From a bacterium (GTDB lineage Bacteria > UBA8248 > JACPRG01 > G963555815): 64,000 nt of DNA. The notes beneath the pieces were generated by a model. The model searched no databases, was not told where the DNA came from, and saw only the letters and a list, made by a program, of their open reading frames with translations. The DNA is taken from positions 1,728,001-1,792,000 of the forward strand of contig OZ244653.1 of NCBI GenBank assembly GCA_965218795.1, given 5' to 3'. Positions 1 to 64,000 of this stretch are shown one piece after another. The position numbers and the translations under genes were made by a program. Positions within the stretch are counted from its first letter, which is position 1. Each line of letters begins with the position of its first letter.

Positions 1-17
1 CGGGGAAACGCCTCATC

Positions 18-1016
18 TTGAATGCGCACATCGATACCTTTCCCGCAGGCGACGCCTCCCTGTGGGAAGATCCGCCTTTCTCCGGTCTCATCCGGGAAGG
101 AAAGCTGCGCGGCCGCGGGTCCGTCGATATGAAGGCCGGAGTTGCGGCCAATTTGATCATCACCGAACTGGCCGCAGGCCGGACGCAGCGGTTTTCGGGC
201 GAGATGGTCTTGACCCTGGCTTCTGACGAGGAAACCATGGGGGATAAGGGCTCGGCCCATCTGCTGGCGGAGTTTCCGGAGGCGCGGGGCGATGCGATGC
301 TCAGTCCGGAGAACAGCGGCGCCGGGACCGTATGCTTTGGCCAAAAGGGCCTCTTTTGGGCGCGTCTCGTCGGACGGGGGAAAGGGGCCCATGGCGCGTT
401 CGTGCACAGGGGGAAGAGCGCGGTCGAAGCACTGGTGAACGCCCTGACCGATCTGAAAAGCCGCTTCGAAGCTCTGGGATCGCTCATCCCCATGGAGCTT
501 GAACACTATTTTGAAGCGGCTGTGGAGGATCCCCATCGGCGATTGAAGGATGAAGATCTGAAGGTCTTGCGAAGGGTGACGGTCAACATCGGCAGAATCC
601 ACGGGGGGGAGAAGGTCAACCTCGTTGCGGAGAGATGTGAAGCCGAAGCCGACATCCGGCTCCCGGCCGGTTTCCAGGTCGAGGCCGCTCGGGAGATCGT
701 GGCGGATGTTCTCGGGCGCCACCCCGACGTTCATTTGGAGACTGCTCAGGGCCATGATCCAACCGTCTCGGAGCCCGACGGCGAAATCTTCCGCGTCCTG
801 AGAGCGGAGGCCGGAGCGGTCACGGGGTCGCCGCCTTTGACGGCTCTGCGGATCGGCGCGACGGACGCCCGGCTGTTTCGCGCGGCGGGAATCCCGTCGG
901 CGACTTACGGGCCGACCGGTTACAACGTGGGCGGCCCGGATGAGTATGTCGACCTCGAAGAGCTGTCTTTGATCACACGGGTCCTGGGCCGCACGGCATT
1001 CCGGTTTCTGGCTTGA
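18..1016 (+). CDS. M20 family metallopeptidase/deacylase (ArgE/DapE-like), probably 5'-truncated by the window edge
   Basis: LNAHID, GRGSVDMKAG, DEE and GATDAR motifs typical of the M20 family. Confidence 0.85.
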   Translation: MNAHIDTFPAGDASLWEDPPFSGLIREGKLRGRGSVDMKAGVAANLIITELAAGRTQRFSGEMVLTLASDEETMGDKGSAHLLAEFPEARGDAMLSPENSGAGTVCFGQKGLFWARLVGRGKGAHGAFVHRGKSAVEALVNALTDLKSRFEALGSLIPMELEHYFEAAVEDPHRRLKDEDLKVLRRVTVNIGRIHGGEKVNLVAERCEAEADIRLPAGFQVEAAREIVADVLGRHPDVHLETAQGHDPTVSEPDGEIFRVLRAEAGAVTGSPPLTALRIGATDARLFRAAGIPSATYGPTGYNVGGPDEYVDLEELSLITRVLGRTAFRFLA

Positions 1017-1130
1017 TGGGCGGCAGCGCGAGGAGCATCCCGGGAGGGGATCCGTTGGTCAATCGAGCCGTTTCGATCAACACAATTTCCTAGTTTAAGG
1101 TATCGAGATTATCCCTTTCTTGACAAGTAA

Positions 1131-1290
1131 ATGCGGACAACCAAGTTTCACCGAATCACAACACGGAGAGGCTACGCCTGCCAGTTCTACGGGGCGCATG
1201 TTGATCCATGCGTAAGGTGGAAGTCGATGAGACCTACATCGGCGGTAAACGGCCCGGCAATCGGGGCCGGGGCACTGACGGCAAGTCCGG
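1131..1290 (+). pseudogene. IS1595-family transposase remnant with an internal deletion
   Basis: Zn-ribbon-like KFHRITTRRGYACQFYGAHVDP, followed in another frame (1211-1288) by RKVEVDETYIGGKRPGNRGRG, the IS1595 first-Asp motif. Confidence 0.7.
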
Positions 1291-1330
1291 GTAGTGTCCT
1301 AATTTCGTTTTTCCCGCAAGCCATCATCCC

Positions 1331-1398
1331 AAATTATGTGAAATAATTCACATAATTTTCGCTTGACATTTGTCCCCATTGATCTATATTGCGCAATA
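1331..1398 (+). promoter_or_regulatory. Sigma70-like promoter with palindromic operators upstream of the Panacea TA pair
   Basis: TTGACA 1363-1368, 16-bp spacer, TATATT 1385-1390; 12-bp inverted repeat AAATTATGTGAA/TTCACATAATTT at 1331-1358; palindrome TATTGCGCAATA at 1387-1398. Confidence 0.65.
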
Positions 1399-1544
1399 GG
1401 TTCATATCGGGTACAATCCTTGCGTCAACGCAGTTCGTCTCTCTTTAGCGGGAGGACCGAAGAGTAGGACGAACCCTCACCCTGATCACTCTCAAGAATC
1501 TATCCCGCGGTTACTTGGTAACCACTTGCGCGGAGGTGGTCAAA

Positions 1545-1973
1545 ATGGCAAGTGTTCACGATGTAGCCAAATATATTTTGAAAAATCAGAGGGGAATAAC
1601 GACTTGGAAACTTCAAAAACTTGTCTATTACTCTCAGGCTTGGTCTTTGGTCTGGGATGAAAAACCCCTGTTCCAGGCTCGCATTGAAGCATGGGCTAAT
1701 GGTCCTGTTGTGCCAGCCCTTTATCGTCTCCATCGAGGCCAATATCTTGTTAGCGATTGGCCGAAAGGGAATCCAAGGGCATTGTCCAAACGAGAAAAGG
1801 AAACCGTTGATGTTATCTTAGGGTTCTATGGTGACAAGACATCCCAGTGGCTTAGTGACCTGACCCATCAAGAACCTCCGTGGAAGGAAGCCAGAAACGG
1901 ATTGCCTCCTGGCGCGAGGGGGAGCGCAGAAATTACCCAGGCGGCAATGGCTGAATACTACGGAAGCCTCTAA
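1545..1973 (+). CDS. Panacea (DUF4065/SocA/GepA-like) antitoxin
   Basis: KLQKLVYYSQAW, IEAWANGPV and LSDLTHQEPPW motifs; GGAGG RBS before ATG 1545. Confidence 0.9.
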   Translation: MASVHDVAKYILKNQRGITTWKLQKLVYYSQAWSLVWDEKPLFQARIEAWANGPVVPALYRLHRGQYLVSDWPKGNPRALSKREKETVDVILGFYGDKTSQWLSDLTHQEPPWKEARNGLPPGARGSAEITQAAMAEYYGSL

Positions 1974-2539
1974 TGGCCGCTTCCAAGAAGAACAAGAAAC
2001 CTAAAACCGCTTTCGTCCCGTCCCCGGCAAAATCTCCAAAGATTCAGCTGTACCCTGATTTTATGAGTTCCCAACCAGCATGGCGGATCTCATTAATTGA
2101 GATGAAAGGGCCGTTCGGCTGGCATGCAGTGAACGGGGCGACCCTCTATGAAATTCGCGAAAAACTTGCAAATTTTGAAAAGATGACTTGGAGTGAAATC
2201 TTGGTTCGTAGGAAAAAGCGCAACCATTCAGTTGAGGTTTCCAAATTATGCAAGGATGCCAGAGACCGCTTAAGGATGCTAAAGCAGGATGATATTGATG
2301 AGTTGCTATCTCTTGGCCTATCTGGGAAAGAAAGAGTCTGGGGCATACGAGAGGACAATGTTCTCAAGGTGCTTTGGTGGGACTCTAACCACAGTGTTTG
2401 TCCCTCCATGAAGAAACACACTGAGTGGACCGGCGGTACGTCAACGGTTTTCCCTTTCCACGCGAACGGAAATGCCGAGGGTCAGCCGCTCAACCGGAAA
2501 CCAGAAAATCCCGATACCTTAACTAGAAAATTGCGTTGA
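1973..2539 (+). CDS. Putative PanT-type toxin (RNase-like), translationally coupled to the antitoxin; C-terminal tail may be a readthrough
   Basis: TAATG stop/start overlap; LSGKERVWGIR...VLWWDSNH motif seen in Panacea-associated toxins. Confidence 0.65.
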   Translation: MAASKKNKKPKTAFVPSPAKSPKIQLYPDFMSSQPAWRISLIEMKGPFGWHAVNGATLYEIREKLANFEKMTWSEILVRRKKRNHSVEVSKLCKDARDRLRMLKQDDIDELLSLGLSGKERVWGIREDNVLKVLWWDSNHSVCPSMKKHTEWTGGTSTVFPFHANGNAEGQPLNRKPENPDTLTRKLR

Positions 2540-2626
2540 TCAAAGACGATGGCTCCCGGGCAGACGGCCTTGCACGGCCGGGACCTGCGGCGCCCGACTC
2601 TAGCGTGTAAGGCGCCGGCCGGAACG

Positions 2627-3685
2627 ATGCCTCCAAGAATCCTGACCCTTCATTGCTCTGTTCCCCCGAAAGAATTCCTGCAAGGGGAAGTCTACCGCAC
2701 CTTCTTTGCCGATCGCTTCCGGAAAAACTCGAAAGCCCGAGAGATTTTCGAGAATTCACGTATCGAGAAGCGTCACGCGGTCGTCGACGCGGGGTTCTTT
2801 GCGCGGGAGCGGACGATTGAGGATCGAAACCACGAATATGTACGCGGGGCTTTGGATTTAGGTGAATCGGCCATCCGGCGGTGTCTGGAAGAGATCCCCG
2901 CGACCCCCCGAGAACTTGACGACTTTATCGTGGTCTCCTGCACCGGCTATTCGAATCCCGGGCTGGAGATCCTTTTGGCGAAACGTCTCGGGATGCGGCA
3001 GGACCTCCGGCGAACCGCAATCGGCGGGATGGGTTGCTACGCGGCCTTTCCGGGAATGGCGCGGGCCTACGAATCGCTGATCACCCGGCCGGACGCGCGG
3101 GTCCTTCTGCTCGCCGTCGAGATCTGCTCCGTGACCCTTCAGGACGATGCATCCACGGAAAACGTCGTGGCCAGCGCCCTGTTCGGAGACGGCGCCGCGG
3201 CTTTGATCTTGGGCGATGGCCGATTACCCGCTTCAGCCGGCCCGCCCCTTTTTCCCCGTGTGGTCGGATTTGAAACCCATACTTCGTACAAGACAACCGG
3301 GGAAATGGGTTTCTTCGTTACGGCGACGGGATTCGCCATTCAGCTTTCCGCACGGATACCTGTCTTTCTTCGGCAGAATGTAGCCGGCGTCGTGGAGCGG
3401 CTATTGGCGGGCCGCAATCTGAAATTGGAAGACATCAGGTTCTGGGTCATTCACCCGGGCGGAGCGAAAATCCTGGATTACGTTCAAGAGGTTTTCGGCC
3501 TGAGCGAGGAGGACATGCGTTATTCGCGCGGCATCTTATCCGAGTTCGGCAACATGAGCTCTCCGACGGTGATGTTCATCCTGGACCGGATCATACGCCG
3601 GGGAGATCCCCAACCGGGCGATTACGGTCTGATGATGGGATTCGGTCCCGGACTGACCATCGAAACCTGCCTCCTTCAATGGTAG
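2627..3685 (+). CDS. Type III polyketide synthase (chalcone synthase-like)
   Basis: Catalytic triad context GMGCY, IHPGG and FGNMSS; LFGDGAAA; C-terminal GFGPGLTIE. Confidence 0.93.
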   Translation: MPPRILTLHCSVPPKEFLQGEVYRTFFADRFRKNSKAREIFENSRIEKRHAVVDAGFFARERTIEDRNHEYVRGALDLGESAIRRCLEEIPATPRELDDFIVVSCTGYSNPGLEILLAKRLGMRQDLRRTAIGGMGCYAAFPGMARAYESLITRPDARVLLLAVEICSVTLQDDASTENVVASALFGDGAAALILGDGRLPASAGPPLFPRVVGFETHTSYKTTGEMGFFVTATGFAIQLSARIPVFLRQNVAGVVERLLAGRNLKLEDIRFWVIHPGGAKILDYVQEVFGLSEEDMRYSRGILSEFGNMSSPTVMFILDRIIRRGDPQPGDYGLMMGFGPGLTIETCLLQW

Positions 3686-3695
3686 CCGGCGTCGA

Positions 3696-3880
3696 TTGAC
3701 GCTCTTGCGGAAGACCGCTCTCGGGGTCCGCGTCTTTCTCCTCGCGCTCATTTCCCCGAACTTCGCCGCTCCTCCCGCGATCCACGCGGACGCCATCCGT
3801 TTCCGAATCGATCCTGAGAAGAGCTTCATCCGATTCGACGGGGAGGCGGCGCTTCATGACCTGGACGGCGAAGCCGACAT
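3696..3880 (+). pseudogene. N-terminal fragment of a YceI-like periplasmic lipid-binding protein
   Basis: Signal-peptide-like start, then FRIDPEKSFIRF...LHDLDG, after which the sequence runs into repeats. Confidence 0.5.
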
Positions 3881-4053
3881 CCGGCTCCCGCTGCTCCGCC
3901 GGGGCCTCGCCCGGCCGGAGCGGGAGATCTCTTGGGTGACACCCGATTCCCTTCCCGTCCGGAACCCGATAAACACCGATGCCTCGCCCAATTTCTCTTC
4001 GCCCTGGACCCCGGCCAAGCGCTCGCCGGGGCAGGCTCCCTGCCTTCGCCGCA

Positions 4054-4245
4054 TGGATTCCTGCCTGCGCAGGAATGACAGACACAACCCACACCGATCC
4101 CCTCGGTCCGTCATTCCCGCGCAACCCGCCGCTTGTCGTTCCCGCGGGGCTTGTCCCCGAAGGTTTTCATCGGGGAGCGGGAATCCAGTGCAGCCCGAGC
4201 CGTTCGCGCCTTCACGCCCCTGAGCCGGCAGGGGGCAGGAATGAC
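4054..4245. repeat. Cluster of REP-like palindromes (GTCATTCCCGC...GCGGGAATCC family)
   Basis: TGGATTCCTGCCTGCGCAGGAATGAC and GTCATTCCCGCG...GCGGGAATCCAG; the motif recurs near 6236, 17416, 21105-21345, 30889 and 37870. Confidence 0.75.
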
Positions 4246-4545
4246 GAAACAGAGTCGCGCGGATCCTCCTTCTCCGCCGTTGTCACGGCCCCTTCCTCAT
4301 CGGGCCGCGGCGGCGGGCGAAGGGGAAGAACGTTGTTTAGATGAGCGTAACGCCGCCGGGGATGCGGCGTTTCCGCAGGCTACGCATGACTCGCGTTGCC
4401 AGAAACCTGCGGGGGCGAATAAAGAACACGCCCGAGACGGATACGTCACCTATTCATCTCGCAGAAAACCGACTGTCACGAAACAAACTCCCGCCCCGAC
4501 TCCGCCAACTGGGACCGCGCCGGGAAGCGCGCGCTACCCCCCCCG

Positions 4546-5976
4546 CTACAAGGCCCTCCTTTCGATAGACGCCTCCCTCCCGAACCGCTCGGCCGCCTCC
4601 AGGGTCTCGCGCACGTCGTCCCAGGTCGTGGTGTGGTTGAGGATGCAGAGCCTGAGCGCAAACGTCCCCTTGAGAAGCGTTGATGACATGAACCCGCGGT
4701 CTTCCCAAAAGACCCGGGCGAGCACGTTCCTGTTGATCTTCTCCAAGGCCTCCTCGTCGAGGCCGGCGTCCGCGGGTTTGACCCGGAAGCACACGACGCT
4801 CAGCGACACGGGGGTCAACATCTCCAGGGACTGGCTTTTCTGAACGTACGCCTCGGCCCGGGCGGCCAATTCCATCCCCTTCGACACGGCCCGCCGGAAC
4901 GCGGCCATCCCGAAGGTCTGGATCGACATCCAGACCTTCAAGGCCCGAAACGAGCGGCTCAACTGCAGGCCGCGATTCGCGATGTTCGGGTGGTTCGCGC
5001 CCCATATCGTGTCCTGGAGAACATCGTGGTGAACCGTGAACGCCTTCTCGAGCGTTCTTGCGTCCTTCACCATAAGGCCGCCCGCCTCGTACGACTGGAA
5101 GAACCATTTGTGCGCGTCCAGCCCGATGGAATCGGCGCGCTCGATCCCGCGCAAGAGCCTCTTGCCCTTCTCGGTTATGGCCGCAAAGCCGCCGTACGCG
5201 GCGTCGACGTGCAGCCACACGCCTTCCGCCTCGCAGTAGTCCGCCATCGCTTCAAGCGGGTCGATGGCCCCGGTGCTGACCGCTCCGGCGTTGGCGCACA
5301 CCGCGATGGGATTGAACCCCGCGGCGCGGTCGTCGGTCACGGCGCGCGCGAGCGCATCCATGTCCAGGCGGAAGCGCTCGTCGCTCGAAACCATGCGAAT
5401 GCACTCCGGGCGAACGCCGATGATCCTCGCCGCGCGGATGTGTGCGCTATGGCTCTGGTCGCTCATATACACGGTCGCACGCTCGGGGTGGCCCGCCGCT
5501 TCCCGCGCCGCGACCAAGGCGTCCACGCTCGCCGCCGAGCCTCCGCTCGTCAAAAGCCCGCCCGCGCTCTCCGGATAGCCGAGCCAGCGCCGGAACCAGT
5601 CGATGACGACCAACTCGAGCTGGCTCGGACCGCTCGCGAGCAGCCAGGTGGCTGCGTTGATGTTGTACCCGGCGGCCATGAAGTCGGCCAGCACCCCGGG
5701 CCAGGTGGGCGACGACGGGATAAACCCGAAGAAACGGGGATGATCGAACCGCGCCGCGACCGGGAGGATCTCGCGCGCGGTTCGTTCAAGGACCTCCGCT
5801 GCTGGCCGGCCGTCCTCGGGCGGATCCTCCATCAGTCGGTTCTCGAGCTCCTGCCGGAAATCTCCGTCCCAGGCATCGCCTCCGGGCAGGCTCTCGATCC
5901 GCTCCACCACAAGCTCCGCCGCCTTGCGCGCGAGATCGAGCATGAGCTCGGGGGCCATCTGGAGGCCGTCGTTCAT
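4546..5976 (-). CDS. PLP-dependent group II decarboxylase (aromatic L-amino acid decarboxylase-like)
   Basis: HPRFFGFI, LTSGGS, WLHVDAAYGG and DAHKW (PLP lysine) motifs. Confidence 0.92.
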   Translation of the reverse strand: MNDGLQMAPELMLDLARKAAELVVERIESLPGGDAWDGDFRQELENRLMEDPPEDGRPAAEVLERTAREILPVAARFDHPRFFGFIPSSPTWPGVLADFMAAGYNINAATWLLASGPSQLELVVIDWFRRWLGYPESAGGLLTSGGSAASVDALVAAREAAGHPERATVYMSDQSHSAHIRAARIIGVRPECIRMVSSDERFRLDMDALARAVTDDRAAGFNPIAVCANAGAVSTGAIDPLEAMADYCEAEGVWLHVDAAYGGFAAITEKGKRLLRGIERADSIGLDAHKWFFQSYEAGGLMVKDARTLEKAFTVHHDVLQDTIWGANHPNIANRGLQLSRSFRALKVWMSIQTFGMAAFRRAVSKGMELAARAEAYVQKSQSLEMLTPVSLSVVCFRVKPADAGLDEEALEKINRNVLARVFWEDRGFMSSTLLKGTFALRLCILNHTTTWDDVRETLEAAERFGREASIERRAL

Positions 5977-6235
5977 CGCTCCCCCCCCCCCCCCGACTTT
6001 TCATCGCTCCGCGTCGAGGCGGATGACGTTTCTCGTCTTCCCTCTGATTTTCCCCTCATGATCCTCCTCGTTGTCTTGTTTGCCGCTTCCGCGATGCATC
6101 TAGAGAGAGAGCCAACCCGCGGTCAGGCAGTGCGTTCCCGCGAGACGACAAAGTCCGAAAGCCGACGTTTTTCAGATGGACGGTCCTTCCCTCGCAGCCC
6201 GCCCCCGAATGCCTTCGTCGCGTGGCCTGCCCCCT

Positions 6236-6288
6236 GGATTCCTGTTGCAGCCTGTCCCCGAAGGCTTTCATCGGGGAGCGGGAATCCA
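6236..6288. repeat. REP-like element with a nested TGTCCCCGAAGG..CATCGGGG hairpin
   Basis: Near-identical to 4152-4186. Confidence 0.65.
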
Positions 6289-6404
6289 CATCAGCGGGAA
6301 ACTCCGCAACACCCTTCAGGGGCGGGGGAGGAAGTCACTGAGGAGCCCGCTGCATTGAACATCGTTCAAGGTTCGGATCCTGCAAACAGAAAAATGGACC
6401 CTTC

Positions 6405-7673
6405 TCACCCGCCCAGCTCGACGATGTAATCCTTGATCCGCTGCCGGTCTTTGGCCCTGGGTTGGAGCTCGAGGTACTTGCGGAAGGCTTCCTTGGCCTT
6501 TTCCCGGTTCCTTTGCTTGTAATGCAGAAGTCCCAATCCTTTATAGGCGTCGGCCAGCTCGGGGTCGTAGGAAACCGCTTTTTCGTAGCTTTCAATGGCC
6601 TTTTGTTGACCCTGCCCGGAGCCGTCCGAAAGTCGGTGAATCTCGCCGTAGTAGTAGTGGGACTTCGCGTCGTTGGGCGTGATGGCGAGCACCTTGTCGA
6701 GCGCCGCCCGCGCCACATTGAATCGACCCGCCTTGATGTCGAGCCGGGCGTTTTCCCGAACGATGACCCGGCGTCGAAGCTGAAACGCTTCCGTATCCCT
6801 GACCCTGCCCGTTTGCCCGGCCGCTTCGGCGTACGGGCCCGCCAGCATGGATTCGTAATTGGCGATCCGAGCGCTGTTCCGCGGATGGCTCCCGAAGAAG
6901 AAGTTTTCAATCGCCGTGCTGTCTCCGTAGGTTTTCTGGAAAAGCCCGAACGCCTTGGGGGCTTCGTTCACGTCATATCCGGCGTCCGCCAGAAGGCCCA
7001 TGCCGCCGTCATCGGCCTCGGACTCCAGGCCCCGAGCGTAGCCCTTGATGGAGGCCAGGACGGCCAGGGGAAGGCCCAGCCCGATCAGGAGTCTGGCCGT
7101 GTTGTTGAGAAGGGCGGCCCCCACGAAATCGCCGCGCTCCATGCGCTCCCCCGTCAGGTAAGCCATGAGGAAGCTCAGGGCAATGATCCCGCCGATGTAG
7201 AATATCTGCTTGTTCTTGGCGTCCCGGATGGACCGGACGGTGTGCCGGTTGATGGAGTGGGTCATCTCGTGCCCTACGACCGTGGCCAGCTGGGCCTCGT
7301 TCTCCACCCGCGCGATCAGCCCCGAATGGATGTAGATCCTGCCGTTGGCATAGGCGAAGGCGTTGAGGGCGGGGTCGTGAATCACCTTGAACTGAAACTT
7401 GAGCGTGTCGGAGCCCTTCAGTTTCTCGGGGGTCAGCTTCCGGCCCATTTCCTGAAGGTATTCCTCAAGAAGCGGATCGTTGATGATCTTCTTGCTCACG
7501 TCCAGCTTTTTCTGTTCCTGAGCGCTCTTTTCCCAGATCCGCCTCTCGTCCGACTCCAGTTGGGTACGGGGATTCAAGGAAAGCGGGGGTAGAGAAGTCG
7601 AAGCGCAGGCGACGGTAAAGATCGGAATAAGGCAATAAGCGACCCATCTGGAAATTCGACGAAAGCCCTTCAT
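6405..7673 (-). CDS. M48 family Zn-metalloprotease lipoprotein with TPR repeats (BepA-like)
   Basis: Lipobox TVAC, NAFA, HEMTH, ESEAD, SHP and C-terminal TPRs. Confidence 0.9.
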   Translation of the reverse strand: MKGFRRISRWVAYCLIPIFTVACASTSLPPLSLNPRTQLESDERRIWEKSAQEQKKLDVSKKIINDPLLEEYLQEMGRKLTPEKLKGSDTLKFQFKVIHDPALNAFAYANGRIYIHSGLIARVENEAQLATVVGHEMTHSINRHTVRSIRDAKNKQIFYIGGIIALSFLMAYLTGERMERGDFVGAALLNNTARLLIGLGLPLAVLASIKGYARGLESEADDGGMGLLADAGYDVNEAPKAFGLFQKTYGDSTAIENFFFGSHPRNSARIANYESMLAGPYAEAAGQTGRVRDTEAFQLRRRVIVRENARLDIKAGRFNVARAALDKVLAITPNDAKSHYYYGEIHRLSDGSGQGQQKAIESYEKAVSYDPELADAYKGLGLLHYKQRNREKAKEAFRKYLELQPRAKDRQRIKDYIVELGG

Positions 7674-7768
7674 CCTGAAAACCCTCCGGTCTTAACGAAG
7701 CCAGTGCCTTTCCACTCATTCAGAACATAATCCATCGCTCGATTCAACCCACGCGCCCAGGACCGGAC

Positions 7769-8177
7769 TTATTCTCTGACGGTCATGTCCGCCTCGGTGA
7801 TCCCGTCTTCGAATACGTAGCCCGATCCTTCCAGCGTCCCGGTGCTGGTATAGCACCCGCACGCCTCCAGGTCCTCATCCGGCTCCAGGTTGCGGAGCCA
7901 GTGGGTCGTGTTCCTGGAAATGAAGTGGACGTCACCCGCCTTGACCTCGACTTCCTCGTCCCCCGCGCCCGGATGAAACAGATGACTTCGTCGGAGTTCG
8001 CGTGCCGGTGCTTGAAGCGCCTGGCCCCGGGCTCAAAGACAACCCGCCAGAAGCAGACCTCCTTGGACCCCGTGCGGCTCTCGTCAACGACAAACCGAAT
8101 GTCGATACCGCTCCACCCGTCTTTCAATTCGACGGGGCAGGCTCCACATCGTTGATGTTGATGACGTAATGGGACAT
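7769..8177 (-). pseudogene. Cupin-domain protein, frameshifted
   Basis: MSHYVININDVEP, HRHANSDEV and VKAGDVHFI...HWLRN segments lie in different frames. Confidence 0.7.
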
Positions 8178-8342
8178 GGAATCCCCCCCCTCCCCTATCC
8201 ATTCAACGTTCATATCAAAAAGGACGAGAAACTTTCGCTCCCGCCCTCAGACCGTAACCCTTTCAATTCCAATGAGTCCATCGACGAACGTGTGTTCTCG
8301 GCAGGTTCGGGAGACTGACAACCAGTTCAAGAGCCAAGCCGT

Positions 8343-9371
8343 TCACCCGACAAGATCGATCACGGCGCGCATGGTCCTCCCCTCGCCGCTCTCAACGTGC
8401 TCAAACCCCCTTTGGACTTCTTCCAGCGGGAAGTGATGGGTGATGGTGGAACGAAGATCGATATGCCCCCCGGCCACCAGCTTGACCGCCATCTCGAAAT
8501 CCTCCGGCAGGCCCGCCCGGCACCCGATGACCGTCAGATCCTTGAAGTAATACTCCTGGACCGGGATGCCATCGACGGCCTTGGGCCCAATCCCGAACTG
8601 CAGGACCGCCCCGGCCGGCCGAACCATTCCGAACGACTGGCGGATGCTTTCGGGCGCGCCCGCCGATTCAATCACGATGTCGGCGCCCCGGCCGTCCGTC
8701 ATGCGAAGGACCTCCTCGACCGGGTCCCGTTCCCTGGCGGGGATGATATCGGTGGCCCCGAGATCCCGGGCCAGATCCAGCTTCCACGGGCTCCGCGCTA
8801 CCGCGATGACCGGGTCGGCGCCGCTGAACCGGGCCAGCTGGGTATGAAGGATGCCCGTGACCCCCTGCCCCAGGACGACAACGCTTTTCCCCGCCGGGCT
8901 CGGGAGCTTGCGCTGGCCGTAAATAACGGTGTACAGAGCGATGAAGTTGGTCCCGGCGTCGAAATCAATCGTGTCGGGGAACTTGTAGGCCAGATTCTCG
9001 TGGACGACGACGTATTCCGCATACGTGCCCGAGACTTCCCGGCCCCTCAGGCCTCCCTTCTCGCAAAGCGGCTCCAGGCCCCGGCGGCAGTAGTAGCATT
9101 TGCCGCAAAAATCGGTGGGGTTGAGAACCACCCGGTCCCCCGTCTGGAACTTGCCGACCCCCGCTCCAACCTCTTCGACGACTCCCGTGGCTTCGTGGCC
9201 GCCTACGATGGGCAGGCGCAGATCGGGCTGCTTCCCGGCCCAGATGGCCAGATCCGTCCCGCAAATCGCGCTGGAGTGGATACGCACCCGGATGTCCTCG
9301 GGACCGGGTTCCGCGGCCTCCCGCTCGCCCAATTCGTAGCGATGGAATTCTTTCAGAATGGCTGCCCGCAT
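8343..9371 (-). CDS. Zn-dependent medium-chain alcohol/polyol dehydrogenase
   Basis: ICGTD, GHE, CGKCYYC...C and GQGVTG motifs. Confidence 0.92.
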   Translation of the reverse strand: MRAAILKEFHRYELGEREAAEPGPEDIRVRIHSSAICGTDLAIWAGKQPDLRLPIVGGHEATGVVEEVGAGVGKFQTGDRVVLNPTDFCGKCYYCRRGLEPLCEKGGLRGREVSGTYAEYVVVHENLAYKFPDTIDFDAGTNFIALYTVIYGQRKLPSPAGKSVVVLGQGVTGILHTQLARFSGADPVIAVARSPWKLDLARDLGATDIIPARERDPVEEVLRMTDGRGADIVIESAGAPESIRQSFGMVRPAGAVLQFGIGPKAVDGIPVQEYYFKDLTVIGCRAGLPEDFEMAVKLVAGGHIDLRSTITHHFPLEEVQRGFEHVESGEGRTMRAVIDLVG

Positions 9372-9399
9372 GACGCTTCCCTGAATGTAGACCGAGGGT

Positions 9400-10610
9400 T
9401 TACCCCTTCCCCGCCAGTTCCTTGAATTCGTCCAGCGTGAGAAGCCGGTGGAGCTCCATGCCCTTCTCTTTCACGTCCATGAGGAGGGCCATCCGCTCCT
9501 CGTCCGTCGCCTGAATGCCGAGCCGTTCGAGCAAGATGCCGATCGTGTCGATCCCGCTTCCCTTTCCGATAACGATATCGGGCTCCTTCTGGCCCACCAT
9601 CTCGGCCGTGAACGGCGTCAACTCCAGCTCATTTTCCTTGCCGCAGTTCTTGAACCAGCTGGCGATAATCCCCGACTCGATCTGGTAGAGCAGATCCCCG
9701 ACAATGGCGCGGTTGGTGGGAATCTGAAGCCCCCGATCTCCTTCACCAGGTTGGAAAGCTCGACCATCTTATCCGTCTTGATCCCGATTTCGACGTTGTA
9801 CATGCATTGCAGCGCCATCACCACGTCTTCGTAAGCCGCGTTGCCGGCCCGCTCCCCGATGCCTGTCACGGTGGTGTGGGCAACGGTGCACCCGGAGGCC
9901 AGGCCCAGGATGGTGTTGGCCGGTCCGCACCCGAAATCGTCGTGGAAATGGGTCTCCAAGGGCTTGTCGACGCGCTCCCGGATTTTCTTGATCAGATAAG
10001 GGATGGCGTGCGGGCTGGTCCCGCCGAAGGTGTCCACCACCGCCAGAGCGTCCATATGCCCTTCGTCGGCCACCCGCACGACCATGTCGAGAAGCCAGTC
10101 GAGGTCGGCGCGGGTCGCGTCGATGGGGAACCACACGGTGTACAGTCCGGCCTCCTTGGCCGCCTGGGTTGCCGTGATGGAGAGGTCGATCGCCCGCTCG
10201 GGCTCCCACCGATAGGCATACTGGATGATATGCTGGCTGGAGGGGATCTCAACGACGACGCCCTTCACCCCGCAGTCCGCGGCCCGCTTGACGTCGTCCA
10301 CCATGCACCGGGAGAAGGCGAAGATCTCGCACGGCAGGTCCATCTTGACGATGTCCCGGATGGCCTGCTCGTCCTGTTTGGAGACCACCGGCATGCCGGC
10401 TTCGATCCGGTGGATCCCCGCCTCGGCCATCTTCTCGGCAATTCGGACCTTGTCGTCGCGCGTGAAGACGAGCCCGCATTGCTGCTCGCCGTCGCGCAGC
10501 GTGACATCGTGGATCTTGATGTCCTTGGGGAAATCCAGTCCCGCCGTCACTTCGTCGGCAAAGTTCAGAGGGCTGGTGAACCATTGATCGGACTTCCAGG
10601 GCGTGGACAT
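9400..10610 (-). pseudogene. DRE-TIM metallolyase (isopropylmalate/homocitrate synthase family), frameshifted near 9720
   Basis: DVTLRDGEQ, HFHDDFG and GIGERAGNA motifs; the C-terminal part (IESGI...VIGKGSG) continues in another frame to 9400. Confidence 0.8.
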
Positions 10611-10995
10611 GCTTGGGCGCTCCTTCCGAAAAGAAATTCAGGGCAGGCTCCAACGGCCCTGCCTCCCCGCAGGTTTGATCTTGATGCCATTCCAGCGTTT
10701 CAGGAATGCATGAGAAAGCGAAACTTTCGGAGGTTCTATTATAGAAGGGAGGGCGCGCCGCGGACAAGAGCGAAGGGGGTCTTCATCCGGCTGAAGGCCG
10801 GCAGGGTCTGACGTTGCTCAGTCGATGGATGAAGCCTCGAAATCAGCGATTGAAAAAGTTTAGTATCCTGCTGTATATTTTTCATGTCTACCGATAGGGC
10901 GCGTCTCCATCGCCCCGGTGAGCCTCCTGGTTCAGCGGGCTTTCTCCGGATGATCATGGACCCTGCAAACCTCCCGCTGAGCACCCGTATCCGCC

Positions 10996-11310
10996 TTGTT
11001 CCAATGGGACAAGGCGTTGGAAAAAAGAATGGCGGCCGCTCCAAAAGCCGAGGCAATCGGCCTGTTCGGTCCAACCGAATCCGACCCGATTGAGGTCTCG
11101 CCGATTCCGGCGGTCAACGTCGCCTCGGTGCCTCAGCGCAGTCCTCTCCGGTATCCCGGGGGGAAGACGTGGCTGATTCCCCATATCCGGGTTTGGCTGG
11201 AAAGGATCCATCCTGCGCCTCGGCTTCTCATCGAACCCTTCGCCGGCGGCGGGATCGTTTCGCTGACCGCCGTGATGGAGGGATTGGTCGATCGGTGCCT
11301 GATGGCCTTT
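10996..11310 (+). pseudogene. Dam/D12-class DNA adenine methyltransferase, N-terminal fragment
   Basis: SPLRYPGGKTWL and EPFAGGG; no DPPY motif, and similarity ends near 11310. Confidence 0.8.
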
Positions 11311-11374
11311 GAATCAGCATCGTGTTCTAGGAGAGAAACCTGCATGGAGTCGTGGAAGCCGACAGAGGAACATC

Positions 11375-11605
11375 ATGATAAGACGAATCAAATCACTAAA
11401 CGGCGTTATGACGAGTGTTTCTCTTGATGAGTCAGGCTTTGCGACCGTGAGCGTGACCCATTCCGGTTGCGGCGACAATTCTTCGTATGCTTTCTCCCCC
11501 CTGCAAGCAGAGAGTGAGGATTTCGAGTGTAGCCACTGCGGGGATGTGCTGCTGAGGTTCACAGCGGAAGAAGGCGAAGAGGTGCCCGATGCGTCGGGAC
11601 TGTGA
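11375..11605 (+). CDS. Small hypothetical Zn-ribbon protein (76 aa)
   Basis: GAGGAA RBS; HSGC...CSHC motifs. Confidence 0.45.
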   Translation: MIRRIKSLNGVMTSVSLDESGFATVSVTHSGCGDNSSYAFSPLQAESEDFECSHCGDVLLRFTAEEGEEVPDASGL

Positions 11606-11887
11606 TATGCGAAATGTCACTACCCGGTCGAGCAAATGCCCGGGGCACGTACACTCTAGATTCCTTGAGCCGCAACGAAGTTGACAAATGAGTCAAGTTT
11701 CAGGCAAACAGCAAGCAGCTACATGCTCGTCGGTCTGAGGCGAAGCCTCGCTAGGTATGATCCAACTCCTCAGCCGATCTTGGCGGAACGACCTCGCGGG
11801 GATCGCCTCGGCTGCCAGCAAGTCTGTCGTCATTGGAGTTGACCCGTTTTCGTGGACACCTTCAGAGTGTGCGCAGGAGGTGTTCAG

Positions 11888-12141
11888 ATGCGAAAGACTC
11901 ATTCGCCCTACGCGCCGGAGTAGCGGCGCCAGATGGTCGAGTTGGTTCGCTCGGGCCGTACGCCCGGGGAGCTGGCCCGGGAGTTCGAGTGTTCTGCTTC
12001 GGTGATTCGCAACTGGGTGCGCCAGGCCGACCGCGACGAGGGCCGTCGTGAGGACGGTCTGACAAGTACGGAGCTCGAGGAGCTGCGGCGGCTTCGTCGA
12101 GAGGTCCGTCAGCTTCGCGAAGAGCGGGAGATCCTAAAAAA
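11888..12141 (+). pseudogene. IS3 OrfA (HTH) with an in-frame TAG at 11921, cut by the IS110
   Basis: MRKTHSPYAPE*RRQMVELVRSGRTP...EEREILK; continues as KAAVWFARET after 13746. Confidence 0.85.
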
Positions 12142-12380
12142 CGGGACAAGACGGCGTCTTCCTGGACGAATGGAAACTTGGTGGGCAGCGTAGAATGTGC
12201 GATGTCCGGGGGGAGCAACCGTCAGCTTTTTGGAGGATCATGACCCCGCAAAAAACGTGGTTCAGGGACTGCTGCGGACTTGACTGTGGCGCCGTCGATC
12301 GACGAGCCCGATTAGGAAAATGATGGGAACCGCCGTCCCGCCTCTCGGACATCTCCCAACATGATTAAGGAGAGGGACCC
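12142..12380 (+). ncRNA. Putative IS110 bridge RNA region
   Basis: Contains TTAGGAA (12312-12318) and GTCCCG (12335-12340) matching the two sides of the predicted circle junction, plus a 13/15 antisense match to the target at 12225-12239. Confidence 0.65.
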
Positions 12381-13745
12381 ATGGCGAGTACAAAGCGCAG
12401 GACGAAACGTTCTTCCCGAGGCATGACGGTGGTCCATCCCAATGCGGCGGGGGTGGACATTGGGTCGCGAATCCATGTGGCCGCGGTGGGATCGAAGGGT
12501 ACTGACGAGCCCGTACGCACCTTCAAGACCTTTACCAACGACCTGCAGCGTCTTGCCGACTGGTTCGAAGAGGCTGGGGTCGAGACGGTCGCGATGGAGT
12601 CCACGGGCGTTTACTGGATCCCGTTGTTCGAGATCCTTCAAGAGCATGGATTGGAAGTGATCGTGGTGAACGCTCGGGAGGTGAAGACGGTTCCGGGACG
12701 CAAGAGTGACGTGAACGATGCGCAGTGGCTGCAGCAGCTGCACCAGTACGGTTTGTTGCGAGCCAGTTTTCGCCCCACTCGCGGGATCGCAGAGTTGCGG
12801 TCTTACCTGAGACAGCGCGAGCGCCTCCTGGACTATGCAGCGGCGCACATTCAACACATGCAAAAGGCGCTGACCCAGATGAATGTTCAGCTTCACCATG
12901 TTGTGTCCGACATCACGGGGGTGACGGGGCTGCGGATGATTCGGGCGATCGCGTCGGGGGTCGTCGACCCCGACTTACTCGCGGCATGGCGCGACAGCCG
13001 TTGTAAATCCTCACGCGAGACGATCCGTGAAGCGCTTGTCGGGCATTACCAACGCGAGCACGTCTTTGCGCTGAGACAGGCCCTGGAGCTGTACGATGTG
13101 TATCAAGCACAAGTGGCTCGCTGCGACCAGGAAATCGAGGCGGTCCTGGGTCGCCTCAGTGATGGCGTCGATGAGCCGTCGGCGGCGCTGCCCGCGCCTC
13201 GGCACAAGGCGCGTCAGCCCAACGGATTGAACTTCGACGTACGAGGCGCCCTGTATGCGTTGCTCGGCGTAGACCTGACCCAGATTCACGGAGTCGGCCC
13301 CTACCTTGCGCTGAAGATCATCGCCGAATGTGGGACGGATATGTCTCGATGGCCGAGCGCGAAGCACTTCACGTCGTGGCTTGCATTGGCGCCGGCGAAC
13401 AAGATCTCCGGTGGACGCGTTCTGGCCTCGAGAACGCGCCGTACGTCGAATCGGGCCGCTGCGGTGCTGCGTCTGGCGGCGGTGGCGGTGGGCAGGACCG
13501 AGACCGCGCTCGGAGCGTTCTATCGTCGATTGTCGGCGCGGATCGGCAAGGCCAAGGCGGTGACTGCCACCGCCCGAAAGATTGCGGTCCTGCTATACAA
13601 CACGCTGCGATATGGGCAGAAGTATGTGGATCCCGGCGCTTCATACTATGAAGAGCGTTATCGTCAGCGTGTGGTGAAGAATCTTCGCCGACGGGCCGCT
13701 TCTCTGGGGTATGTTCTGCAGGAGGGTGCGGAGGCAGTTTCTTAG
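12381..13745 (+). CDS. IS110 family DEDD recombinase/transposase
   Basis: GVDIG, AMESTGVYW and KSDVNDAQWL motifs; C-terminal KISGG serine motif and KAVTATARK. Confidence 0.95.
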   Translation: MASTKRRTKRSSRGMTVVHPNAAGVDIGSRIHVAAVGSKGTDEPVRTFKTFTNDLQRLADWFEEAGVETVAMESTGVYWIPLFEILQEHGLEVIVVNAREVKTVPGRKSDVNDAQWLQQLHQYGLLRASFRPTRGIAELRSYLRQRERLLDYAAAHIQHMQKALTQMNVQLHHVVSDITGVTGLRMIRAIASGVVDPDLLAAWRDSRCKSSRETIREALVGHYQREHVFALRQALELYDVYQAQVARCDQEIEAVLGRLSDGVDEPSAALPAPRHKARQPNGLNFDVRGALYALLGVDLTQIHGVGPYLALKIIAECGTDMSRWPSAKHFTSWLALAPANKISGGRVLASRTRRTSNRAAAVLRLAAVAVGRTETALGAFYRRLSARIGKAKAVTATARKIAVLLYNTLRYGQKYVDPGASYYEERYRQRVVKNLRRRAASLGYVLQEGAEAVS

Positions 13746-13805
13746 GAAAGCCGCGGTCTGGTTCGCACGGGAGACCGGCTCGGTGCCGGGGAGGTCTTCG
13801 GGCTC

Positions 13806-14846
13806 GTGAAGGCGAACCAGGCCTGTCATCGGGTGGCCACGATGTGCCGGGTGCTGGGTGTCTCCTCCAGCGGGTACTACACGTGGCGAAGCCGTGGGCG
13901 TTCCAATCGTGCGAAGCACGACGAGGCGTTGGGGGGCACGATCCGGGCCATCCACGAGGCATCTGGCGGCACCTACGGGGCGCCTCGGATGCATGCCGAG
14001 TTGACGGCCAACGGGCGTCGGGTGAGCCGCAAACGGGTAGCTCGTCTGATGCGCGAGGCGGGCTTGGCCGGGGTGAGCCGGCGCCGGGGCACGCGCACCA
14101 CGCGTCTGGACCCGAGTCATCGTGCGGTCCCGGACCGGGTCGAACGCCAGTTCCAGGCCGATGGGCCGGACCGAATCTGGGTGGCCGACATCACCTACGT
14201 GCCGACCTGGGCGGGGTTCGTGTACCTGGCCATCGTGCTCGACGTGTTCAGCCGCCGGATCGTAGGGTGGTGCATGGCCCATCATCTTCGCACCGAGCTG
14301 GTGCTCGGGGCGCTCAACATGGCGCTGGGACAGCGCCGGCCCTATGGGGTCGTGCATCATTCGGACCGGGGAACGCAGTACACTTCGCTCGCCTTCGGCA
14401 AGCGGTGCCGGGAGATGGGGGTGCTTCCCTCGACCGGGTCGGCCGGCGACTGCTATGACAACGCCATGGCCGAGAGCTTTTTCGCCACGCTGGAGTGCGA
14501 GCTCATCGACCGGCGTTCGTTCCGTACCCAGGCCGAGGCGCGCATGGCGATCTTCCAATTCATCGAAGGCTGGTACAACCCACGCCGCCGGCACTCCGCC
14601 CTGGGTTACCTCAGCCCCAACGACTACGAACGCGACGCGGCGAAGGCAACGCCGGGTGCAGTGCGCAACGTTCATCGTCCGGCCCGAGGGGTGCCCGGTG
14701 CTTGCTGGAGCGGAGAGCCAAAGGGAAAGATATCCCCTCCAGCGATATCCTATCCACCGATCTTGGGGAAGACTTTACGTCCACCGGCTGTCGCCCAACT
14801 CAGGGCTGGAGGTGACAGCCATAAACTGTCCACTGAAACGGGGTAA
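13806..14846 (+). CDS. IS3 OrfB DDE integrase
   Basis: WVADITY, HHSDRGTQY, DNAMAESFF and YNPRRRHSALGY motifs. Confidence 0.95.
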   Translation: MKANQACHRVATMCRVLGVSSSGYYTWRSRGRSNRAKHDEALGGTIRAIHEASGGTYGAPRMHAELTANGRRVSRKRVARLMREAGLAGVSRRRGTRTTRLDPSHRAVPDRVERQFQADGPDRIWVADITYVPTWAGFVYLAIVLDVFSRRIVGWCMAHHLRTELVLGALNMALGQRRPYGVVHHSDRGTQYTSLAFGKRCREMGVLPSTGSAGDCYDNAMAESFFATLECELIDRRSFRTQAEARMAIFQFIEGWYNPRRRHSALGYLSPNDYERDAAKATPGAVRNVHRPARGVPGACWSGEPKGKISPPAISYPPILGKTLRPPAVAQLRAGGDSHKLSTETG

Positions 14847-15594
14847 CTCCACATCGCCGCGCCGTACATCAAATACGACGAAGCAGCGTGGTTCTGCAAG
14901 CTGCTGCACTCAGGTATCGAGGTCATAACGCTCGTGAATATCAATGTGGAGGCTGTCAGCGCATCGGCATTGGACTTGGCTGCCCTGCGTTGCCTCGCCG
15001 AAGTGTCCTCCTCCGCGAAGCTCATCGCACTGTCGAACCTCCACGCGAAAGTGTTTATCGCCGACGAAAAGGCGGCGATCGTGACATCGGGCAACCTGAC
15101 GCGGTCAGCACTCGATAGCAATCTCGAATACGGCGTGTTGCTCCGAGAAACCGGCTTGGTTCAAGCGGTACGTAAGGACATGCTCTCGTTCGCTCGCCTC
15201 GGAAGCCAAGTGGATGCGAACACTGTTGCTAAGCTCGCTCCCCTGGAGGCCGAGCTTCGCCAAGCGCAGGCCAACATCGCAAGCAGCGCGACACCAACCG
15301 CAAAGCGCAGATTCGCCGAGGTTATGCGGCAGGCGAGGCCTGCATTCGCTTCCGCTCAGGTGGGCAACCGAAGCGCGCACGCCGTGTTCGGTGAAGCGAT
15401 TCAGTTCATATTGGCCCGCGGACCACAAACCACAAAAGCAATCCAGCAAGAGGTGAGCCAACTCATGCCAACTCTCTGCGACGACCGCGAATATTTCCTC
15501 ATCAAAGGCGAGCGTTACGGCAAGGCTTGGAAGCGACGGTTTCGCCACGCACAACTGCACCTCAGGCGAAAGGGTGTCGTCACCTACAACGCTA

Positions 15595-16698
15595 GTGTAG
15601 TGTAACAACCATTTATAGACTATAATAATTGCGCTCACAGTAAGGAGGAGCGCGATGGAACTGACCGCCTATGAACGAGCCGAACTGTTGCGGCGAGCAA
15701 GAAGTCGAACCGGCCGAGCAGAAGATGCGCGCCGGGCACGGGTGATTGTGATGCTGGCAGACGGATACACCTGGGACCAAGTCTGCGACCGACTCGAATG
15801 CAGTCGGGGTTTCGTGGCCAGTTGGAGCAGGCGCTTCGCGGAGCAGCGACTTGCGGGCCTGTACAGCCGCCATCAGGGTCAGGCCGCACGGCGGCTGACC
15901 CCAAAGCTCGAGGCGCGGATTCTGAACGCGACGCGCAAGCCGCCCACCGATGGAACGACGCATTGGAGCACACGCCGCCTGGGGGCTAGGCTGGGCGTCT
16001 CGCACATGATGGTTGCGCGCGTGTGGGCCAAGCACGGGCTGAAGCCGCATCGGCTGGATCGCTACATGGCGTCGAGCGACCCGGACTTCGAGGCGAAGGC
16101 GGCGGACATTATCGGCCTCTATTTGAACCCACCGCAGCATGCCGCGGTGTTTTGTGTGGACGAAAAGACGGCGATCCAGGCCCTGGATCGGACCGTGCCG
16201 GTTTTGCCGCTCTCCCCGGGCCGCGCCGAGCGCCATGGTTTCGAGTACCGCCGCCATGGCACGCTGTCGCTGTACGCCGCCTTCAATACCCAGACGGGCG
16301 AAGTGCTGGGCAAGACCGCCGAACGCCACACCTCGGCGCAGTTTGTTGCCTTTCTGGCGGACTTGGTGGCAACTCAGCCCCGCGACAAGGATATCCATGT
16401 CATCGCCGACAATCTCACCGCCCACAAGACCCCGCAGGTCCGGCGCTTCCTTGACCAACACCCCACCGTGCACATGCACTTCACGCCCACCTACTCGTCC
16501 TGGCTCAACCAAGTCGAGTTGTGGTTCGGCAAAATCCAACGCCACGTCATCTCGCGCGGCATCTTCACCTCCGTAAAAGACCTCAACCGAAAGCTGATGC
16601 GCTATATCAAGCTCTATAACAAAGCTCCCAAAACCGTGAAGTGGAAATACCATGACCCAAGGCGACGCCTTGGGTCAAAATCAGTTGGTACAGGCCAC
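15595..16698 (+). mobile_element. IS630-family element
   Basis: TA duplication at 15593-15594 and 16699-16700 in a CTAG context; imperfect IRs GTGTAGTGTAACAAC / GTGGCCTGTACCAAC. Confidence 0.88.
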
Positions 16699-16701
16699 TA
16701 G
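15655..16701 (+). CDS. IS630 transposase
   Basis: CVDEK, YRRHGT, IADNL and SSWLNQVELWF motifs. Confidence 0.95.
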   Translation: MELTAYERAELLRRARSRTGRAEDARRARVIVMLADGYTWDQVCDRLECSRGFVASWSRRFAEQRLAGLYSRHQGQAARRLTPKLEARILNATRKPPTDGTTHWSTRRLGARLGVSHMMVARVWAKHGLKPHRLDRYMASSDPDFEAKAADIIGLYLNPPQHAAVFCVDEKTAIQALDRTVPVLPLSPGRAERHGFEYRRHGTLSLYAAFNTQTGEVLGKTAERHTSAQFVAFLADLVATQPRDKDIHVIADNLTAHKTPQVRRFLDQHPTVHMHFTPTYSSWLNQVELWFGKIQRHVISRGIFTSVKDLNRKLMRYIKLYNKAPKTVKWKYHDPRRRLGSKSVGTGH

Positions 16702-16739
16702 TCGAAGACCTGGAGCCTAACACGCCCCTGAACATACCC

Positions 16740-17399
16740 ATGCCCTGTGGGAGCCATACCTTGCCGAGATCGCCGGTTTTTTACCGGACGAAGGCGATGG
16801 TGGCCCGCGAGGTGCCTTTCATGCGGGGGACGGGCACGGACAGGCCGGCGGGAAAAATCGATCTTGTTGTCGCCAAGATGTCCAGCGGCGGACTGCAATG
16901 GTATGGGTTGGAAGTCCAGGCCGTGTACTTTTCGGGCCAGGGCATGGAATCCGAGTTCGTGAGCATGCGGGATGATGATCATCGAAAACCCCCGTTTCCG
17001 AATGCAGTTCGCCGCCCGGATTGGCGCTCTTCGAGCGCGAAACGCCTTATGCCGCAATTGCAGGTCAAGGTCCCAACTCTTCGGCGCTGGGGATCGAAGA
17101 TGGCCGTTGCGGTGGATCGCCCATTCTTCCAGTCGATCGGAGGCCCCAGCCCCGCCCCAAGTCGCGACCTGAACGACGGCGACATCATCTGGCTGGTTCC
17201 AGGACTCTCGCGCAACAACGAGGGGCGCTATCAGCTCTCGCGAGAGCATTGGGAAGTTCTGACCTTGGAGGAATCCAGCAAAAAGCTCCTTGCCGCCGAA
17301 ACCGTTCAGCGTAAGACGTTCGAACAAGCGCTTCGAAACAAACTCGAACCGCTTGATCAGGCTTGCAGATTCTACAATCGCCAAAGGACGTATTTTTAG
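16740..17399 (+). pseudogene. NotI-family restriction endonuclease, probably N-terminally truncated
   Basis: EVQAVYFSG and PDWRSSSAKRLMPQL...KMAVAVD motifs; no convincing N-terminal Cys-rich region or start. Confidence 0.7.
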
Positions 17400-17485
17400 G
17401 GAAACCCTGATGAATGTCATTCCCGCCCCCGATCGGGTCGAGGGCAGGCTGTGGCGGGAACCCATAACGCTCGGAAATTATACCC

Positions 17486-17540
17486 TTGACGAAACAGTCC
17501 ACTACATGTTGTGTTTAGGGTCAACCACAACATGTAGTGG
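17486..17540. promoter_or_regulatory. TTGACG followed by a pair of NrdR-box-like palindromes forming a 15-bp perfect inverted repeat
   Basis: CCACTACATGTTGTG (17499-17513) / CACAACATGTAGTGG (17526-17540). Confidence 0.5.
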
Positions 17541-17544
17541 TCTC

Positions 17545-18219
17545 TCAACCTTCGGGAATTAATGGCAAGTCGATTTCCCGAACCCGCCAAGGTGCCTTGG
17601 CCCACAGTTTCTGATAGCTCAACCGAACTCTGAAATCCTCTCCCAATGTTGGTGCGTTTCGGCCCGCCAGCCAGATCGTGTCATCTACGGTTGGATTGTA
17701 TACGTCTTGCAACAGACCATTTGGAATGCAAGCCACGATTATTTTGCACAGTCTTTGTCCGTTTTCTATTTCCTCGTATACATACTTGGCGACTACGGTG
17801 ACTACTTGGTAGATTCGGTTACCGCGCTGTATTGTCTGATTCAACCTACCGGGTTCGTCCAGTTCCTCTCCCGAGCGCCGCATTCTGACTCGCATCGACG
17901 TTTGAGACATCTGTATCGTTGCGGTGCGATCATCGTTTCGCTTTTCCGCCTTGGCATCCAACATGAGAGCAACGGGTATCGATTCGGGCAGAAAGGCATA
18001 GATGGCCTTTTTGACATCAACCTTGCCGTAGAGACGGTCATGGATTCCTGAGACACCCATAGCCTCTATTGCTTCCCGCGTGACGTCCTCAGCTATGTCC
18101 TGCGGGAGATCCGCTTCTTCCTGGAAGATCGTTACTGCTTCATCCCGATAATCGGTCAACGCTTGAACAACCAGTGACATCACGGCTTGTTCCAATCGTT
18201 CGATCTCGTCAGGCTTCAT
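17545..18219 (-). CDS. SfiI/BglI-family type II restriction endonuclease
   Basis: DIAEDVTREA, GKVDVKKA, LDAKAEK, TIQMSQTSM and CIPNGLLQ motifs; overlaps the methylase stop. Confidence 0.8.
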   Translation of the reverse strand: MKPDEIERLEQAVMSLVVQALTDYRDEAVTIFQEEADLPQDIAEDVTREAIEAMGVSGIHDRLYGKVDVKKAIYAFLPESIPVALMLDAKAEKRNDDRTATIQMSQTSMRVRMRRSGEELDEPGRLNQTIQRGNRIYQVVTVVAKYVYEEIENGQRLCKIIVACIPNGLLQDVYNPTVDDTIWLAGRNAPTLGEDFRVRLSYQKLWAKAPWRVREIDLPLIPEG

Positions 18220-19156
18220 CGGTTCTCTGTCTGGCGATTCTCGTGTATTCAGTCTTACTATCGATACCCAGCCACTTTCTCCCCAGTCTCTTGGCAACTG
18301 CTGTTGTCGTGCCGGTTCCTACAAATGGATCAATGACGGTGCCACCATTCGGAGAAAATAGACGTATCACTCGTTCTGCCAAGCGTTCGGGGAACTCCGC
18401 TTCGTGGCGATCATTGCGGCGCACGGAAGCGATGTCCCATACGCCGCGAGAACCCCATTCGGACCATTCTTCTGCTGTCAATCGATTCCGCTCATAGGTT
18501 GTGATTCCAGGCTTCCAGAACACATACAAGTGCTCGAATTCGTCAACAGCACGGTATGAATTGGAATGCCACCTGCTGTTGGCCCAACACGGGTCTTTGC
18601 GCCAAATGCGCCGATCATAGAGATATAGACCAGCCTTTTCGGCCCATTCGGCCACCATGCCTCCAGTCAAGAGAACTTTGGTGGAAACACTATTCTTGCC
18701 ACCTCGAACGTTGTTGTGTTCGAGGCGCCGCTGGATTGTTTGTTCGGAACAGCCTAGCATCTCAGCCAGTTCGTAACGGCTCGCACCAGGCTGTTCCTCA
18801 AGGACCGCCAATATCTGATCACGAGTCACCCCGTTCTTCTTGCCGTTCACATTGTCAGCCTGGAACCTCGGCATGGTTTCGTCTGGAAAACACAGAATAT
18901 CGGCGATGTTGATGACGAGAAAACCGCCGTCACGAATGATGGGAGCGTGGCACTGGATGACTTCACGTATCAGAGATTGCCAATCCGTGAAGCTCAGGTG
19001 CTTCTCGTATGATTTGCCGACGTAATACGGCGGTGACCAGAAACTAAGGTCAACGCTTCCGTCAGGCAGGGTAGGCAAGACCTTTCTGGCATCGCCAGTT
19101 ATGATTTGATTGAATGATGTAGTTCTATCTGCATGCCGGACAGTCGCTTGGCTCAT
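18209..19156 (-). CDS. Beta-class N4-cytosine DNA methyltransferase with an internal HTH insertion
   Basis: SPPY precedes DPFVGTGT; HEAEFP motif; internal ASRYELAEMLGCSEQTIQRRL. Confidence 0.9.
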   Translation of the reverse strand: MSQATVRHADRTTSFNQIITGDARKVLPTLPDGSVDLSFWSPPYYVGKSYEKHLSFTDWQSLIREVIQCHAPIIRDGGFLVINIADILCFPDETMPRFQADNVNGKKNGVTRDQILAVLEEQPGASRYELAEMLGCSEQTIQRRLEHNNVRGGKNSVSTKVLLTGGMVAEWAEKAGLYLYDRRIWRKDPCWANSRWHSNSYRAVDEFEHLYVFWKPGITTYERNRLTAEEWSEWGSRGVWDIASVRRNDRHEAEFPERLAERVIRLFSPNGGTVIDPFVGTGTTTAVAKRLGRKWLGIDSKTEYTRIARQRTDEA

Positions 19157-19228
19157 GTTAACCCCTCTTTCTTGTGGAGGCCAAGTATTGCAACCCTGGA
19201 GAATTTGTCAAGACCTTTCGGCAACCTG

Positions 19229-19297
19229 CTACATCTTGTTTTTCACCGCCCGGATGCCGGGATACAAGACACAAGATGTAGGGGGTTAGCTCGTCAA
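19229..19297 (-). promoter_or_regulatory. Second TTGACG plus NrdR-box-like pair, upstream of the RM operon
   Basis: CTACATCTTGT 19229-19239, ACACAAGATGTAGGGG 19269-19284 and CGTCAA 19292-19297. Confidence 0.45.
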
Positions 19298-19730
19298 AGG
19301 CATGACTCCGGAAAAATCGACTGCCTGAAAGCCGCGCGCGACCCTCCGAGAGCCAGGCCGTTGATCCGCGCTTTCTGAAATTCCGCTTTGGAAATTTTCA
19401 TCCCGCGTTCCCTCAAATGAGGGCACGAACGAGGCAGTTCACTCCCCGGGACGGCGATCCATGAGAACTCAAGGAATAGTTGCCAACAAAGCCGTCCGGT
19501 CATAATGTGTAAGCATCATGAGAACCATAAGCGATTTACGCAGCAATGGAGGGACGGTTGGGGGCTTGTCGATCTTCTCCCCCTCGTGCATGTGTAACCG
19601 TCAGCCGCCCTTCGCTCTCGCTCTTCTCTGAACCCTTTTTCGTGACATACGGTCTAAGTCAATCGGAGAGAGGCGGAGCCGGCCAGAGGGGCCGCTTCTT
19701 CTCTCGATTGTTTGCAAAAGGACGAAAATC

Positions 19731-20906
19731 ATGGCCAAGACGTACAACGAACTGATGGCGGAGGCGAGGGATTCCATTCCCGAGCTGGCTCCGGAAGACG
19801 TGCACGACAGGCAGGGGAACGGAGAAGGGGCCGTTCTGCTCGATGTCCGGGAAAAGGATGAGGTCCGGCAAGGCTATATCGAGGGGGCTGTTTCCATCCC
19901 GCGCGGATTCCTCGAGATTCAGGTGGAAGGCTCCCTGTCGGACAAGGATCGGCCGGTCATCGTCTATTGCGCGGGCGGGGTCCGTTCCCTTCTGGCGGCG
20001 CAGACCCTCAGAGAGATGGGATACTCCGAAGTCTATTCCATGGCCGAAGGATTCAACGGCTGGAAAGACCGTAGTTTCGCATTTACCAAGGACTTCGAGC
20101 TGACGACAAACCAGTTGGAACGCTACAGCAGGCACTTTACGTTGGCCGAGGTGGGCGAGAAGGGCCAGGGGAAACTGTTGCAGGCCAAGATCCTGCTCCT
20201 CGGGGCGGGCGGTCTGGGCTCTCCGACGGCCCTTTACCTCGCGGCCGCGGGGGTCGGGACCCTCGGCATCGTGGATTTCGACGTTGTGGACCGCAGCAAT
20301 CTTCAGCGGCAAATCCTCCACCGGGACGCGGACGTCGGGATGCCGAAGACAGAATCCGCCATCCATACGCTGACGGCATTGAATCCGGACGTCAAGGTGG
20401 TGCCTTATCAGGACCGTCTCACGTCCGAGAACATCATGGAGATCATGGAGGATTACGATATCGTCGTGGACGGCTGCGACAACTTCCCCACCCGATATCT
20501 GGTGAACGACGCCTGCGTCTTCCTGGGCAAGCCCAACGTTCACGGAAGCATCTTCCAGTTCGAGGGCCAGGCGACCGTATTCGATACGAAGTCCGGCGGG
20601 CCCTGCTATCGCTGCCTCTATCCCGCGCCGCCGCCTCCCGGCATGGCTCCGAGCTGCGCGGAAGCGGGCGTTCTCGGCGTACTGCCGGGCGCAATCGGCG
20701 TGATGCAGGCCATCGAGGCGATCAAGATGATTCTGGGGACGGGCGAGCCCCTCATCGGGCGCCTTCTCCTGTACGATGCGCTGTCGGCGAAGTTCCGGGA
20801 AATGAAGCTCCGACGCGACCCGGCCTGCCCGGTCTGCGGGGACAGCCCGGAAATCACCGAGTTGATCGACTACGAACAGTTCTGCGCCGGAGTTCCGACG
20901 GGCTGA
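19731..20906 (+). CDS. moeB: Rhodanese-MoeB fusion (MoeZ-like adenylyltransferase/sulfurtransferase)
   Basis: N-terminal rhodanese YCAGGVRS; RYSRH, GAGGLGS, SNLQRQ, CYRC and CPVC motifs. Confidence 0.93.
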   Translation: MAKTYNELMAEARDSIPELAPEDVHDRQGNGEGAVLLDVREKDEVRQGYIEGAVSIPRGFLEIQVEGSLSDKDRPVIVYCAGGVRSLLAAQTLREMGYSEVYSMAEGFNGWKDRSFAFTKDFELTTNQLERYSRHFTLAEVGEKGQGKLLQAKILLLGAGGLGSPTALYLAAAGVGTLGIVDFDVVDRSNLQRQILHRDADVGMPKTESAIHTLTALNPDVKVVPYQDRLTSENIMEIMEDYDIVVDGCDNFPTRYLVNDACVFLGKPNVHGSIFQFEGQATVFDTKSGGPCYRCLYPAPPPPGMAPSCAEAGVLGVLPGAIGVMQAIEAIKMILGTGEPLIGRLLLYDALSAKFREMKLRRDPACPVCGDSPEITELIDYEQFCAGVPTG

Positions 20907-20936
20907 TCCGGCGGACGAAGCGCCCCTTGACCGAAC

Positions 20937-20976
20937 GCAAGAAGGGCGGGCGACCCGAGGTCCCCGCCCTTCTTGC
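20937..20976. terminator. Strong hairpin after moeB, likely a terminator
   Basis: 14-bp stem GCAAGAAGGGCGGG/CCCGCCCTTCTTGC. Confidence 0.7.
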
Positions 20977-20993
20977 TCCATCCTGCGCTTCTT

Positions 20994-21378
20994 TTGGGAA
21001 TGATACGCTTGACGCGCCAGGGGTATCATTCTCCGGAGATTGCCGTGGACCCGTACCTCGCCTCAGGATCGTCAGACGCCGCGTAAGTCAATTTCTCCCT
21101 CAAGATGGATTCCCGCTCAGGTCGGGGAGTGGATTCCTGCTTGCGCAGGAATGACAAACGAGGCCCGCGCACAACAGCCTGTCATTGCCCCGGGGCTTGT
21201 CCCCGAAGGCTTGAGTCGGGGCGGGAATGACAAACGGAACCATGCCGATCCTCCAGCGAGACCGCCCGCGCCGAGGAGCAGGCGGGGGTCATTCCCGCGG
21301 AAGCGGGAATCCAGAAAAACATGTCCCCGAGTGCTCCTATCGGGGGAAGGCCTGGCTAGTCAAGCGTATCATTCCCAA
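20994..21378. repeat. MITE-like segment: 20-bp perfect inverted repeats enclosing several REP-like hairpins
   Basis: TTGGGAATGATACGCTTGAC (20994-21013) / GTCAAGCGTATCATTCCCAA (21359-21378). Confidence 0.7.
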
Positions 21379-21440
21379 TGGATTCCATGAATTCCAATCA
21401 TTTCGGGGCGATGGATAACCAGGGAGCTGAAAGGCCCGGC

Positions 21441-22580
21441 TCAAACGCGTTCCAGTTTGAGCACCAGCAAGCTGGAAAGGGTGGTCAAGATGCCCAAGCC
21501 GGCGATTCCCGCTTGAAAGCTCCAGGCATCCGCGATGACTCCCAGAATCCACGGAGTCACCCCGAAGCCCACTCCCGCTCCGATCCCCACCACGAACCCC
21601 AGGGCCGCCCCCATCGCTCCGGAGGTGCTCAACCGCGCCACAAGCAGCAACCCGACGGCGAAGAACGACAGCGCAACTCCGCCTTCAACGACCACGAATA
21701 CCCCAACGCCGATGATCCCCGGCCACCATGCGATCCCCAGCTGTCCCAACCCCGAAATGACCAGAATCCAACCCAGAATGGGGCGGCAGACGCCCCGGTC
21801 CGCGAGCACGCCCGCGGCCAATGTGACCGGAATCCCGAATCCCCTGCCCACGGCGAACGTCAGATTGGCGGCCGTCAACTCCATCCCCAGTTCCTTCACG
21901 AGATACACCGGCATGACAAATCCCAACCCGGCGGCAGCCGACGTAGAAAGCGTCCACAGGTAGGCCAGGGTCAAAAGATTCGGGTTGCTGAAAACCTCGC
22001 TCAGACTTCCCCGCGGCCCGGCGGCCTCGGGTTCCTGATCCGGAGCGGTTCGAAGAAACAGGAAGAATACTGAAAGCGAAAGCACGGCCATCGCCCAGTA
22101 GACATATCTCCAAGGGAGGAAGGACAGAACCGCGACGGCCAGCACCGGAGCCAGTAACTGCCCGGCTGAGGCGGACGACTCGAAAGCCGCGATGCTTCTC
22201 CCCCAATAGCCTTTTCCGTATTCCATCGACAGAAGCGGGATGATGCACGGAATGAATGCCCCCGTCATCAGCCCGATCAGAAAGACGACCACCGCAATGC
22301 CGGCAAAACCCGTCATCCATCGCATGGAAATCAGGACGAGCGTTAGAACCAACAGGGCGATTCGAAGGGTGCGCCGGTACCCGAACCACCGGCTCCAAAA
22401 GGCGGTCGTCAGATGGGTCGCACAATAGCCGACGACCAGCACCAGGAACAGACGCCCCGCCTGACCGTGGGAGATGGCGAATTCGTCTTCAATGAGAGGC
22501 AGCACCGGGGCCAAAAGGAGACGCGCGCCGTGGGCCAGGACCCAGGAGAGACATGCGGTCATCAGGAAGGCGTGACGCAT
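21441..22580 (-). CDS. MFS transporter (paralogue 3)
   Basis: About 12 hydrophobic segments; motif-A-like WSRWFGYRR and GVLADR. Confidence 0.9.
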   Translation of the reverse strand: MRHAFLMTACLSWVLAHGARLLLAPVLPLIEDEFAISHGQAGRLFLVLVVGYCATHLTTAFWSRWFGYRRTLRIALLVLTLVLISMRWMTGFAGIAVVVFLIGLMTGAFIPCIIPLLSMEYGKGYWGRSIAAFESSASAGQLLAPVLAVAVLSFLPWRYVYWAMAVLSLSVFFLFLRTAPDQEPEAAGPRGSLSEVFSNPNLLTLAYLWTLSTSAAAGLGFVMPVYLVKELGMELTAANLTFAVGRGFGIPVTLAAGVLADRGVCRPILGWILVISGLGQLGIAWWPGIIGVGVFVVVEGGVALSFFAVGLLLVARLSTSGAMGAALGFVVGIGAGVGFGVTPWILGVIADAWSFQAGIAGLGILTTLSSLLVLKLERV

Positions 22581-22688
22581 AGGCCGTTTCACAGGGGAAT
22601 CGCGGATGTCCCACAAGCTGGAGGAGGGGATTCGGATCGGCGGCGGGTCCGAAAATTTGCCGGCAGATGAACCCCTTTCGCACTTGGC

Positions 22689-23828
22689 TCAGACCTTTTC
22701 GATTTTCGTGACCGCTGAGCCAGCCAAAAGCGTGATGGCCCCCAGCATGGAAATGCCCGCCTGAAAACTCCAGGCATCGGCGATTGCGCCCAGTACCCAG
22801 GGCGTCACCCCGATACCGATCCCCACCCCCACCCCGATGACGAGCCCTGTCGCCGCTCCGCGGACCCCTGCCGAGGTCAACCGCGAGATCAGAATCAGGC
22901 CCACCGGAAAAAACATCATTTGAACGACCGCTTCAATGATCACGAAAATCGAGATACCTATGTTTCCAGGCCAGAGAGCAATCCCGAAAAGAGAAACGGC
23001 AACAAAGGTCAGTACCCAAGCCAGCAGGTTCCGGCAAGGAAACCTGTCCGCCAGGAACCCGGCCGACAGGACGGCCAGAATACCTGCGCCGCGCCCGGCG
23101 GCGACCACTTGGTTGGCCGCCGTCAAGTCCATCCCGCGTTCCTTGACCAGGTAGGTCGGGATGAGGAACCCGACCCCGTTTGCACACGCGGAGGCCAGTA
23201 TCCAGAGACCGGCGAGGGTCACGAGACTTTGATTCCGGAACACCGCCACGATGCTCCCGATTGCACCTTCGACCTCCGGCTCTGCTCGCGGTGCGGTCTT
23301 CAAGAACATCATCCAGGCAATGCAGGCCAGAATGGCCATCGCAAAGAACACATGGGACCAGGGGAGGGCCGTGAGAACCGCCACCGCAATCAAAGGCGCG
23401 ATGAACTGCCCGGCGGGCGCGGCTGTATCGAAAAAGGCGATGCTTCTACCCCACCGATCCTTTCCGTAAGTCTGTGTCACCAAAGGAAGGACCGAAGGAA
23501 GGATCGTCCCTGTCGCCATTCCCATGAGAAACATCAGCGCGGACAAGGACCAGGTGTTGGACGCCCAGCGCATCGCCACGAGAATCAATATCACTGACAT
23601 CAGCGCAGTGCGGACAGTGCGGATGTAACCGAACCTCCGACTCCAGAACGCGGCGCTCAGGAACATCAAGCAATAGCCACACATCATAAAGAGCAAGAAT
23701 CGCCCCGCCGTCGCATGGGTAATTCCAAAGTCATCCTCAATCAATGGAAGGACCGAAGATGTGATCATTCTTGAACTGTGGGTCAGAAGCCACATCAGCC
23801 AGGCTGTGATGAGAAACGTGTGACCCAT
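22689..23828 (-). CDS. MFS transporter (paralogue 2)
   Basis: Same architecture; WSRRFGY and GFLADRF. Confidence 0.9.
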   Translation of the reverse strand: MGHTFLITAWLMWLLTHSSRMITSSVLPLIEDDFGITHATAGRFLLFMMCGYCLMFLSAAFWSRRFGYIRTVRTALMSVILILVAMRWASNTWSLSALMFLMGMATGTILPSVLPLVTQTYGKDRWGRSIAFFDTAAPAGQFIAPLIAVAVLTALPWSHVFFAMAILACIAWMMFLKTAPRAEPEVEGAIGSIVAVFRNQSLVTLAGLWILASACANGVGFLIPTYLVKERGMDLTAANQVVAAGRGAGILAVLSAGFLADRFPCRNLLAWVLTFVAVSLFGIALWPGNIGISIFVIIEAVVQMMFFPVGLILISRLTSAGVRGAATGLVIGVGVGIGIGVTPWVLGAIADAWSFQAGISMLGAITLLAGSAVTKIEKV

Positions 23829-23963
23829 CGATCGAACGGAACTCATCGATATTCCAAAGAAAAGAACCTCGGGGGGGTGCGGACCTCGGGACCCTCTCGC
23901 ACGGCCCCATCCTATCGGAAAAGAATCCGGCCCGTCATTCATCCAGCTTCAGGGGAGCTTCCC

Positions 23964-25103
23964 TCACACCCGCTCCAGCCGGAGAACCAGCAGGCAGGCC
24001 GTCATCGCGACGGCCCCCAGTATGGAGATCCCTCCCTGGAAACTCCACACATCCGCCACGGCGCCCAGCACCCATGGAGTCAAGCCGAAACCGAAGGCCG
24101 CTCCGGCCCCGATCACAAGCCCCGTCGCCGCACCCCGGATCCCGGCGGCCGTCAGGCGTGCGATCATAATCAACCCAACGGGAAAGAACATGTTGACCAC
24201 CAATCCCTCGATGACCACGAAAACACCCACCCCCACGTTGTCGGGCCAAAGCGCGACCCCGACGAGGGAAGCCCCCGAGAGCGCCAAAATCCATCCCAGG
24301 AGGGTCCGGCACTGAAACCGATCGGCCAGAAAACCCGCGTAGACCGCCGTGACCATTCCAAGCCCCCGCCCCAGTGCGAAATACTGGTTGGCGGAAGACA
24401 GATCCATCCCTCTCTCTTTGACCAGGTAGACGGGGAACAAGAACCCGGCGCCCAACGCCGATCCGGATGCCAGGATCCAAAGACCCCCGAGCGTTATGAG
24501 ACTCCGGTTCCGGAGCACGGCGACGATGCTCCCGCCCGCCCGGTCCGTCTCCGGCTCCTTCTTGGGAGCCGTGGCAAGAAACAGCAATAAGATGACGGCT
24601 CCGATCGCCGCCATGCCCCAAAAGACATAACGCCAAGAGAAAAACGAGAGCACGAGGACGGCGATGAGAGGCGCGACAAACTGTCCCCCCGGCGCAGCGG
24701 AATCAAACAGGCCGATGCTTTTTCCCCACTGCTCTTTCCCATAGGCCGCCGTAATCAGAGGAATTGCGGACGGCAGCACAGTGCCGGTCGTCAAGCCGAT
24801 GCAGAACGTAAGGGCGCAAACCGTCAATAGATTCGGGGCCCAGCGCATCAGGACGAGAGAGCCAAGAAGCGCGATCAGTCCAATCTGGAGCGCCCGCCGA
24901 TAACCCAGGAGGCGGCTCCAGAACGGGACGCTCAGGAGTGAGACGGTATAGCCAACGCTCAGGAACAGGAATATCCGGCCCGCTTGTTCATGGGTAATCC
25001 CAAGGTCGTCCTCGACCAGGGGCAGAACAGGGCCAATGATCATTCGTGACGCATGCGCCAACATCCAAAGGAGCCATGCGGTGAATAGAAAGGAATGACG
25101 CAT
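23964..25103 (-). CDS. MFS transporter (paralogue 1)
   Basis: Same architecture; WSRLLGYRR and GFLADRF. Confidence 0.9.
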   Translation of the reverse strand: MRHSFLFTAWLLWMLAHASRMIIGPVLPLVEDDLGITHEQAGRIFLFLSVGYTVSLLSVPFWSRLLGYRRALQIGLIALLGSLVLMRWAPNLLTVCALTFCIGLTTGTVLPSAIPLITAAYGKEQWGKSIGLFDSAAPGGQFVAPLIAVLVLSFFSWRYVFWGMAAIGAVILLLFLATAPKKEPETDRAGGSIVAVLRNRSLITLGGLWILASGSALGAGFLFPVYLVKERGMDLSSANQYFALGRGLGMVTAVYAGFLADRFQCRTLLGWILALSGASLVGVALWPDNVGVGVFVVIEGLVVNMFFPVGLIMIARLTAAGIRGAATGLVIGAGAAFGFGLTPWVLGAVADVWSFQGGISILGAVAMTACLLVLRLERV

Positions 25104-25445
25104 CGGGGAAATCCGGATTGGGTCAAGAGAAGGATGCGAATTTCTTCGCGGGGGTCAAAGGAAAGATCGATCGATCATTTTGCCCGTCCCTCAACCCGGT
25201 AACACGAAGAATGTAGAGCGGGTCGATGGAGTCAACATCGATCCGGCCTGAGGATCGTTCACTGCGCCATTCTGAAATCGGTTCGAGAGGAAGGGAGGCT
25301 CCCTGCGCGCCAGGTGAACCATCGCCGTCGGTCCGCTAGGGAACCTGCCCGCGAAGGCCGGTGGTCCCCAAGGAACCAGGGATCAGGGCAAGGCATCCAT
25401 TGAACGCAAGGGACGCTGATTTTCAAGTTTTTGATACGGGCCCCG

Positions 25446-26003
25446 CTATTCACCCATCATATCTTTACGGCCAAAAAGAGATTCCAATTGATAACCTTCT
25501 TCGGCGAGTCTTTCTTTCCCACCCTCATTTCGGTCAACCACGACCAGCACCCGCTCGACGATCAGACCTTCCGCCTTCGCCCGATGGATCGCGTGCAGGA
25601 TGGAGCCTCCCGTGGTCGTCACATCTTCCAGGATGGCGACTTTCATCCCTTCCCGCAGATTATTTTTCCCTTCAATCCATGCGCTCGTCCCATGAAACTT
25701 GGGCTCTTTCCGGACAATAAAGGCCGCCATGGGCTCACCGTGCTGATGGCTGACCAGGGCGGTGGCCGTCACGATAGGATCAGCCCCCATGGTCGGACCG
25801 CCCACAGCCTCAATCCCCGCGCCTTTCAGCTGATCGAAGATCAGCTCACCGACCAATTTCAGGCCCATCGGATGAAGGGTGGCCTGCTTCCCGTCAATAT
25901 ACCAATCGCTTTTCAAACCCGATGTCAGGACAACATCCCTCTTCTCGAATGCCCGTTCAATCAGCAACTTTTTGAGAGATTCCCGGTCCTGTTCGATCGA
26001 CAT
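25446..26003 (-). CDS. pyrE: Orotate phosphoribosyltransferase
   Basis: LTSGLKSDWYID, VRKEPKFHG and PRPP motif ILEDVTTTGGS. Confidence 0.95.
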   Translation of the reverse strand: MSIEQDRESLKKLLIERAFEKRDVVLTSGLKSDWYIDGKQATLHPMGLKLVGELIFDQLKGAGIEAVGGPTMGADPIVTATALVSHQHGEPMAAFIVRKEPKFHGTSAWIEGKNNLREGMKVAILEDVTTTGGSILHAIHRAKAEGLIVERVLVVVDRNEGGKERLAEEGYQLESLFGRKDMMGE

Positions 26004-26197
26004 AACCTTCCTTTCACCCGAATCGCGGCCTGTCCTGCGCGACCCGTTTGGGTGGTCTGGAAACTTCTCGAGACAATCCCCGCCCGATTTTCAATTTCTG
26101 TCGCCGGCGTGGAATGAAGAAATGATTCAGGATAATGATGAGTGGGCCATTGGGAGGGGGAGAACGAAACGACCTGCGGACGACGTCCGGCCCGTGA

Positions 26198-26455
26198 TCA
26201 AGCCACCGCTTCTCCGAAATCTCTCCAGTCATCGGGGAAGAGAGCCCGTTGCGCAGGGTCCAGGAAGTCCCGGGGGACCATGACCCGGACCTCCCCCAAC
26301 TCATTTGCCGTAATTCCATAAAGGAAACCCACCGATTCGTACTGCAGCCATACGGGTATCCCTTCACTTTCAAGGCGCGACCGGAGGATCAGCGCCTCCA
26401 TCTGTCCCTGCACAACCCTGAGCAGCAAAACCCAGTCTTGTTCAATATCCCACAC
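26198..26455 (-). CDS. DUF2007-like small protein
   Basis: EALILRSRLESEGIP...GEVRVMVP pattern. Confidence 0.75.
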   Translation of the reverse strand: MWDIEQDWVLLLRVVQGQMEALILRSRLESEGIPVWLQYESVGFLYGITANELGEVRVMVPRDFLDPAQRALFPDDWRDFGEAVA

Positions 26456-26493
26456 CCATCAAATCCTTACAGGAAGAATCGGCTTTTCCGAGT

Positions 26494-27030
26494 CTATTTT
26501 CTTTTTGGAGGCGCGAGACCGGACGAACCGTCGTCTCGGGGTCCGATCGTAATTTCGACGGTTGTTTCAAGCGTCTCCCGGTTCACGCGCATCAGGGCGC
26601 TCCAGCCCTCCTTTTCGAAACTCATCAAGACCGTCCCCTTCGCCTCGATCGCATTCACCAGACGCCAAGCGTGTTGGGGCATCTCGGTCTTGAAAAACTC
26701 AGCGACTTCATTCACGGATTCATTCCCATGATAGACAAGGATGCCCGCCTTGAGGCTCTGCGTCTCGAAGATGAAGGATTCACTGGCGTCGATTGTCAGC
26801 TTTGGATGGACCGGGACGTCCTCGAACCGATACTGCGGGGCGAGGGGAGCATTGTCCTTCGAGACTTTCGCAGTCGTGCAGCCGGCAACCATCAAAGCGG
26901 TTGCTACGAACGTTAGAAACGGAATTCGAGAACAGAAACCGGAGAAAAGCCTCCCCACCTTACGGACCCGGCCGGCAGGCGGGGCGTCTGGAGGAGCTTG
27001 CAACCCAATGGTTTTGTTGATGTGATACAT
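26494..27030 (-). CDS. Hypothetical lipoprotein (start uncertain)
   Basis: Lipobox VAGC; FEDVPV and FFKTEMPQHAW. Confidence 0.65.
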   Translation of the reverse strand: MYHINKTIGLQAPPDAPPAGRVRKVGRLFSGFCSRIPFLTFVATALMVAGCTTAKVSKDNAPLAPQYRFEDVPVHPKLTIDASESFIFETQSLKAGILVYHGNESVNEVAEFFKTEMPQHAWRLVNAIEAKGTVLMSFEKEGWSALMRVNRETLETTVEITIGPRDDGSSGLAPPKRK

Positions 27031-27187
27031 TGTTCGTCCTGGGGTCCTCGCTCGCTGATTCCCCTTATTCTAAGATGGGGAAAAAGGATATGCTTCCAAA
27101 CCTGAAATAGCACAACGGGAAAAAAACCGCAACTTTTTCTTCGGAAACACCAACGCTCCGGTCAACGGAAGCAGGGGTGGCAGCGAC

Positions 27188-28147
27188 ATGAAGCCCCGCC
27201 CGAAACAACAGGATCATCACGGATCTCCGTCACAATTGGCAGGCTGGGCATCCTGCCCGGCATCAGCGGCGGTAGACGGGCTGGAAGCCCGCCCTACCGA
27301 TCGCGAGAGACTTGGCCGGCGGCTCCGGGGCCTCCGTTGGGTCCTGTACCTATTTGCGGCGGCACTCTTGGCAGGCAGCGCCTTGGCCCAAGGTCCGATT
27401 CCCGCCCCCCCGATCCTGCCCGTAAAACCGGAAGAAATTCCATCCGAGACGGACTCACCAAAAAGTGCATCGACCAAGCCGGGTGGCGCCGCACTCGTCG
27501 TCCCGTTGCACACAGTCGTCATTGACCCGGGTCATGGAGGCAGGGACACGGGAATCCGAGGGGCTGGCGGGTTGCTGGAAAAGGACGTGACCCTACGGAC
27601 GGCGGAAAAGCTCGCGGAACTGATTGAAGGCCGACTGGGGGTGCGGGTCGTCTTGACTCGAACAGGGGACTTCAGCCTTCCCCTGCTGGAGCGCACAGCC
27701 ATTACCAACCGAGCCAAAGGCCAGCTCTTTCTGAGCCTCCACGTCGAAGGAAGCTTCCAGCGGGAAAGCTCAGGTTTTCGGGTGTATATCCTGGGCCCGA
27801 TGTCCAAGCCGGGCAGAACGCCGGTTCCACCAGGGGAGGAGACCGGCCTGCGGGCGACCCAGTGGGATACGACCCAGGCCGCCTACAGAAGCGAAACGGT
27901 TCGTTTTGCCTCTGTGCTTCGCGAATCCCTGGGGAGGCACACAGGTCTGCCTGCCGCTGCGGTCCAAGAGACGCAATTGATTGTATTGAAGGGGATCGAG
28001 ATGCCGGCCGTCCTCATCGGTCTGGGACACTTGACGAATCCTCAGGAGGAGGCCCTTCTGGAACGCGATGAATTTCTTGACAAGATCGCAGAGGGGGTGT
28101 TTCGGGCGCTCATGAGTTTCCTCCAAGGGAAGGAAGTTTCCAACTGA
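27188..28147 (+). CDS. N-acetylmuramoyl-L-alanine amidase (Amidase_3)
   Basis: IDPGHGG, EKD and FLSLH motifs; PAVLIGLG where the catalytic Glu is usually found. Confidence 0.88.
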   Translation: MKPRPKQQDHHGSPSQLAGWASCPASAAVDGLEARPTDRERLGRRLRGLRWVLYLFAAALLAGSALAQGPIPAPPILPVKPEEIPSETDSPKSASTKPGGAALVVPLHTVVIDPGHGGRDTGIRGAGGLLEKDVTLRTAEKLAELIEGRLGVRVVLTRTGDFSLPLLERTAITNRAKGQLFLSLHVEGSFQRESSGFRVYILGPMSKPGRTPVPPGEETGLRATQWDTTQAAYRSETVRFASVLRESLGRHTGLPAAAVQETQLIVLKGIEMPAVLIGLGHLTNPQEEALLERDEFLDKIAEGVFRALMSFLQGKEVSN

Positions 28148-28178
28148 CTTCGGCGGGTCTGGCGGGAGGGACCGATTT

Positions 28179-28811
28179 GTGCGGTGGTTTTTGCCGATCC
28201 TGATCGTTCTTGGGATTGGAGCGGGGATCATTTTTTCCAACGTTGAAAGGGTGGGGACTCCGCCCCAGCGGACATCGGATACGCCATCCCCGGCGAACCC
28301 GTCCCCATCCGCGGCGACGCCGGATATCCCCGAAACCTCCTCCCCGGCCAGGACGGCCTCGACGCTCAAGAGCAGAAAGCGGTACGTTCTCATCTTCGCA
28401 GTGAAAGGGGACCGGGGATTGCGACCGGAGCCCAGGGATCTTCCCCGGCCCCGCACACTCCGGGAATCAATACGCCTGGTCCTGGAGGAATTGATCCTGG
28501 GCTCCCGAACGGGACTGGTCTCGACGCTGCCCCGTACATCCAGAGTCTTGGAAATATTTCTGGACGGTCAAGGAACGGTATACGTGGACTTCAGCAAGGA
28601 AATATCCACCGAGCATCCAGGCGGCGTATGGACAGAATCCGCGACCGTCGCGTCGGTTGTGCAAACGCTGACGTCCAATTTCGAATCGGTCCGAAGGGTG
28701 GCATTCCTGATCGAAGGCAAAACCGCGGAGACACTGACCGGACACATCGACATTCGGCGGCCGCTCAGCCGTCTCGATACGAGGTTCTTCCCTCAGGCGG
28801 ACGAGCCGTAG
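28179..28811 (+). CDS. GerMN-domain protein
   Basis: LEELILG, VYVDFS, SVVQTLT and LTGHID; typical position between amidase and rph. Confidence 0.85.
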
Positions 28812-28863
28812 CCATTTCCTGGAAAAGGGGAAATCGGTCCCTGGAGAACGGAAGGGAGGATTG

Positions 28864-29634
28864 ATGTCCGGTCGAAGATCCGCACGAAATGACGGAAGGC
28901 GCCCGGGTGAAATGCGTCCGGTCGCGATTGAAATGAACCCGCTTCCTGCGGCCGAAGGGTCGGTTCAAATCTCAGTGGGCAAGACGCGAGTCATCTGCTC
29001 GGCGACGGTGGAGGCCGGTGTCCCGGGTTGGATGAAAGGCAAGGAAGAAGGGTGGGTGACCGCCGAGTACGCCATGCTCCCGAGATCAACCGACCAGCGG
29101 GTCCCTCGAGAATCCGTGCGGGGGAGGCAGTCCGGGCGGACCCAGGAGATCCAACGGCTCATCGGTCGATCCATGCGCGCCGTTGTCGATCGACGGGCTC
29201 TCGGGGAACGGATGATCATCATGGACTGCGACGTCATCCAGGCGGATGGAGGGACCCGAACCGCTTCCATTACCGGGGCCTACCTTGCGCTGGCCCAGGC
29301 CATTCTCCGGTTGGAAGTTGCAGGGGACATCCCGAAAAACGTTCTCCTGGACAGCGTTGCGGCGACGAGTGTGGGGATCGTCGGAGGACGGCATTGTCTC
29401 GACCTGGACTATTCGGAGGACTCCGTCGCGGAGGTGGACATGAACGTCGTGATGACGGGAAGGGGCGGAATCGTGGAAGTTCAGGGGACTGCGGAGGGCG
29501 CGCCTTTCTCGTTTGACGAACTGGATCGACTGAACGGACTGGCCGCCAGAGGCATCCGAAGCCTGACCCGCCTGCAGGCCCGAACGCTGAAGAAAATCCG
29601 GGAGGAAATCAGGAAAGGAAACCCGCCGCCTTGA
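28864..29634 (+). CDS. rph: Ribonuclease PH
   Basis: [34 protein letters not shown] and EVQGTAE. Confidence 0.97.
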
Positions 29635-30308
29635 GCCGGAGAGAGAATGGAGAACGACCCGTTCTGCTCCTCGCAACCAGCAATCGGCACAAGGTCGAAG
29701 ATATGACCTCGATCCTGGCCGAAATTCTCGAGGAGAAATTCCAGGGGGGATACGGGGGGCTGACATTGCATTCGCTCCACGATTTTCCTGACCTGGACCT
29801 TCCTCCGGAAACGGGCGGCACTTACCGGCAGAACGCGGAAATCAAGGCTTGCGCGGCTGCCCGCGCCACGGGCCACATCGCGCTGGCCGATGACTCGGGT
29901 TTGGAAATCGATGCGCTCTCCGGAGCCCCCGGCATTCAATCGGCCCGGTGGATGGGGGGTTATTCACAGAAAGAGAAAAACCAGCGAATTCTGGATCTCC
30001 TGAAAGACCGGCCGGTGAAGAATCAAACCGCTCGGTTCCGCTGCGCGGCGGCCGTCTGTCAACCCGGTATGGGGCGGAACCTGATCGTCCGGACCTTTGA
30101 GGGAATCCTGGAAGGCTTCATCGCGAAGAAAGCCTCCGGCGCCGGCGGCTTCGGCTACGACCCCATCTTCCTCCCGGCGGAGGTTCAGCGTCGGGGCGAG
30201 CATAGCCTTGCAGAACTCCAACCCGAGGAGAAAAACCGAATCAGCCACAGGGCCCTGGCCCTGAAGGAGGCCGCCGACCACCTCGGCGCCATCCTGAACG
30301 CTCCTTGA
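29631..30308 (+). CDS. rdgB: Non-canonical purine NTP pyrophosphatase
   Basis: [21 protein letters not shown] and KNRISHR. Confidence 0.95.
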
Positions 30309-30549
30309 ATTCGTCAAGAAATTTCACGTCGATCACATCGTCCGGAAGACCTGCCGGATCTGACTAGAAACGAACTCGATACGGAGGCTACATTGGGGAG
30401 GGGGGATATCTGCCTGGGTGGGGACGAAGTTGTGGTGAAACCAAAAAAAGAGGTTCCGACTTCGTGAGTCAGAAGGTCGCGCCGGACAGGAGGTTGCCGC
30501 TTTCGGCCTTCCGGACTAGATTGAGAGACGGTGCTGGATGGTTCGTCAT

Positions 30550-30627
<78 letters not shown>

Positions 30628-30634
30628 TGTGATC

Positions 30635-30670
30635 AAGGGGTTGGGGAGTTCCGGCCCCTTTTGTTTTTTT
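30635..30670 (+). terminator. Rho-independent terminator after the tRNA
   Basis: AAGGGGTTGG/CCGGCCCCTT stem followed by a T tract. Confidence 0.75.
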
Positions 30671-30888
30671 GAACCTTGCCCAAATCCTACCCAGAATTCG
30701 AGAGGTTTTCTTTCAAAAAGAACTTCGCCACTCCGTAGAGCGGGATTTTCCCACGTCAAAGCCCCTTCCTGATTTGATTGACAGAAGACCAATTCGGAGA
30801 GGGGCAATATGCAAGAATCATCAATGCATGGCGCAGTTCACGGCTATCCTTAGGAAGATGTCTCACGACCCCCTGAGCGCGTATGTCT

Positions 30889-31003
30889 GTCATTCCCGCG
30901 CAAGCGGGAATCCAGTTCTTTGTCCTTGTCCGGTTGGACATCGCCGCCCCCGAATACTCCCGTCTCGGGCCTGCCGGCATGTATTGGGCAGGGGCGGGAA
31001 TGA
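30889..31003. repeat. REP-like palindromes
   Basis: GTCATTCCCGCGCAAGCGGGAATCCAG and GCGGGAATGAC. Confidence 0.7.
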
Positions 31004-31007
31004 CAGA

Positions 31008-31331
31008 ACAGAGCAGATCGAGTTCAAGGAGAATCTGTCAGCAAAAGGGCAATCCGTTGATCCATGGATAAGCGGCGGTGAAATAGGAAATCGGGCAAAA
31101 AACGAGATACTCCAGGAAGCCGCCGCCTTCGCGAATGCGCACGGCGGGGCTTTGTTGCTGGGGACCAAGCAGTCCAAGAGCCAACCACCGGTCGCCGCCG
31201 AAGCCGGTTTGGGCAGGGAGAGCCTCTACAAGGTGCTGTCACCCAACGGCAACCCGGCGTTCTCCACCGTGCTCAAGGTCATACGAGCCCGGGACCTTCG
31301 GCTTCACGAGTCCGCTTTGACTGCCCGGTAA
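31008..31331 (+). pseudogene. Chimeric remnant: Schlafen/AlbA_2 N-terminal fragment joined to the C-terminus of an addiction-module antidote HTH
   Basis: EQIEFKE...AAFANAHGGALLLG, then VAAEAGLGRESLYKVLSPNGNPAFSTVLKV. Confidence 0.7.
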
Positions 31332-31375
31332 CGGCTGGCTGGAGCGAAATCCGTTCGCTTCGAGTCGTGTTAAAA
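31326..31375 (+). other. Degenerate attC-like site
   Basis: TAAC overlapping the stop codon, GGAGCGAA/TTCGCTTC hairpin, and terminal GTTAAAA. Confidence 0.35.
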
Positions 31376-31502
31376 GCACACGATAGGGGCTGGACGGGGT
31401 TCGGCACTTTGCCGATGCCTCGGAGGCATGAAGGTCGTTATCAGCTTGAAAAATGGCGCAACCCTATCTATATAATCACAATTATATAGATAGGGGGATC
31501 GA

Positions 31503-31730
31503 ATGCTTTCCTTCAAGATCACGACAGTCGGTGCGTCTTCCGGCATCATCCTCACCAAAGAGGCAATGGCGCGGCTCAGGGTGAAGAAGGGCGATACACT
31601 CTATCTGACCGAGGCGGCGGACGGCAGCTATCGGCTTACCCCTTACGATCCCGAGTTCGCGCGCCAGATGACGCTTGCCGAAGAGCTCATGCATGACGAC
31701 CGCGAGGTGCTGCGGGCGCTGGCGAGGTGA
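31503..31730 (+). CDS. AbrB/MazE-family antitoxin
   Basis: KITTVGASSGIIL, LTPYDPEFARQM; GTGA overlap with the toxin gene. Confidence 0.9.
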   Translation: MLSFKITTVGASSGIILTKEAMARLRVKKGDTLYLTEAADGSYRLTPYDPEFARQMTLAEELMHDDREVLRALAR

Positions 31731-32125
31731 GTGCCGAGGATTCCGGCCCGTGGCGCTGGGTTGCGTCGAGCGTCGTCCTGGCCATCCATGACCGTCAGCT
31801 CGCCGAGCATGGCGGGGCGGACGGCATACGGGATCCGGGAGCGATTGACTCCGCCTTGGCCCGTCCGGTGAACCTCGCGGCACATGGCAATCCCGACGCG
31901 GCCGAGCTGGCGGCGGCCTACATCTACGGCTTGGCCATGAACCACGGCTTCATCGACGGCAACAAGCGTACGGCCTGGGTCACGGCACGCCTGTTCCTGG
32001 CCGATAACGGTCGCAGCCTCGACTTCGATCCTCTGGATGCGATCCGGGTCATGGAAGGTGTCTCGGCCGGCCGCATCGGCGAGCCCAAACTTGCCGACTG
32101 GCTTCGATCGCGCCTGCGAGACTGA
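31727..32125 (+). CDS. doc: Doc/Fic-family toxin
   Basis: HGFIDGNKRTA motif; GIRD...SALARP. Confidence 0.93.
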   Translation: MSAEDSGPWRWVASSVVLAIHDRQLAEHGGADGIRDPGAIDSALARPVNLAAHGNPDAAELAAAYIYGLAMNHGFIDGNKRTAWVTARLFLADNGRSLDFDPLDAIRVMEGVSAGRIGEPKLADWLRSRLRD

Positions 32126-32257
32126 TTGAAGACGCAGTGTTGTGAGAGTCGAAGAAGGGCATCGACCATGTGCCGGGATGTAACGTTCATTGCCGCCACC
32201 ATGCCGCTACTGGTTATCGGCGGCGTTAAGCGCCATAGCTAGAGGGAGAAAAATACA

Positions 32258-32518
32258 ATGAATGTAAGGGAACTTGAAGACGCCGTGTGGGCTACGGAAG
32301 AAATCCGCATTGTGATTCGTGCCAACGTAAACACTCAAGTCGGGGACTACAACTATAATAAAGCCGCGAAACAAGCTTGGCGCATCCGTCAGCTAATTGA
32401 GAATCGTATCCAGCCGCTTGTAGATGATGAAGAGGTCGTAGTTATCCAAGGTGACGGCGAGCTGCCTCATGGTGGTGTCATCCTTCGAACACTTCGAGCG
32501 TCATACCACAATCAGTAG
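32258..32518 (+). CDS. Hypothetical 86-aa protein, likely an integron cassette gene
   Basis: GAGGGAG RBS; lower GC; flanked by GTTAAGC (32225) and an attC-like site. Confidence 0.7.
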   Translation: MNVRELEDAVWATEEIRIVIRANVNTQVGDYNYNKAAKQAWRIRQLIENRIQPLVDDEEVVVIQGDGELPHGGVILRTLRASYHNQ

Positions 32519-32522
32519 CGCC

Positions 32523-32614
32523 GCTTAACAAACCCATAGGGCGGGCACGGCGGAATACAGGCAACGCTTCGCGGTTGGTCCCGGAGCACGCGCCGTTCAT
32601 GGACAACGCTAAGC
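32523..32614 (+). other. attC-like recombination site
   Basis: R'' GCTTAAC 4 nt after the stop, imperfect hairpin (CCATAGGGCGG/CCGTTCATGG, central CAAC..GTTG), and R' GCTAAGC, one mismatch from GTTRRRY. Confidence 0.6.
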
Positions 32615-32828
32615 GTCATCAATACCGTCCCGGTCAATCGTTCAGGTAGACTTAGGGGAGCGTCATTTTGTCAGATCAAGAATGGCTGCAAGAAACTGAA
32701 GACGTCATAGCGCTTTACGAGGACGCCATCGGAGCTGCGGCATCACGAACGCGGCAGATGATCGAGCGCGCTGGCCCGGCAACCATGCTATCGTTATCGC
32801 TGAAGTTGTTTACCCTGGAGGAACAGTA

Positions 32829-33053
32829 ATGGCAGAGCAAATAACCGTGTCTGTCGATGCCGATGTAGCCAATCTCTACCGTTTGGCTTCGGACAATGAG
32901 CGTCGCAAACTGGATTTGCTTGTCAACCTGCGTTTGCGTGATGCGACAGAGTCCGCGAAGTCTCTTCGGGACATCATGCTGGAAATCAGCCGCAACGCAC
33001 AACGGCGCGGTCTGACTCCGGAAATCTTGCAGTCCATCCTGGGCGAAGAATGA
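32829..33053 (+). CDS. Putative antitoxin of a PIN-family TA pair
   Basis: 74 aa ending RRGLTPEILQSIL; ATGA overlap with the PIN gene. Confidence 0.75.
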   Translation: MAEQITVSVDADVANLYRLASDNERRKLDLLVNLRLRDATESAKSLRDIMLEISRNAQRRGLTPEILQSILGEE

Positions 33054-33511
33054 CCCGCTTCGTCTTCGATACGAACGTCATTGTCAGCGCGTTACTTTTC
33101 AACGATTCCGTGCCAGGGCGGGCGTTTATCCGGGCTTTGAATCGTGGGACGACTCTGGTTTCCGGGTCATTGGTGAGAGAGTTGCGCCGTGTGCTCGGCC
33201 GGGACAGGTTCGACCGGTATGTCTCCCGCGAAGAGCGCGACGAGTTTCTTGAATCCCTGATACGGGAATCGGACCTGATCGAGATCACCGAGTCCGTCCA
33301 AGCATGCCTCGACCCGGAAGACGACCGGGTCTTGGAATTGGCCGTCAACGGAAATGCGACATACATCGTCACAGGCGATGGAGGAGACGAAACGGAAGAG
33401 CCAAAGAAAGCTCCGCACGAGAACCCCGGACGACGAGGAAAGTCGCGCACCAGCAATCCACCGAACCCCGCGACAACAATGTCAGTACATTCACCCCCAA
33501 GCCTGAATTGA
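33050..33511 (+). pseudogene. PIN-domain toxin, C-terminally truncated
   Basis: VFDTNVIVSA, CLDPEDDRVLELA and IVTGD, followed by unrelated sequence instead of the usual DLL tail. Confidence 0.8.
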
Positions 33512-34021
33512 TTTGCCGGAAAGCCGGCTGGCGGTGGACGATTTCATTGTCCGCACCGGCGAAATGCGATATTGCCAAAGTGCGGCAGAATGAGTCGTCA
33601 TTGTTTGCCGGGAACGCGTAAAGGGCAATTGCGGATGCGATATGAGTTGTTACGGCTGCCTGCGCAGCTACCGTAATCAGTTTGCTCACCCCCACTTGAA
33701 TCGCGATCGATCGTGGGAATTCCTGAACGCCGCCTTGGGTAGACGGCAGGGCCAACAGCTAAGTTTGGTATCATGACCGGTCACGGGCCATCGTCCGTGG
33801 GTGCCCACGATCCGGCAAATGCTATTTTCGTAGTAGTTCGCCCGTTTCTAAGTCGATATCCTCTCAGCGTGGCGTCGATATTCGATCAGTGTTAGGGTAG
33901 TCGGCTCCTCCCAAAAAACGGATGCCGCAACGGTCGCCATTCGGACGCAAGCGGCTTGAGAGAAACCGGATCCAGAAGGATCCTCGCAAACCGGGTCTGA
34001 CAACGATGAAGGAGGGATTGG

Positions 34022-35470
34022 ATGCCTTTTGAGGGATTGCGCGGCTACCTGGAAGCGCTCGAGAAGGAAGGACTCTTTCATTGGGTCGATAAAGAAGTGG
34101 ACAAGGACTGGGAAATCGCCTCCATGGCCCGGATGATTTTCCGGGGATATACGGAGGATGAGCGGTTCGGGATGGGGTTTCGCAACATCAGCGGTTTCCC
34201 GGGAGGTCGGGTGGTTGCCGGCGTCATCGCCGCCTCCACCCGGCAGATCGCCACCGCCCTGGAGACCGAACCGGCCCCTCTTCCTATCTTCGAGCGCATC
34301 ACCCAGGGGATCAACCATCCCATCGAACCGGTCCTCGTTGACTCGGGCCCCTGCAAAGACGTCGTCATCGGCGGTGAAGACCTGGACCTCCTCTCCTTCC
34401 CGGTCCCCGTGTGGACCCCCACGAAGGACGCCGGCCCCTATCTCACGCCCCTGTGGGTGACCAAAGACCCCGAGACCGGCGACCGGGATATCGGAATACG
34501 AAGATGCCAGGTCAAGAGCCGAAACAAAACCGGAATCCTTTTCGGCGCACCGGACCGGTATGGCGCCATCCACCACGTCAAGTGGAGAAATCAGGGCGAG
34601 CCGATGCCCGCCGCTTTGTTCATCGGCACCGAGCCCGTGACTTATCTGGTGGGGCCTTCACGCTTCGGGATCGATGAGCTGGCGGTTGCCGGGGGCGTCC
34701 GGGGAGAACCGCTGGAACTCATCCGCTGTGAAACCGTGGACCTCGAGGTCCCGGCGGACGCGGAGATGGTGATCGAAGGTGAAATCTCCACGGAATATTT
34801 GGAGGCCGAAGGCCCTTTCGGAGAATTCACCGGTTACATGGCCGGGGGCCGGGAATGCCCGGTCTTCACGGCCAAGTGCATCACGCATCGGCGGGACCCC
34901 ATCCTGCTGGGACTGATCAGCCAGTTCCCCCCGAGCGAAAGCACGATGATCAAGCGGAACCTCCTCGAAGCGTCCCTCTACAAGCACCTTTCGGTGGATC
35001 TGAATCTGCCCGGGATCGCGGACGTTCACGCCATCGAGGCGGGGGGCTGTACAGCCATTCTCTGGGTCAGCGTGAAAAAGATGTACGCGGGACACGTCGA
35101 TCAACTCGTGTGCGGCGTCATGGGCTACTTTGGGATGAGCTACTACAAATGGATTGTCGTGACGGACGACGACGTCGACATCCGGGATCCGTTCATACGG
35201 GACTGGGTCCTCTCCTGGCGCGTCAGGCCGGAAGAGGACATGCGGGTCATTCCGACGGAAGGCGCCGTCGAGCTCGATCCCTCCTCCATGCCTCCCGAAT
35301 CGGGCATGGAAGGGGCGACCGGAGCCAAAATCATCATCGACGCAACGAAGAAGTGGGAGTATCCAGCCGTTTCGCTGCCGCCCCGGGAATATCTGGAGCG
35401 TGTGATTCAGGACTGGAACCGGTACGAGCTTCCGGCTCTCGGGAGCGTGCAGCTCCCGCGCGGCCTGTAA
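34022..35470 (+). CDS. UbiD-family (prFMN-dependent) decarboxylase
   Basis: TKDPETG, CETVDLEVPADAEMVIEG, EGPFGEFTGY, DDDVD and IIDATK. Confidence 0.93.
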   Translation: MPFEGLRGYLEALEKEGLFHWVDKEVDKDWEIASMARMIFRGYTEDERFGMGFRNISGFPGGRVVAGVIAASTRQIATALETEPAPLPIFERITQGINHPIEPVLVDSGPCKDVVIGGEDLDLLSFPVPVWTPTKDAGPYLTPLWVTKDPETGDRDIGIRRCQVKSRNKTGILFGAPDRYGAIHHVKWRNQGEPMPAALFIGTEPVTYLVGPSRFGIDELAVAGGVRGEPLELIRCETVDLEVPADAEMVIEGEISTEYLEAEGPFGEFTGYMAGGRECPVFTAKCITHRRDPILLGLISQFPPSESTMIKRNLLEASLYKHLSVDLNLPGIADVHAIEAGGCTAILWVSVKKMYAGHVDQLVCGVMGYFGMSYYKWIVVTDDDVDIRDPFIRDWVLSWRVRPEEDMRVIPTEGAVELDPSSMPPESGMEGATGAKIIIDATKKWEYPAVSLPPREYLERVIQDWNRYELPALGSVQLPRGL

Positions 35471-35557
35471 GGGCAGACGAGAGGCGCGTTCCTTCGCAGG
35501 CTTCGAATGCCCGTCCCGATCTTCTCGTTTCGGGCGACCCAGACGTTCCTTTGACAC

Positions 35558-35761
35558 TCACTTGAAGTACAGGGTGTAGGCGAACTCGTTCCCGCACTTG
35601 GGGCAGGTCAGGTTGTAGCCCACGAAAAAACTGTCCTCTCGGTTGTAGATGATCTCGCTGTCCTGGCTGATGGCGTGGTTGCACCGGGGACACTTGACGC
35701 CCACCAGTTCTTTCGGGAGGCTCGCCGCCCGGGTTTCCTTTTCGTTTTCCCGCTCGGGCAT
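35558..35761 (-). CDS. Small Zn-ribbon protein downstream of UbiD
   Basis: CPRC...CPKC; 11 bp after the UbiD stop, with a purine-rich RBS. Confidence 0.7.
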   Translation of the reverse strand: MPERENEKETRAASLPKELVGVKCPRCNHAISQDSEIIYNREDSFFVGYNLTCPKCGNEFAYTLYFK

Positions 35762-35772
35762 TTCTCTCCCTC

Positions 35773-37404
35773 TCAGGGCATGACCTCAAGGGACATCACC
35801 TTTTGGATCTCCTCGTCACTCCACCAGTGGCGCATCATCCCCTCGGGCGATCCGATGTAGTCCTGGGTCCGCTCGATCCCGTATTTTTCCCATCTTTGGT
35901 TCACCATCAGAGAGGTGTTGTAGGCGGGCCGGGTCGTTGGGGGGAACTTGAGTGGAATGCCCTTGCCGACTCCCTCGCTTCCCCAGATCTCCCGCGGGGG
36001 CCAATGGTAAGGACGTGTTGCGTCGATGAGGACCCGATCCTGAAATCCCTTTTCTTCAGGTGGAATCCGGGGGTCGAGCCGGGAGCCTCGGTGGTTCTTC
36101 CAGATCTTGATGTCTTCGCTCGCTCTCGTCCGCCATGCAATCGACCAGTTCACCATCTCCCGATTCCATGGGTCGATATCCTCATCCACCACGACGACAT
36201 GTTTGTAAGCCCAAAGCGTCGCCTTGGAACCCCATAGGGCGCTTGCGATGAGGTCGGCGTGAGCCTCCATGAGAGGCTTGATGGAAACCACGCAGTCGGC
36301 ATAACCGCAGGCGTCGAGCGGCATGGCAACGTCCTGGATTCCCTTGATCGAGTTGCGCTCCAGGACATCCCAGGCGTACACGGCGTGCCCAAGGGCGAGC
36401 GTCATGTGGTCCTCGTTGACCGGGTGGCCCTCAAGCGTGCCGCGGAAGATTGGGTCATTCCGGTAGGTGATGCACCTGCAACGGAAGACAGGCTTGGGAC
36501 CGGGGACATTTCCGTAATACCCGGGATATTCGCCCAACGGACCTTCCATTTTGCGTTCTTTCGGGTGGATGGTTCCTTCCAGAACGATCTCGGCGTTGGC
36601 CGGCACGTGCAGGTCCACGGTCTCGCACTTCACCACGTCGATGGCCTCTCCCCGGATGGCGCCCGCCACCTCCATTTCATTCAAAGGGTCCACCGTGGGG
36701 CAACAGGCCATGTACGTGAGGGCCGGTTCCTGCCCGATGACGACGGCGACCTCCATCGGCTCGTTCTCGACGATCTTTTTATAATAATGCTCTCCGATAT
36801 GCTGATTGGCCGGGTCGAGCTGGATGCCGGTTTCCGTCTTGGAGTGCATCATCATCCGGTAGACGCCCACGTTGACCCAGCCGGAAAGAGGGTCTTTGGT
36901 GATGACGGAGCCCATGGACCCGATGAGACGCGCGCCGTCCCGCTCGTTCCAGTGAGGCGTGGGGAATATCTCCAGATCCACCTCGTCGCCTTTGAGGATG
37001 TTTTCCTTGACCGGGCCTGTCTGGACGACTCTGGGCGGGATATGCTCCGCCTTGTCATTGATTCGGTGTTTCAGCGTGCGGATGATTTCGTTCCGAGATG
37101 TATTCCGCGGGTCCAGCCCAAGCATCATCGCCGCTCGGAACCAGGACCGGAAGGCGCCGGTGAACAGCTTGTTGGGGCCGGGGGCCTGATAACCTTTGAT
37201 GTTCTCGAAAAGCAAGGCCGGTGAAGCGTCACCGTACATGTCCCAGGTTCGCCGCAAGATAGCCCCCAGTTCGAACTTCCAGTCCACTCTCTCCTTGATT
37301 CGAGCCAGCTGGCCGTCAGCCTCTATTGCCGCGATCCACTCCCGCAGGTCTTTGTAGGCAACCCGGTTGTCTTTTTGAACCAGCTTCGCCGCTGCTCTCG
37401 CCAT
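35773..37404 (-). CDS. UbiD-family decarboxylase (second, long C-terminus)
   Basis: LLFENIKGY, NVGVYR, EGPLGEYPGYY, VVDEDID and LIDAT. Confidence 0.93.
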   Translation of the reverse strand: MARAAAKLVQKDNRVAYKDLREWIAAIEADGQLARIKERVDWKFELGAILRRTWDMYGDASPALLFENIKGYQAPGPNKLFTGAFRSWFRAAMMLGLDPRNTSRNEIIRTLKHRINDKAEHIPPRVVQTGPVKENILKGDEVDLEIFPTPHWNERDGARLIGSMGSVITKDPLSGWVNVGVYRMMMHSKTETGIQLDPANQHIGEHYYKKIVENEPMEVAVVIGQEPALTYMACCPTVDPLNEMEVAGAIRGEAIDVVKCETVDLHVPANAEIVLEGTIHPKERKMEGPLGEYPGYYGNVPGPKPVFRCRCITYRNDPIFRGTLEGHPVNEDHMTLALGHAVYAWDVLERNSIKGIQDVAMPLDACGYADCVVSIKPLMEAHADLIASALWGSKATLWAYKHVVVVDEDIDPWNREMVNWSIAWRTRASEDIKIWKNHRGSRLDPRIPPEEKGFQDRVLIDATRPYHWPPREIWGSEGVGKGIPLKFPPTTRPAYNTSLMVNQRWEKYGIERTQDYIGSPEGMMRHWWSDEEIQKVMSLEVMP

Positions 37405-38064
37405 TCTTGTCTCCTTTCAGAATCTGCGATTACCGGCCCGCTCACCCACGCTCCGAATCATTCCGGCTCTCACCATCATGAAGCCGACCGTGAGACTTCT
37501 CACCGGGCCGGTTTCGCGCATGGATTTTTCCGCCGCGCACTTCCTCGACAGCACAATCCACACGAAGCCGGCGCTCAAGGACCGATTCCGCCTGCATACT
37601 CAAAGGGCCGCTCATTCTCCGATTAAAATTCCGCTCAATGCCTTATCCTATCAAATTGACCGACCACATGGAATCATCGCCCGCATCCATGCCCGGTGAC
37701 CCGACCGTGCCGGGCCAGGAAAGACTCGAGGGTGTTTTCACCTGGAAAGGGGACGAGAAAGACATGGAGGCTGCTGTAGACTCCCGCGCGGGAATGAAGA
37801 AACGGGGACAGGCCGGCAGGAATCCACGCGGCGAAACAGAGCAACCCAATCTCCTGAACGCATATGGTCTGTCACTCCTGCGCAAGCAGGAATCAATAAT
37901 CGGGGCTGAAATAGGGGTGAAACGGGTCTGCAAGAGCGGTGCAAATGACTTTCGGATTGCGATGCCGCCGCGTCCGTGCATGGCTAAGGATCCCACGGGT
38001 CGTGGCCCGAGGGTTCCCCCATCACGTGACGCAGCGAGACATATATTAAGTATAGTATCTCCTA

Positions 38065-39231
38065 GTGTTTCGTCTCAAGAATAAGTAGGCAAAAGTCATG
38101 TTTGTGCATAGGTTTCCTGATCACCCCTTTTTCAAGGAGGAACCTATGCCACGGGGACGCCCGCTGAAAGCTTTGGAGTTGAGCGATGATGCTCGACAGC
38201 AATTGGAGTCTATGGCCCATTCCCGCAGCCTACCCCATGGGCTGGTGCGCCGTGCCCAGATTGTCTTGTTGGCCGCCGATGGCAAGCCCAATCGTGCGGT
38301 TGGCGAGGCGCTTGGCGTGAATCGTGCCACCGTGGGAAAATGGCGCCAGCGGTATCTCGACCGCGGCCTGATCGGCCTGTATGACGAATTGCGGCCTGGA
38401 GCGCCGCGATCGATTGAGGATGAGCAAGTGGCCGAGGTCGTATACAAGACACTCAAAGAGCGTCCCAACGAGGCGACCCAGTGGACGGTGCGTTCCATGG
38501 CGCAGGCGACGGGTGTATCCAAAGATACGGTGCATCGCATCTGGCGTGCCTTCGGGTTGCAGCCCCATCGACAAGCGCACTTCAAACTCTCCACGGATCC
38601 CTTCTTCGTGGAGAAAGTACGCGACATCGTGGGGTTATACCTGAATCCGCCCGAGCATGCCATGGTGCTGTGCGTGGACGAGAAGAGCCAGGTCCAGGCT
38701 CTGGAACGCACGCAGCCGTTGCTGCCCTTGGGCTTGGGCTATGTGGAAGGGGTCACCCACGACTACAGGCGCCATGGCACAACGACTCTGTTTGCCGCGC
38801 TGGACATCCAGACCGGAGAAGTCATGGCGCAGTGTAAGCCCCGCCATCGTCATCAGGAATTTCTTCAGTTTCTACGCCACATCGAGGAGCAGGTGCCGCC
38901 GGATTTGGACATTCATTTGGTGATCGACAACTACGCCACCCACAAGCACGCCAAAATCAAGCAATGGTTGGCAAGACACCCACGGTTTCAACTCCACTTC
39001 ACGCCGACGTATGCTTCCTGGCTCAACCAAGTGGAAATCTGGTTTCACATCATCACGCAACGTGCGATTCGACGGGGCTCCTTCAACAAAGTGAAAGAAC
39101 TGATCCGCCGGATTGACCGATTCACCGACCACTGGAACGAAAACGCCCAGCCGTTTGTGTGGACGGCCACGGCCGATTCCATCCTTGCAAAGATCAAACG
39201 CCTTTGTGAAAAAATTTCTGCGACAGTACAC
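38065..39231 (+). mobile_element. IS630-family element (distinct from the first)
   Basis: TA duplication at 38063-38064 and 39232-39233 in CTAG; imperfect IRs GTGTTTCGTCTCAAGAAT / GTGTACTGTCGCAGAAAT. Confidence 0.88.
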
Positions 39232-39234
39232 TAG
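38146..39234 (+). CDS. IS630 transposase
   Basis: FKLSTDP, CVDEKSQ, DNYATHK and [11 protein letters not shown]; AAGGAGG RBS. Confidence 0.95.
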
Positions 39235-39346
39235 ATACAGACTGTTGCGGATTTCCTCGAACGCTACCGCAACGAGGAAACGCAGCTCCCACTGCGTTTG
39301 ACCGCGCCACGCTCGAACGCCGAAGCGCGTGAACCAGGAACCTCCG

Positions 39347-40718
39347 ATGCCGCGCAGCGATCTTCCATTCGGTAGCGAGTTCTCGCCCGCGCAAATCGAC
39401 CTTTCGGTCCTTCTGGAACTGGCGCACAAGCACGGGCCTGACTGGAAAGCCTTTGAGGACGCTGTTCGTGACCGATACTTCGCCGGGCATAAGGCCTCCG
39501 ACTACAACAAAGGCAAGCTTGCCAACAACACCAAGCTTTCGCTACGCGCCTATGGCCTCATTGGGGCGAAGGACACCACGCTTAGCGAGATTGGCAAGAC
39601 GCTTTACGCCCTTCGGAATGACGATGATGCCCTAAACGAAACTTTCGCTCGGCACATCCTGAAGAACCGCCACGGCATGAACTTCGTGCAGTGCATCCTG
39701 GACATGCACGCCGCCGGAGAAGAGATCGACCTCAACCAGCTGCGCCGCTGGCTTCAGGAACGCGGCATCGCCGTCCCGCGCGGCGGAAAACATATGAGCA
39801 CGTTGCGTCTGTGGCTCGAACGGGCTGGTGTGTTCGTTTCCGGCTACCAGGTGGATCTGGCACGCCTCAACGAAATCCTTGGGCTCAATGTGGAGGAATT
39901 CGAGGCGCTTGCCACTTTTACGCCGGAGCAACGTGCATATCTCAAGGCCCTCGCCAATATGGACGGTGGCGGCCCGCATTTCTCGAACGACATCGAGAAG
40001 ATCGCCGTCGCCACCTACGGTGTCGCTTTCAACGAGAAGAACCTGCCCAAGCAGGTTCTCTATCCACTTCGAGATGCCGCATACATCGATCTTGAGCGCG
40101 GCACCAAGGAAGCCGGACGTGGCGCAAAACCGTTTCTGGTCACCGCTACCGACAAACTGGCGACCGAGATTATTACGCCACTGATTGAGCAGCTTGAGCA
40201 GCAAACCCAAGCCGACCTGCGACCTTTGCTACGGAAGCCCCTCTAAGGAAATCCGCAAGGAACTGAAATCCAAGGACCGCCATATCCGGGGCCTCGCGCT
40301 TGAAGCACTTGCCTTCAAGCTCATGCGCCTTATCGATTTGGCTTATGTCGCGACGCGGCTGCGGGGCAGTGTGACCGGCGGTGCCGAGGTCGATTTGATT
40401 TTCGAGAGCGCACGGCTGGTGTTCTCCCGCTGGCAGGTTCAGTGCAAGAACACGGCCCGTGTATCGCTCGACGACGTGGCGAAAGAAGTCGGGCTCACAC
40501 ATTTTCTCAAGAGCAACGCCATTGTCATGGTCTCGACCGGCGAGATCGGGGGCGAAGCGCGACGCTATGCCAACAAGATCATGACCGACTCCAACCTCTG
40601 CATCGTGATGGTTGACAGCAACGACCTCACCCTTATCGAGGCGCGGCCGGCGGCTATTGTCGATGTGTTTGTTCGAGAGGCCCGTCACGCCATGGACCTC
40701 AAAAGACTCGAATTGTAG
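39347..40718 (+). pseudogene. Restriction endonuclease with a C-terminal Mrr-like PD-(D/E)xK domain, frameshifted near 40244
   Basis: ORF 39347-40246 continues in another frame as KEIRKEL...RGLALE...EVDLI...WQVQCKN. Confidence 0.75.
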
Positions 40719-40728
40719 GAAGCCAACC

Positions 40729-41820
40729 GTGACAAAGAAAACACAACCGAGCGCCGACAGCTTCCATGAAACACCTCTCGGACAGATCATTCACGGCGAT
40801 AGCATCGATGTGCTCGCGACCTACCCGGACGATTCGGTTGACCTGATCATGACGAGCCCGCCCTTCGGATTGGTCCGCAAGAAGGATTACGGCAACGTCG
40901 AGGCGAACGAGTATGTCGATTGGTTCAAGCCGTTTGCCGCCGCATTCCAGCGTATCCTCAAAAACAGCGGCAGCTTGGTCATCGACATCGGCTGCGCGTG
41001 GAACAAGGGCTATCCCACCCGCAGCCTCTACCACTTCAAGCTCTTGATCATGCTGTGTGATGAGTTCGGGTTCCACTTGGCGCAGGACTTTTACTGGTGG
41101 AACCCATCCAAGCTCCCGACGCCTGCCGAGTGGGTTACGGTACGCAGAATTCGCGTCAAGGACGCAATCAACACCGTGTGGTGGTTATCCAAAACACCCT
41201 GGCCGAAGGCAAGCAACCGCCGGGTTCTCCAGCCCTACAGCCCGAGCATGCAGGAACTGTTGGCCAAAGGCTACAAGGCCAAAAGGCGACCCTCCGGCCA
41301 TGACATCAGCGAAAAATTCGGCATCGACAACGGCGCGGCAATCCCGCCCAACCTCATTGCGATTCCCAACACCGAGAGCAACAGCTTCTATCTGCGCTAC
41401 TGCGAGGCAAAGGGCTGCAAGCCGCATCCCGCTCGCTATCCGGCGGAGCTGCCCGAATATTTCATCCGTATGCTGACCGACCCCGGTGATTTCGTGATCG
41501 ATCCCTTTGCCGGCAGCTGTGTCACTGGCGAGGTTTGCGAGCGCACCGGGCGTCGCTGGACCTGCATTGAGCTCTTGCGCGACTATTGTGAGGCGGCCCT
41601 TGGGCGCTTCGTCCGGGAACCGCAGGAGACGGCCAAACCCGTCACCGACCCCGAGAGTCCGTCCAACTACTACCGTCTAGCCCGGCCCGGCATCCTATGG
41701 AATGGAGATAACGACGAGCCCCTGCCAGACGACGGCGGCAAGAAACGGCAACTCAGGCAGAAGGGCGATCAAGCCACAAAATTAACGAATGACACAGACA
41801 GCTTGAGCCTGTTCCCGTGA
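40729..41820 (+). CDS. Beta-class N4-cytosine DNA methyltransferase, M.PvuII-like
   Basis: TSPPF, NPSKLPTPAEWV, RPSGHDI, IPPNL, HPARYP and DPFAGS, closely resembling my recollection of M.PvuII. Confidence 0.9.
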   Translation: MTKKTQPSADSFHETPLGQIIHGDSIDVLATYPDDSVDLIMTSPPFGLVRKKDYGNVEANEYVDWFKPFAAAFQRILKNSGSLVIDIGCAWNKGYPTRSLYHFKLLIMLCDEFGFHLAQDFYWWNPSKLPTPAEWVTVRRIRVKDAINTVWWLSKTPWPKASNRRVLQPYSPSMQELLAKGYKAKRRPSGHDISEKFGIDNGAAIPPNLIAIPNTESNSFYLRYCEAKGCKPHPARYPAELPEYFIRMLTDPGDFVIDPFAGSCVTGEVCERTGRRWTCIELLRDYCEAALGRFVREPQETAKPVTDPESPSNYYRLARPGILWNGDNDEPLPDDGGKKRQLRQKGDQATKLTNDTDSLSLFP

Positions 41821-41862
41821 CGCGCGTCCGGCGGCGCAATCGCAGGCAGGGGCAACGATCGG

Positions 41863-42060
41863 GTGAAGGTCAAGCCCCTGCTTGCAAGGGGCGGAACCTG
41901 GAGGGATTTTCTTCCGGGTGAGGTATCCGAAGAAGAGATCGACAGGATACGACGTCATGAGAGGACAGGCAGTCCCCCTCTCCCCCTGGGAGAGGATTGG
42001 GGAAGGCTTGAAGAGGCATGGGGCCGTCTCCTGCAAAGGCTGAAATCAGGACGGGGTCCA
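41863..42060 (+). pseudogene. C-terminal fragment of a REP-associated (IS200-like Y1) tyrosine transposase
   Basis: VKVKPLL...WRDFL...SEEEIDRIRRHERTG..PLG...LEEAWGR pattern. Confidence 0.6.
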
Positions 42061-42137
42061 CGAGATCGCCTGTGTCCCTTGGAATCGCCCATGATGCCCT
42101 TCCGATGCTCGTGTCTTCATTGGCCATCCGACGTGGG

Positions 42138-42815
42138 TTATACATCGCCCAGCTCACCATAGCGCGGTGCTGAGGAAGGATTGATAGCTCGACTGACATA
42201 GTCGTTCAATTGCGGAGAATAGATCCCCCATAGTTTCTCGAGTTCATCGACCGGCTCTCCCGCCTCATGCCAGTCTATACGCAGGTCGGCTATCGGCCAT
42301 GACATCTTATCGACAAGCAGCATGCCGGCCGAGTACACCGGGCCAGCTTCCCCACCTGCGCTTACCGCAGCCTTCATCGCGGCTAAAAGCCGGTCTCCGA
42401 GATGTCCCACGCTTCCTGAAAATGCATGGACCATCGCGTCAGGAACGTGCGTTCCGGACAAGAGGTTCCCTGCGCACGCGGCATTTTGTGCGGTTTTTGC
42501 GGCGTGGACGCCCAGGGTTTGTTCACCTGAATAAGTTGCAGTTCGGCCCATGTTATCAACCGCGATCAACTGTCGATAGGAAACGTGCTCAGCGGATTCT
42601 ACGATCGTCCGGATGGCCGATTCCGCCGAATGGCCGGATTCCATGAGATCAAGGCAGCGGGTTCCCAGTGACGGGTCTGTCATGTTCTGGCTTGCGGCGG
42701 CTCCCACGTCTGCACGGGCAAACGCGCAACGTGCAGCAACGGCTGGAGAAGAGGAAGAAACCGCTATGCCAAACATGCCGGTTTCTTCGCAGCGCGCTGC
42801 AATGGAAAAAGTCAC
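42138..42815 (-). CDS. DUF1028 family Ntn-hydrolase-like protein
   Basis: (M)TFSIAAR...GIAVSSSS, AGNLL, AGGE and DLRID. Confidence 0.88.
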   Translation of the reverse strand: MTFSIAARCEETGMFGIAVSSSSPAVAARCAFARADVGAAASQNMTDPSLGTRCLDLMESGHSAESAIRTIVESAEHVSYRQLIAVDNMGRTATYSGEQTLGVHAAKTAQNAACAGNLLSGTHVPDAMVHAFSGSVGHLGDRLLAAMKAAVSAGGEAGPVYSAGMLLVDKMSWPIADLRIDWHEAGEPVDELEKLWGIYSPQLNDYVSRAINPSSAPRYGELGDV

Positions 42816-43237
42816 GTGCCGGAATCCTGCGGCAACACGGCCGTCGCATCGATTTCAACAAGCCACTCCGGTCGCGCCAATGCACTGACAACCAAACCGG
42901 TTGAAACAGGGTGAATGCCTCTGATGTAATGACCCATGGTCCGATATACCGCTTCGCGATGGCGCACGTCTGTGATGTAGACCACCACTTTGACCAAGTG
43001 CTCCATTGTGCCACCGCACTCTTCGATGAGTTGTTTGATGTTTTGCATCACTTTGTGGGTTTGTGCGGTCGGATCATGACTGTCGATGTTTTTCGCGTCG
43101 TCCAGGTTTTGCGCACATTGACCTCTTAAAAAGACGGTTGTACCGGTGGCTACGACCGCCTGACATAGATCATCGTCCAGGTTTTGCTCGGGGTACGTTT
43201 CCTTGGTATTGAACTTGCGAATGCGTTTGTGCGCCAT
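42812..43237 (-). CDS. RidA/YjgF family protein
   Basis: RIRKFNTKETYPEQ, PVSTGLVVSALARPEWLVEIDA. Confidence 0.9.
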   Translation of the reverse strand: MAHKRIRKFNTKETYPEQNLDDDLCQAVVATGTTVFLRGQCAQNLDDAKNIDSHDPTAQTHKVMQNIKQLIEECGGTMEHLVKVVVYITDVRHREAVYRTMGHYIRGIHPVSTGLVVSALARPEWLVEIDATAVLPQDSGT

Positions 43238-43417
43238 TTTCTTGTTCCGGTGTTTAAGAATCGGGATCGAAAAAAGTCAGGTAAAACGATACGAACTGTT
43301 TGGCTATGGGCGACAGATCTACACCCTTTCTAAAAGCCAAAACGACATTGTTTGGAGAAGCAGACGTGCCCAACTGTCAGGTGAATACCGTCTCGGTACA
43401 GTTCTAGGGACACGGCG

Positions 43418-44512
43418 TCAGCGCTCAATCAGGGTCAACTGCGAGCCGAAATTCACCCCTGCGGTTTGGCAGGCAATTTCGACCTTTTTTCGCACCCGCC
43501 TTGAGGAGATGTTGGTTTTCAGCCACCAGCCGTTCTCCAAGTCCGTGGAACGATCTGTCACCAAGCCGAACCTATCGCAGAGATCATTACGGTTTCGCGC
43601 CACCAGCCGCTGTTTCCGACCCGCCGTTTGATCGGCGAAGCGCTCCATGAATCCGGGGTCGCGGCGATCAAACGCTTTCAACACTTCGACCAGGGTTCGG
43701 ATAGCAGCCCCGGTTTCCACAGCCCCATTGTCAAGGATAAAGCCGACAATTCTAGACCTATTGCTGGGTTCTGGCGGCCTCGTCCCCCCCGGGGAGGGGG
43801 GGCGAGGGGTCGTTGGCGCATCGTCGGGCGTCCGCGGGGGCGGGGCGTCGGAAAGCAGCCCCTTCAAAAACTCCTCCACGTCGTCGAGTTCCGGCTTGGT
43901 CCCGCACTGGCTCTCCACCTCTTCCGCAAGCAGGTCGCGAAGCATCTCTTCCGGGGTCTCCAGCAGGGTCCGCCAAGCGCGCGGGATGGCCTTGCGCGCT
44001 TTCTCGCTCTCCCGGTTGCTCTCGTGCCGCTTCTCCGCCGTGCGCCGGGCTTGCCCGGAAACGACGGGGCTCTTCCGAAGGTACGTCTCCAGAAATTCGA
44101 CGTATTCGGGAGTCCTTTCCGCGCGCGTCAATTCCGCTCGATAGAACCGCCGCTCTGAGGGGGCGCCGGCCGCCATGCTGAGATAAAAATCCCAGACGTT
44201 GCCATCCGTCAGAATGAGGAACGGAACACCTTTGTTGACGGCATATCCAAACAACTGTTCCTCGCCCTGTCCGTCCGCGGCGCCGAGCTTTTTGGCTTCG
44301 ATGAAAACCAGGGGGGCGCCGCCGTCACGCAGCAGCGCATAGTCCACCCGGCCGCTGTCAACTGGAAACTCCGGAACGAACTCCGCGGGATTGGCGTCGT
44401 CCCAGTCCAGCGCGCGCAGAATCGGCAAGATGACCGCCTGCTTGACTTGCGCCTCATTGTCCAGCCGGTCGGAGAGGATGTGCTCGACCGCCTTTTTCAA
44501 CACCTCTTTCAT
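43418..44512 (-). CDS. HsdR_N-type PD-(D/E)xK nuclease with a Pro-rich linker and a SeqA-C-like terminal domain
   Basis: NEAQVKQAVILPIL, RVDYAL, IEAK and LTDG; C-terminal GRKQRLVA...WWLKTN. Confidence 0.75.
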   Translation of the reverse strand: MKEVLKKAVEHILSDRLDNEAQVKQAVILPILRALDWDDANPAEFVPEFPVDSGRVDYALLRDGGAPLVFIEAKKLGAADGQGEEQLFGYAVNKGVPFLILTDGNVWDFYLSMAAGAPSERRFYRAELTRAERTPEYVEFLETYLRKSPVVSGQARRTAEKRHESNRESEKARKAIPRAWRTLLETPEEMLRDLLAEEVESQCGTKPELDDVEEFLKGLLSDAPPPRTPDDAPTTPRPPSPGGTRPPEPSNRSRIVGFILDNGAVETGAAIRTLVEVLKAFDRRDPGFMERFADQTAGRKQRLVARNRNDLCDRFGLVTDRSTDLENGWWLKTNISSRRVRKKVEIACQTAGVNFGSQLTLIER

Positions 44513-44518
44513 ACCATT

Positions 44519-44735
44519 TGACCTTTCCCCTGGTTTAGGGCCAAGTGGGTTGAGAGTTTTCGGTTGTGATCATAGAGCGAAAAGGCAGCTGAGCGGAGTC
44601 CTTGCGTAGCTTGCGCGAAGCTGCCCGTGTTGCCAGGTAGGCGGCCGGTGCTTTGCACCCCAACGCCGAGTGCGGCCTAGCGGTGTTGTACTGGACGCGC
44701 CAAGCTTCGATAACGGCCCGGGCATGGGCCAGAGG
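44519..44735 (-). mobile_element. IS3-family (IS407-group-like) right-end remnant
   Basis: LAHARAVIEAWRVQYNTARPHSALG integrase tail; terminal TGACCTTTCCCC at 44519. Confidence 0.7.
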
Positions 44736-44873
44736 GGTTTCCCCCTGGGATTTCTCCGGCTCGAAAAACTGGAGTAGTTCCAGGACGTTCTCTCCGAATT
44801 TGAGGTGAAGAAGGCGGAAGCGCACGCCCTTCTTCGCCATGATCTTCTCGACTCCCTCCCCCTTGAACTCCAT
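44736..44873 (-). pseudogene. VOC/glyoxalase-like fragment
   Basis: LHLKFGENVLELLQF pattern. Confidence 0.4.
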
Positions 44874-44959
44874 GTCCGTAGTTCAAGTGTAGATGGGTAT
44901 GCTGGTCAATGATCGGAGGAAGTAGATATCCCCTCGCGGGCGCGGTGAGTCCGGTCGAT

Positions 44960-46981
44960 TCAGGCGTCGGCGACGACGCGGACCTTTGTTTCGTAGTAGC
45001 CGGGGCATTCCCCGGCGGTCGAGAGGAGGTCGCCCGTAATGACGTTGATGCCCCGATCTTTCTTCATCCAGCCGCCGGCCCGTGCCACGCAAACGTCCGT
45101 CCGAACGCCGACGTCCAGGGCAAACCTGACGCGATAACCGCCGAAGGCTGAAACAAGCCGGCCGGTGACGTTTTCCCGGATGCCGTAGCGGGCGGCCGTA
45201 TCGGGATGAAGCCAAGCCATGGGCTCGGTCTTGTCCTGCGTGGCTTCCAACGTCTGGGAGGCCTGAGACTTGGGATTCTTGAGCGAAAGCAGGTGGAGCG
45301 GAAATTCGTTCTCCCAATCATCGACCTTCAGGACCGATCCCGAATCATTGCCGCCATGGGTCTGCGCGCCGTCATCCTGCGTCCAGGTCACCGGGGTCCG
45401 AATCGGTTCCCAATCTTCCAGGAATTCGAATTTGCCCGACGAGGTGGAAAAGTCCCCATCGGCAAAGGCGACGTCCCGCGCATTGGGTTTCTTGAAGACC
45501 CTGCCCATCGCCTCCCTGGGGTCGAGGCCATGGTCAGCCATGGGACTCAAAACGCCTTCCAGCAGATCTTCCACGGGTTTCCCCAGGTACGGGTCATCGA
45601 TCCCCATTCGCCGGGCCAGCTCACCCACGATCTCCCAATCCGTCTTGACGTCATCGAGGGGCTTCACGACAGGGATGACCGGCCCGACATAAGGATTCCA
45701 GCTTGCGGGGCGGACGTCCCGCTCCTCCAGGAACATGGCGCAGGGCAGGAACAGGTCCGCACACTCCGCCGTGTCCGTCATAAAGGGATCGACAACCGTC
45801 ACGAAATCGATGGACCGGAGGGCTTCCGCCACCTTTTTCGAGTTCGGGCACTGCGTGGCGGGATTCCCGCCGTTGATGTACGCCGCACGCAACGGCGGAT
45901 CCTTCATGTTGAAAATGGCCTCTCCGAGAATGCCCTTGGGCGCCGTGCGCCTGGAAGTAACGAACTCATCTCCCTTCAGCGTCTGATCGAACGCCGCCCA
46001 GAAATCGGAGGAGTACTGTAAACCCCCTCCCGGTACACCGATGTTCCCGGAGACCGCAACGGCGGACAGGATGAGCCGAGTGATTTCCGTTCCCTGTCGA
46101 TAGTGCTGCGGCCCCTTCCCCATCAGGACGCAGGTGGGGTGTTTTTTCTCGAAGAGGACGGCTATCTCTTTCAATTGCGCCTCGGGCAGACCCGCGCCGG
46201 CCGCCAGCTCCGACCAGCTGAACCGCGCCGCCATCCGCTCGATGGCTTCCGGGTTGTCGCAACGTGTCTCCATGAAGTCCCTGTCAGCCTTGCCCGTCTC
46301 CAACAGGTGCTTGCAGACCCCAATGGCCAGGAAGCCGTCGCCGCCGGGCCTGGGGGCGTAGTGGCGGTCGCAGAATTTTGCCGATTCGTTCCGGACGGGA
46401 TCTATCAAAATGATCTCGATCCCCCGCTCCCTGGCGCGGCGGAGGAGCGGCACCAGATGGACGGAATACGCAGCGGGATTCCGCCCCCAAAGGACGATCA
46501 TCCGACTGTTATACATGTCGGTCGGCTCATGGCCCGAAATCCGGCCCAAACTCTGGAGCATTCCGGCGATCCCGGCGGACAGACACAGACTTCCGGAAGC
46601 GACCGTCGGTCCCCCCAGCCGGTTGAATAACCGGATGTTGTATTGCTTGGAGATACCGAACGAGCCGACGTCCATGTAATACAGGATGGACTCGGACCCG
46701 TATTCATCCGCGGTCTTTCGGAAACGTTCCGCCGCCCAATCCAGGGCATCGTCCCACCCGATATCCTCCCAGCCGGATTGGGTCTTGCGGCGGGGTTGAG
46801 TCACCCGCTCGGGACCATAGAGGCGGTCCAGGAAGCGGTTGAGCCGGATACAAAGGAAGCCCTCGGTATACGGATGATCTTTCGCTCCGCGAAGCCGTAC
46901 GATCCGACCGTCTTCGACGTCCGCATCGATTCCGCAAGCATCCTGACAATCCAGGGCACACGTCGTCCGGATCGTTTTCAT
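44960..46981 (-). CDS. Molybdopterin oxidoreductase (DMSO reductase family) with an N-terminal Fe-S motif
   Basis: CALDCQDAC, GFLC, WGRNP, TDTAECADLFLP and HPDTA. Confidence 0.92.
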   Translation of the reverse strand: MKTIRTTCALDCQDACGIDADVEDGRIVRLRGAKDHPYTEGFLCIRLNRFLDRLYGPERVTQPRRKTQSGWEDIGWDDALDWAAERFRKTADEYGSESILYYMDVGSFGISKQYNIRLFNRLGGPTVASGSLCLSAGIAGMLQSLGRISGHEPTDMYNSRMIVLWGRNPAAYSVHLVPLLRRARERGIEIILIDPVRNESAKFCDRHYAPRPGGDGFLAIGVCKHLLETGKADRDFMETRCDNPEAIERMAARFSWSELAAGAGLPEAQLKEIAVLFEKKHPTCVLMGKGPQHYRQGTEITRLILSAVAVSGNIGVPGGGLQYSSDFWAAFDQTLKGDEFVTSRRTAPKGILGEAIFNMKDPPLRAAYINGGNPATQCPNSKKVAEALRSIDFVTVVDPFMTDTAECADLFLPCAMFLEERDVRPASWNPYVGPVIPVVKPLDDVKTDWEIVGELARRMGIDDPYLGKPVEDLLEGVLSPMADHGLDPREAMGRVFKKPNARDVAFADGDFSTSSGKFEFLEDWEPIRTPVTWTQDDGAQTHGGNDSGSVLKVDDWENEFPLHLLSLKNPKSQASQTLEATQDKTEPMAWLHPDTAARYGIRENVTGRLVSAFGGYRVRFALDVGVRTDVCVARAGGWMKKDRGINVITGDLLSTAGECPGYYETKVRVVADA

Positions 46982-47200
46982 GAAGCCCTCCGCTTGTCGC
47001 TCACCGCAATCAGGGATCCAGTCTGTCCCTCCCGAAGAAATCGGAAAACTCATTATAGTGCAAATTGCCAAACATCCAGAACCGTTCAATGGCTGACCGC
47101 TTGATTCCTTGCCGGGTAGTGGCAGTGGACACCGCCGAGTGCTACGCTTTCCGATGAACCGACCGGACCGTCCCGTTCAACAACGAAAGGAGTTCGATCG

Positions 47201-47971
47201 ATGGACCTGGGACTCAAAGACCGCGTTGCGTTCATCACCGGCGCCAGCCGGGGGCTGGGCAAGGCGTCCGCATTGGCCCTGGCGTCGGAGGGATGCCGCA
47301 TCGCGACCATCGCCCGCGGGATGGAAGGGCTCCAAGCGGCCAAGGCCGAGATCGAGAGTCTGGGGGTGGAGGTGTTTACCGTTCCGGGTGACGCGGGCAA
47401 GACCGAGGACGGCGAGCGCTTCTTCGCCGAGTCCATCGCCCATTTTCAGCAGGTGGACATCCTGATCAACAACATCGGGGGCTCGATCCCGGGTGGGGAC
47501 ATCGACCTGGATGACGCCACCTGGAGGCTGGCTTTCGAGAACAACTTTTTCTCCGCCGTCACTTTGATCCGGCTCGTCCTGCCGGAGATGCAAGAGCAGG
47601 CATGGGGACGGATTATCAATATTTCGTCCATCTTCGGCCGGGAGTGGGGAGGCAACTCGACGTACATGGCCTCCAAGGCGGCGATGATCGGCTTGACCAA
47701 GAACCTCGCCCGCTCTGTCCAGGATGACGCGATCACGATTAACTCGGTCGCCCCCGGCTCCATCATGTTCGAGGGAGGCTCCTGGTGGAGGAGGCGGCAA
47801 GAAGACCCGGAGACGATCGACGCCTTCACCCGGGCCGAGATGCCCTACGGACGAATGGGCAGACCGGAGGAGATCGGAAGTGTCGTGGCCTTTCTGGCCT
47901 CAGAACAGGCCGGGTTGATCAACGGGGCGTGCCTCAACGTCGACGGCGGCCAATCGCGCTCACTGATATAG
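47201..47971 (+). CDS. SDR family oxidoreductase
   Basis: TGASRGLG, NNIG, YMASK and VDGG. Confidence 0.93.
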   Translation: MDLGLKDRVAFITGASRGLGKASALALASEGCRIATIARGMEGLQAAKAEIESLGVEVFTVPGDAGKTEDGERFFAESIAHFQQVDILINNIGGSIPGGDIDLDDATWRLAFENNFFSAVTLIRLVLPEMQEQAWGRIINISSIFGREWGGNSTYMASKAAMIGLTKNLARSVQDDAITINSVAPGSIMFEGGSWWRRRQEDPETIDAFTRAEMPYGRMGRPEEIGSVVAFLASEQAGLINGACLNVDGGQSRSLI

Positions 47972-48105
47972 ACGTGGAAAATCCTTCTGATTTCCCGGGG
48001 GCCTTCCTGGGCGCTTGCGCGCCGGCCGTTTCGCGAAGGGCCGATCGGCGAGCCATTCGCTCCCAACCGGCCCTTTGTTGGAATCACGGAGGCGCCGCGG
48101 TCCAT

Positions 48106-48492
48106 CTAATCCAGCATCGCGATGGCCTCAATCTCCAACAGCCAGTCCGGATGGACCAAACGCGGGATCTGGACATAGGTGCTCGGAACGGCCTCGCTGA
48201 AATAGTCGCTCCGCACCTTGGAGACCGGCGTGATGTGGCTGTCGATGTCCGTGGAGTAAATGTTGATCTTGACGACATTCTCGAAGGTTGCGCCGGCGGA
48301 GGAGAGACACTTCTTGATGTTTTCAAACACCTGTCTGGCTTGGGCCTCGATGTCCCCCTTCCCCACCAGGTTCCCATCCGCGTCCACCGGCGTCTGGCCG
48401 GCCACATAGATGGTATTGCCATGTCTTGAGACCTGCGCGAACCTCGGACGGGGGTCCCACAGGTCTTCCGGCTGGATGATTTCCCTGGGCAT
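48106..48492 (-). CDS. RidA family protein
   Basis: IYVAGQ, QARQVFEN, PSTYV and LLEIEA. Confidence 0.9.
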   Translation of the reverse strand: MPREIIQPEDLWDPRPRFAQVSRHGNTIYVAGQTPVDADGNLVGKGDIEAQARQVFENIKKCLSSAGATFENVVKINIYSTDIDSHITPVSKVRSDYFSEAVPSTYVQIPRLVHPDWLLEIEAIAMLD

Positions 48493-48536
48493 GGTTACGC
48501 TCCTTTTCCTTCGGTTTGACTCCCGAACGGCTATGG

Positions 48537-49511
48537 CTACTCCTTCACCTCGTCCTTCTTCTCTCGGTCCTTGTGATGCGCCAGACCCGTCTTGCCAAAA
48601 CAGCGCTCCAAAAACGGCAACGCCTCACTCCAGGTCATGGCGCCTGATATGAAGTGACCCGTTGGGACTTCACGGGAGGTGACCTCCCGCTCCTTCCCCA
48701 TCTCTTTCCGGAGGCGTTTCACGAATTCCCGCATTTGAGAGATCGGGACGACCTGATCCGCTGTCCCGTGAATGAAAACGATCGGGCACGTCAATTCATC
48801 AGAAAACAGCAAGGGCGAACGGAGCTTCATGTCCCGCTCGTTCAGACCCGCCTCGCGCTCGATCTTCTTTCTCAGTTCCAACTGTTCCCGTGAGAGCGGA
48901 GGTTCCCGGTCCTCGCCGGGCATCACCTCCGTCAAGTCGTAAACTCCGCTCTGCAGGATCAGGCCGCGAACCCTCGGCACCTTTCGGGCCAACAAAGCGG
49001 CGGCCGTCGCTCCGCGCGAATCGCCGAATATCGCGATCCGCTCCCCGTCGACATAAGGAAGTTTCTGGAAATACTGAATGGCGAAGGCCCACCGCCCTAT
49101 CGTCTCCGGACCGACAAAGTCCGCTTTTCCGGTAGAGGCGCCGAACCCCGGCATCGACGGGGCCATGACCGCATATCCGCGCGAAGCGAGGAACTCGCCG
49201 GTGTTGTCGATGAAATACTCCCGGCCGCCCAACCGCCCGGTGGGATCGGGCTGATCACCATGAATCATGACGACGCCTGGAAAGGGTCCGGCTCCCTTCG
49301 GCTTGAAGAGAAAAACTTCCGTCTCGTCTTCGAGATTTTTCGGGCCGCTCAAGAAAGTCCGCCGAACGGTGACCCCTTCTTCCGCGCTCTGGAACTCAGT
49401 GACAGCGCAGCCCGATGCCAAAAGGCCAAACATGAGCAGCGACGCTCCGCCGAGCGCCCACTTTGCCGGTCGACCTCTCGTAGCCTTCGGAACATGGAAA
49501 GAATTCAACAT
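48537..49511 (-). CDS. Alpha/beta hydrolase lipoprotein (S9 peptidase-like)
   Basis: Lipobox ASGC; GDSRG, HGTAD and GH motifs. Confidence 0.85.
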   Translation of the reverse strand: MLNSFHVPKATRGRPAKWALGGASLLMFGLLASGCAVTEFQSAEEGVTVRRTFLSGPKNLEDETEVFLFKPKGAGPFPGVVMIHGDQPDPTGRLGGREYFIDNTGEFLASRGYAVMAPSMPGFGASTGKADFVGPETIGRWAFAIQYFQKLPYVDGERIAIFGDSRGATAAALLARKVPRVRGLILQSGVYDLTEVMPGEDREPPLSREQLELRKKIEREAGLNERDMKLRSPLLFSDELTCPIVFIHGTADQVVPISQMREFVKRLRKEMGKEREVTSREVPTGHFISGAMTWSEALPFLERCFGKTGLAHHKDREKKDEVKE

Positions 49512-49580
49512 CGGCTGGATCTCGGGCTGGCTCTCGCCGCCTCGAGGATACGAGTCATCAAAGCCCGGCGGCTTATTCTT

Positions 49581-50543
49581 TCACATGCGATTGGATTCCA
49601 CTTCCCCAGGGGCCTGCGCCTTCAGGCAGGCATAGATGATATCGTGGATGGGGGTGGGCACGCCCGCCTCCTTCCCCAGTCGGACGGCCGCCCCCGCCAG
49701 GCTGTCGATTTCCAAGGGCTTCCCGGCCTCCAGATCCTTCTGAAGAGAGGACCGCATATCGGTTAGCCCCTCCGAAAAGGCAATCACTGTATCGACCGCG
49801 TCCGCCGGGAGGTTCACGCCGCGCGCGCGGGCGACGGCTTCCACCTCGCGGATGGCTGAGAAATAAAGGTCGCGGGTTTCGGGGAAATCCAGAACCCCCC
49901 GCAGGCCCTTCCGCGTCATGGCCGTCATCCCGCTCATGGGACAGATATAAAGGAATTTGCTCCAGAGCGCGGACGCAATGTCCTCCGCCAGCTCGACGGG
50001 TACGCCCGTTCGCTCAAGAAGGCCTCGAACGCTTTCCGCCCGATTCGAGATGCTCCCGTCCGCTTCGCCGAACACCATCCGTCTCGGACCGCCTACATGC
50101 CGCACGACCCCCGGAGATACGAGCGTCGCTTCAATGTAAACCGCCCCGGGGAGGATATCCGCACGGGCGCCCTTCTCGGCCAAGACCGCCGCGATTCGCT
50201 CCGCGCTGTCCACACCATTTTGAAGGGTCAGGACAAATGTGTCGCCGCCCAGCAGAGAAGGAAGCGCGGCGGCGGCTTCACGAGTATCCGGCCCCTTCAC
50301 CACAAACAGAACCCCGTCGACCGATCCGATTTCACCGGAATCTTCCGTCGCGTTGACGGCCTCCGGGGGGAGATGGAAACTTCCGGCGCCGCTCTCATCC
50401 GGCCCCTCGACCCGAAGGCCGGAATCCCGCATGGCGCGGATGTGATTCCCCCGGCCGATGAGGTGAATCTCTTCGCCGAGACGCGCCAGGAGTGCGCCAT
50501 AGTAAGCGCCGACCGCCCCCGCTCCCATCACAGCGATCTTCAC
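49581..50543 (-). CDS. panE: Ketopantoate reductase family protein
   Basis: GAGAVG, LQNG, WSK, SSLQKD and EID. Confidence 0.88.
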   Translation of the reverse strand: MKIAVMGAGAVGAYYGALLARLGEEIHLIGRGNHIRAMRDSGLRVEGPDESGAGSFHLPPEAVNATEDSGEIGSVDGVLFVVKGPDTREAAAALPSLLGGDTFVLTLQNGVDSAERIAAVLAEKGARADILPGAVYIEATLVSPGVVRHVGGPRRMVFGEADGSISNRAESVRGLLERTGVPVELAEDIASALWSKFLYICPMSGMTAMTRKGLRGVLDFPETRDLYFSAIREVEAVARARGVNLPADAVDTVIAFSEGLTDMRSSLQKDLEAGKPLEIDSLAGAAVRLGKEAGVPTPIHDIIYACLKAQAPGEVESNRM

Positions 50544-50570
50544 CCGAAGCTCTCCACGGCAGGCGCGATA

Positions 50571-51806
50571 TCACTTCTCCCGCCCTCGGACAAGCCGGCC
50601 ATTGTCCCAGGTCACCTTCCCGTTGCGAATGGTGTAGAGGACCGGACCCATGAATCGGATGGCCTGTTTGACGTTGGGCTGGCCGATGATCGTGAGATCC
50701 GCGCGGCAGCCTTCCTGGATCCCGTAATCCTTCAGTCCCATGGCCCTGGCGGCGTTCACCGTGACGGCGTCGTAGAGAAAATCGATCTCTTTCAGGGTCT
50801 GGGTCTGGATGGCGTGACCTAAAAACCAAGCGACCTCCAGCTGGTTCATCCGCCCGAAGGGGTAATAGAGGTCCTGCACGTCGTCCTGAGAGGAAAGGAC
50901 GTTGATCCCCAGGGCGCGCATCTCGCGCACCCGCATAATCCCCCGCCGAACCGGCTGGTCATCAAACCGGCCGTTCAGCATCACGTTGATGTGGGAGTTG
51001 CAGGAGAAATTGATTCGGGCCTGTCGGGCCAGACGGAGGATCTTATCGGCGTAGGAGTTGTTCCAGGAAGCCATCGCCTCGGAGTGACTGACGGTGACGT
51101 GGCCCCGGTATTTTGATTTGAGCGCCCTGACGGCCACGGCTTCGAGGGTCCGCGAGTTGGCGTCGTCCGTGTCATCGAGCAGGAAGTGGAGGTCCCTCTT
51201 GTATGTCTCGGCCATATCAAAGCAGATGTCGACGTGCCGGCGGGCGTCTTCGTCCGTCCATTCGAACCACGGGATTCCGCCCACAACGTCCGCCCCCATC
51301 TCCATGGCTTCGTGCATGAGATCCTCTGTACCCGGGTCGCAGACGATCCCCTCCTGGGGGAACGCCACCACCTCGATATCCACGATATCCGCGTAGCGCC
51401 GCTTGAGCTCGACCAGGCCCCGCACGGGCATGTTCCCCTTCCCGATCGTTCCTACGTCGGCGAACAGCCTCAGAAAGGTCGACCCGTACTGGACGGCCAG
51501 CTCCACCGCCGATGAGGCCCGCTTGCAGATGTCCTCGACCGTGTAGCGGGGCCGGAAGTAGAGCGTATTGCGAATCGCCTCGTCAAAGGTCCCTGAGACG
51601 TTGGGCTTGATTTCACCGAGCTGGCACTTATCCAAATGCGTATGGGCGTTGACGAAGGCCGGCGTGGTGAGATTGCCCTGGGCATTGATGGTTCGACGCG
51701 CTTTCCCGGATACCTTCCCCACGCGCTGAATGACGCCGTCCCGGATTCCGATGTCCAGCGTTCTCTTTTCGCCCCGCAGTTGGGCGTTCTTAATCAGTAG
51801 ATCCAT
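50571..51806 (-). CDS. Cytosine/creatinine deaminase-like amidohydrolase
   Basis: AHTHLDK, VAFPQEG, VVGGIP and QDDVQDLYYPFG. Confidence 0.88.
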   Translation of the reverse strand: MDLLIKNAQLRGEKRTLDIGIRDGVIQRVGKVSGKARRTINAQGNLTTPAFVNAHTHLDKCQLGEIKPNVSGTFDEAIRNTLYFRPRYTVEDICKRASSAVELAVQYGSTFLRLFADVGTIGKGNMPVRGLVELKRRYADIVDIEVVAFPQEGIVCDPGTEDLMHEAMEMGADVVGGIPWFEWTDEDARRHVDICFDMAETYKRDLHFLLDDTDDANSRTLEAVAVRALKSKYRGHVTVSHSEAMASWNNSYADKILRLARQARINFSCNSHINVMLNGRFDDQPVRRGIMRVREMRALGINVLSSQDDVQDLYYPFGRMNQLEVAWFLGHAIQTQTLKEIDFLYDAVTVNAARAMGLKDYGIQEGCRADLTIIGQPNVKQAIRFMGPVLYTIRNGKVTWDNGRLVRGREK

Positions 51807-51990
51807 TTTCAGGAGCTCTCCCCGCAGATGGAACCCAACCCCCAGCATCCTCCGAACGAGAACGCATGATTGCACAGCTGATATGGGAAAATTGCGGCAA
51901 GGACGAGTATAAGTTCGCGTGGGGAATTCTGTCAAAAGAAGGTTCGGGTTGAGACGGCGCCGTTGGACCTGCATGATGCGTCGGGATGGA

Positions 51991-53259
51991 TTACGCCGGT
52001 GAGACGATCTTCCCCAAAACCGCCGGGCGCCTGGCTCCGGTGATGGAGGGAACGTTCGCCGGAACGCCGAGTAATGCCGCCCGCGCCAGCAACGCGAACG
52101 AGACGGCTTCGACGGCGTGAGCGGGAATCCCCCGATCCTCCGACCGCACGACCTCGGCGTCTGGAAACTCCCTGCGAAGCCCGTCGATCAGAACCGGATT
52201 CCTCGCCCCCCCTCCGCAGACGACGACCTCTCCCGGAGGCGGCAGGAAACGTTTCACCTGCTTGCCGATCGAGCGTGTCGTGAACGCCGAGAGGGTCGCC
52301 AGAAAATCGCAGAAGGTCCGCGAACCGAACCGCATCGCCCGGAGCTCCCGCTGCCGAAGAAACACCTCGACGGCTTCTTTCAATGCGCGCGCGCCGAAGT
52401 CCTCCCGGCCCGTCGCCTTGGGCGGTCTCCGGCGAATGAAGGGATGGGCGATCAGGTGGCAGAGGAGCTTTTCATCCACCTGCCCCCGCGCCGCCATTCC
52501 GCCGTCCCGATCATGGCCCTCCCCTCCCCGGCTGTACTTCAGGACGGCGGCGTCGAGAAGCATGTTGGCCGGACCCGTATCGAATCCTTCCAGGCCGTCC
52601 AGGGCCTTCGTCCGCCCCCCGCTGAATCCCGCCGGCGCCCAGGTGACGTTGCAGATACCGCCCAGGTTGACGACGAGAACCGGATGGTCGCGCGCGGAAA
52701 AGAGGGTTCCGTGAGCGTAGGGAGTCAGCGGGGCGCCCAGTCCTCCTGCGGCGACGTCCGCGGGACGGAAGTCTCCCACGACCATGATCCCCGTCCGTTC
52801 CGCAATGACGGCCGGCTCGCCGATTTGGAAGGTTGCGTCGATCACCTTTCCGCCAAAGAGGGGCCGGTGACAGACCGTCTGCCCATGGGAGCCGATGGCC
52901 GACACCTTCTGCAAGGGGATACCGGCCGATTCCGCCACGCCGATGGCGGCCGCGGCGAAGCGCTCTCCCAGGTCATAGTGCAGCGACGTAAGCGCCGCGG
53001 TGGATTGCCCGGCCCGCGGCCGGCCCGCGGCCGGCGACTCGGAGGCCCCCAGGATGCGTGCGCGGAGCCCTTCCGAGAACGGGAAGGATCGGTGGGCGAT
53101 CAATTCTATGCGATACGCCGGGAACTTTTTCGAACGGGATTTCGAAATAGAAACCATCGAAGCCTCGATCCCGTCCGCCGAGGTCCCGGACATCAACCCG
53201 ATGAACAACCCCCTGCCATCGCTTTTCGAGTGGGGAGCATTAAACGCGGTCGGGCTCAC
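51991..53259 (-). CDS. anmK: Anhydro-N-acetylmuramic acid kinase
   Basis: GLMSGTSADG, GSHGQT, DFRPAD, FDTGPAN and CGGG. Confidence 0.95.
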   Translation of the reverse strand: MSPTAFNAPHSKSDGRGLFIGLMSGTSADGIEASMVSISKSRSKKFPAYRIELIAHRSFPFSEGLRARILGASESPAAGRPRAGQSTAALTSLHYDLGERFAAAAIGVAESAGIPLQKVSAIGSHGQTVCHRPLFGGKVIDATFQIGEPAVIAERTGIMVVGDFRPADVAAGGLGAPLTPYAHGTLFSARDHPVLVVNLGGICNVTWAPAGFSGGRTKALDGLEGFDTGPANMLLDAAVLKYSRGGEGHDRDGGMAARGQVDEKLLCHLIAHPFIRRRPPKATGREDFGARALKEAVEVFLRQRELRAMRFGSRTFCDFLATLSAFTTRSIGKQVKRFLPPPGEVVVCGGGARNPVLIDGLRREFPDAEVVRSEDRGIPAHAVEAVSFALLARAALLGVPANVPSITGARRPAVLGKIVSPA

Positions 53260-55607
53260 GGCCGGCCTTTCCCTCCGCCCCGCCGGGACGGTTTCAATGG
53301 ATCCGCCCCGTAGATGACCTGATACCAGCGGTAATAGGCCATCACCCTGCGGGTATACCGGCGGGTCTCGCGGTACGGAATCAAGGCAATGAATGAAGCC
53401 TCATCCAAATGGCCGTTGGCCTTCCACCATCTCCGGGCCGCATTGAACCCCGCATTGTAAGCGGCCACGGCGGGCACGGGATTCCCGCCAAAACGGGCGA
53501 CCAGACTTCCGAGAAACGCGCTGCCCAATCGGATATTGAGATCGGGATGGAACAGATCCTCGGGTGAAGGCTCCGGAAGGTTGAGCCGGCGGGCCAGACG
53601 GCGCGCCGTTTTCGGCATGAGCTGCATCAGCCCGCGGGCGCCGGCCGTGGAGATCCCCTTGGGATCGAAAAGACTCTCAGCCCGTGCAATGGCGCTGACC
53701 AGCAGCGGATCGACCGGGTTGCGAGACCCGTTCCCTTCCGCGTATCGCAACGCGCGACGGTCGAACGGATAAAGGATCCGCCAAAACTCCCGGGGCGGGG
53801 GACCGATCCCCAAGCGAGCCCGCCGGAACGCGAACCGCTCTAAAATCCGGAGCGCCTCTCCGTGATCCCTCGCCAAGTGAAGGAACCGCGCGCGCTGATA
53901 CAGGAAGTAACGGGATTCCAGACCGGGTCCCTGTAAAGCGTCCGCAGCAGGCCGGAACAATCCGGCCAGGAAGAGACGACCGGCCTCCTCGGCCGCCGAT
54001 CTCGATACACGGTTCCAGGTGGGCGGTCCCGGGAAACGCGAGGGCCCGGAGATTTCCCGGCCGTCCTGTTTCAATGCGACCCCAAGACGAAGGGCTCCCA
54101 GCTGGCCGTAATAGGAGGCCGGATCAGCGTCGCGTGTTAATCGGTAGTAGGTTTTGGCAACCGGGCGACCCGCCCGTTCGGCCGCCCTGCCGGCCCAATA
54201 CCGGGCGGCCTGGACAACAGCGGAACCTGCTCGGTCCCGCGCCAAGCGCGAGAGGGATTTCTCGGCTTGGGCATCACGACCGTTCCAATAATGGATCCAA
54301 CCCACTCGCCAGCGAGCCAAATCCCCCTGCCGGGTTGCCGGATGGCGGTTCGTCAGCTCCTGGTACAGCCGAAGGGCCTTCCCCAAGTGACCGTTGTCCT
54401 CAACGATCCGCGCCCGCAAATACAGAAATTGCCGCGCCCACGCGTTCCGGGGGTAATCCCGCAACAATTCATCGCCGACCTTGTGAAAATCTTTCAAGTC
54501 GTCCCGACGGAGATACGTTCGGGCAAGGTAGTAGAGGGCTTTCGGCGCCCATCTCCCCCCGCGGCCTTCGGATGCGGCCCACCGGAGACGCTCGGCCGCG
54601 TCCCTGTTGCGGCGGAGGAAGTAAGCGTCCAGCCCCAGATGGAATCCAACGGTGATGCTCAAGGATTTCGGGATCGCGCGCTCGCTCAGGACCCGCCAAG
54701 CCCGCGCGGCCTCGGCGATTTTTCGCGCCTTCTGAAGTTTCCTGGCTCGGGTCAGCAGTTCTTGCGTCGAAGGTCGAGGGGACTTGAAACCGCGCTTTCG
54801 AAGGTGGGCCAGCCGCATCTCAGAATTCCGTGCGGCCTCATCGATGGGGTGACGCAGCCAGATTTCATAATAAATCGGGACGGATTCGCCGGGGCGGCCC
54901 TCCTTTTCGAGGCATCGGGCCCTCCGGTACAGAAGCTTGGGCAGGTCCGGATGGCGGGGGTGATGGGTTCGCAAGTCCGCTGCCTTTTTTCCTCCCCTGC
55001 CGCAGTCCCCGACGGCAAACCAGGCCCGGGCGGCCCGGGCGCGGGCCATACCCGCCACGCGGCCCGATGCGGGCACCGACTCATACTTCCTCGCCGCCAT
55101 GCGGTGCCGACCCAACGCCTCCAAGGCCCGGGCCTCCAGCAAAAGAAGATGGGGGCGCAATTCCCGAAGAACAGATTTTTTCTCCTGATTCACCTTTTTC
55201 AAGACTCGCAGGCTTTCCGATGGCCGTCCGGCTTCCAGAAAGGCTCGGGCTACAATGATCCGGGCGTTGAATATCCACGCGCCCCCGTCGTTCTCCGCCC
55301 CGCCGGCGGCCGTCAACCGCTGTATAAACTTCACGGCGGACAAAGCGGCCTCTTCGTACCCGCCATTGGCAAGGAAGGTCAATGCTGCGGCAATTTGCTT
55401 CGGAACGCTTCTGGGCCCTTCCGGCAATGAGATTCGGGACCATCCCTTTGGCTCACGGTCCGAAGGAACCTTGTGAGAGGGGACGACCGCAGGTGTGGGC
55501 GGAGAGTCTTCCGCGGCAGCCCCTCGGGGGGATAGCGCGTTTCCACCCATCAGGACCATGAAGCCGATCAGAACAGAAACGAGTCGATGATGGGTCACGT
55601 TAGACAA
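53256..55607 (-). CDS. slt: Soluble lytic transglycosylase (Slt70-like) with TPRs
   Basis: IARAES, GLMQLMP, AYNAG and ETRRY. Confidence 0.9.
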   Translation of the reverse strand: MSNVTHHRLVSVLIGFMVLMGGNALSPRGAAAEDSPPTPAVVPSHKVPSDREPKGWSRISLPEGPRSVPKQIAAALTFLANGGYEEAALSAVKFIQRLTAAGGAENDGGAWIFNARIIVARAFLEAGRPSESLRVLKKVNQEKKSVLRELRPHLLLLEARALEALGRHRMAARKYESVPASGRVAGMARARAARAWFAVGDCGRGGKKAADLRTHHPRHPDLPKLLYRRARCLEKEGRPGESVPIYYEIWLRHPIDEAARNSEMRLAHLRKRGFKSPRPSTQELLTRARKLQKARKIAEAARAWRVLSERAIPKSLSITVGFHLGLDAYFLRRNRDAAERLRWAASEGRGGRWAPKALYYLARTYLRRDDLKDFHKVGDELLRDYPRNAWARQFLYLRARIVEDNGHLGKALRLYQELTNRHPATRQGDLARWRVGWIHYWNGRDAQAEKSLSRLARDRAGSAVVQAARYWAGRAAERAGRPVAKTYYRLTRDADPASYYGQLGALRLGVALKQDGREISGPSRFPGPPTWNRVSRSAAEEAGRLFLAGLFRPAADALQGPGLESRYFLYQRARFLHLARDHGEALRILERFAFRRARLGIGPPPREFWRILYPFDRRALRYAEGNGSRNPVDPLLVSAIARAESLFDPKGISTAGARGLMQLMPKTARRLARRLNLPEPSPEDLFHPDLNIRLGSAFLGSLVARFGGNPVPAVAAYNAGFNAARRWWKANGHLDEASFIALIPYRETRRYTRRVMAYYRWYQVIYGADPLKPSRRGGGKGRP

Positions 55608-56103
55608 CGGGATTCAGCGGAGGCGGCGCGAACAGAATGGGCATGGACTCCTCGAAGCGGGACGGCGAAATCCCATGAACCCGTCCATTATCCCTCGGGG
55701 CCCTGGATCCGGCAAGCTGAGGAGACCCTCCGAACATCCCCCGATCACCTCAGATGACGGACGCTTCGCCGCTGGTCCCGGCGGATCATGCGGGGCGGGC
55801 TTCCAGCTGTCTTCGGCAGGCGTCCGGGACCGTCGCCCTTCCCAGTCCAGGCCGAGGCAGGCCGACCCCGTTTTCAGAGGATGGAAGCGGTGAATCATTC
55901 TCCATGTCTTCATCCAGCCGACCGCGGCGCCCGAAAATCGCCATGAAAGCACAGTGGCTCGCTGCCTCGAGCTTCCCCGGGAGGATCACCATCAACTCCG
56001 GCATCCCTGGAACCGGGAACAAATCAGCTTTCTCACCATTGACTTTCCGGCCCCTCGTTGCTACGTTTTCCTTTTGGATAGCTGTCGCAAATCGAGAGGA
56101 TAC

Positions 56104-56799
56104 GTGCCTACTGTTACAGACCTTTCCAAAGGCGGCATTTGGGGTCTGATCTCCCATTCTGGACCAGTCGTCCAGTTGGTCCTTCTGATTCTCGTCGCCT
56201 TCTCCGTCGTCTCTTGGGCCATCATCATCTCCAAGTCCCTCTCCCTGAGGGGGGCCCGGGATCAGTCTCGCGAGTTCCTGAACGCGTTCTGGAAGAACCA
56301 GCGGCTGGATGCCTTGTATGAGCAGTCCGAGGAATGGATGGACAGTCCCGTCTGCAAGGTGTTCCGGGCGGGGTACAGGGAACTCTCGCGGTCACACGAC
56401 GCCGTGACCAAGGCGCAGCCCGAGACGGACGTCGCCGTGGCGAATGTGGGTCGCGCGATGTCGCGGACCCATAACCTCGAAGCCACCCGGCTGGATCGGT
56501 CGCTGACGTTTCTGGCGACCACCGGAAGCGCCGCCCCGTTCATCGGGCTGTTCGGCACCGTTTGGGGGATAATGAACGCCTTCCGCGGGATCGGGCGTAC
56601 CGGAGCGGCCAGTCTGGCGGTCGTGGCGCCCGGCATCAGCGAGGCGCTCATCGCCACCGCGGTTGGGCTCGCGGCGGCCATACCTGCGGTGATTGCATAC
56701 AACGCCTTCAACCGGCGGTCGGAAACGCTGACGACGGAGATGGAAAACTTTCACGCGGAGTTCCTGAACCTGGTCGAGAGGTACTGCGCGACCCGATAA
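56104..56799 (+). CDS. tolQ: TolQ
   Basis: PFIGLFGTVWGIM and APGISEALIATA. Confidence 0.95.
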   Translation: MPTVTDLSKGGIWGLISHSGPVVQLVLLILVAFSVVSWAIIISKSLSLRGARDQSREFLNAFWKNQRLDALYEQSEEWMDSPVCKVFRAGYRELSRSHDAVTKAQPETDVAVANVGRAMSRTHNLEATRLDRSLTFLATTGSAAPFIGLFGTVWGIMNAFRGIGRTGAASLAVVAPGISEALIATAVGLAAAIPAVIAYNAFNRRSETLTTEMENFHAEFLNLVERYCATR

Positions 56800-56829
56800 G
56801 TCGAAGCCCTCGGGCGAAAGGCTCCCCTC

Positions 56830-57246
56830 ATGGCGGTCCAACTCAAGAAAAGCCGCGCAATATCGGACATCAACGTAACCCCTTTCGTGGACGTCATGTT
56901 GGTGCTGCTGATCATTTTCATGGTTACGGCTCCGATGCTCCAGCAGGGAGTCGATGTCGACCTGCCGGCCGTTAACGCCCGAGAGCTGCCGCTTGACGCC
57001 GAGCAGCTCATCGTTTCGGTCACCCAGGACCGGCGCGTATTCCTCAACCGAGCGCCCTTGTCGATCCCCCAGCTTCAGGAGAAGCTGGGGGCCATTTACA
57101 AGGGAAAACCCAATCGGGAAGTGTTTCTCCGGGCTGACAAGGACGTCCCCTACGGCTTTGTGGTCCGCACCATGGCCGCCATCCGGGCCAGCGGGATCCA
57201 CCGCGTGGGGATGGTGACGGAGGCGGCTTCCGTTCGAACGCCATGA
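56830..57246 (+). CDS. tolR: TolR
   Basis: INVTPFVDVMLVLLIIFM and RADKDVPYG. Confidence 0.95.
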   Translation: MAVQLKKSRAISDINVTPFVDVMLVLLIIFMVTAPMLQQGVDVDLPAVNARELPLDAEQLIVSVTQDRRVFLNRAPLSIPQLQEKLGAIYKGKPNREVFLRADKDVPYGFVVRTMAAIRASGIHRVGMVTEAASVRTP

Positions 57247-58178
57247 ACTACGACGACCCCGAACCCAAGACCCGCTGGAGAATAATGATTGGGGTGTCCC
57301 TGGCCATCCACATCATCATCATCGGCGGCGCCGTCATGCTGGCATCCGGCTCCGCTCCCCGCCGTTCGCTGTACGCTCCTTCGATCAGCGTGGGTCTCTA
57401 CGGACCGGGTAAGCTCGGCCCTCCCGGAGGGGCTGGAGATCCCGCAGGCCAACCGCCGGCAGCGGAGAGCGAGCCGGCTCCGTCTCCAGTCGAAGAGAAA
57501 GCCGGCCCCCCCAAACCGGAGAAGGCGAAACCGGCTCCGCCAAAGGTGACCCCGGCAGCCACCCCACCGAAGAAGGCGCTCCCTCCCAAGGAAGTCGTTC
57601 GGGTTCCGAAGAAGACTCCGACCCGAAAGAAGGCTGTGAAGAAGCGGGACGCCCCGCCGAGAAAGAAGATCCCGCCGAAGAAGGCGGCCAAGCCCAGGCA
57701 GCGGCCCAAACCCAAAAGCGTATCCCGCCCGTCCAAAAAGCTCAAAAGGAAGAGATCGCTCAATACGAAGGAACTGGATCAGCTGGCGAAAATCCGAAAG
57801 AGACTCTCGGCTCGGGCGAGCCGACCCGGCACAGGCGGCTCGGGACGAGAGGGACCGGGAGGAGGAAACGGTGGCCTTCCCGGGGGAAGAAATGCGTACA
57901 AGAACGAACTGGCGCGGATTTTCTACGATGCCTGGGTGCTTCCCGACTCACTGCGCGACAAGGGGCTGAAAGCCACCCTTGTCTTGCAGATCGACCGGGG
58001 CGGGCTAATCCTGGAAACTGTCATCCTGGAGTCTTCAGGGAACCGGCTGTTCGACGAATCCGTAATGCGCGCGGTCGGCAAAGTGAAAACCGGCGGCGTG
58101 CCGCCTTTGCCTCCGGAAATTCCGGAGGGTATCCTCGAACAGGGATTCATCTTCGACCCAAAATATCTCCGGCAATGA
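57243..58178 (+). CDS. tolA: TolA/TonB-like energy transducer
   Basis: TM helix with SLAIH, Pro/Lys-rich stalk, SSGNRLFDES; operon position. Confidence 0.85.
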   Translation: MNYDDPEPKTRWRIMIGVSLAIHIIIIGGAVMLASGSAPRRSLYAPSISVGLYGPGKLGPPGGAGDPAGQPPAAESEPAPSPVEEKAGPPKPEKAKPAPPKVTPAATPPKKALPPKEVVRVPKKTPTRKKAVKKRDAPPRKKIPPKKAAKPRQRPKPKSVSRPSKKLKRKRSLNTKELDQLAKIRKRLSARASRPGTGGSGREGPGGGNGGLPGGRNAYKNELARIFYDAWVLPDSLRDKGLKATLVLQIDRGGLILETVILESSGNRLFDESVMRAVGKVKTGGVPPLPPEIPEGILEQGFIFDPKYLRQ

Positions 58179-59524
58179 ATCGATTCGAAGACCGCACCCA
58201 CAAGCGAAGTTCACTGATTGGGCTGGCCCTTGCCTGCTGGGCCTGCTGGGCCGTTTTCTGGTTGGCCGGATCCAGCCCGCTTCATGCGCAACCCAAGGAC
58301 TTCATCATCATAGGCCCGGGGGGAGGACGGCAACTGCCGCTGGCCGTCGGCGCGTTTCGGGATATGGGCGCCACTCCATCCGACACCCCGCTGGGACTGA
58401 AAATCACGCAAGTCATCACCGATGACCTCGAGGCCACGGGGCTGTTTCGCATCCTGGACCCTGTCACGTTTCTGGAAGACCCCCTGTCGAGCGGAATTGT
58501 TCCGGAACAGATCGATTTCCGAAGCTGGAGCGCAATCGGCACCGAAGCCTTGATCAAGGGCGGATTTCGAATTCAAGGAGACCGCCTCGAGGTGGAGGCC
58601 CGTCTGTTCGAGGTGGTCCGCAGCGGCATGACAGTCGGGAAAAAATACGTCGGAAGACCTGAAGATTTTCGCCGCATCGCCCATAGCTTTGCCAACGAGG
58701 TCATCCGGCACTTTACAGGAGAGCCGGGAGCCTTCGATACGCAGATCGCTTACGTGTCCCGAAGGCGGGGAAGCAAAGAGATTTTCCTGATGGATTATGA
58801 CGGATACGCGCCGCGGCAGTTTACCCGAAACCGAACGATCAACCTCAAGCCCGCGTGGTCTCCGGACGGAAGGAAGCTGGCCTACACCTCTTACCGCGAG
58901 CGCCGTCCGTCCGTCTTCGTAGCGGACGTCCGAAAGGGCGGGAGCCGGCGACTTCCCCTTCAGGCGGATATGGCGACCGGAGCCGTCTGGTCGCCGGACG
59001 GATCCCTGATGGCCGTCGCGCTCAGTCGGCGCGGAAATACCGACCTGCATCTATTGAATCCGCAAGGGAAACCTCTCCGAAGGCTGACCAGCCACTTCGC
59101 CATTGACGTGGACCCGGCCTGGTCCCCCGACGGCAAGACCCTGGCCTTCACATCGAACCGATCCGGCTCCCCCCAGATCTACCTCGTCGAAGTCTCAGGC
59201 AGGAATGTCCGCCGAATCACCTTCGAAGGCCGTTATAACAGCTCCCCGGTATGGTCTCCGAAGGGTGATCTCATCGTCTTCAACGGCATCACAAAGAAAG
59301 AGTTCAAGCTGTTTTCCATACGGCCCGACGGGACGCGTCTACGAAGGCTGACCTCGTTGAAAGGGGAGCAGTCTGATCCCTCATGGTCTCCCGATGGAAG
59401 GTTCTTGGCCTTCACACTGGAAAGGGAGAAGAAATCCGTCTACTTACTGAATGTGGCCACCGGTTGGCTGCGCCTCCTCGGAAGGGGAGAAAGTCCGGCT
59501 TGGTCCCCCCGGATGAAAAATTAA
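58175..59524 (+). CDS. tolB: TolB
   Basis: Repeated PAWSPDG propeller motifs; TQIAYV. Confidence 0.95.
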   Translation: MNRFEDRTHKRSSLIGLALACWACWAVFWLAGSSPLHAQPKDFIIIGPGGGRQLPLAVGAFRDMGATPSDTPLGLKITQVITDDLEATGLFRILDPVTFLEDPLSSGIVPEQIDFRSWSAIGTEALIKGGFRIQGDRLEVEARLFEVVRSGMTVGKKYVGRPEDFRRIAHSFANEVIRHFTGEPGAFDTQIAYVSRRRGSKEIFLMDYDGYAPRQFTRNRTINLKPAWSPDGRKLAYTSYRERRPSVFVADVRKGGSRRLPLQADMATGAVWSPDGSLMAVALSRRGNTDLHLLNPQGKPLRRLTSHFAIDVDPAWSPDGKTLAFTSNRSGSPQIYLVEVSGRNVRRITFEGRYNSSPVWSPKGDLIVFNGITKKEFKLFSIRPDGTRLRRLTSLKGEQSDPSWSPDGRFLAFTLEREKKSVYLLNVATGWLRLLGRGESPAWSPRMKN

Positions 59525-59654
59525 TGAAATGGTTTGCGTTTCGCCCTGTATCGCATGATATTATGTATGTTATGCTTGAAGCGACCTTGGATGCGACGCC
59601 TCTGGGTGCTGATCATGCAAACTACAATGAAATTAGAAATTAGGAGAAGATTCA

Positions 59655-60239
59655 ATGCGGATGATTGGAGTTCGAGGACGCATCCCGTTTCTTATGGTCG
59701 CGGGACTGGCTGTCTTTCTGGTGGGTTGTCCCAAGAAAGCGCCGGTCCCGGTCAAACCGGCTGAACCCGCAAAACCTGCGGAGGCTCCAGTCGCCCGCCC
59801 GGCGGTGCCCAAGCCCCCTCCGACACCGATACCGGCCCCTCAGATGAAGGTTGAAGATGAAGACGCCAAAAAGGCCCGTGAATTTCAGCAAGCCATGCGT
59901 CTGTTTGAGAGTGAACTGATTCATTTCGATTTCGATCGCTCCGAGATCAAAAATCGTTACAAACCGGTCCTCAACCACAAGGCGTCTTTCCTGAAAAGCT
60001 ATCCCAACGCTCGAATCCAGATTGAAGGCCACTGCGACGAGCGCGGCTCGGTCCAGTACAACCTGGCACTGGGAGATCGTCGGGCCAACAGCGCGAAGGC
60101 CTACTTGGTTGCGTTAGGCATCTCAGCCGATCGAATCTCCACCATCAGCTTCGGAGAAGAACGTCCGGTGGATTCCGGAAACAACGAGGAAGCCTGGGCC
60201 AAGAACCGCCGGGACAGGTTTGTTATCGTCGGTCAGTAG
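59655..60239 (+). CDS. pal: Peptidoglycan-associated lipoprotein
   Basis: LVGC lipobox; FDFD, EGHCDERG, YNLALG and KNRR. Confidence 0.96.
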   Translation: MRMIGVRGRIPFLMVAGLAVFLVGCPKKAPVPVKPAEPAKPAEAPVARPAVPKPPPTPIPAPQMKVEDEDAKKAREFQQAMRLFESELIHFDFDRSEIKNRYKPVLNHKASFLKSYPNARIQIEGHCDERGSVQYNLALGDRRANSAKAYLVALGISADRISTISFGEERPVDSGNNEEAWAKNRRDRFVIVGQ

Positions 60240-60285
60240 GACTCGTGATCGCTCCTGACCCCAGCTCCTGAAGGGTGTACACACC

Positions 60286-61197
60286 ATGATTCGGCGGATC
60301 GGCGGAATCCTGACGGGCTTGTTGTTGCTCCTGACGGGATGCATCACCAACGAAGAGGTGGAGTTGCTTCGCTCGGATATTCGGAGGCTGAAACGCCAAG
60401 TCCAACTCATCCAGAAAGAATCCGGTAAGAAGAGCACCGCCCTCCAGGCGAGCGTTGATCCCATCGCCGCACGGCTCCAGGCCATCCAGAAGGAGGTTCA
60501 ATCCATACGCCATACGCAGGCGGATTTCGAAACGCGTCTGGAGCAGACCTCGAGAACGGCGTCCAAAGCCACCGGAACGGCCGAGGAGCGGAAATTCAAG
60601 GCCCGCAAACAGTCACGGAAGTTCAAGGATCTCAAGGCCGTCATGGAAACCCGGCTCGCGGTTCTGGAGAAGGAGGTTTCTGTCCTGAAGACGTCTCGGG
60701 GGCCCGCTCCCGATTCCTCTCGGCCAACGGCCCCTGTCCGGCCGCCGCCTGCCGCCCCAAGTCCACCGCGCTTCGCCTCACCGACCAAGCCCGCGGCTAT
60801 GAGTCCGGTCCCTCCCCCCGCGATTTCGGATGATGAACGCGCGCATACTGCGGCGATCTCTTTGCTCAAAGACAGAAAAATCAGAGAGGCGCGAAACAAG
60901 TTCCAGGACATGCTCCGTCGTTTCCCCACGTCCAGATTTGCCGATGACGCCCAATACTGGATCGGGGAGACCTTCTACCGTGAAAAAAGATACGACAAGG
61001 CCATCCTCGAATACGACAAAGTTGTCATCAATTATTCCAAAGGCGACAAAGTTCCCGCCGCGCTCCTGAAGCAGGGATTGGCCTTCCTGGCTTTGGGTGA
61101 CAAGGCGTCGGCGAGACAGCTCATGAATCAGCTCATCAGCGAATATCCCGACTCGGAAGAGGCGAAGACGGCTCGATCGAGGCTCTCCAGCCTGTAA
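60286..61197 (+). CDS. cpoB: CpoB/YbgF Tol-Pal protein
   Basis: Coiled coil plus TPR AQYWIGE and KVPAALLK; follows pal. Confidence 0.92.
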   Translation: MIRRIGGILTGLLLLLTGCITNEEVELLRSDIRRLKRQVQLIQKESGKKSTALQASVDPIAARLQAIQKEVQSIRHTQADFETRLEQTSRTASKATGTAEERKFKARKQSRKFKDLKAVMETRLAVLEKEVSVLKTSRGPAPDSSRPTAPVRPPPAAPSPPRFASPTKPAAMSPVPPPAISDDERAHTAAISLLKDRKIREARNKFQDMLRRFPTSRFADDAQYWIGETFYREKRYDKAILEYDKVVINYSKGDKVPAALLKQGLAFLALGDKASARQLMNQLISEYPDSEEAKTARSRLSSL

Positions 61198-61353
61198 GGA
61201 CAACTCTTTCGCACACACCTCCCCGCGCGGAGCCGCTCCTTTATCAGGAGGGAACCTTGAGACCCTCAGGAGGATGACCCGCCGGAATGCCGGCGCGGCG
61301 GGCGGGCCGCCGTTTGTCGATTGCCCATGTGGAGAGCAAAACGAAAACGCCCG

Positions 61354-64000
61354 ATGGGGCGCAGGCTGCTCAAGACCTTCGGGGTTTTGATACTTCTTTG
61401 CCTCGCAATTCTGTTCGCCGCCCCTTACCTGGTGAGTCTGGATCGATACCGGGGCGTCATCGCCCGTGAAGTCGGCGCTCTCCTGGACCGGCGCGTCGAG
61501 ATTTCGGCTCTCCGGATCAGGATGTTTCCCCGGCTGAGTCTGAAAATCACGGGGTTCCAGATTCTCGATCCCCCCGATTTCGGCGGCAAGGCCGCGCTTG
61601 CAGCGAAGTCCCTCACGGCGGACGTCAGGTTTCTTCCACTCCTCGCCCGCCGCCTCGAGATTGGCCGCGTCAGCCTGGACCGACCCGTATTGGTGCTCCG
61701 CCGGACGGCGGAGGGATTCAACAATCTTTTCGGACCTCGGCAAAAATCGGCTCCGCCCCCCCCGGCTCCGGCCATCCCGGCCGAAACGCCGTCCGCTCCG
61801 ACGCCTCCCTCCAGTGAGCCTTCCTCCCCGCTTGCTGGATTCCTCATCGGCAATCTGAGTATTCGGGAGGCCGAGTTTCGAGTCGAGGACCCGCGTCTTG
61901 ACCAACCCGTCCACCTTCGCGGCATCAGCATGGACATGCTTCAGCCTTCTTCGGAGGCGCCCATCGATCTGCGGTTCCGCGCATCTCAGCCCGGACTCCG
62001 GCTCAGCGCGAAGGTCGGGCCGCTCAATCTGCAAAATGTCGCCGCAACTCCCATCGAAGGGCTTCTGACTCTCGGGGACGGCTGGCTCGACGCCCTCCAG
62101 CCCTGGCTTCAACCCAGGCTGAAGGCAGGCTCCTTCAATCTCAGGGACGGAAAGCTCTCGGGTGATCTCAAATTCGAAGGAACCCTTGCCCGGGCATCTC
62201 TACGCAGCCGGCTTTCGATCGGACCGCTCATCCCCCGTGGCGCATCGCCGACGTCCGAGGGGAGGCAGGCTTGGAACGCGGAAATCAAATCCAACCTGCA
62301 TTGGTCGCACCCTGAACCTGCTGCCCCCTACCGCGTTCAGGGCGACGGCGAATTCTCCCTCGCCGGGCTCCTTCTCCATCTTTCAGGGAGCGGAACCTTT
62401 GGACCCGGATCGAAAAGCTACAAAGCAGAAATCCAAGGCGCCCGGCTGCAGGCGGAGGACCTTCAACCGCTCGTCCGGGCCATTCTCGGGGACGACTCGG
62501 ATCAACTCCGATTGAAAGGACTGACCGCTTTGAACATCCAGATACGCGGCGAAGGCGCGAAGACCTCCGTCATCTGGTCCTTGGATGCGAAGGCGGTGAC
62601 GGCGCAATACGCGGATTTTTTCCGAAAGCCGGGGGGGATCCCCCTTCAGGTCAAGGGGACGGCCATTGCTTCTCCGGGAAATTTCGAGGTTCGAGATTTT
62701 TCATTCGCGTTACGACAGGTTCGCCTCCGAGGTGGAATGGCCTATTTCGGAGACACCCTCCGCCTGCGAGGGGAAACCGACCCCTTCAGTCTCGAGGGGA
62801 TGGATACCATCCTCCCGGCCATCAGACCCCTCGGACTGGCCGGGACGGTCCGCATCGGTCTCATCGCCAACGGCAGGATGGAAGACGTTCTGAGCCGCCG
62901 GTCCCAATTGGAAGTCTCTCTGGAGGAGGTGGCCGCGACGCTGTCCGGTCTCCCTCACCGCGTGCGGAACGTTCACGCTTTCATCGTGGTGACGCCCCAA
63001 TCCTTGCAGATCACCAAAAGCAAATTCCGAATCGGAAAGACCCAGCTTGCAGTGAAAGGAAGTCTGGTCGATTTCAATTCTCCGCGGCTCCGGTTCGATG
63101 TCCGGGCACCCTACTTCAGGCTCGATGACGTGCTCCCCCCGCCTGCAAAAAAGTCGGCGGCCTCCTTCCCGCCGGGATTCCAAAAAGCTTCCTGGGCTGG
63201 AACCCATCCGGCGCTTGTGGCGGCGGCGGAACAACCTCGGGTGAAAAACAAGGTCTCCCCCGGAGTCCGCTGGCTGAAGTCCGTTGAGGGGGGCGGAACC
63301 GTCCGCGTCGGGAAAGGAGAGGCCGAGAAGGTCCGGTTCGAGAACCTGGTCGCCTCCCTGCGCCTCAGCAGAGGAAAGGCATTCGCTGATCAACTCAAGG
63401 CGCAATTGTACCGTGGAACGCTGGAGGGCCGTGGTGAGTATGCCCTGGACCGTGTGCCCGCGCCGTTCAAGGCCCGCATCCAATTGAAAGGCGTCCGCAT
63501 CGAGCGGGCGGTTGCGGAGCAGGTTCCAGGGCCTGCCTTCTTGTCGGGAAGCCTCAATCTCAATGCGGATGTTGCCGGGAGGGGAACGGATGAAGCCTCC
63601 CTGAGAAAAACACTTTCCGCCAAGGGCGACCTCACCATTCAGGGCGGCGCGTTTCACCAGTTCGGACTTTTCGAAGACGTAGAAAAGCTCATCCGGATGC
63701 GTGGAATTTTCGGCGTAATCAACGGCAGAAAGCGGTTTCAAACCCTGAAAGGACCGTTCGAGATCAAGGAAGGGAACCTGATCCTGCCGGGTCTTCGGAT
63801 GGCCGCAAGCGGGGCATCCCTGTCCGGCAAGGGCCGAATCGGCTTTGACGGAAAGGGGGACCTCACCATCACCGCTTCCTTCGACGAGCAAGCCGCGCGC
63901 AAAATATCCAGGGGCATGTTGTCGGACCTGCTCTGGGGAAAAGAGGGCAAAATAGAAATTCCGTTCCGCATACAGGGGGATCTGCGCGAACCGCGGGTGA
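61354..64000 (+). CDS. AsmA-family protein, running off the window end
   Basis: MGRRLLKTFGVLILLCLAILFAAPYLVSLDRYRG N-anchor, SLDRP and LYRGTLEG; the frame was open in the lines I checked and is absent from the ORF track, consistent with no stop in the window. Confidence 0.85.
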   Translation, partial: MGRRLLKTFGVLILLCLAILFAAPYLVSLDRYRGVIAREVGALLDRRVEISALRIRMFPRLSLKITGFQILDPPDFGGKAALAAKSLTADVRFLPLLARRLEIGRVSLDRPVLVLRRTAEGFNNLFGPRQKSAPPPPAPAIPAETPSAPTPPSSEPSSPLAGFLIGNLSIREAEFRVEDPRLDQPVHLRGISMDMLQPSSEAPIDLRFRASQPGLRLSAKVGPLNLQNVAATPIEGLLTLGDGWLDALQPWLQPRLKAGSFNLRDGKLSGDLKFEGTLARASLRSRLSIGPLIPRGASPTSEGRQAWNAEIKSNLHWSHPEPAAPYRVQGDGEFSLAGLLLHLSGSGTFGPGSKSYKAEIQGARLQAEDLQPLVRAILGDDSDQLRLKGLTALNIQIRGEGAKTSVIWSLDAKAVTAQYADFFRKPGGIPLQVKGTAIASPGNFEVRDFSFALRQVRLRGGMAYFGDTLRLRGETDPFSLEGMDTILPAIRPLGLAGTVRIGLIANGRMEDVLSRRSQLEVSLEEVAATLSGLPHRVRNVHAFIVVTPQSLQITKSKFRIGKTQLAVKGSLVDFNSPRLRFDVRAPYFRLDDVLPPPAKKSAASFPPGFQKASWAGTHPALVAAAEQPRVKNKVSPGVRWLKSVEGGGTVRVGKGEAEKVRFENLVASLRLSRGKAFADQLKAQLYRGTLEGRGEYALDRVPAPFKARIQLKGVRIERAVAEQVPGPAFLSGSLNLNADVAGRGTDEASLRKTLSAKGDLTIQGGAFHQFGLFEDVEKLIRMRGIFGVINGRKRFQTLKGPFEIKEGNLILPGLRMAASGASLSGKGRIGFDGKGDLTITASFDEQAARKISRGMLSDLLWGKEGKIEIPFRIQGDLREPRV

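Follow-up and report, generated by a model that had tools for sequence, protein, structure and literature searches.

What places one insertion sequence in the signal on which another depends for its transposase? In the window analysed here, a stretch of 64,000 nucleotides, an IS110-family element lies inside an IS3 element, its insertion point being the A7 slippery window of that element, and a duplicated AA flanks both of its ends. IS110-family elements that home to conserved sequences at the ends of other transposons are known (IS4321/IS5075 and IS1383); their targets are terminal inverted repeats, whereas here they are coding frameshift signals. The reading we favour, with a probability of roughly 0.8, is that of a recently active, RNA-guided IS110 element, inserted by AA-core recombination into the A7 heptamer and belonging to a lineage that homes to A-rich -1 junctions. 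The parts of the locus are as follows.

11834-14851, + strand: host IS3 element, extent taken from IS3 homology
11831-11833 and 14852-14854: CAT target duplication of the IS3 element, read from the sequence
11834-12141, + strand: left part of the IS3 element, with the left inverted repeat starting TGGAGTTGACCC, orfA and the first copy of the AA core (12140-12141)
12130-12147: left junction, GATCCTAAAAAA followed by CGGGAC
12142-13746, + strand: IS110-family element, 1605 bp, boundaries from empty sites
12142-12380, + strand: non-coding left end, 239 nt, putative source of a bridge RNA, in an alignment of 57 distinct left ends
12172-12177: motif GGAAAC within the left end, which reads AGAAAC in 90% or more of relatives
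12381-13745, + strand: IS110-family transposase gene, 454 aa, ending in a TAG stop inside the right end
13737-13746, + strand: right end GTTTCTTAGG, kept in most of 80 relatives
13742-13755: right junction, TTAGG followed by AAAGCCGCG
13747-14851, + strand: right part of the IS3 element, with the second AA (13747-13748), the rest of orfA, orfB and the right inverted repeat
13806-14846, + strand: orfB, with rve, HTH_21, rve_3 and rve_2 matches

The 454-residue protein matches the profiles DEDD_Tnp_IS110 (PF01548; E 4.5e-23, 82.2 bits against a cut-off of 29), Transposase_20 (PF02371; E 1.2e-13, 51.7 bits against 21.3) and NCBIfam transpos_IS110 (NF033542; 259.1 bits against 140), and more distantly the IS621 transposase structure 8wt6 (E 1.9e-5). 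The element is a member of the IS110 family, with a RuvC-like DEDD domain and a Tnp domain. As in other members it lacks terminal inverted repeats, and AA stands at each junction but only once in the empty site. The non-coding region upstream of the gene and the stop codon inside the right end set it apart from the IS1111 group. The right end has GTTTCT and the left end, about 30 nt in, AGAAAC; together they make an asymmetric inverted repeat, in which informative covariation was not seen. No Rfam family was found over 11800-14000, the best match being an unrelated one at 22.3 bits against a gathering score of 45 bits.

A reading made from the sequence alone had placed the element in the IS3 frameshift window, with orfA split from orfB, and this is borne out by the flanking HTH_Tnp_1 (11933-12138, in orfA) and rve matches and by empty sites. 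The IS3 site that it restored is real: two intact IS3 copies of the same genome (C1:2857757 and C1:225182) carry GAGATCCTAAAAAAAGCCGCGGTCTGG across the site, and in contigs of four public runs 12139 is joined to 13747, a joint that leaves out 1607 bases and has 2 ambiguous bases. Since this joint is the same empty site as in the uninterrupted copies, it confirms a 2-nt AA core. At the restored site orfA and orfB stand in a -1 frame relation at an A-rich heptamer, as in the IS3 family, and recombination through the AA core would have split the heptamer that serves this frameshift. Because the insertion parts orfA from orfB, OrfAB cannot be made by the interrupted copy. The element is co-directional with the IS3 element, so that IS3 transcription could enter it; scans for sigma-70-like promoters, run on the left end and on a naturally occurring tandem joint of right and left ends, gave nothing, and the putative RNA may be produced from a host promoter. 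In such tandem copies three A's, RE-AAA-LE, stand between the two ends. One contig of an RNA library runs across the empty IS3 site, and in the same library the left-end RNA region is uncovered, which counts neither way. The predicted circle junction TTAGGAACGGGAC does not occur in the genome, and no go-back joint was present in the contigs of the four runs, which are hardly able to show one.

Relatives were confirmed in 499 of 596 candidate stretches, and the 80 analysed have transposases 62-92% identical to this one. Most share its junction shape, an A-run followed by C on the left and GTTTCTTAGG followed by AA on the right. Among 74 distinct junction contexts the adjoining genes are IS3 orfA/orfB (21), DDE_3/IS630 (12), DDE_Tnp_1_4 (4), rve with HTH_32 (3) and Mu-C (1), classes that Pfam confirms; none was detected in the other 33, mostly where flanks are short. 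In half of the contexts with enough flank (22/44) the upstream ORF ends just past the site and the downstream ORF is in the -1 frame. Relatives in other phyla occupy the same IS3 codon position, with an orfB, where detected, only 26-73% identical to this one, and one genome has copies in several different IS630-type junctions. The homologues' insertion sites are mostly -1 frameshift junctions of IS3, IS630-type and rve+HTH_32 genes. The earlier suggestion that the element targets IS3 holds as a habit of the lineage and is widened to hosts of the latter two types; the lineage as a whole would be a specialist of A-rich -1 frameshift junctions. A search of 60 relatives of the host genome did not turn up the element, which has no bearing on the mechanism.

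The left end appears to contain a structured RNA. A model of 13 pairs, resting on covariation over 55 sequences, is 97.9% paired against 86.5% when shuffled and 38-65% in slid controls, with 76 double-change cells against 21.6 shuffled, and its 26 G-U cells favour the + strand. The three helices are 96-100% paired, and both sides change in 7 of the 13 pairs. The single-sequence fold is not more stable than shuffles (z 0.46), so that the fold by itself gives no support. The left end would encode a bridge RNA of two modules, with the following parts.

12217-12262, + strand: target-binding loop with covarying helices
12217-12220 with 12259-12262: lower stem of the target loop
12225-12231: putative 5' target guide GCTTTTT, antisense to core and right target
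12232-12233 and 12235-12236 with 12244-12247: upper stem of the target loop
12249-12256: putative 3' target guide CAAAAAAC, sense of left target, core and C
12265-12339, + strand: donor-binding multiloop, from the left-end alignment, helix covariation and donor-guide matches
12265-12269 (GGGAC) with 12335-12339 (GTCCC): donor closing helix, covarying over 55 sequences
12273-12279: conserved TGCGGAC in the donor multiloop
12293-12304: hairpin in the donor multiloop
12307-12310: CCCG in the donor multiloop
12312-12318: putative left donor guide TTAGGAA, sense of right end and core
12321-12324: TGAT in the donor multiloop

Module 1 would be an internal loop with CAAAAAAC as its 3' side which, having the sense of the left target and core, would pair with the bottom strand in our proposed strand scheme. 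In the relatives this loop segment varies with the left target (AAAAAA, GGCAAA, AGGGAAA, TCTCAAA, CAAGAAA), each of the last four agreeing with its own flank over an unbroken 5-9 nt. The 3' guide matches the left target over 6.24 contiguous nucleotides compared with 5.32 when shuffled, and the 5' guide scores 1.18 against the right target compared with 0.66; in either case none of 5000 shuffles, which ignore kinship, was as high. Tracking of the right target by the 5' guide is seen, for example, with GCC opposite AAGGC and AAG opposite AAACTT. The covariation of target-loop segments with targets that the sequence-only reading had proposed as a check is therefore present on both sides, and GCTTT(TT) and the A6 run behave as split target guides. 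In this element the 3' guide fits the A6 run only, position -7 being C against T. The guides specify roughly A7GC, of which the genome has 41 empty copies, only 2 of them in IS3, so that specificity needs another source or the copies are not independent.

Module 2 would be a multiloop closed by GGGAC/GUCCC, with UUAGGAA on its 3' side having the sense of the right end and core. TTAGGAA had been proposed as a donor guide and it does follow the right end: the end variants TCAGG and ATAGG are paired with guide variants, and the nine distinct combinations of guide and end agree over 6-8 nt in a row. Searches for a complement of the left-end start found none, so that of the four pairings between guide and DNA by which IS621 bridge RNAs are defined, one is missing. 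Match lengths to that start were 3.94-4.1 for the two sides of the donor module in either sense (3.85-4.2 shuffled) and 5.10 for the stretch 5' of the target loop (5.19 shuffled), in tests that guides of 3-4 nt would escape; a mutual-information scan that set the left-end columns beside the element's first 12 nt showed only phylogenetic noise. The start of the left end may be recognised without an RNA guide.

In the available text of the IS621 reports (PMC11208160, PMC11208158), that element has in common with this one a DEDD and Tnp-domain recombinase, a long upstream non-coding left end, a 2-nt core at both junctions, a short right-target guide and two RNA modules, target before donor, each running stem, guide, stem-loop, guide, stem. 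It differs in its protein, which is only distantly related, in its core (CT there, AA here), in its target (a REP sequence there, another IS here) and in its donor module, which here is a multiloop with no right donor guide detected. The bottom-strand guide is 5' of the stem-loop in IS621, where the left-target guide A50-U58 precedes the right-target guide G77-G80 (PMC11208158), and 3' of it here in both modules, so that the IS621 order is reversed. ISEc21, as described in the accessible part of PMC11187229, which reports guide orders for ISEc21 and IS1111, is likewise of IS110 type with an upstream non-coding region and homes to a conserved stretch of IS3-family transposase genes; its bottom-strand match precedes the top-strand match, opposite to the order here. 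Natural retargeting is seen in a relative, ISMch6. The seekRNAs or bridge RNAs of IS1111-type elements (ISEc11, ISPa11, ISKpn4) have, as far as those accounts go, the top-strand complement 5' of the bottom-strand match as here, and in many IS1111 members the donor-binding nucleotides lie in a multiloop (PMC11208160, available text). Their RNA region is downstream of the transposase gene, not upstream, and they have subterminal inverted repeats of 7-17 bp, whereas here the right end is essentially absent. The bottom-strand binder on the 3' side in both modules would thus reverse the IS621/ISEc21 order and keep that of the IS1111 seekRNAs.

Two other accounts of how the site is chosen have to be weighed against split guides. 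The sequence-only reading had proposed a contiguous 15-nt antisense guide, GCTTTTTGGAGGATC at 12225-12239, with an A6 run at 12250-12255, and a donor loop of TTAGGAA (12312-12318) and GTCCCG (12335-12340) closed by CCGA (12308-12311) and TCGG (12345-12348). All these strings lie where it put them, and its identification of an IS110 element with guide-like left-end segments agrees with the profile matches and the guide covariation. Its 13/15 match also exceeds chance: the 15-mer is matched within two mismatches at two places in the window, the junction and 12225-12239, against 0.07 expected from 100 shuffles. Of that guide, GCTTT(TT) and the A6 run track targets, but the GGAGGATC extension does not, matching left targets at 2.08 of 8 positions over 64 guide/target pairs compared with 2.09 of 8 when shuffled and reaching 6/8 or more in this element only. 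The extension lies instead in a conserved stem (GG-N-GG with CCCC), the fourth pair of whose GGAGG/CCCC helix switches from G-C to C-G or A-U in relatives. GTCCCG exactly complements, in reverse, the element's first 6 nt, yet it is the 3' strand of the covarying helix with GGGAC. Of the 52 left ends listed, 20 have an antisense match of at least 6 nt to their left-end start, but only this element has it at that position, the matches of the other 19 being scattered. The CCGA/TCGG stem is paired in 58% of cells, as in slid controls (54-62%), and is not conserved. Comparison with relatives already largely refutes the contiguous layout, which we regard as very unlikely. Slightly different in kind is the idea that protein or DNA structure (an A-tract, or the hairpin that stimulates frameshifting downstream) sets the site and the left-end matches are by-products. 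It would suit the short span of this element's guides, only about 9 nt, and the missing right donor guide, and a requirement for sequence plus structure is reported for ISPpu10 in the available part of a preprint (10.64898/2026.03.19.712850). The occupation of matching non-A flanks by elements with non-A guides and the compensation of right-target and right-end variants by the guides make it a highly improbable explanation; structure may still act as a second layer over RNA guidance.

How the element spread within this genome is a different matter. There are four copies, two identical and two with one extra C near 12830, a frameshift in the transposase gene that should disable the enzyme. The four occupied IS3 copies are mutually identical over at least 200 nt on the left and at least 73 nt on the right and diverge farther out, as the empty copies do, these differing already at 18-75 nt from the site; one pair of copies is near-identical across the whole IS3. 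The 39 A7GC sites outside IS3 are all empty. With mosaic flanks and a common frameshift the four copies would not clearly be independent, and exchange between IS3 copies, by homologous recombination or gene conversion, or movement of an IS3::IS110 composite may have done most of the spreading after one or two guided insertions rather than four, for which we see about even odds. The shared codon position in other phyla, beside such divergent orfB genes, and the several IS630-type junctions occupied in one genome are left unexplained by recombination, which is a contributor and no alternative to site-specific homing.

Site-specific homing by an RNA-guided IS110 element suggests a way of life, since relatives in many bacteria occupy the same kind of site and the lineage seems to live off other mobile elements. 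That it is a large, cross-phylum hyperparasite lineage on insertion sequences, guided by RNA to -1 slippery A-runs with an inverted guide order and possibly guide-free recognition of the left end, is in our judgement evenly balanced. The slippery motif cannot easily be changed by the host IS without loss of its transposase. Where one host does have TTGGCAAAAGC instead of A7, the guide of the relative there is GGCAAA and matches it, suggesting an arms race. Frameshift signals of other insertion sequences would be safe, multi-copy and functionally constrained landing pads, a new niche for an RNA-guided IS and a definite instance in which one IS silences others. We found no description of frameshift-site targeting by IS110 elements in the literature searched, as far as its available text goes; ISfinder or supplementary tables may list such targets. 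The AA core, swapped guides and multiloop donor module would make a second natural bridge-RNA layout, which bears on the freedom of engineering. Relatives are present in 546 of 5426 E. coli genomes and, at 60-80% identity, in 245 of 72,556 plasmid records; PLSDB annotation is without pseudogenes, so that flanks are not visible in its records. Split 'transposase' and 'IS3 family transposase' pseudogenes beside an IS110 gene could be read as such an insertion, and a 65%-identical element of E. coli has a partial 'transposase' on one side and a partial 'IS3 family transposase' on the other.

The element and the IS3 copy that it interrupts are arranged as follows.

11834-14851: host IS3-family element, with inverted repeats starting TGGAGTT and a CAT duplication
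12142-13746: inserted element, 1605 bp, inside IS3
12142-12380: non-coding left end of the element, 239 nt
12381-13745: element ORF, 454 aa, with DEDD_Tnp_IS110, Transposase_20 and the NCBIfam 'IS110 family RNA-guided transposase' all above cut-offs

The host carries HTH_Tnp_1 on orfA and rve, HTH_21, rve_3 and rve_2 on orfB. There is no non-coding end on the right side of the inserted element, the stop codon of the ORF falling inside GTTTCTTAGG, and the junctions read GATCCTAAAAAA/CGGGAC on the left and TTAGG/AAAGCCGCG on the right. The source genome, a single 5.17-Mb contig, holds four copies of the element, all with identical 60-nt flanks, and two uninterrupted IS3 copies that read GAGATCCTAAAAAAAGCCGCGG at the insertion site, so that the target has a single AA core and the inserted element is flanked by two. 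The same joint is present in contigs from four public runs, and the empty site restored in the sequence-only reading is therefore real. Read through this site, orfA continues for 20 codons before it stops, orfB being open in the -1 frame, which places the insertion, as had been claimed, within the A AAA AAA heptamer of the IS3 frameshift. In the window orfA has an in-frame TAG at 11921-11923, between an upstream ATG at 11888 and an ATG at 11933; either the latter is the true start or this copy is damaged. GGAAAC, which lies some 30 nt inside the left end (12172-12177) and is replaced by AGAAAC in at least 90% of relatives, forms an asymmetric inverted repeat with GTTTCT near the right end (13737-13742).

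Relatives were sought in species-representative genomes; 499 were confirmed, and 80 of them, at 62-92% identity, were fetched. Nearly all of these terminate in GTTTCTTAGG followed by AA and start with a C directly after an A-run. When the genes neighbouring 74 distinct junction contexts were searched with tblastn, IS3 orfA or orfB was found in 21, an IS630-type HTH or DDE_3 in 12, DDE_Tnp_1_4 in four, rve+HTH_32 in three and a Mu-C-type gene in one. Nothing was detected in 33, most with flanks under a few hundred bases, though several carry the IS3 peptide signature ...ERDILK/KAAAYFAKE. Pfam confirmed these classes and detected HTH_Tnp_1 to the left of a further four loci, with HTH_21 to the right in one of them. 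A recognisable right end is present in 69 of the 74 contexts, and 44 could be scored for the two-ORF, -1 arrangement, 25 having too little flank. At the restored site the upstream ORF stops within 45 codons and another opens in the -1 frame in 22 of the 44; six show an apparent +1, where the length of the A-run is ambiguous or decayed, five lie inside one ORF and 11, including two tandem junctions and a Na/Pi transporter gene, show none of these patterns. Some IS630 members use programmed frameshifting. From the neighbour classes and the frames, therefore, this lineage targets A-rich -1 frameshift junctions in several IS families, IS3 most often, so that the targeting proposed for the window element is shared by its relatives and extends beyond IS3. 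Enterobacterial plasmids commonly carry a relative with 65% identity, which in E. coli has a partial 'transposase' on one side and a partial 'IS3 family transposase' on the other. In one Vicinamibacterales genome (loci L062-L070) flanks are exchanged between copies: L067 lies between an IS3 orfA to its left and a DDE_Tnp_1_4 gene to its right, with the order reversed at L069, a pattern suggestive of recombination between two copies of the element that rearranged the chromosome.

From a consensus fold and from inspection of 55-57 distinct left ends, an RNA with two modules is predicted, a target-binding loop (module 1) and a donor-binding multiloop (module 2).

Module 1 lower stem: 12217-20 with 12259-62
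Module 1 5' strand: G-NNN-GCUUUUU
Module 1 upper stem: GG-N-GG with CCCC
Module 1 3' strand: G-CAAAAAAC
Module 2 helix: GGGAC (12265-69) with GUCCC (12335-39)
Enclosed by the module 2 helix: invariant UGCGGAC, a hairpin, CCCG, UUAGGAA and UGAU

The 13 pairs of the model are 97.9% paired, against 86.5% when shuffled and 38-65% in slid controls, with 76 double-change cells against 21.6; the 26 G-U cells of these pairs would read A-C on the other strand. No Rfam family matched. The 3' strand of module 1 corresponds to the left target, the core and a C, and elements with GGCAAA, AGGGAAA, TCTCAAA or CAAGAAA at this position have the same letters in their own left flank (contiguous identity 6.24 versus 5.32 shuffled). 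The 5' strand is antisense to the core and right target, GCC occurring with AAGGC at the relatives' loci L036, L071 and L082 and AAG with AAACTT in the IS630-targeting group (score 1.18 versus 0.66); at position +1, either A or G can be accommodated through U-G wobble. None of 5000 shuffles scored as high for either guide, a significance overstated by the relatedness of the sequences, and better evidence for guide function comes from the discrete retargeted cases. UUAGGAA matches the right end and core and follows the right-end variants TCAGG and ATAGG, in agreement with its earlier assignment as donor guide. The right donor guide assigned to GTCCCG is instead a helix strand, complementarity to the start of the left end is not a feature of the lineage among the left ends compared, and the CCGA/TCGG closing stem is not conserved. 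Although statistically unusual as a 13/15 antisense match, this segment is not supported as a contiguous guide: it joins the true 5' guide to the structural GGAGG and to three loop letters that match in the window element only. The split layout that the sequence-only reading had expected and missed is present, the A6 run being its second half.

No transcript was seen among the contigs of the public runs, and a sigma-70-like scan of the left end and of a natural tandem right-end/left-end junction found no promoter. The constant co-orientation and a Shine-Dalgarno-like AAGGAGAGGG before the ATG of the transposase gene suggest that the element may use IS3 read-through transcription. A circle junction was not seen in the genome or in contigs, which could hardly show such a joint. 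At four loci in four genomes (L014, L015, L018 and L064) two copies lie head to tail, joined as right end, AAA and left end, where a circle junction or a simple re-insertion would be expected to have AA only.

The guides of the window element specify little more than A7GC. Of 41 empty A7GC sites in the source genome two are in IS3, while all four element copies are, which would suggest specificity beyond the guides. The copies are, however, not clearly independent, since in every occupied IS3 the sequence matches that of the window copy exactly over at least 200 nt to the left and at least 73 nt to the right and comes to resemble the empty copies beyond these tracts, and two of the four (G000:C1:4907806-4909411 and C1:2706302-2707907 on the source contig) share a frame-breaking extra C in the transposase gene (about window 12830). 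Gene conversion between IS3 copies, or composite movement, probably contributed to the spread. The extra C is also on a contig of public run X1. The element was not found in 60 searched relatives of the host genome. Seven copies of an approximately 91%-identical IS3 relative (e.g. G000:C1 177622, 506079 and 1637715) read GAGATACTGGCAAAAGCTACGG at the equivalent site, without the A7 run, and none is occupied.

It is already known that IS110 elements recombine under RNA guidance and that members of the family home to other mobile elements. A widespread lineage aimed at the slippery sites of several IS families is apparently new, as is a retargeted relative with guide GGCAAA in an IS3 variant reading TTGGCAAAAGC, the same variant being present seven times, unoccupied, in the source genome. 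Apparently also new is a predicted RNA, encoded in the left end, in which the guide order is inverted and no right donor guide could be detected. According to PMC11208158 and PMC11208160, IS621 has its bottom-strand guide (LTG, A50-U58) before the stem-loop and its top-strand guide (RTG, G77-G80) after it; PMC11187229 gives ISEc21, an IS110-type element targeting IS3 DDE codons, the same order and IS1111-type seekRNAs the reverse. The window element resembles the IS1111 type in guide order in both modules and the IS110 type in having its RNA region upstream of the gene, a combination not found described in the literature text searched.

In the IS3 copy that carries the element at 2.71 Mb, the orfB homology is interrupted by a further gap of about 1.36 kb (G000:C1:2704319-2705675, query position about 624), probably another insertion. 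By eye, from the ORF list alone, a 348-aa ORF at 15655-16701 resembles an IS630-type transposase. In a Citrobacter freundii plasmid (locus L087, 3830-3880) an IS66-family element cuts the right end of the enterobacterial relative at TTTCTCAG, leaving the remains of three nested mobile elements, IS3, IS110 and IS66.
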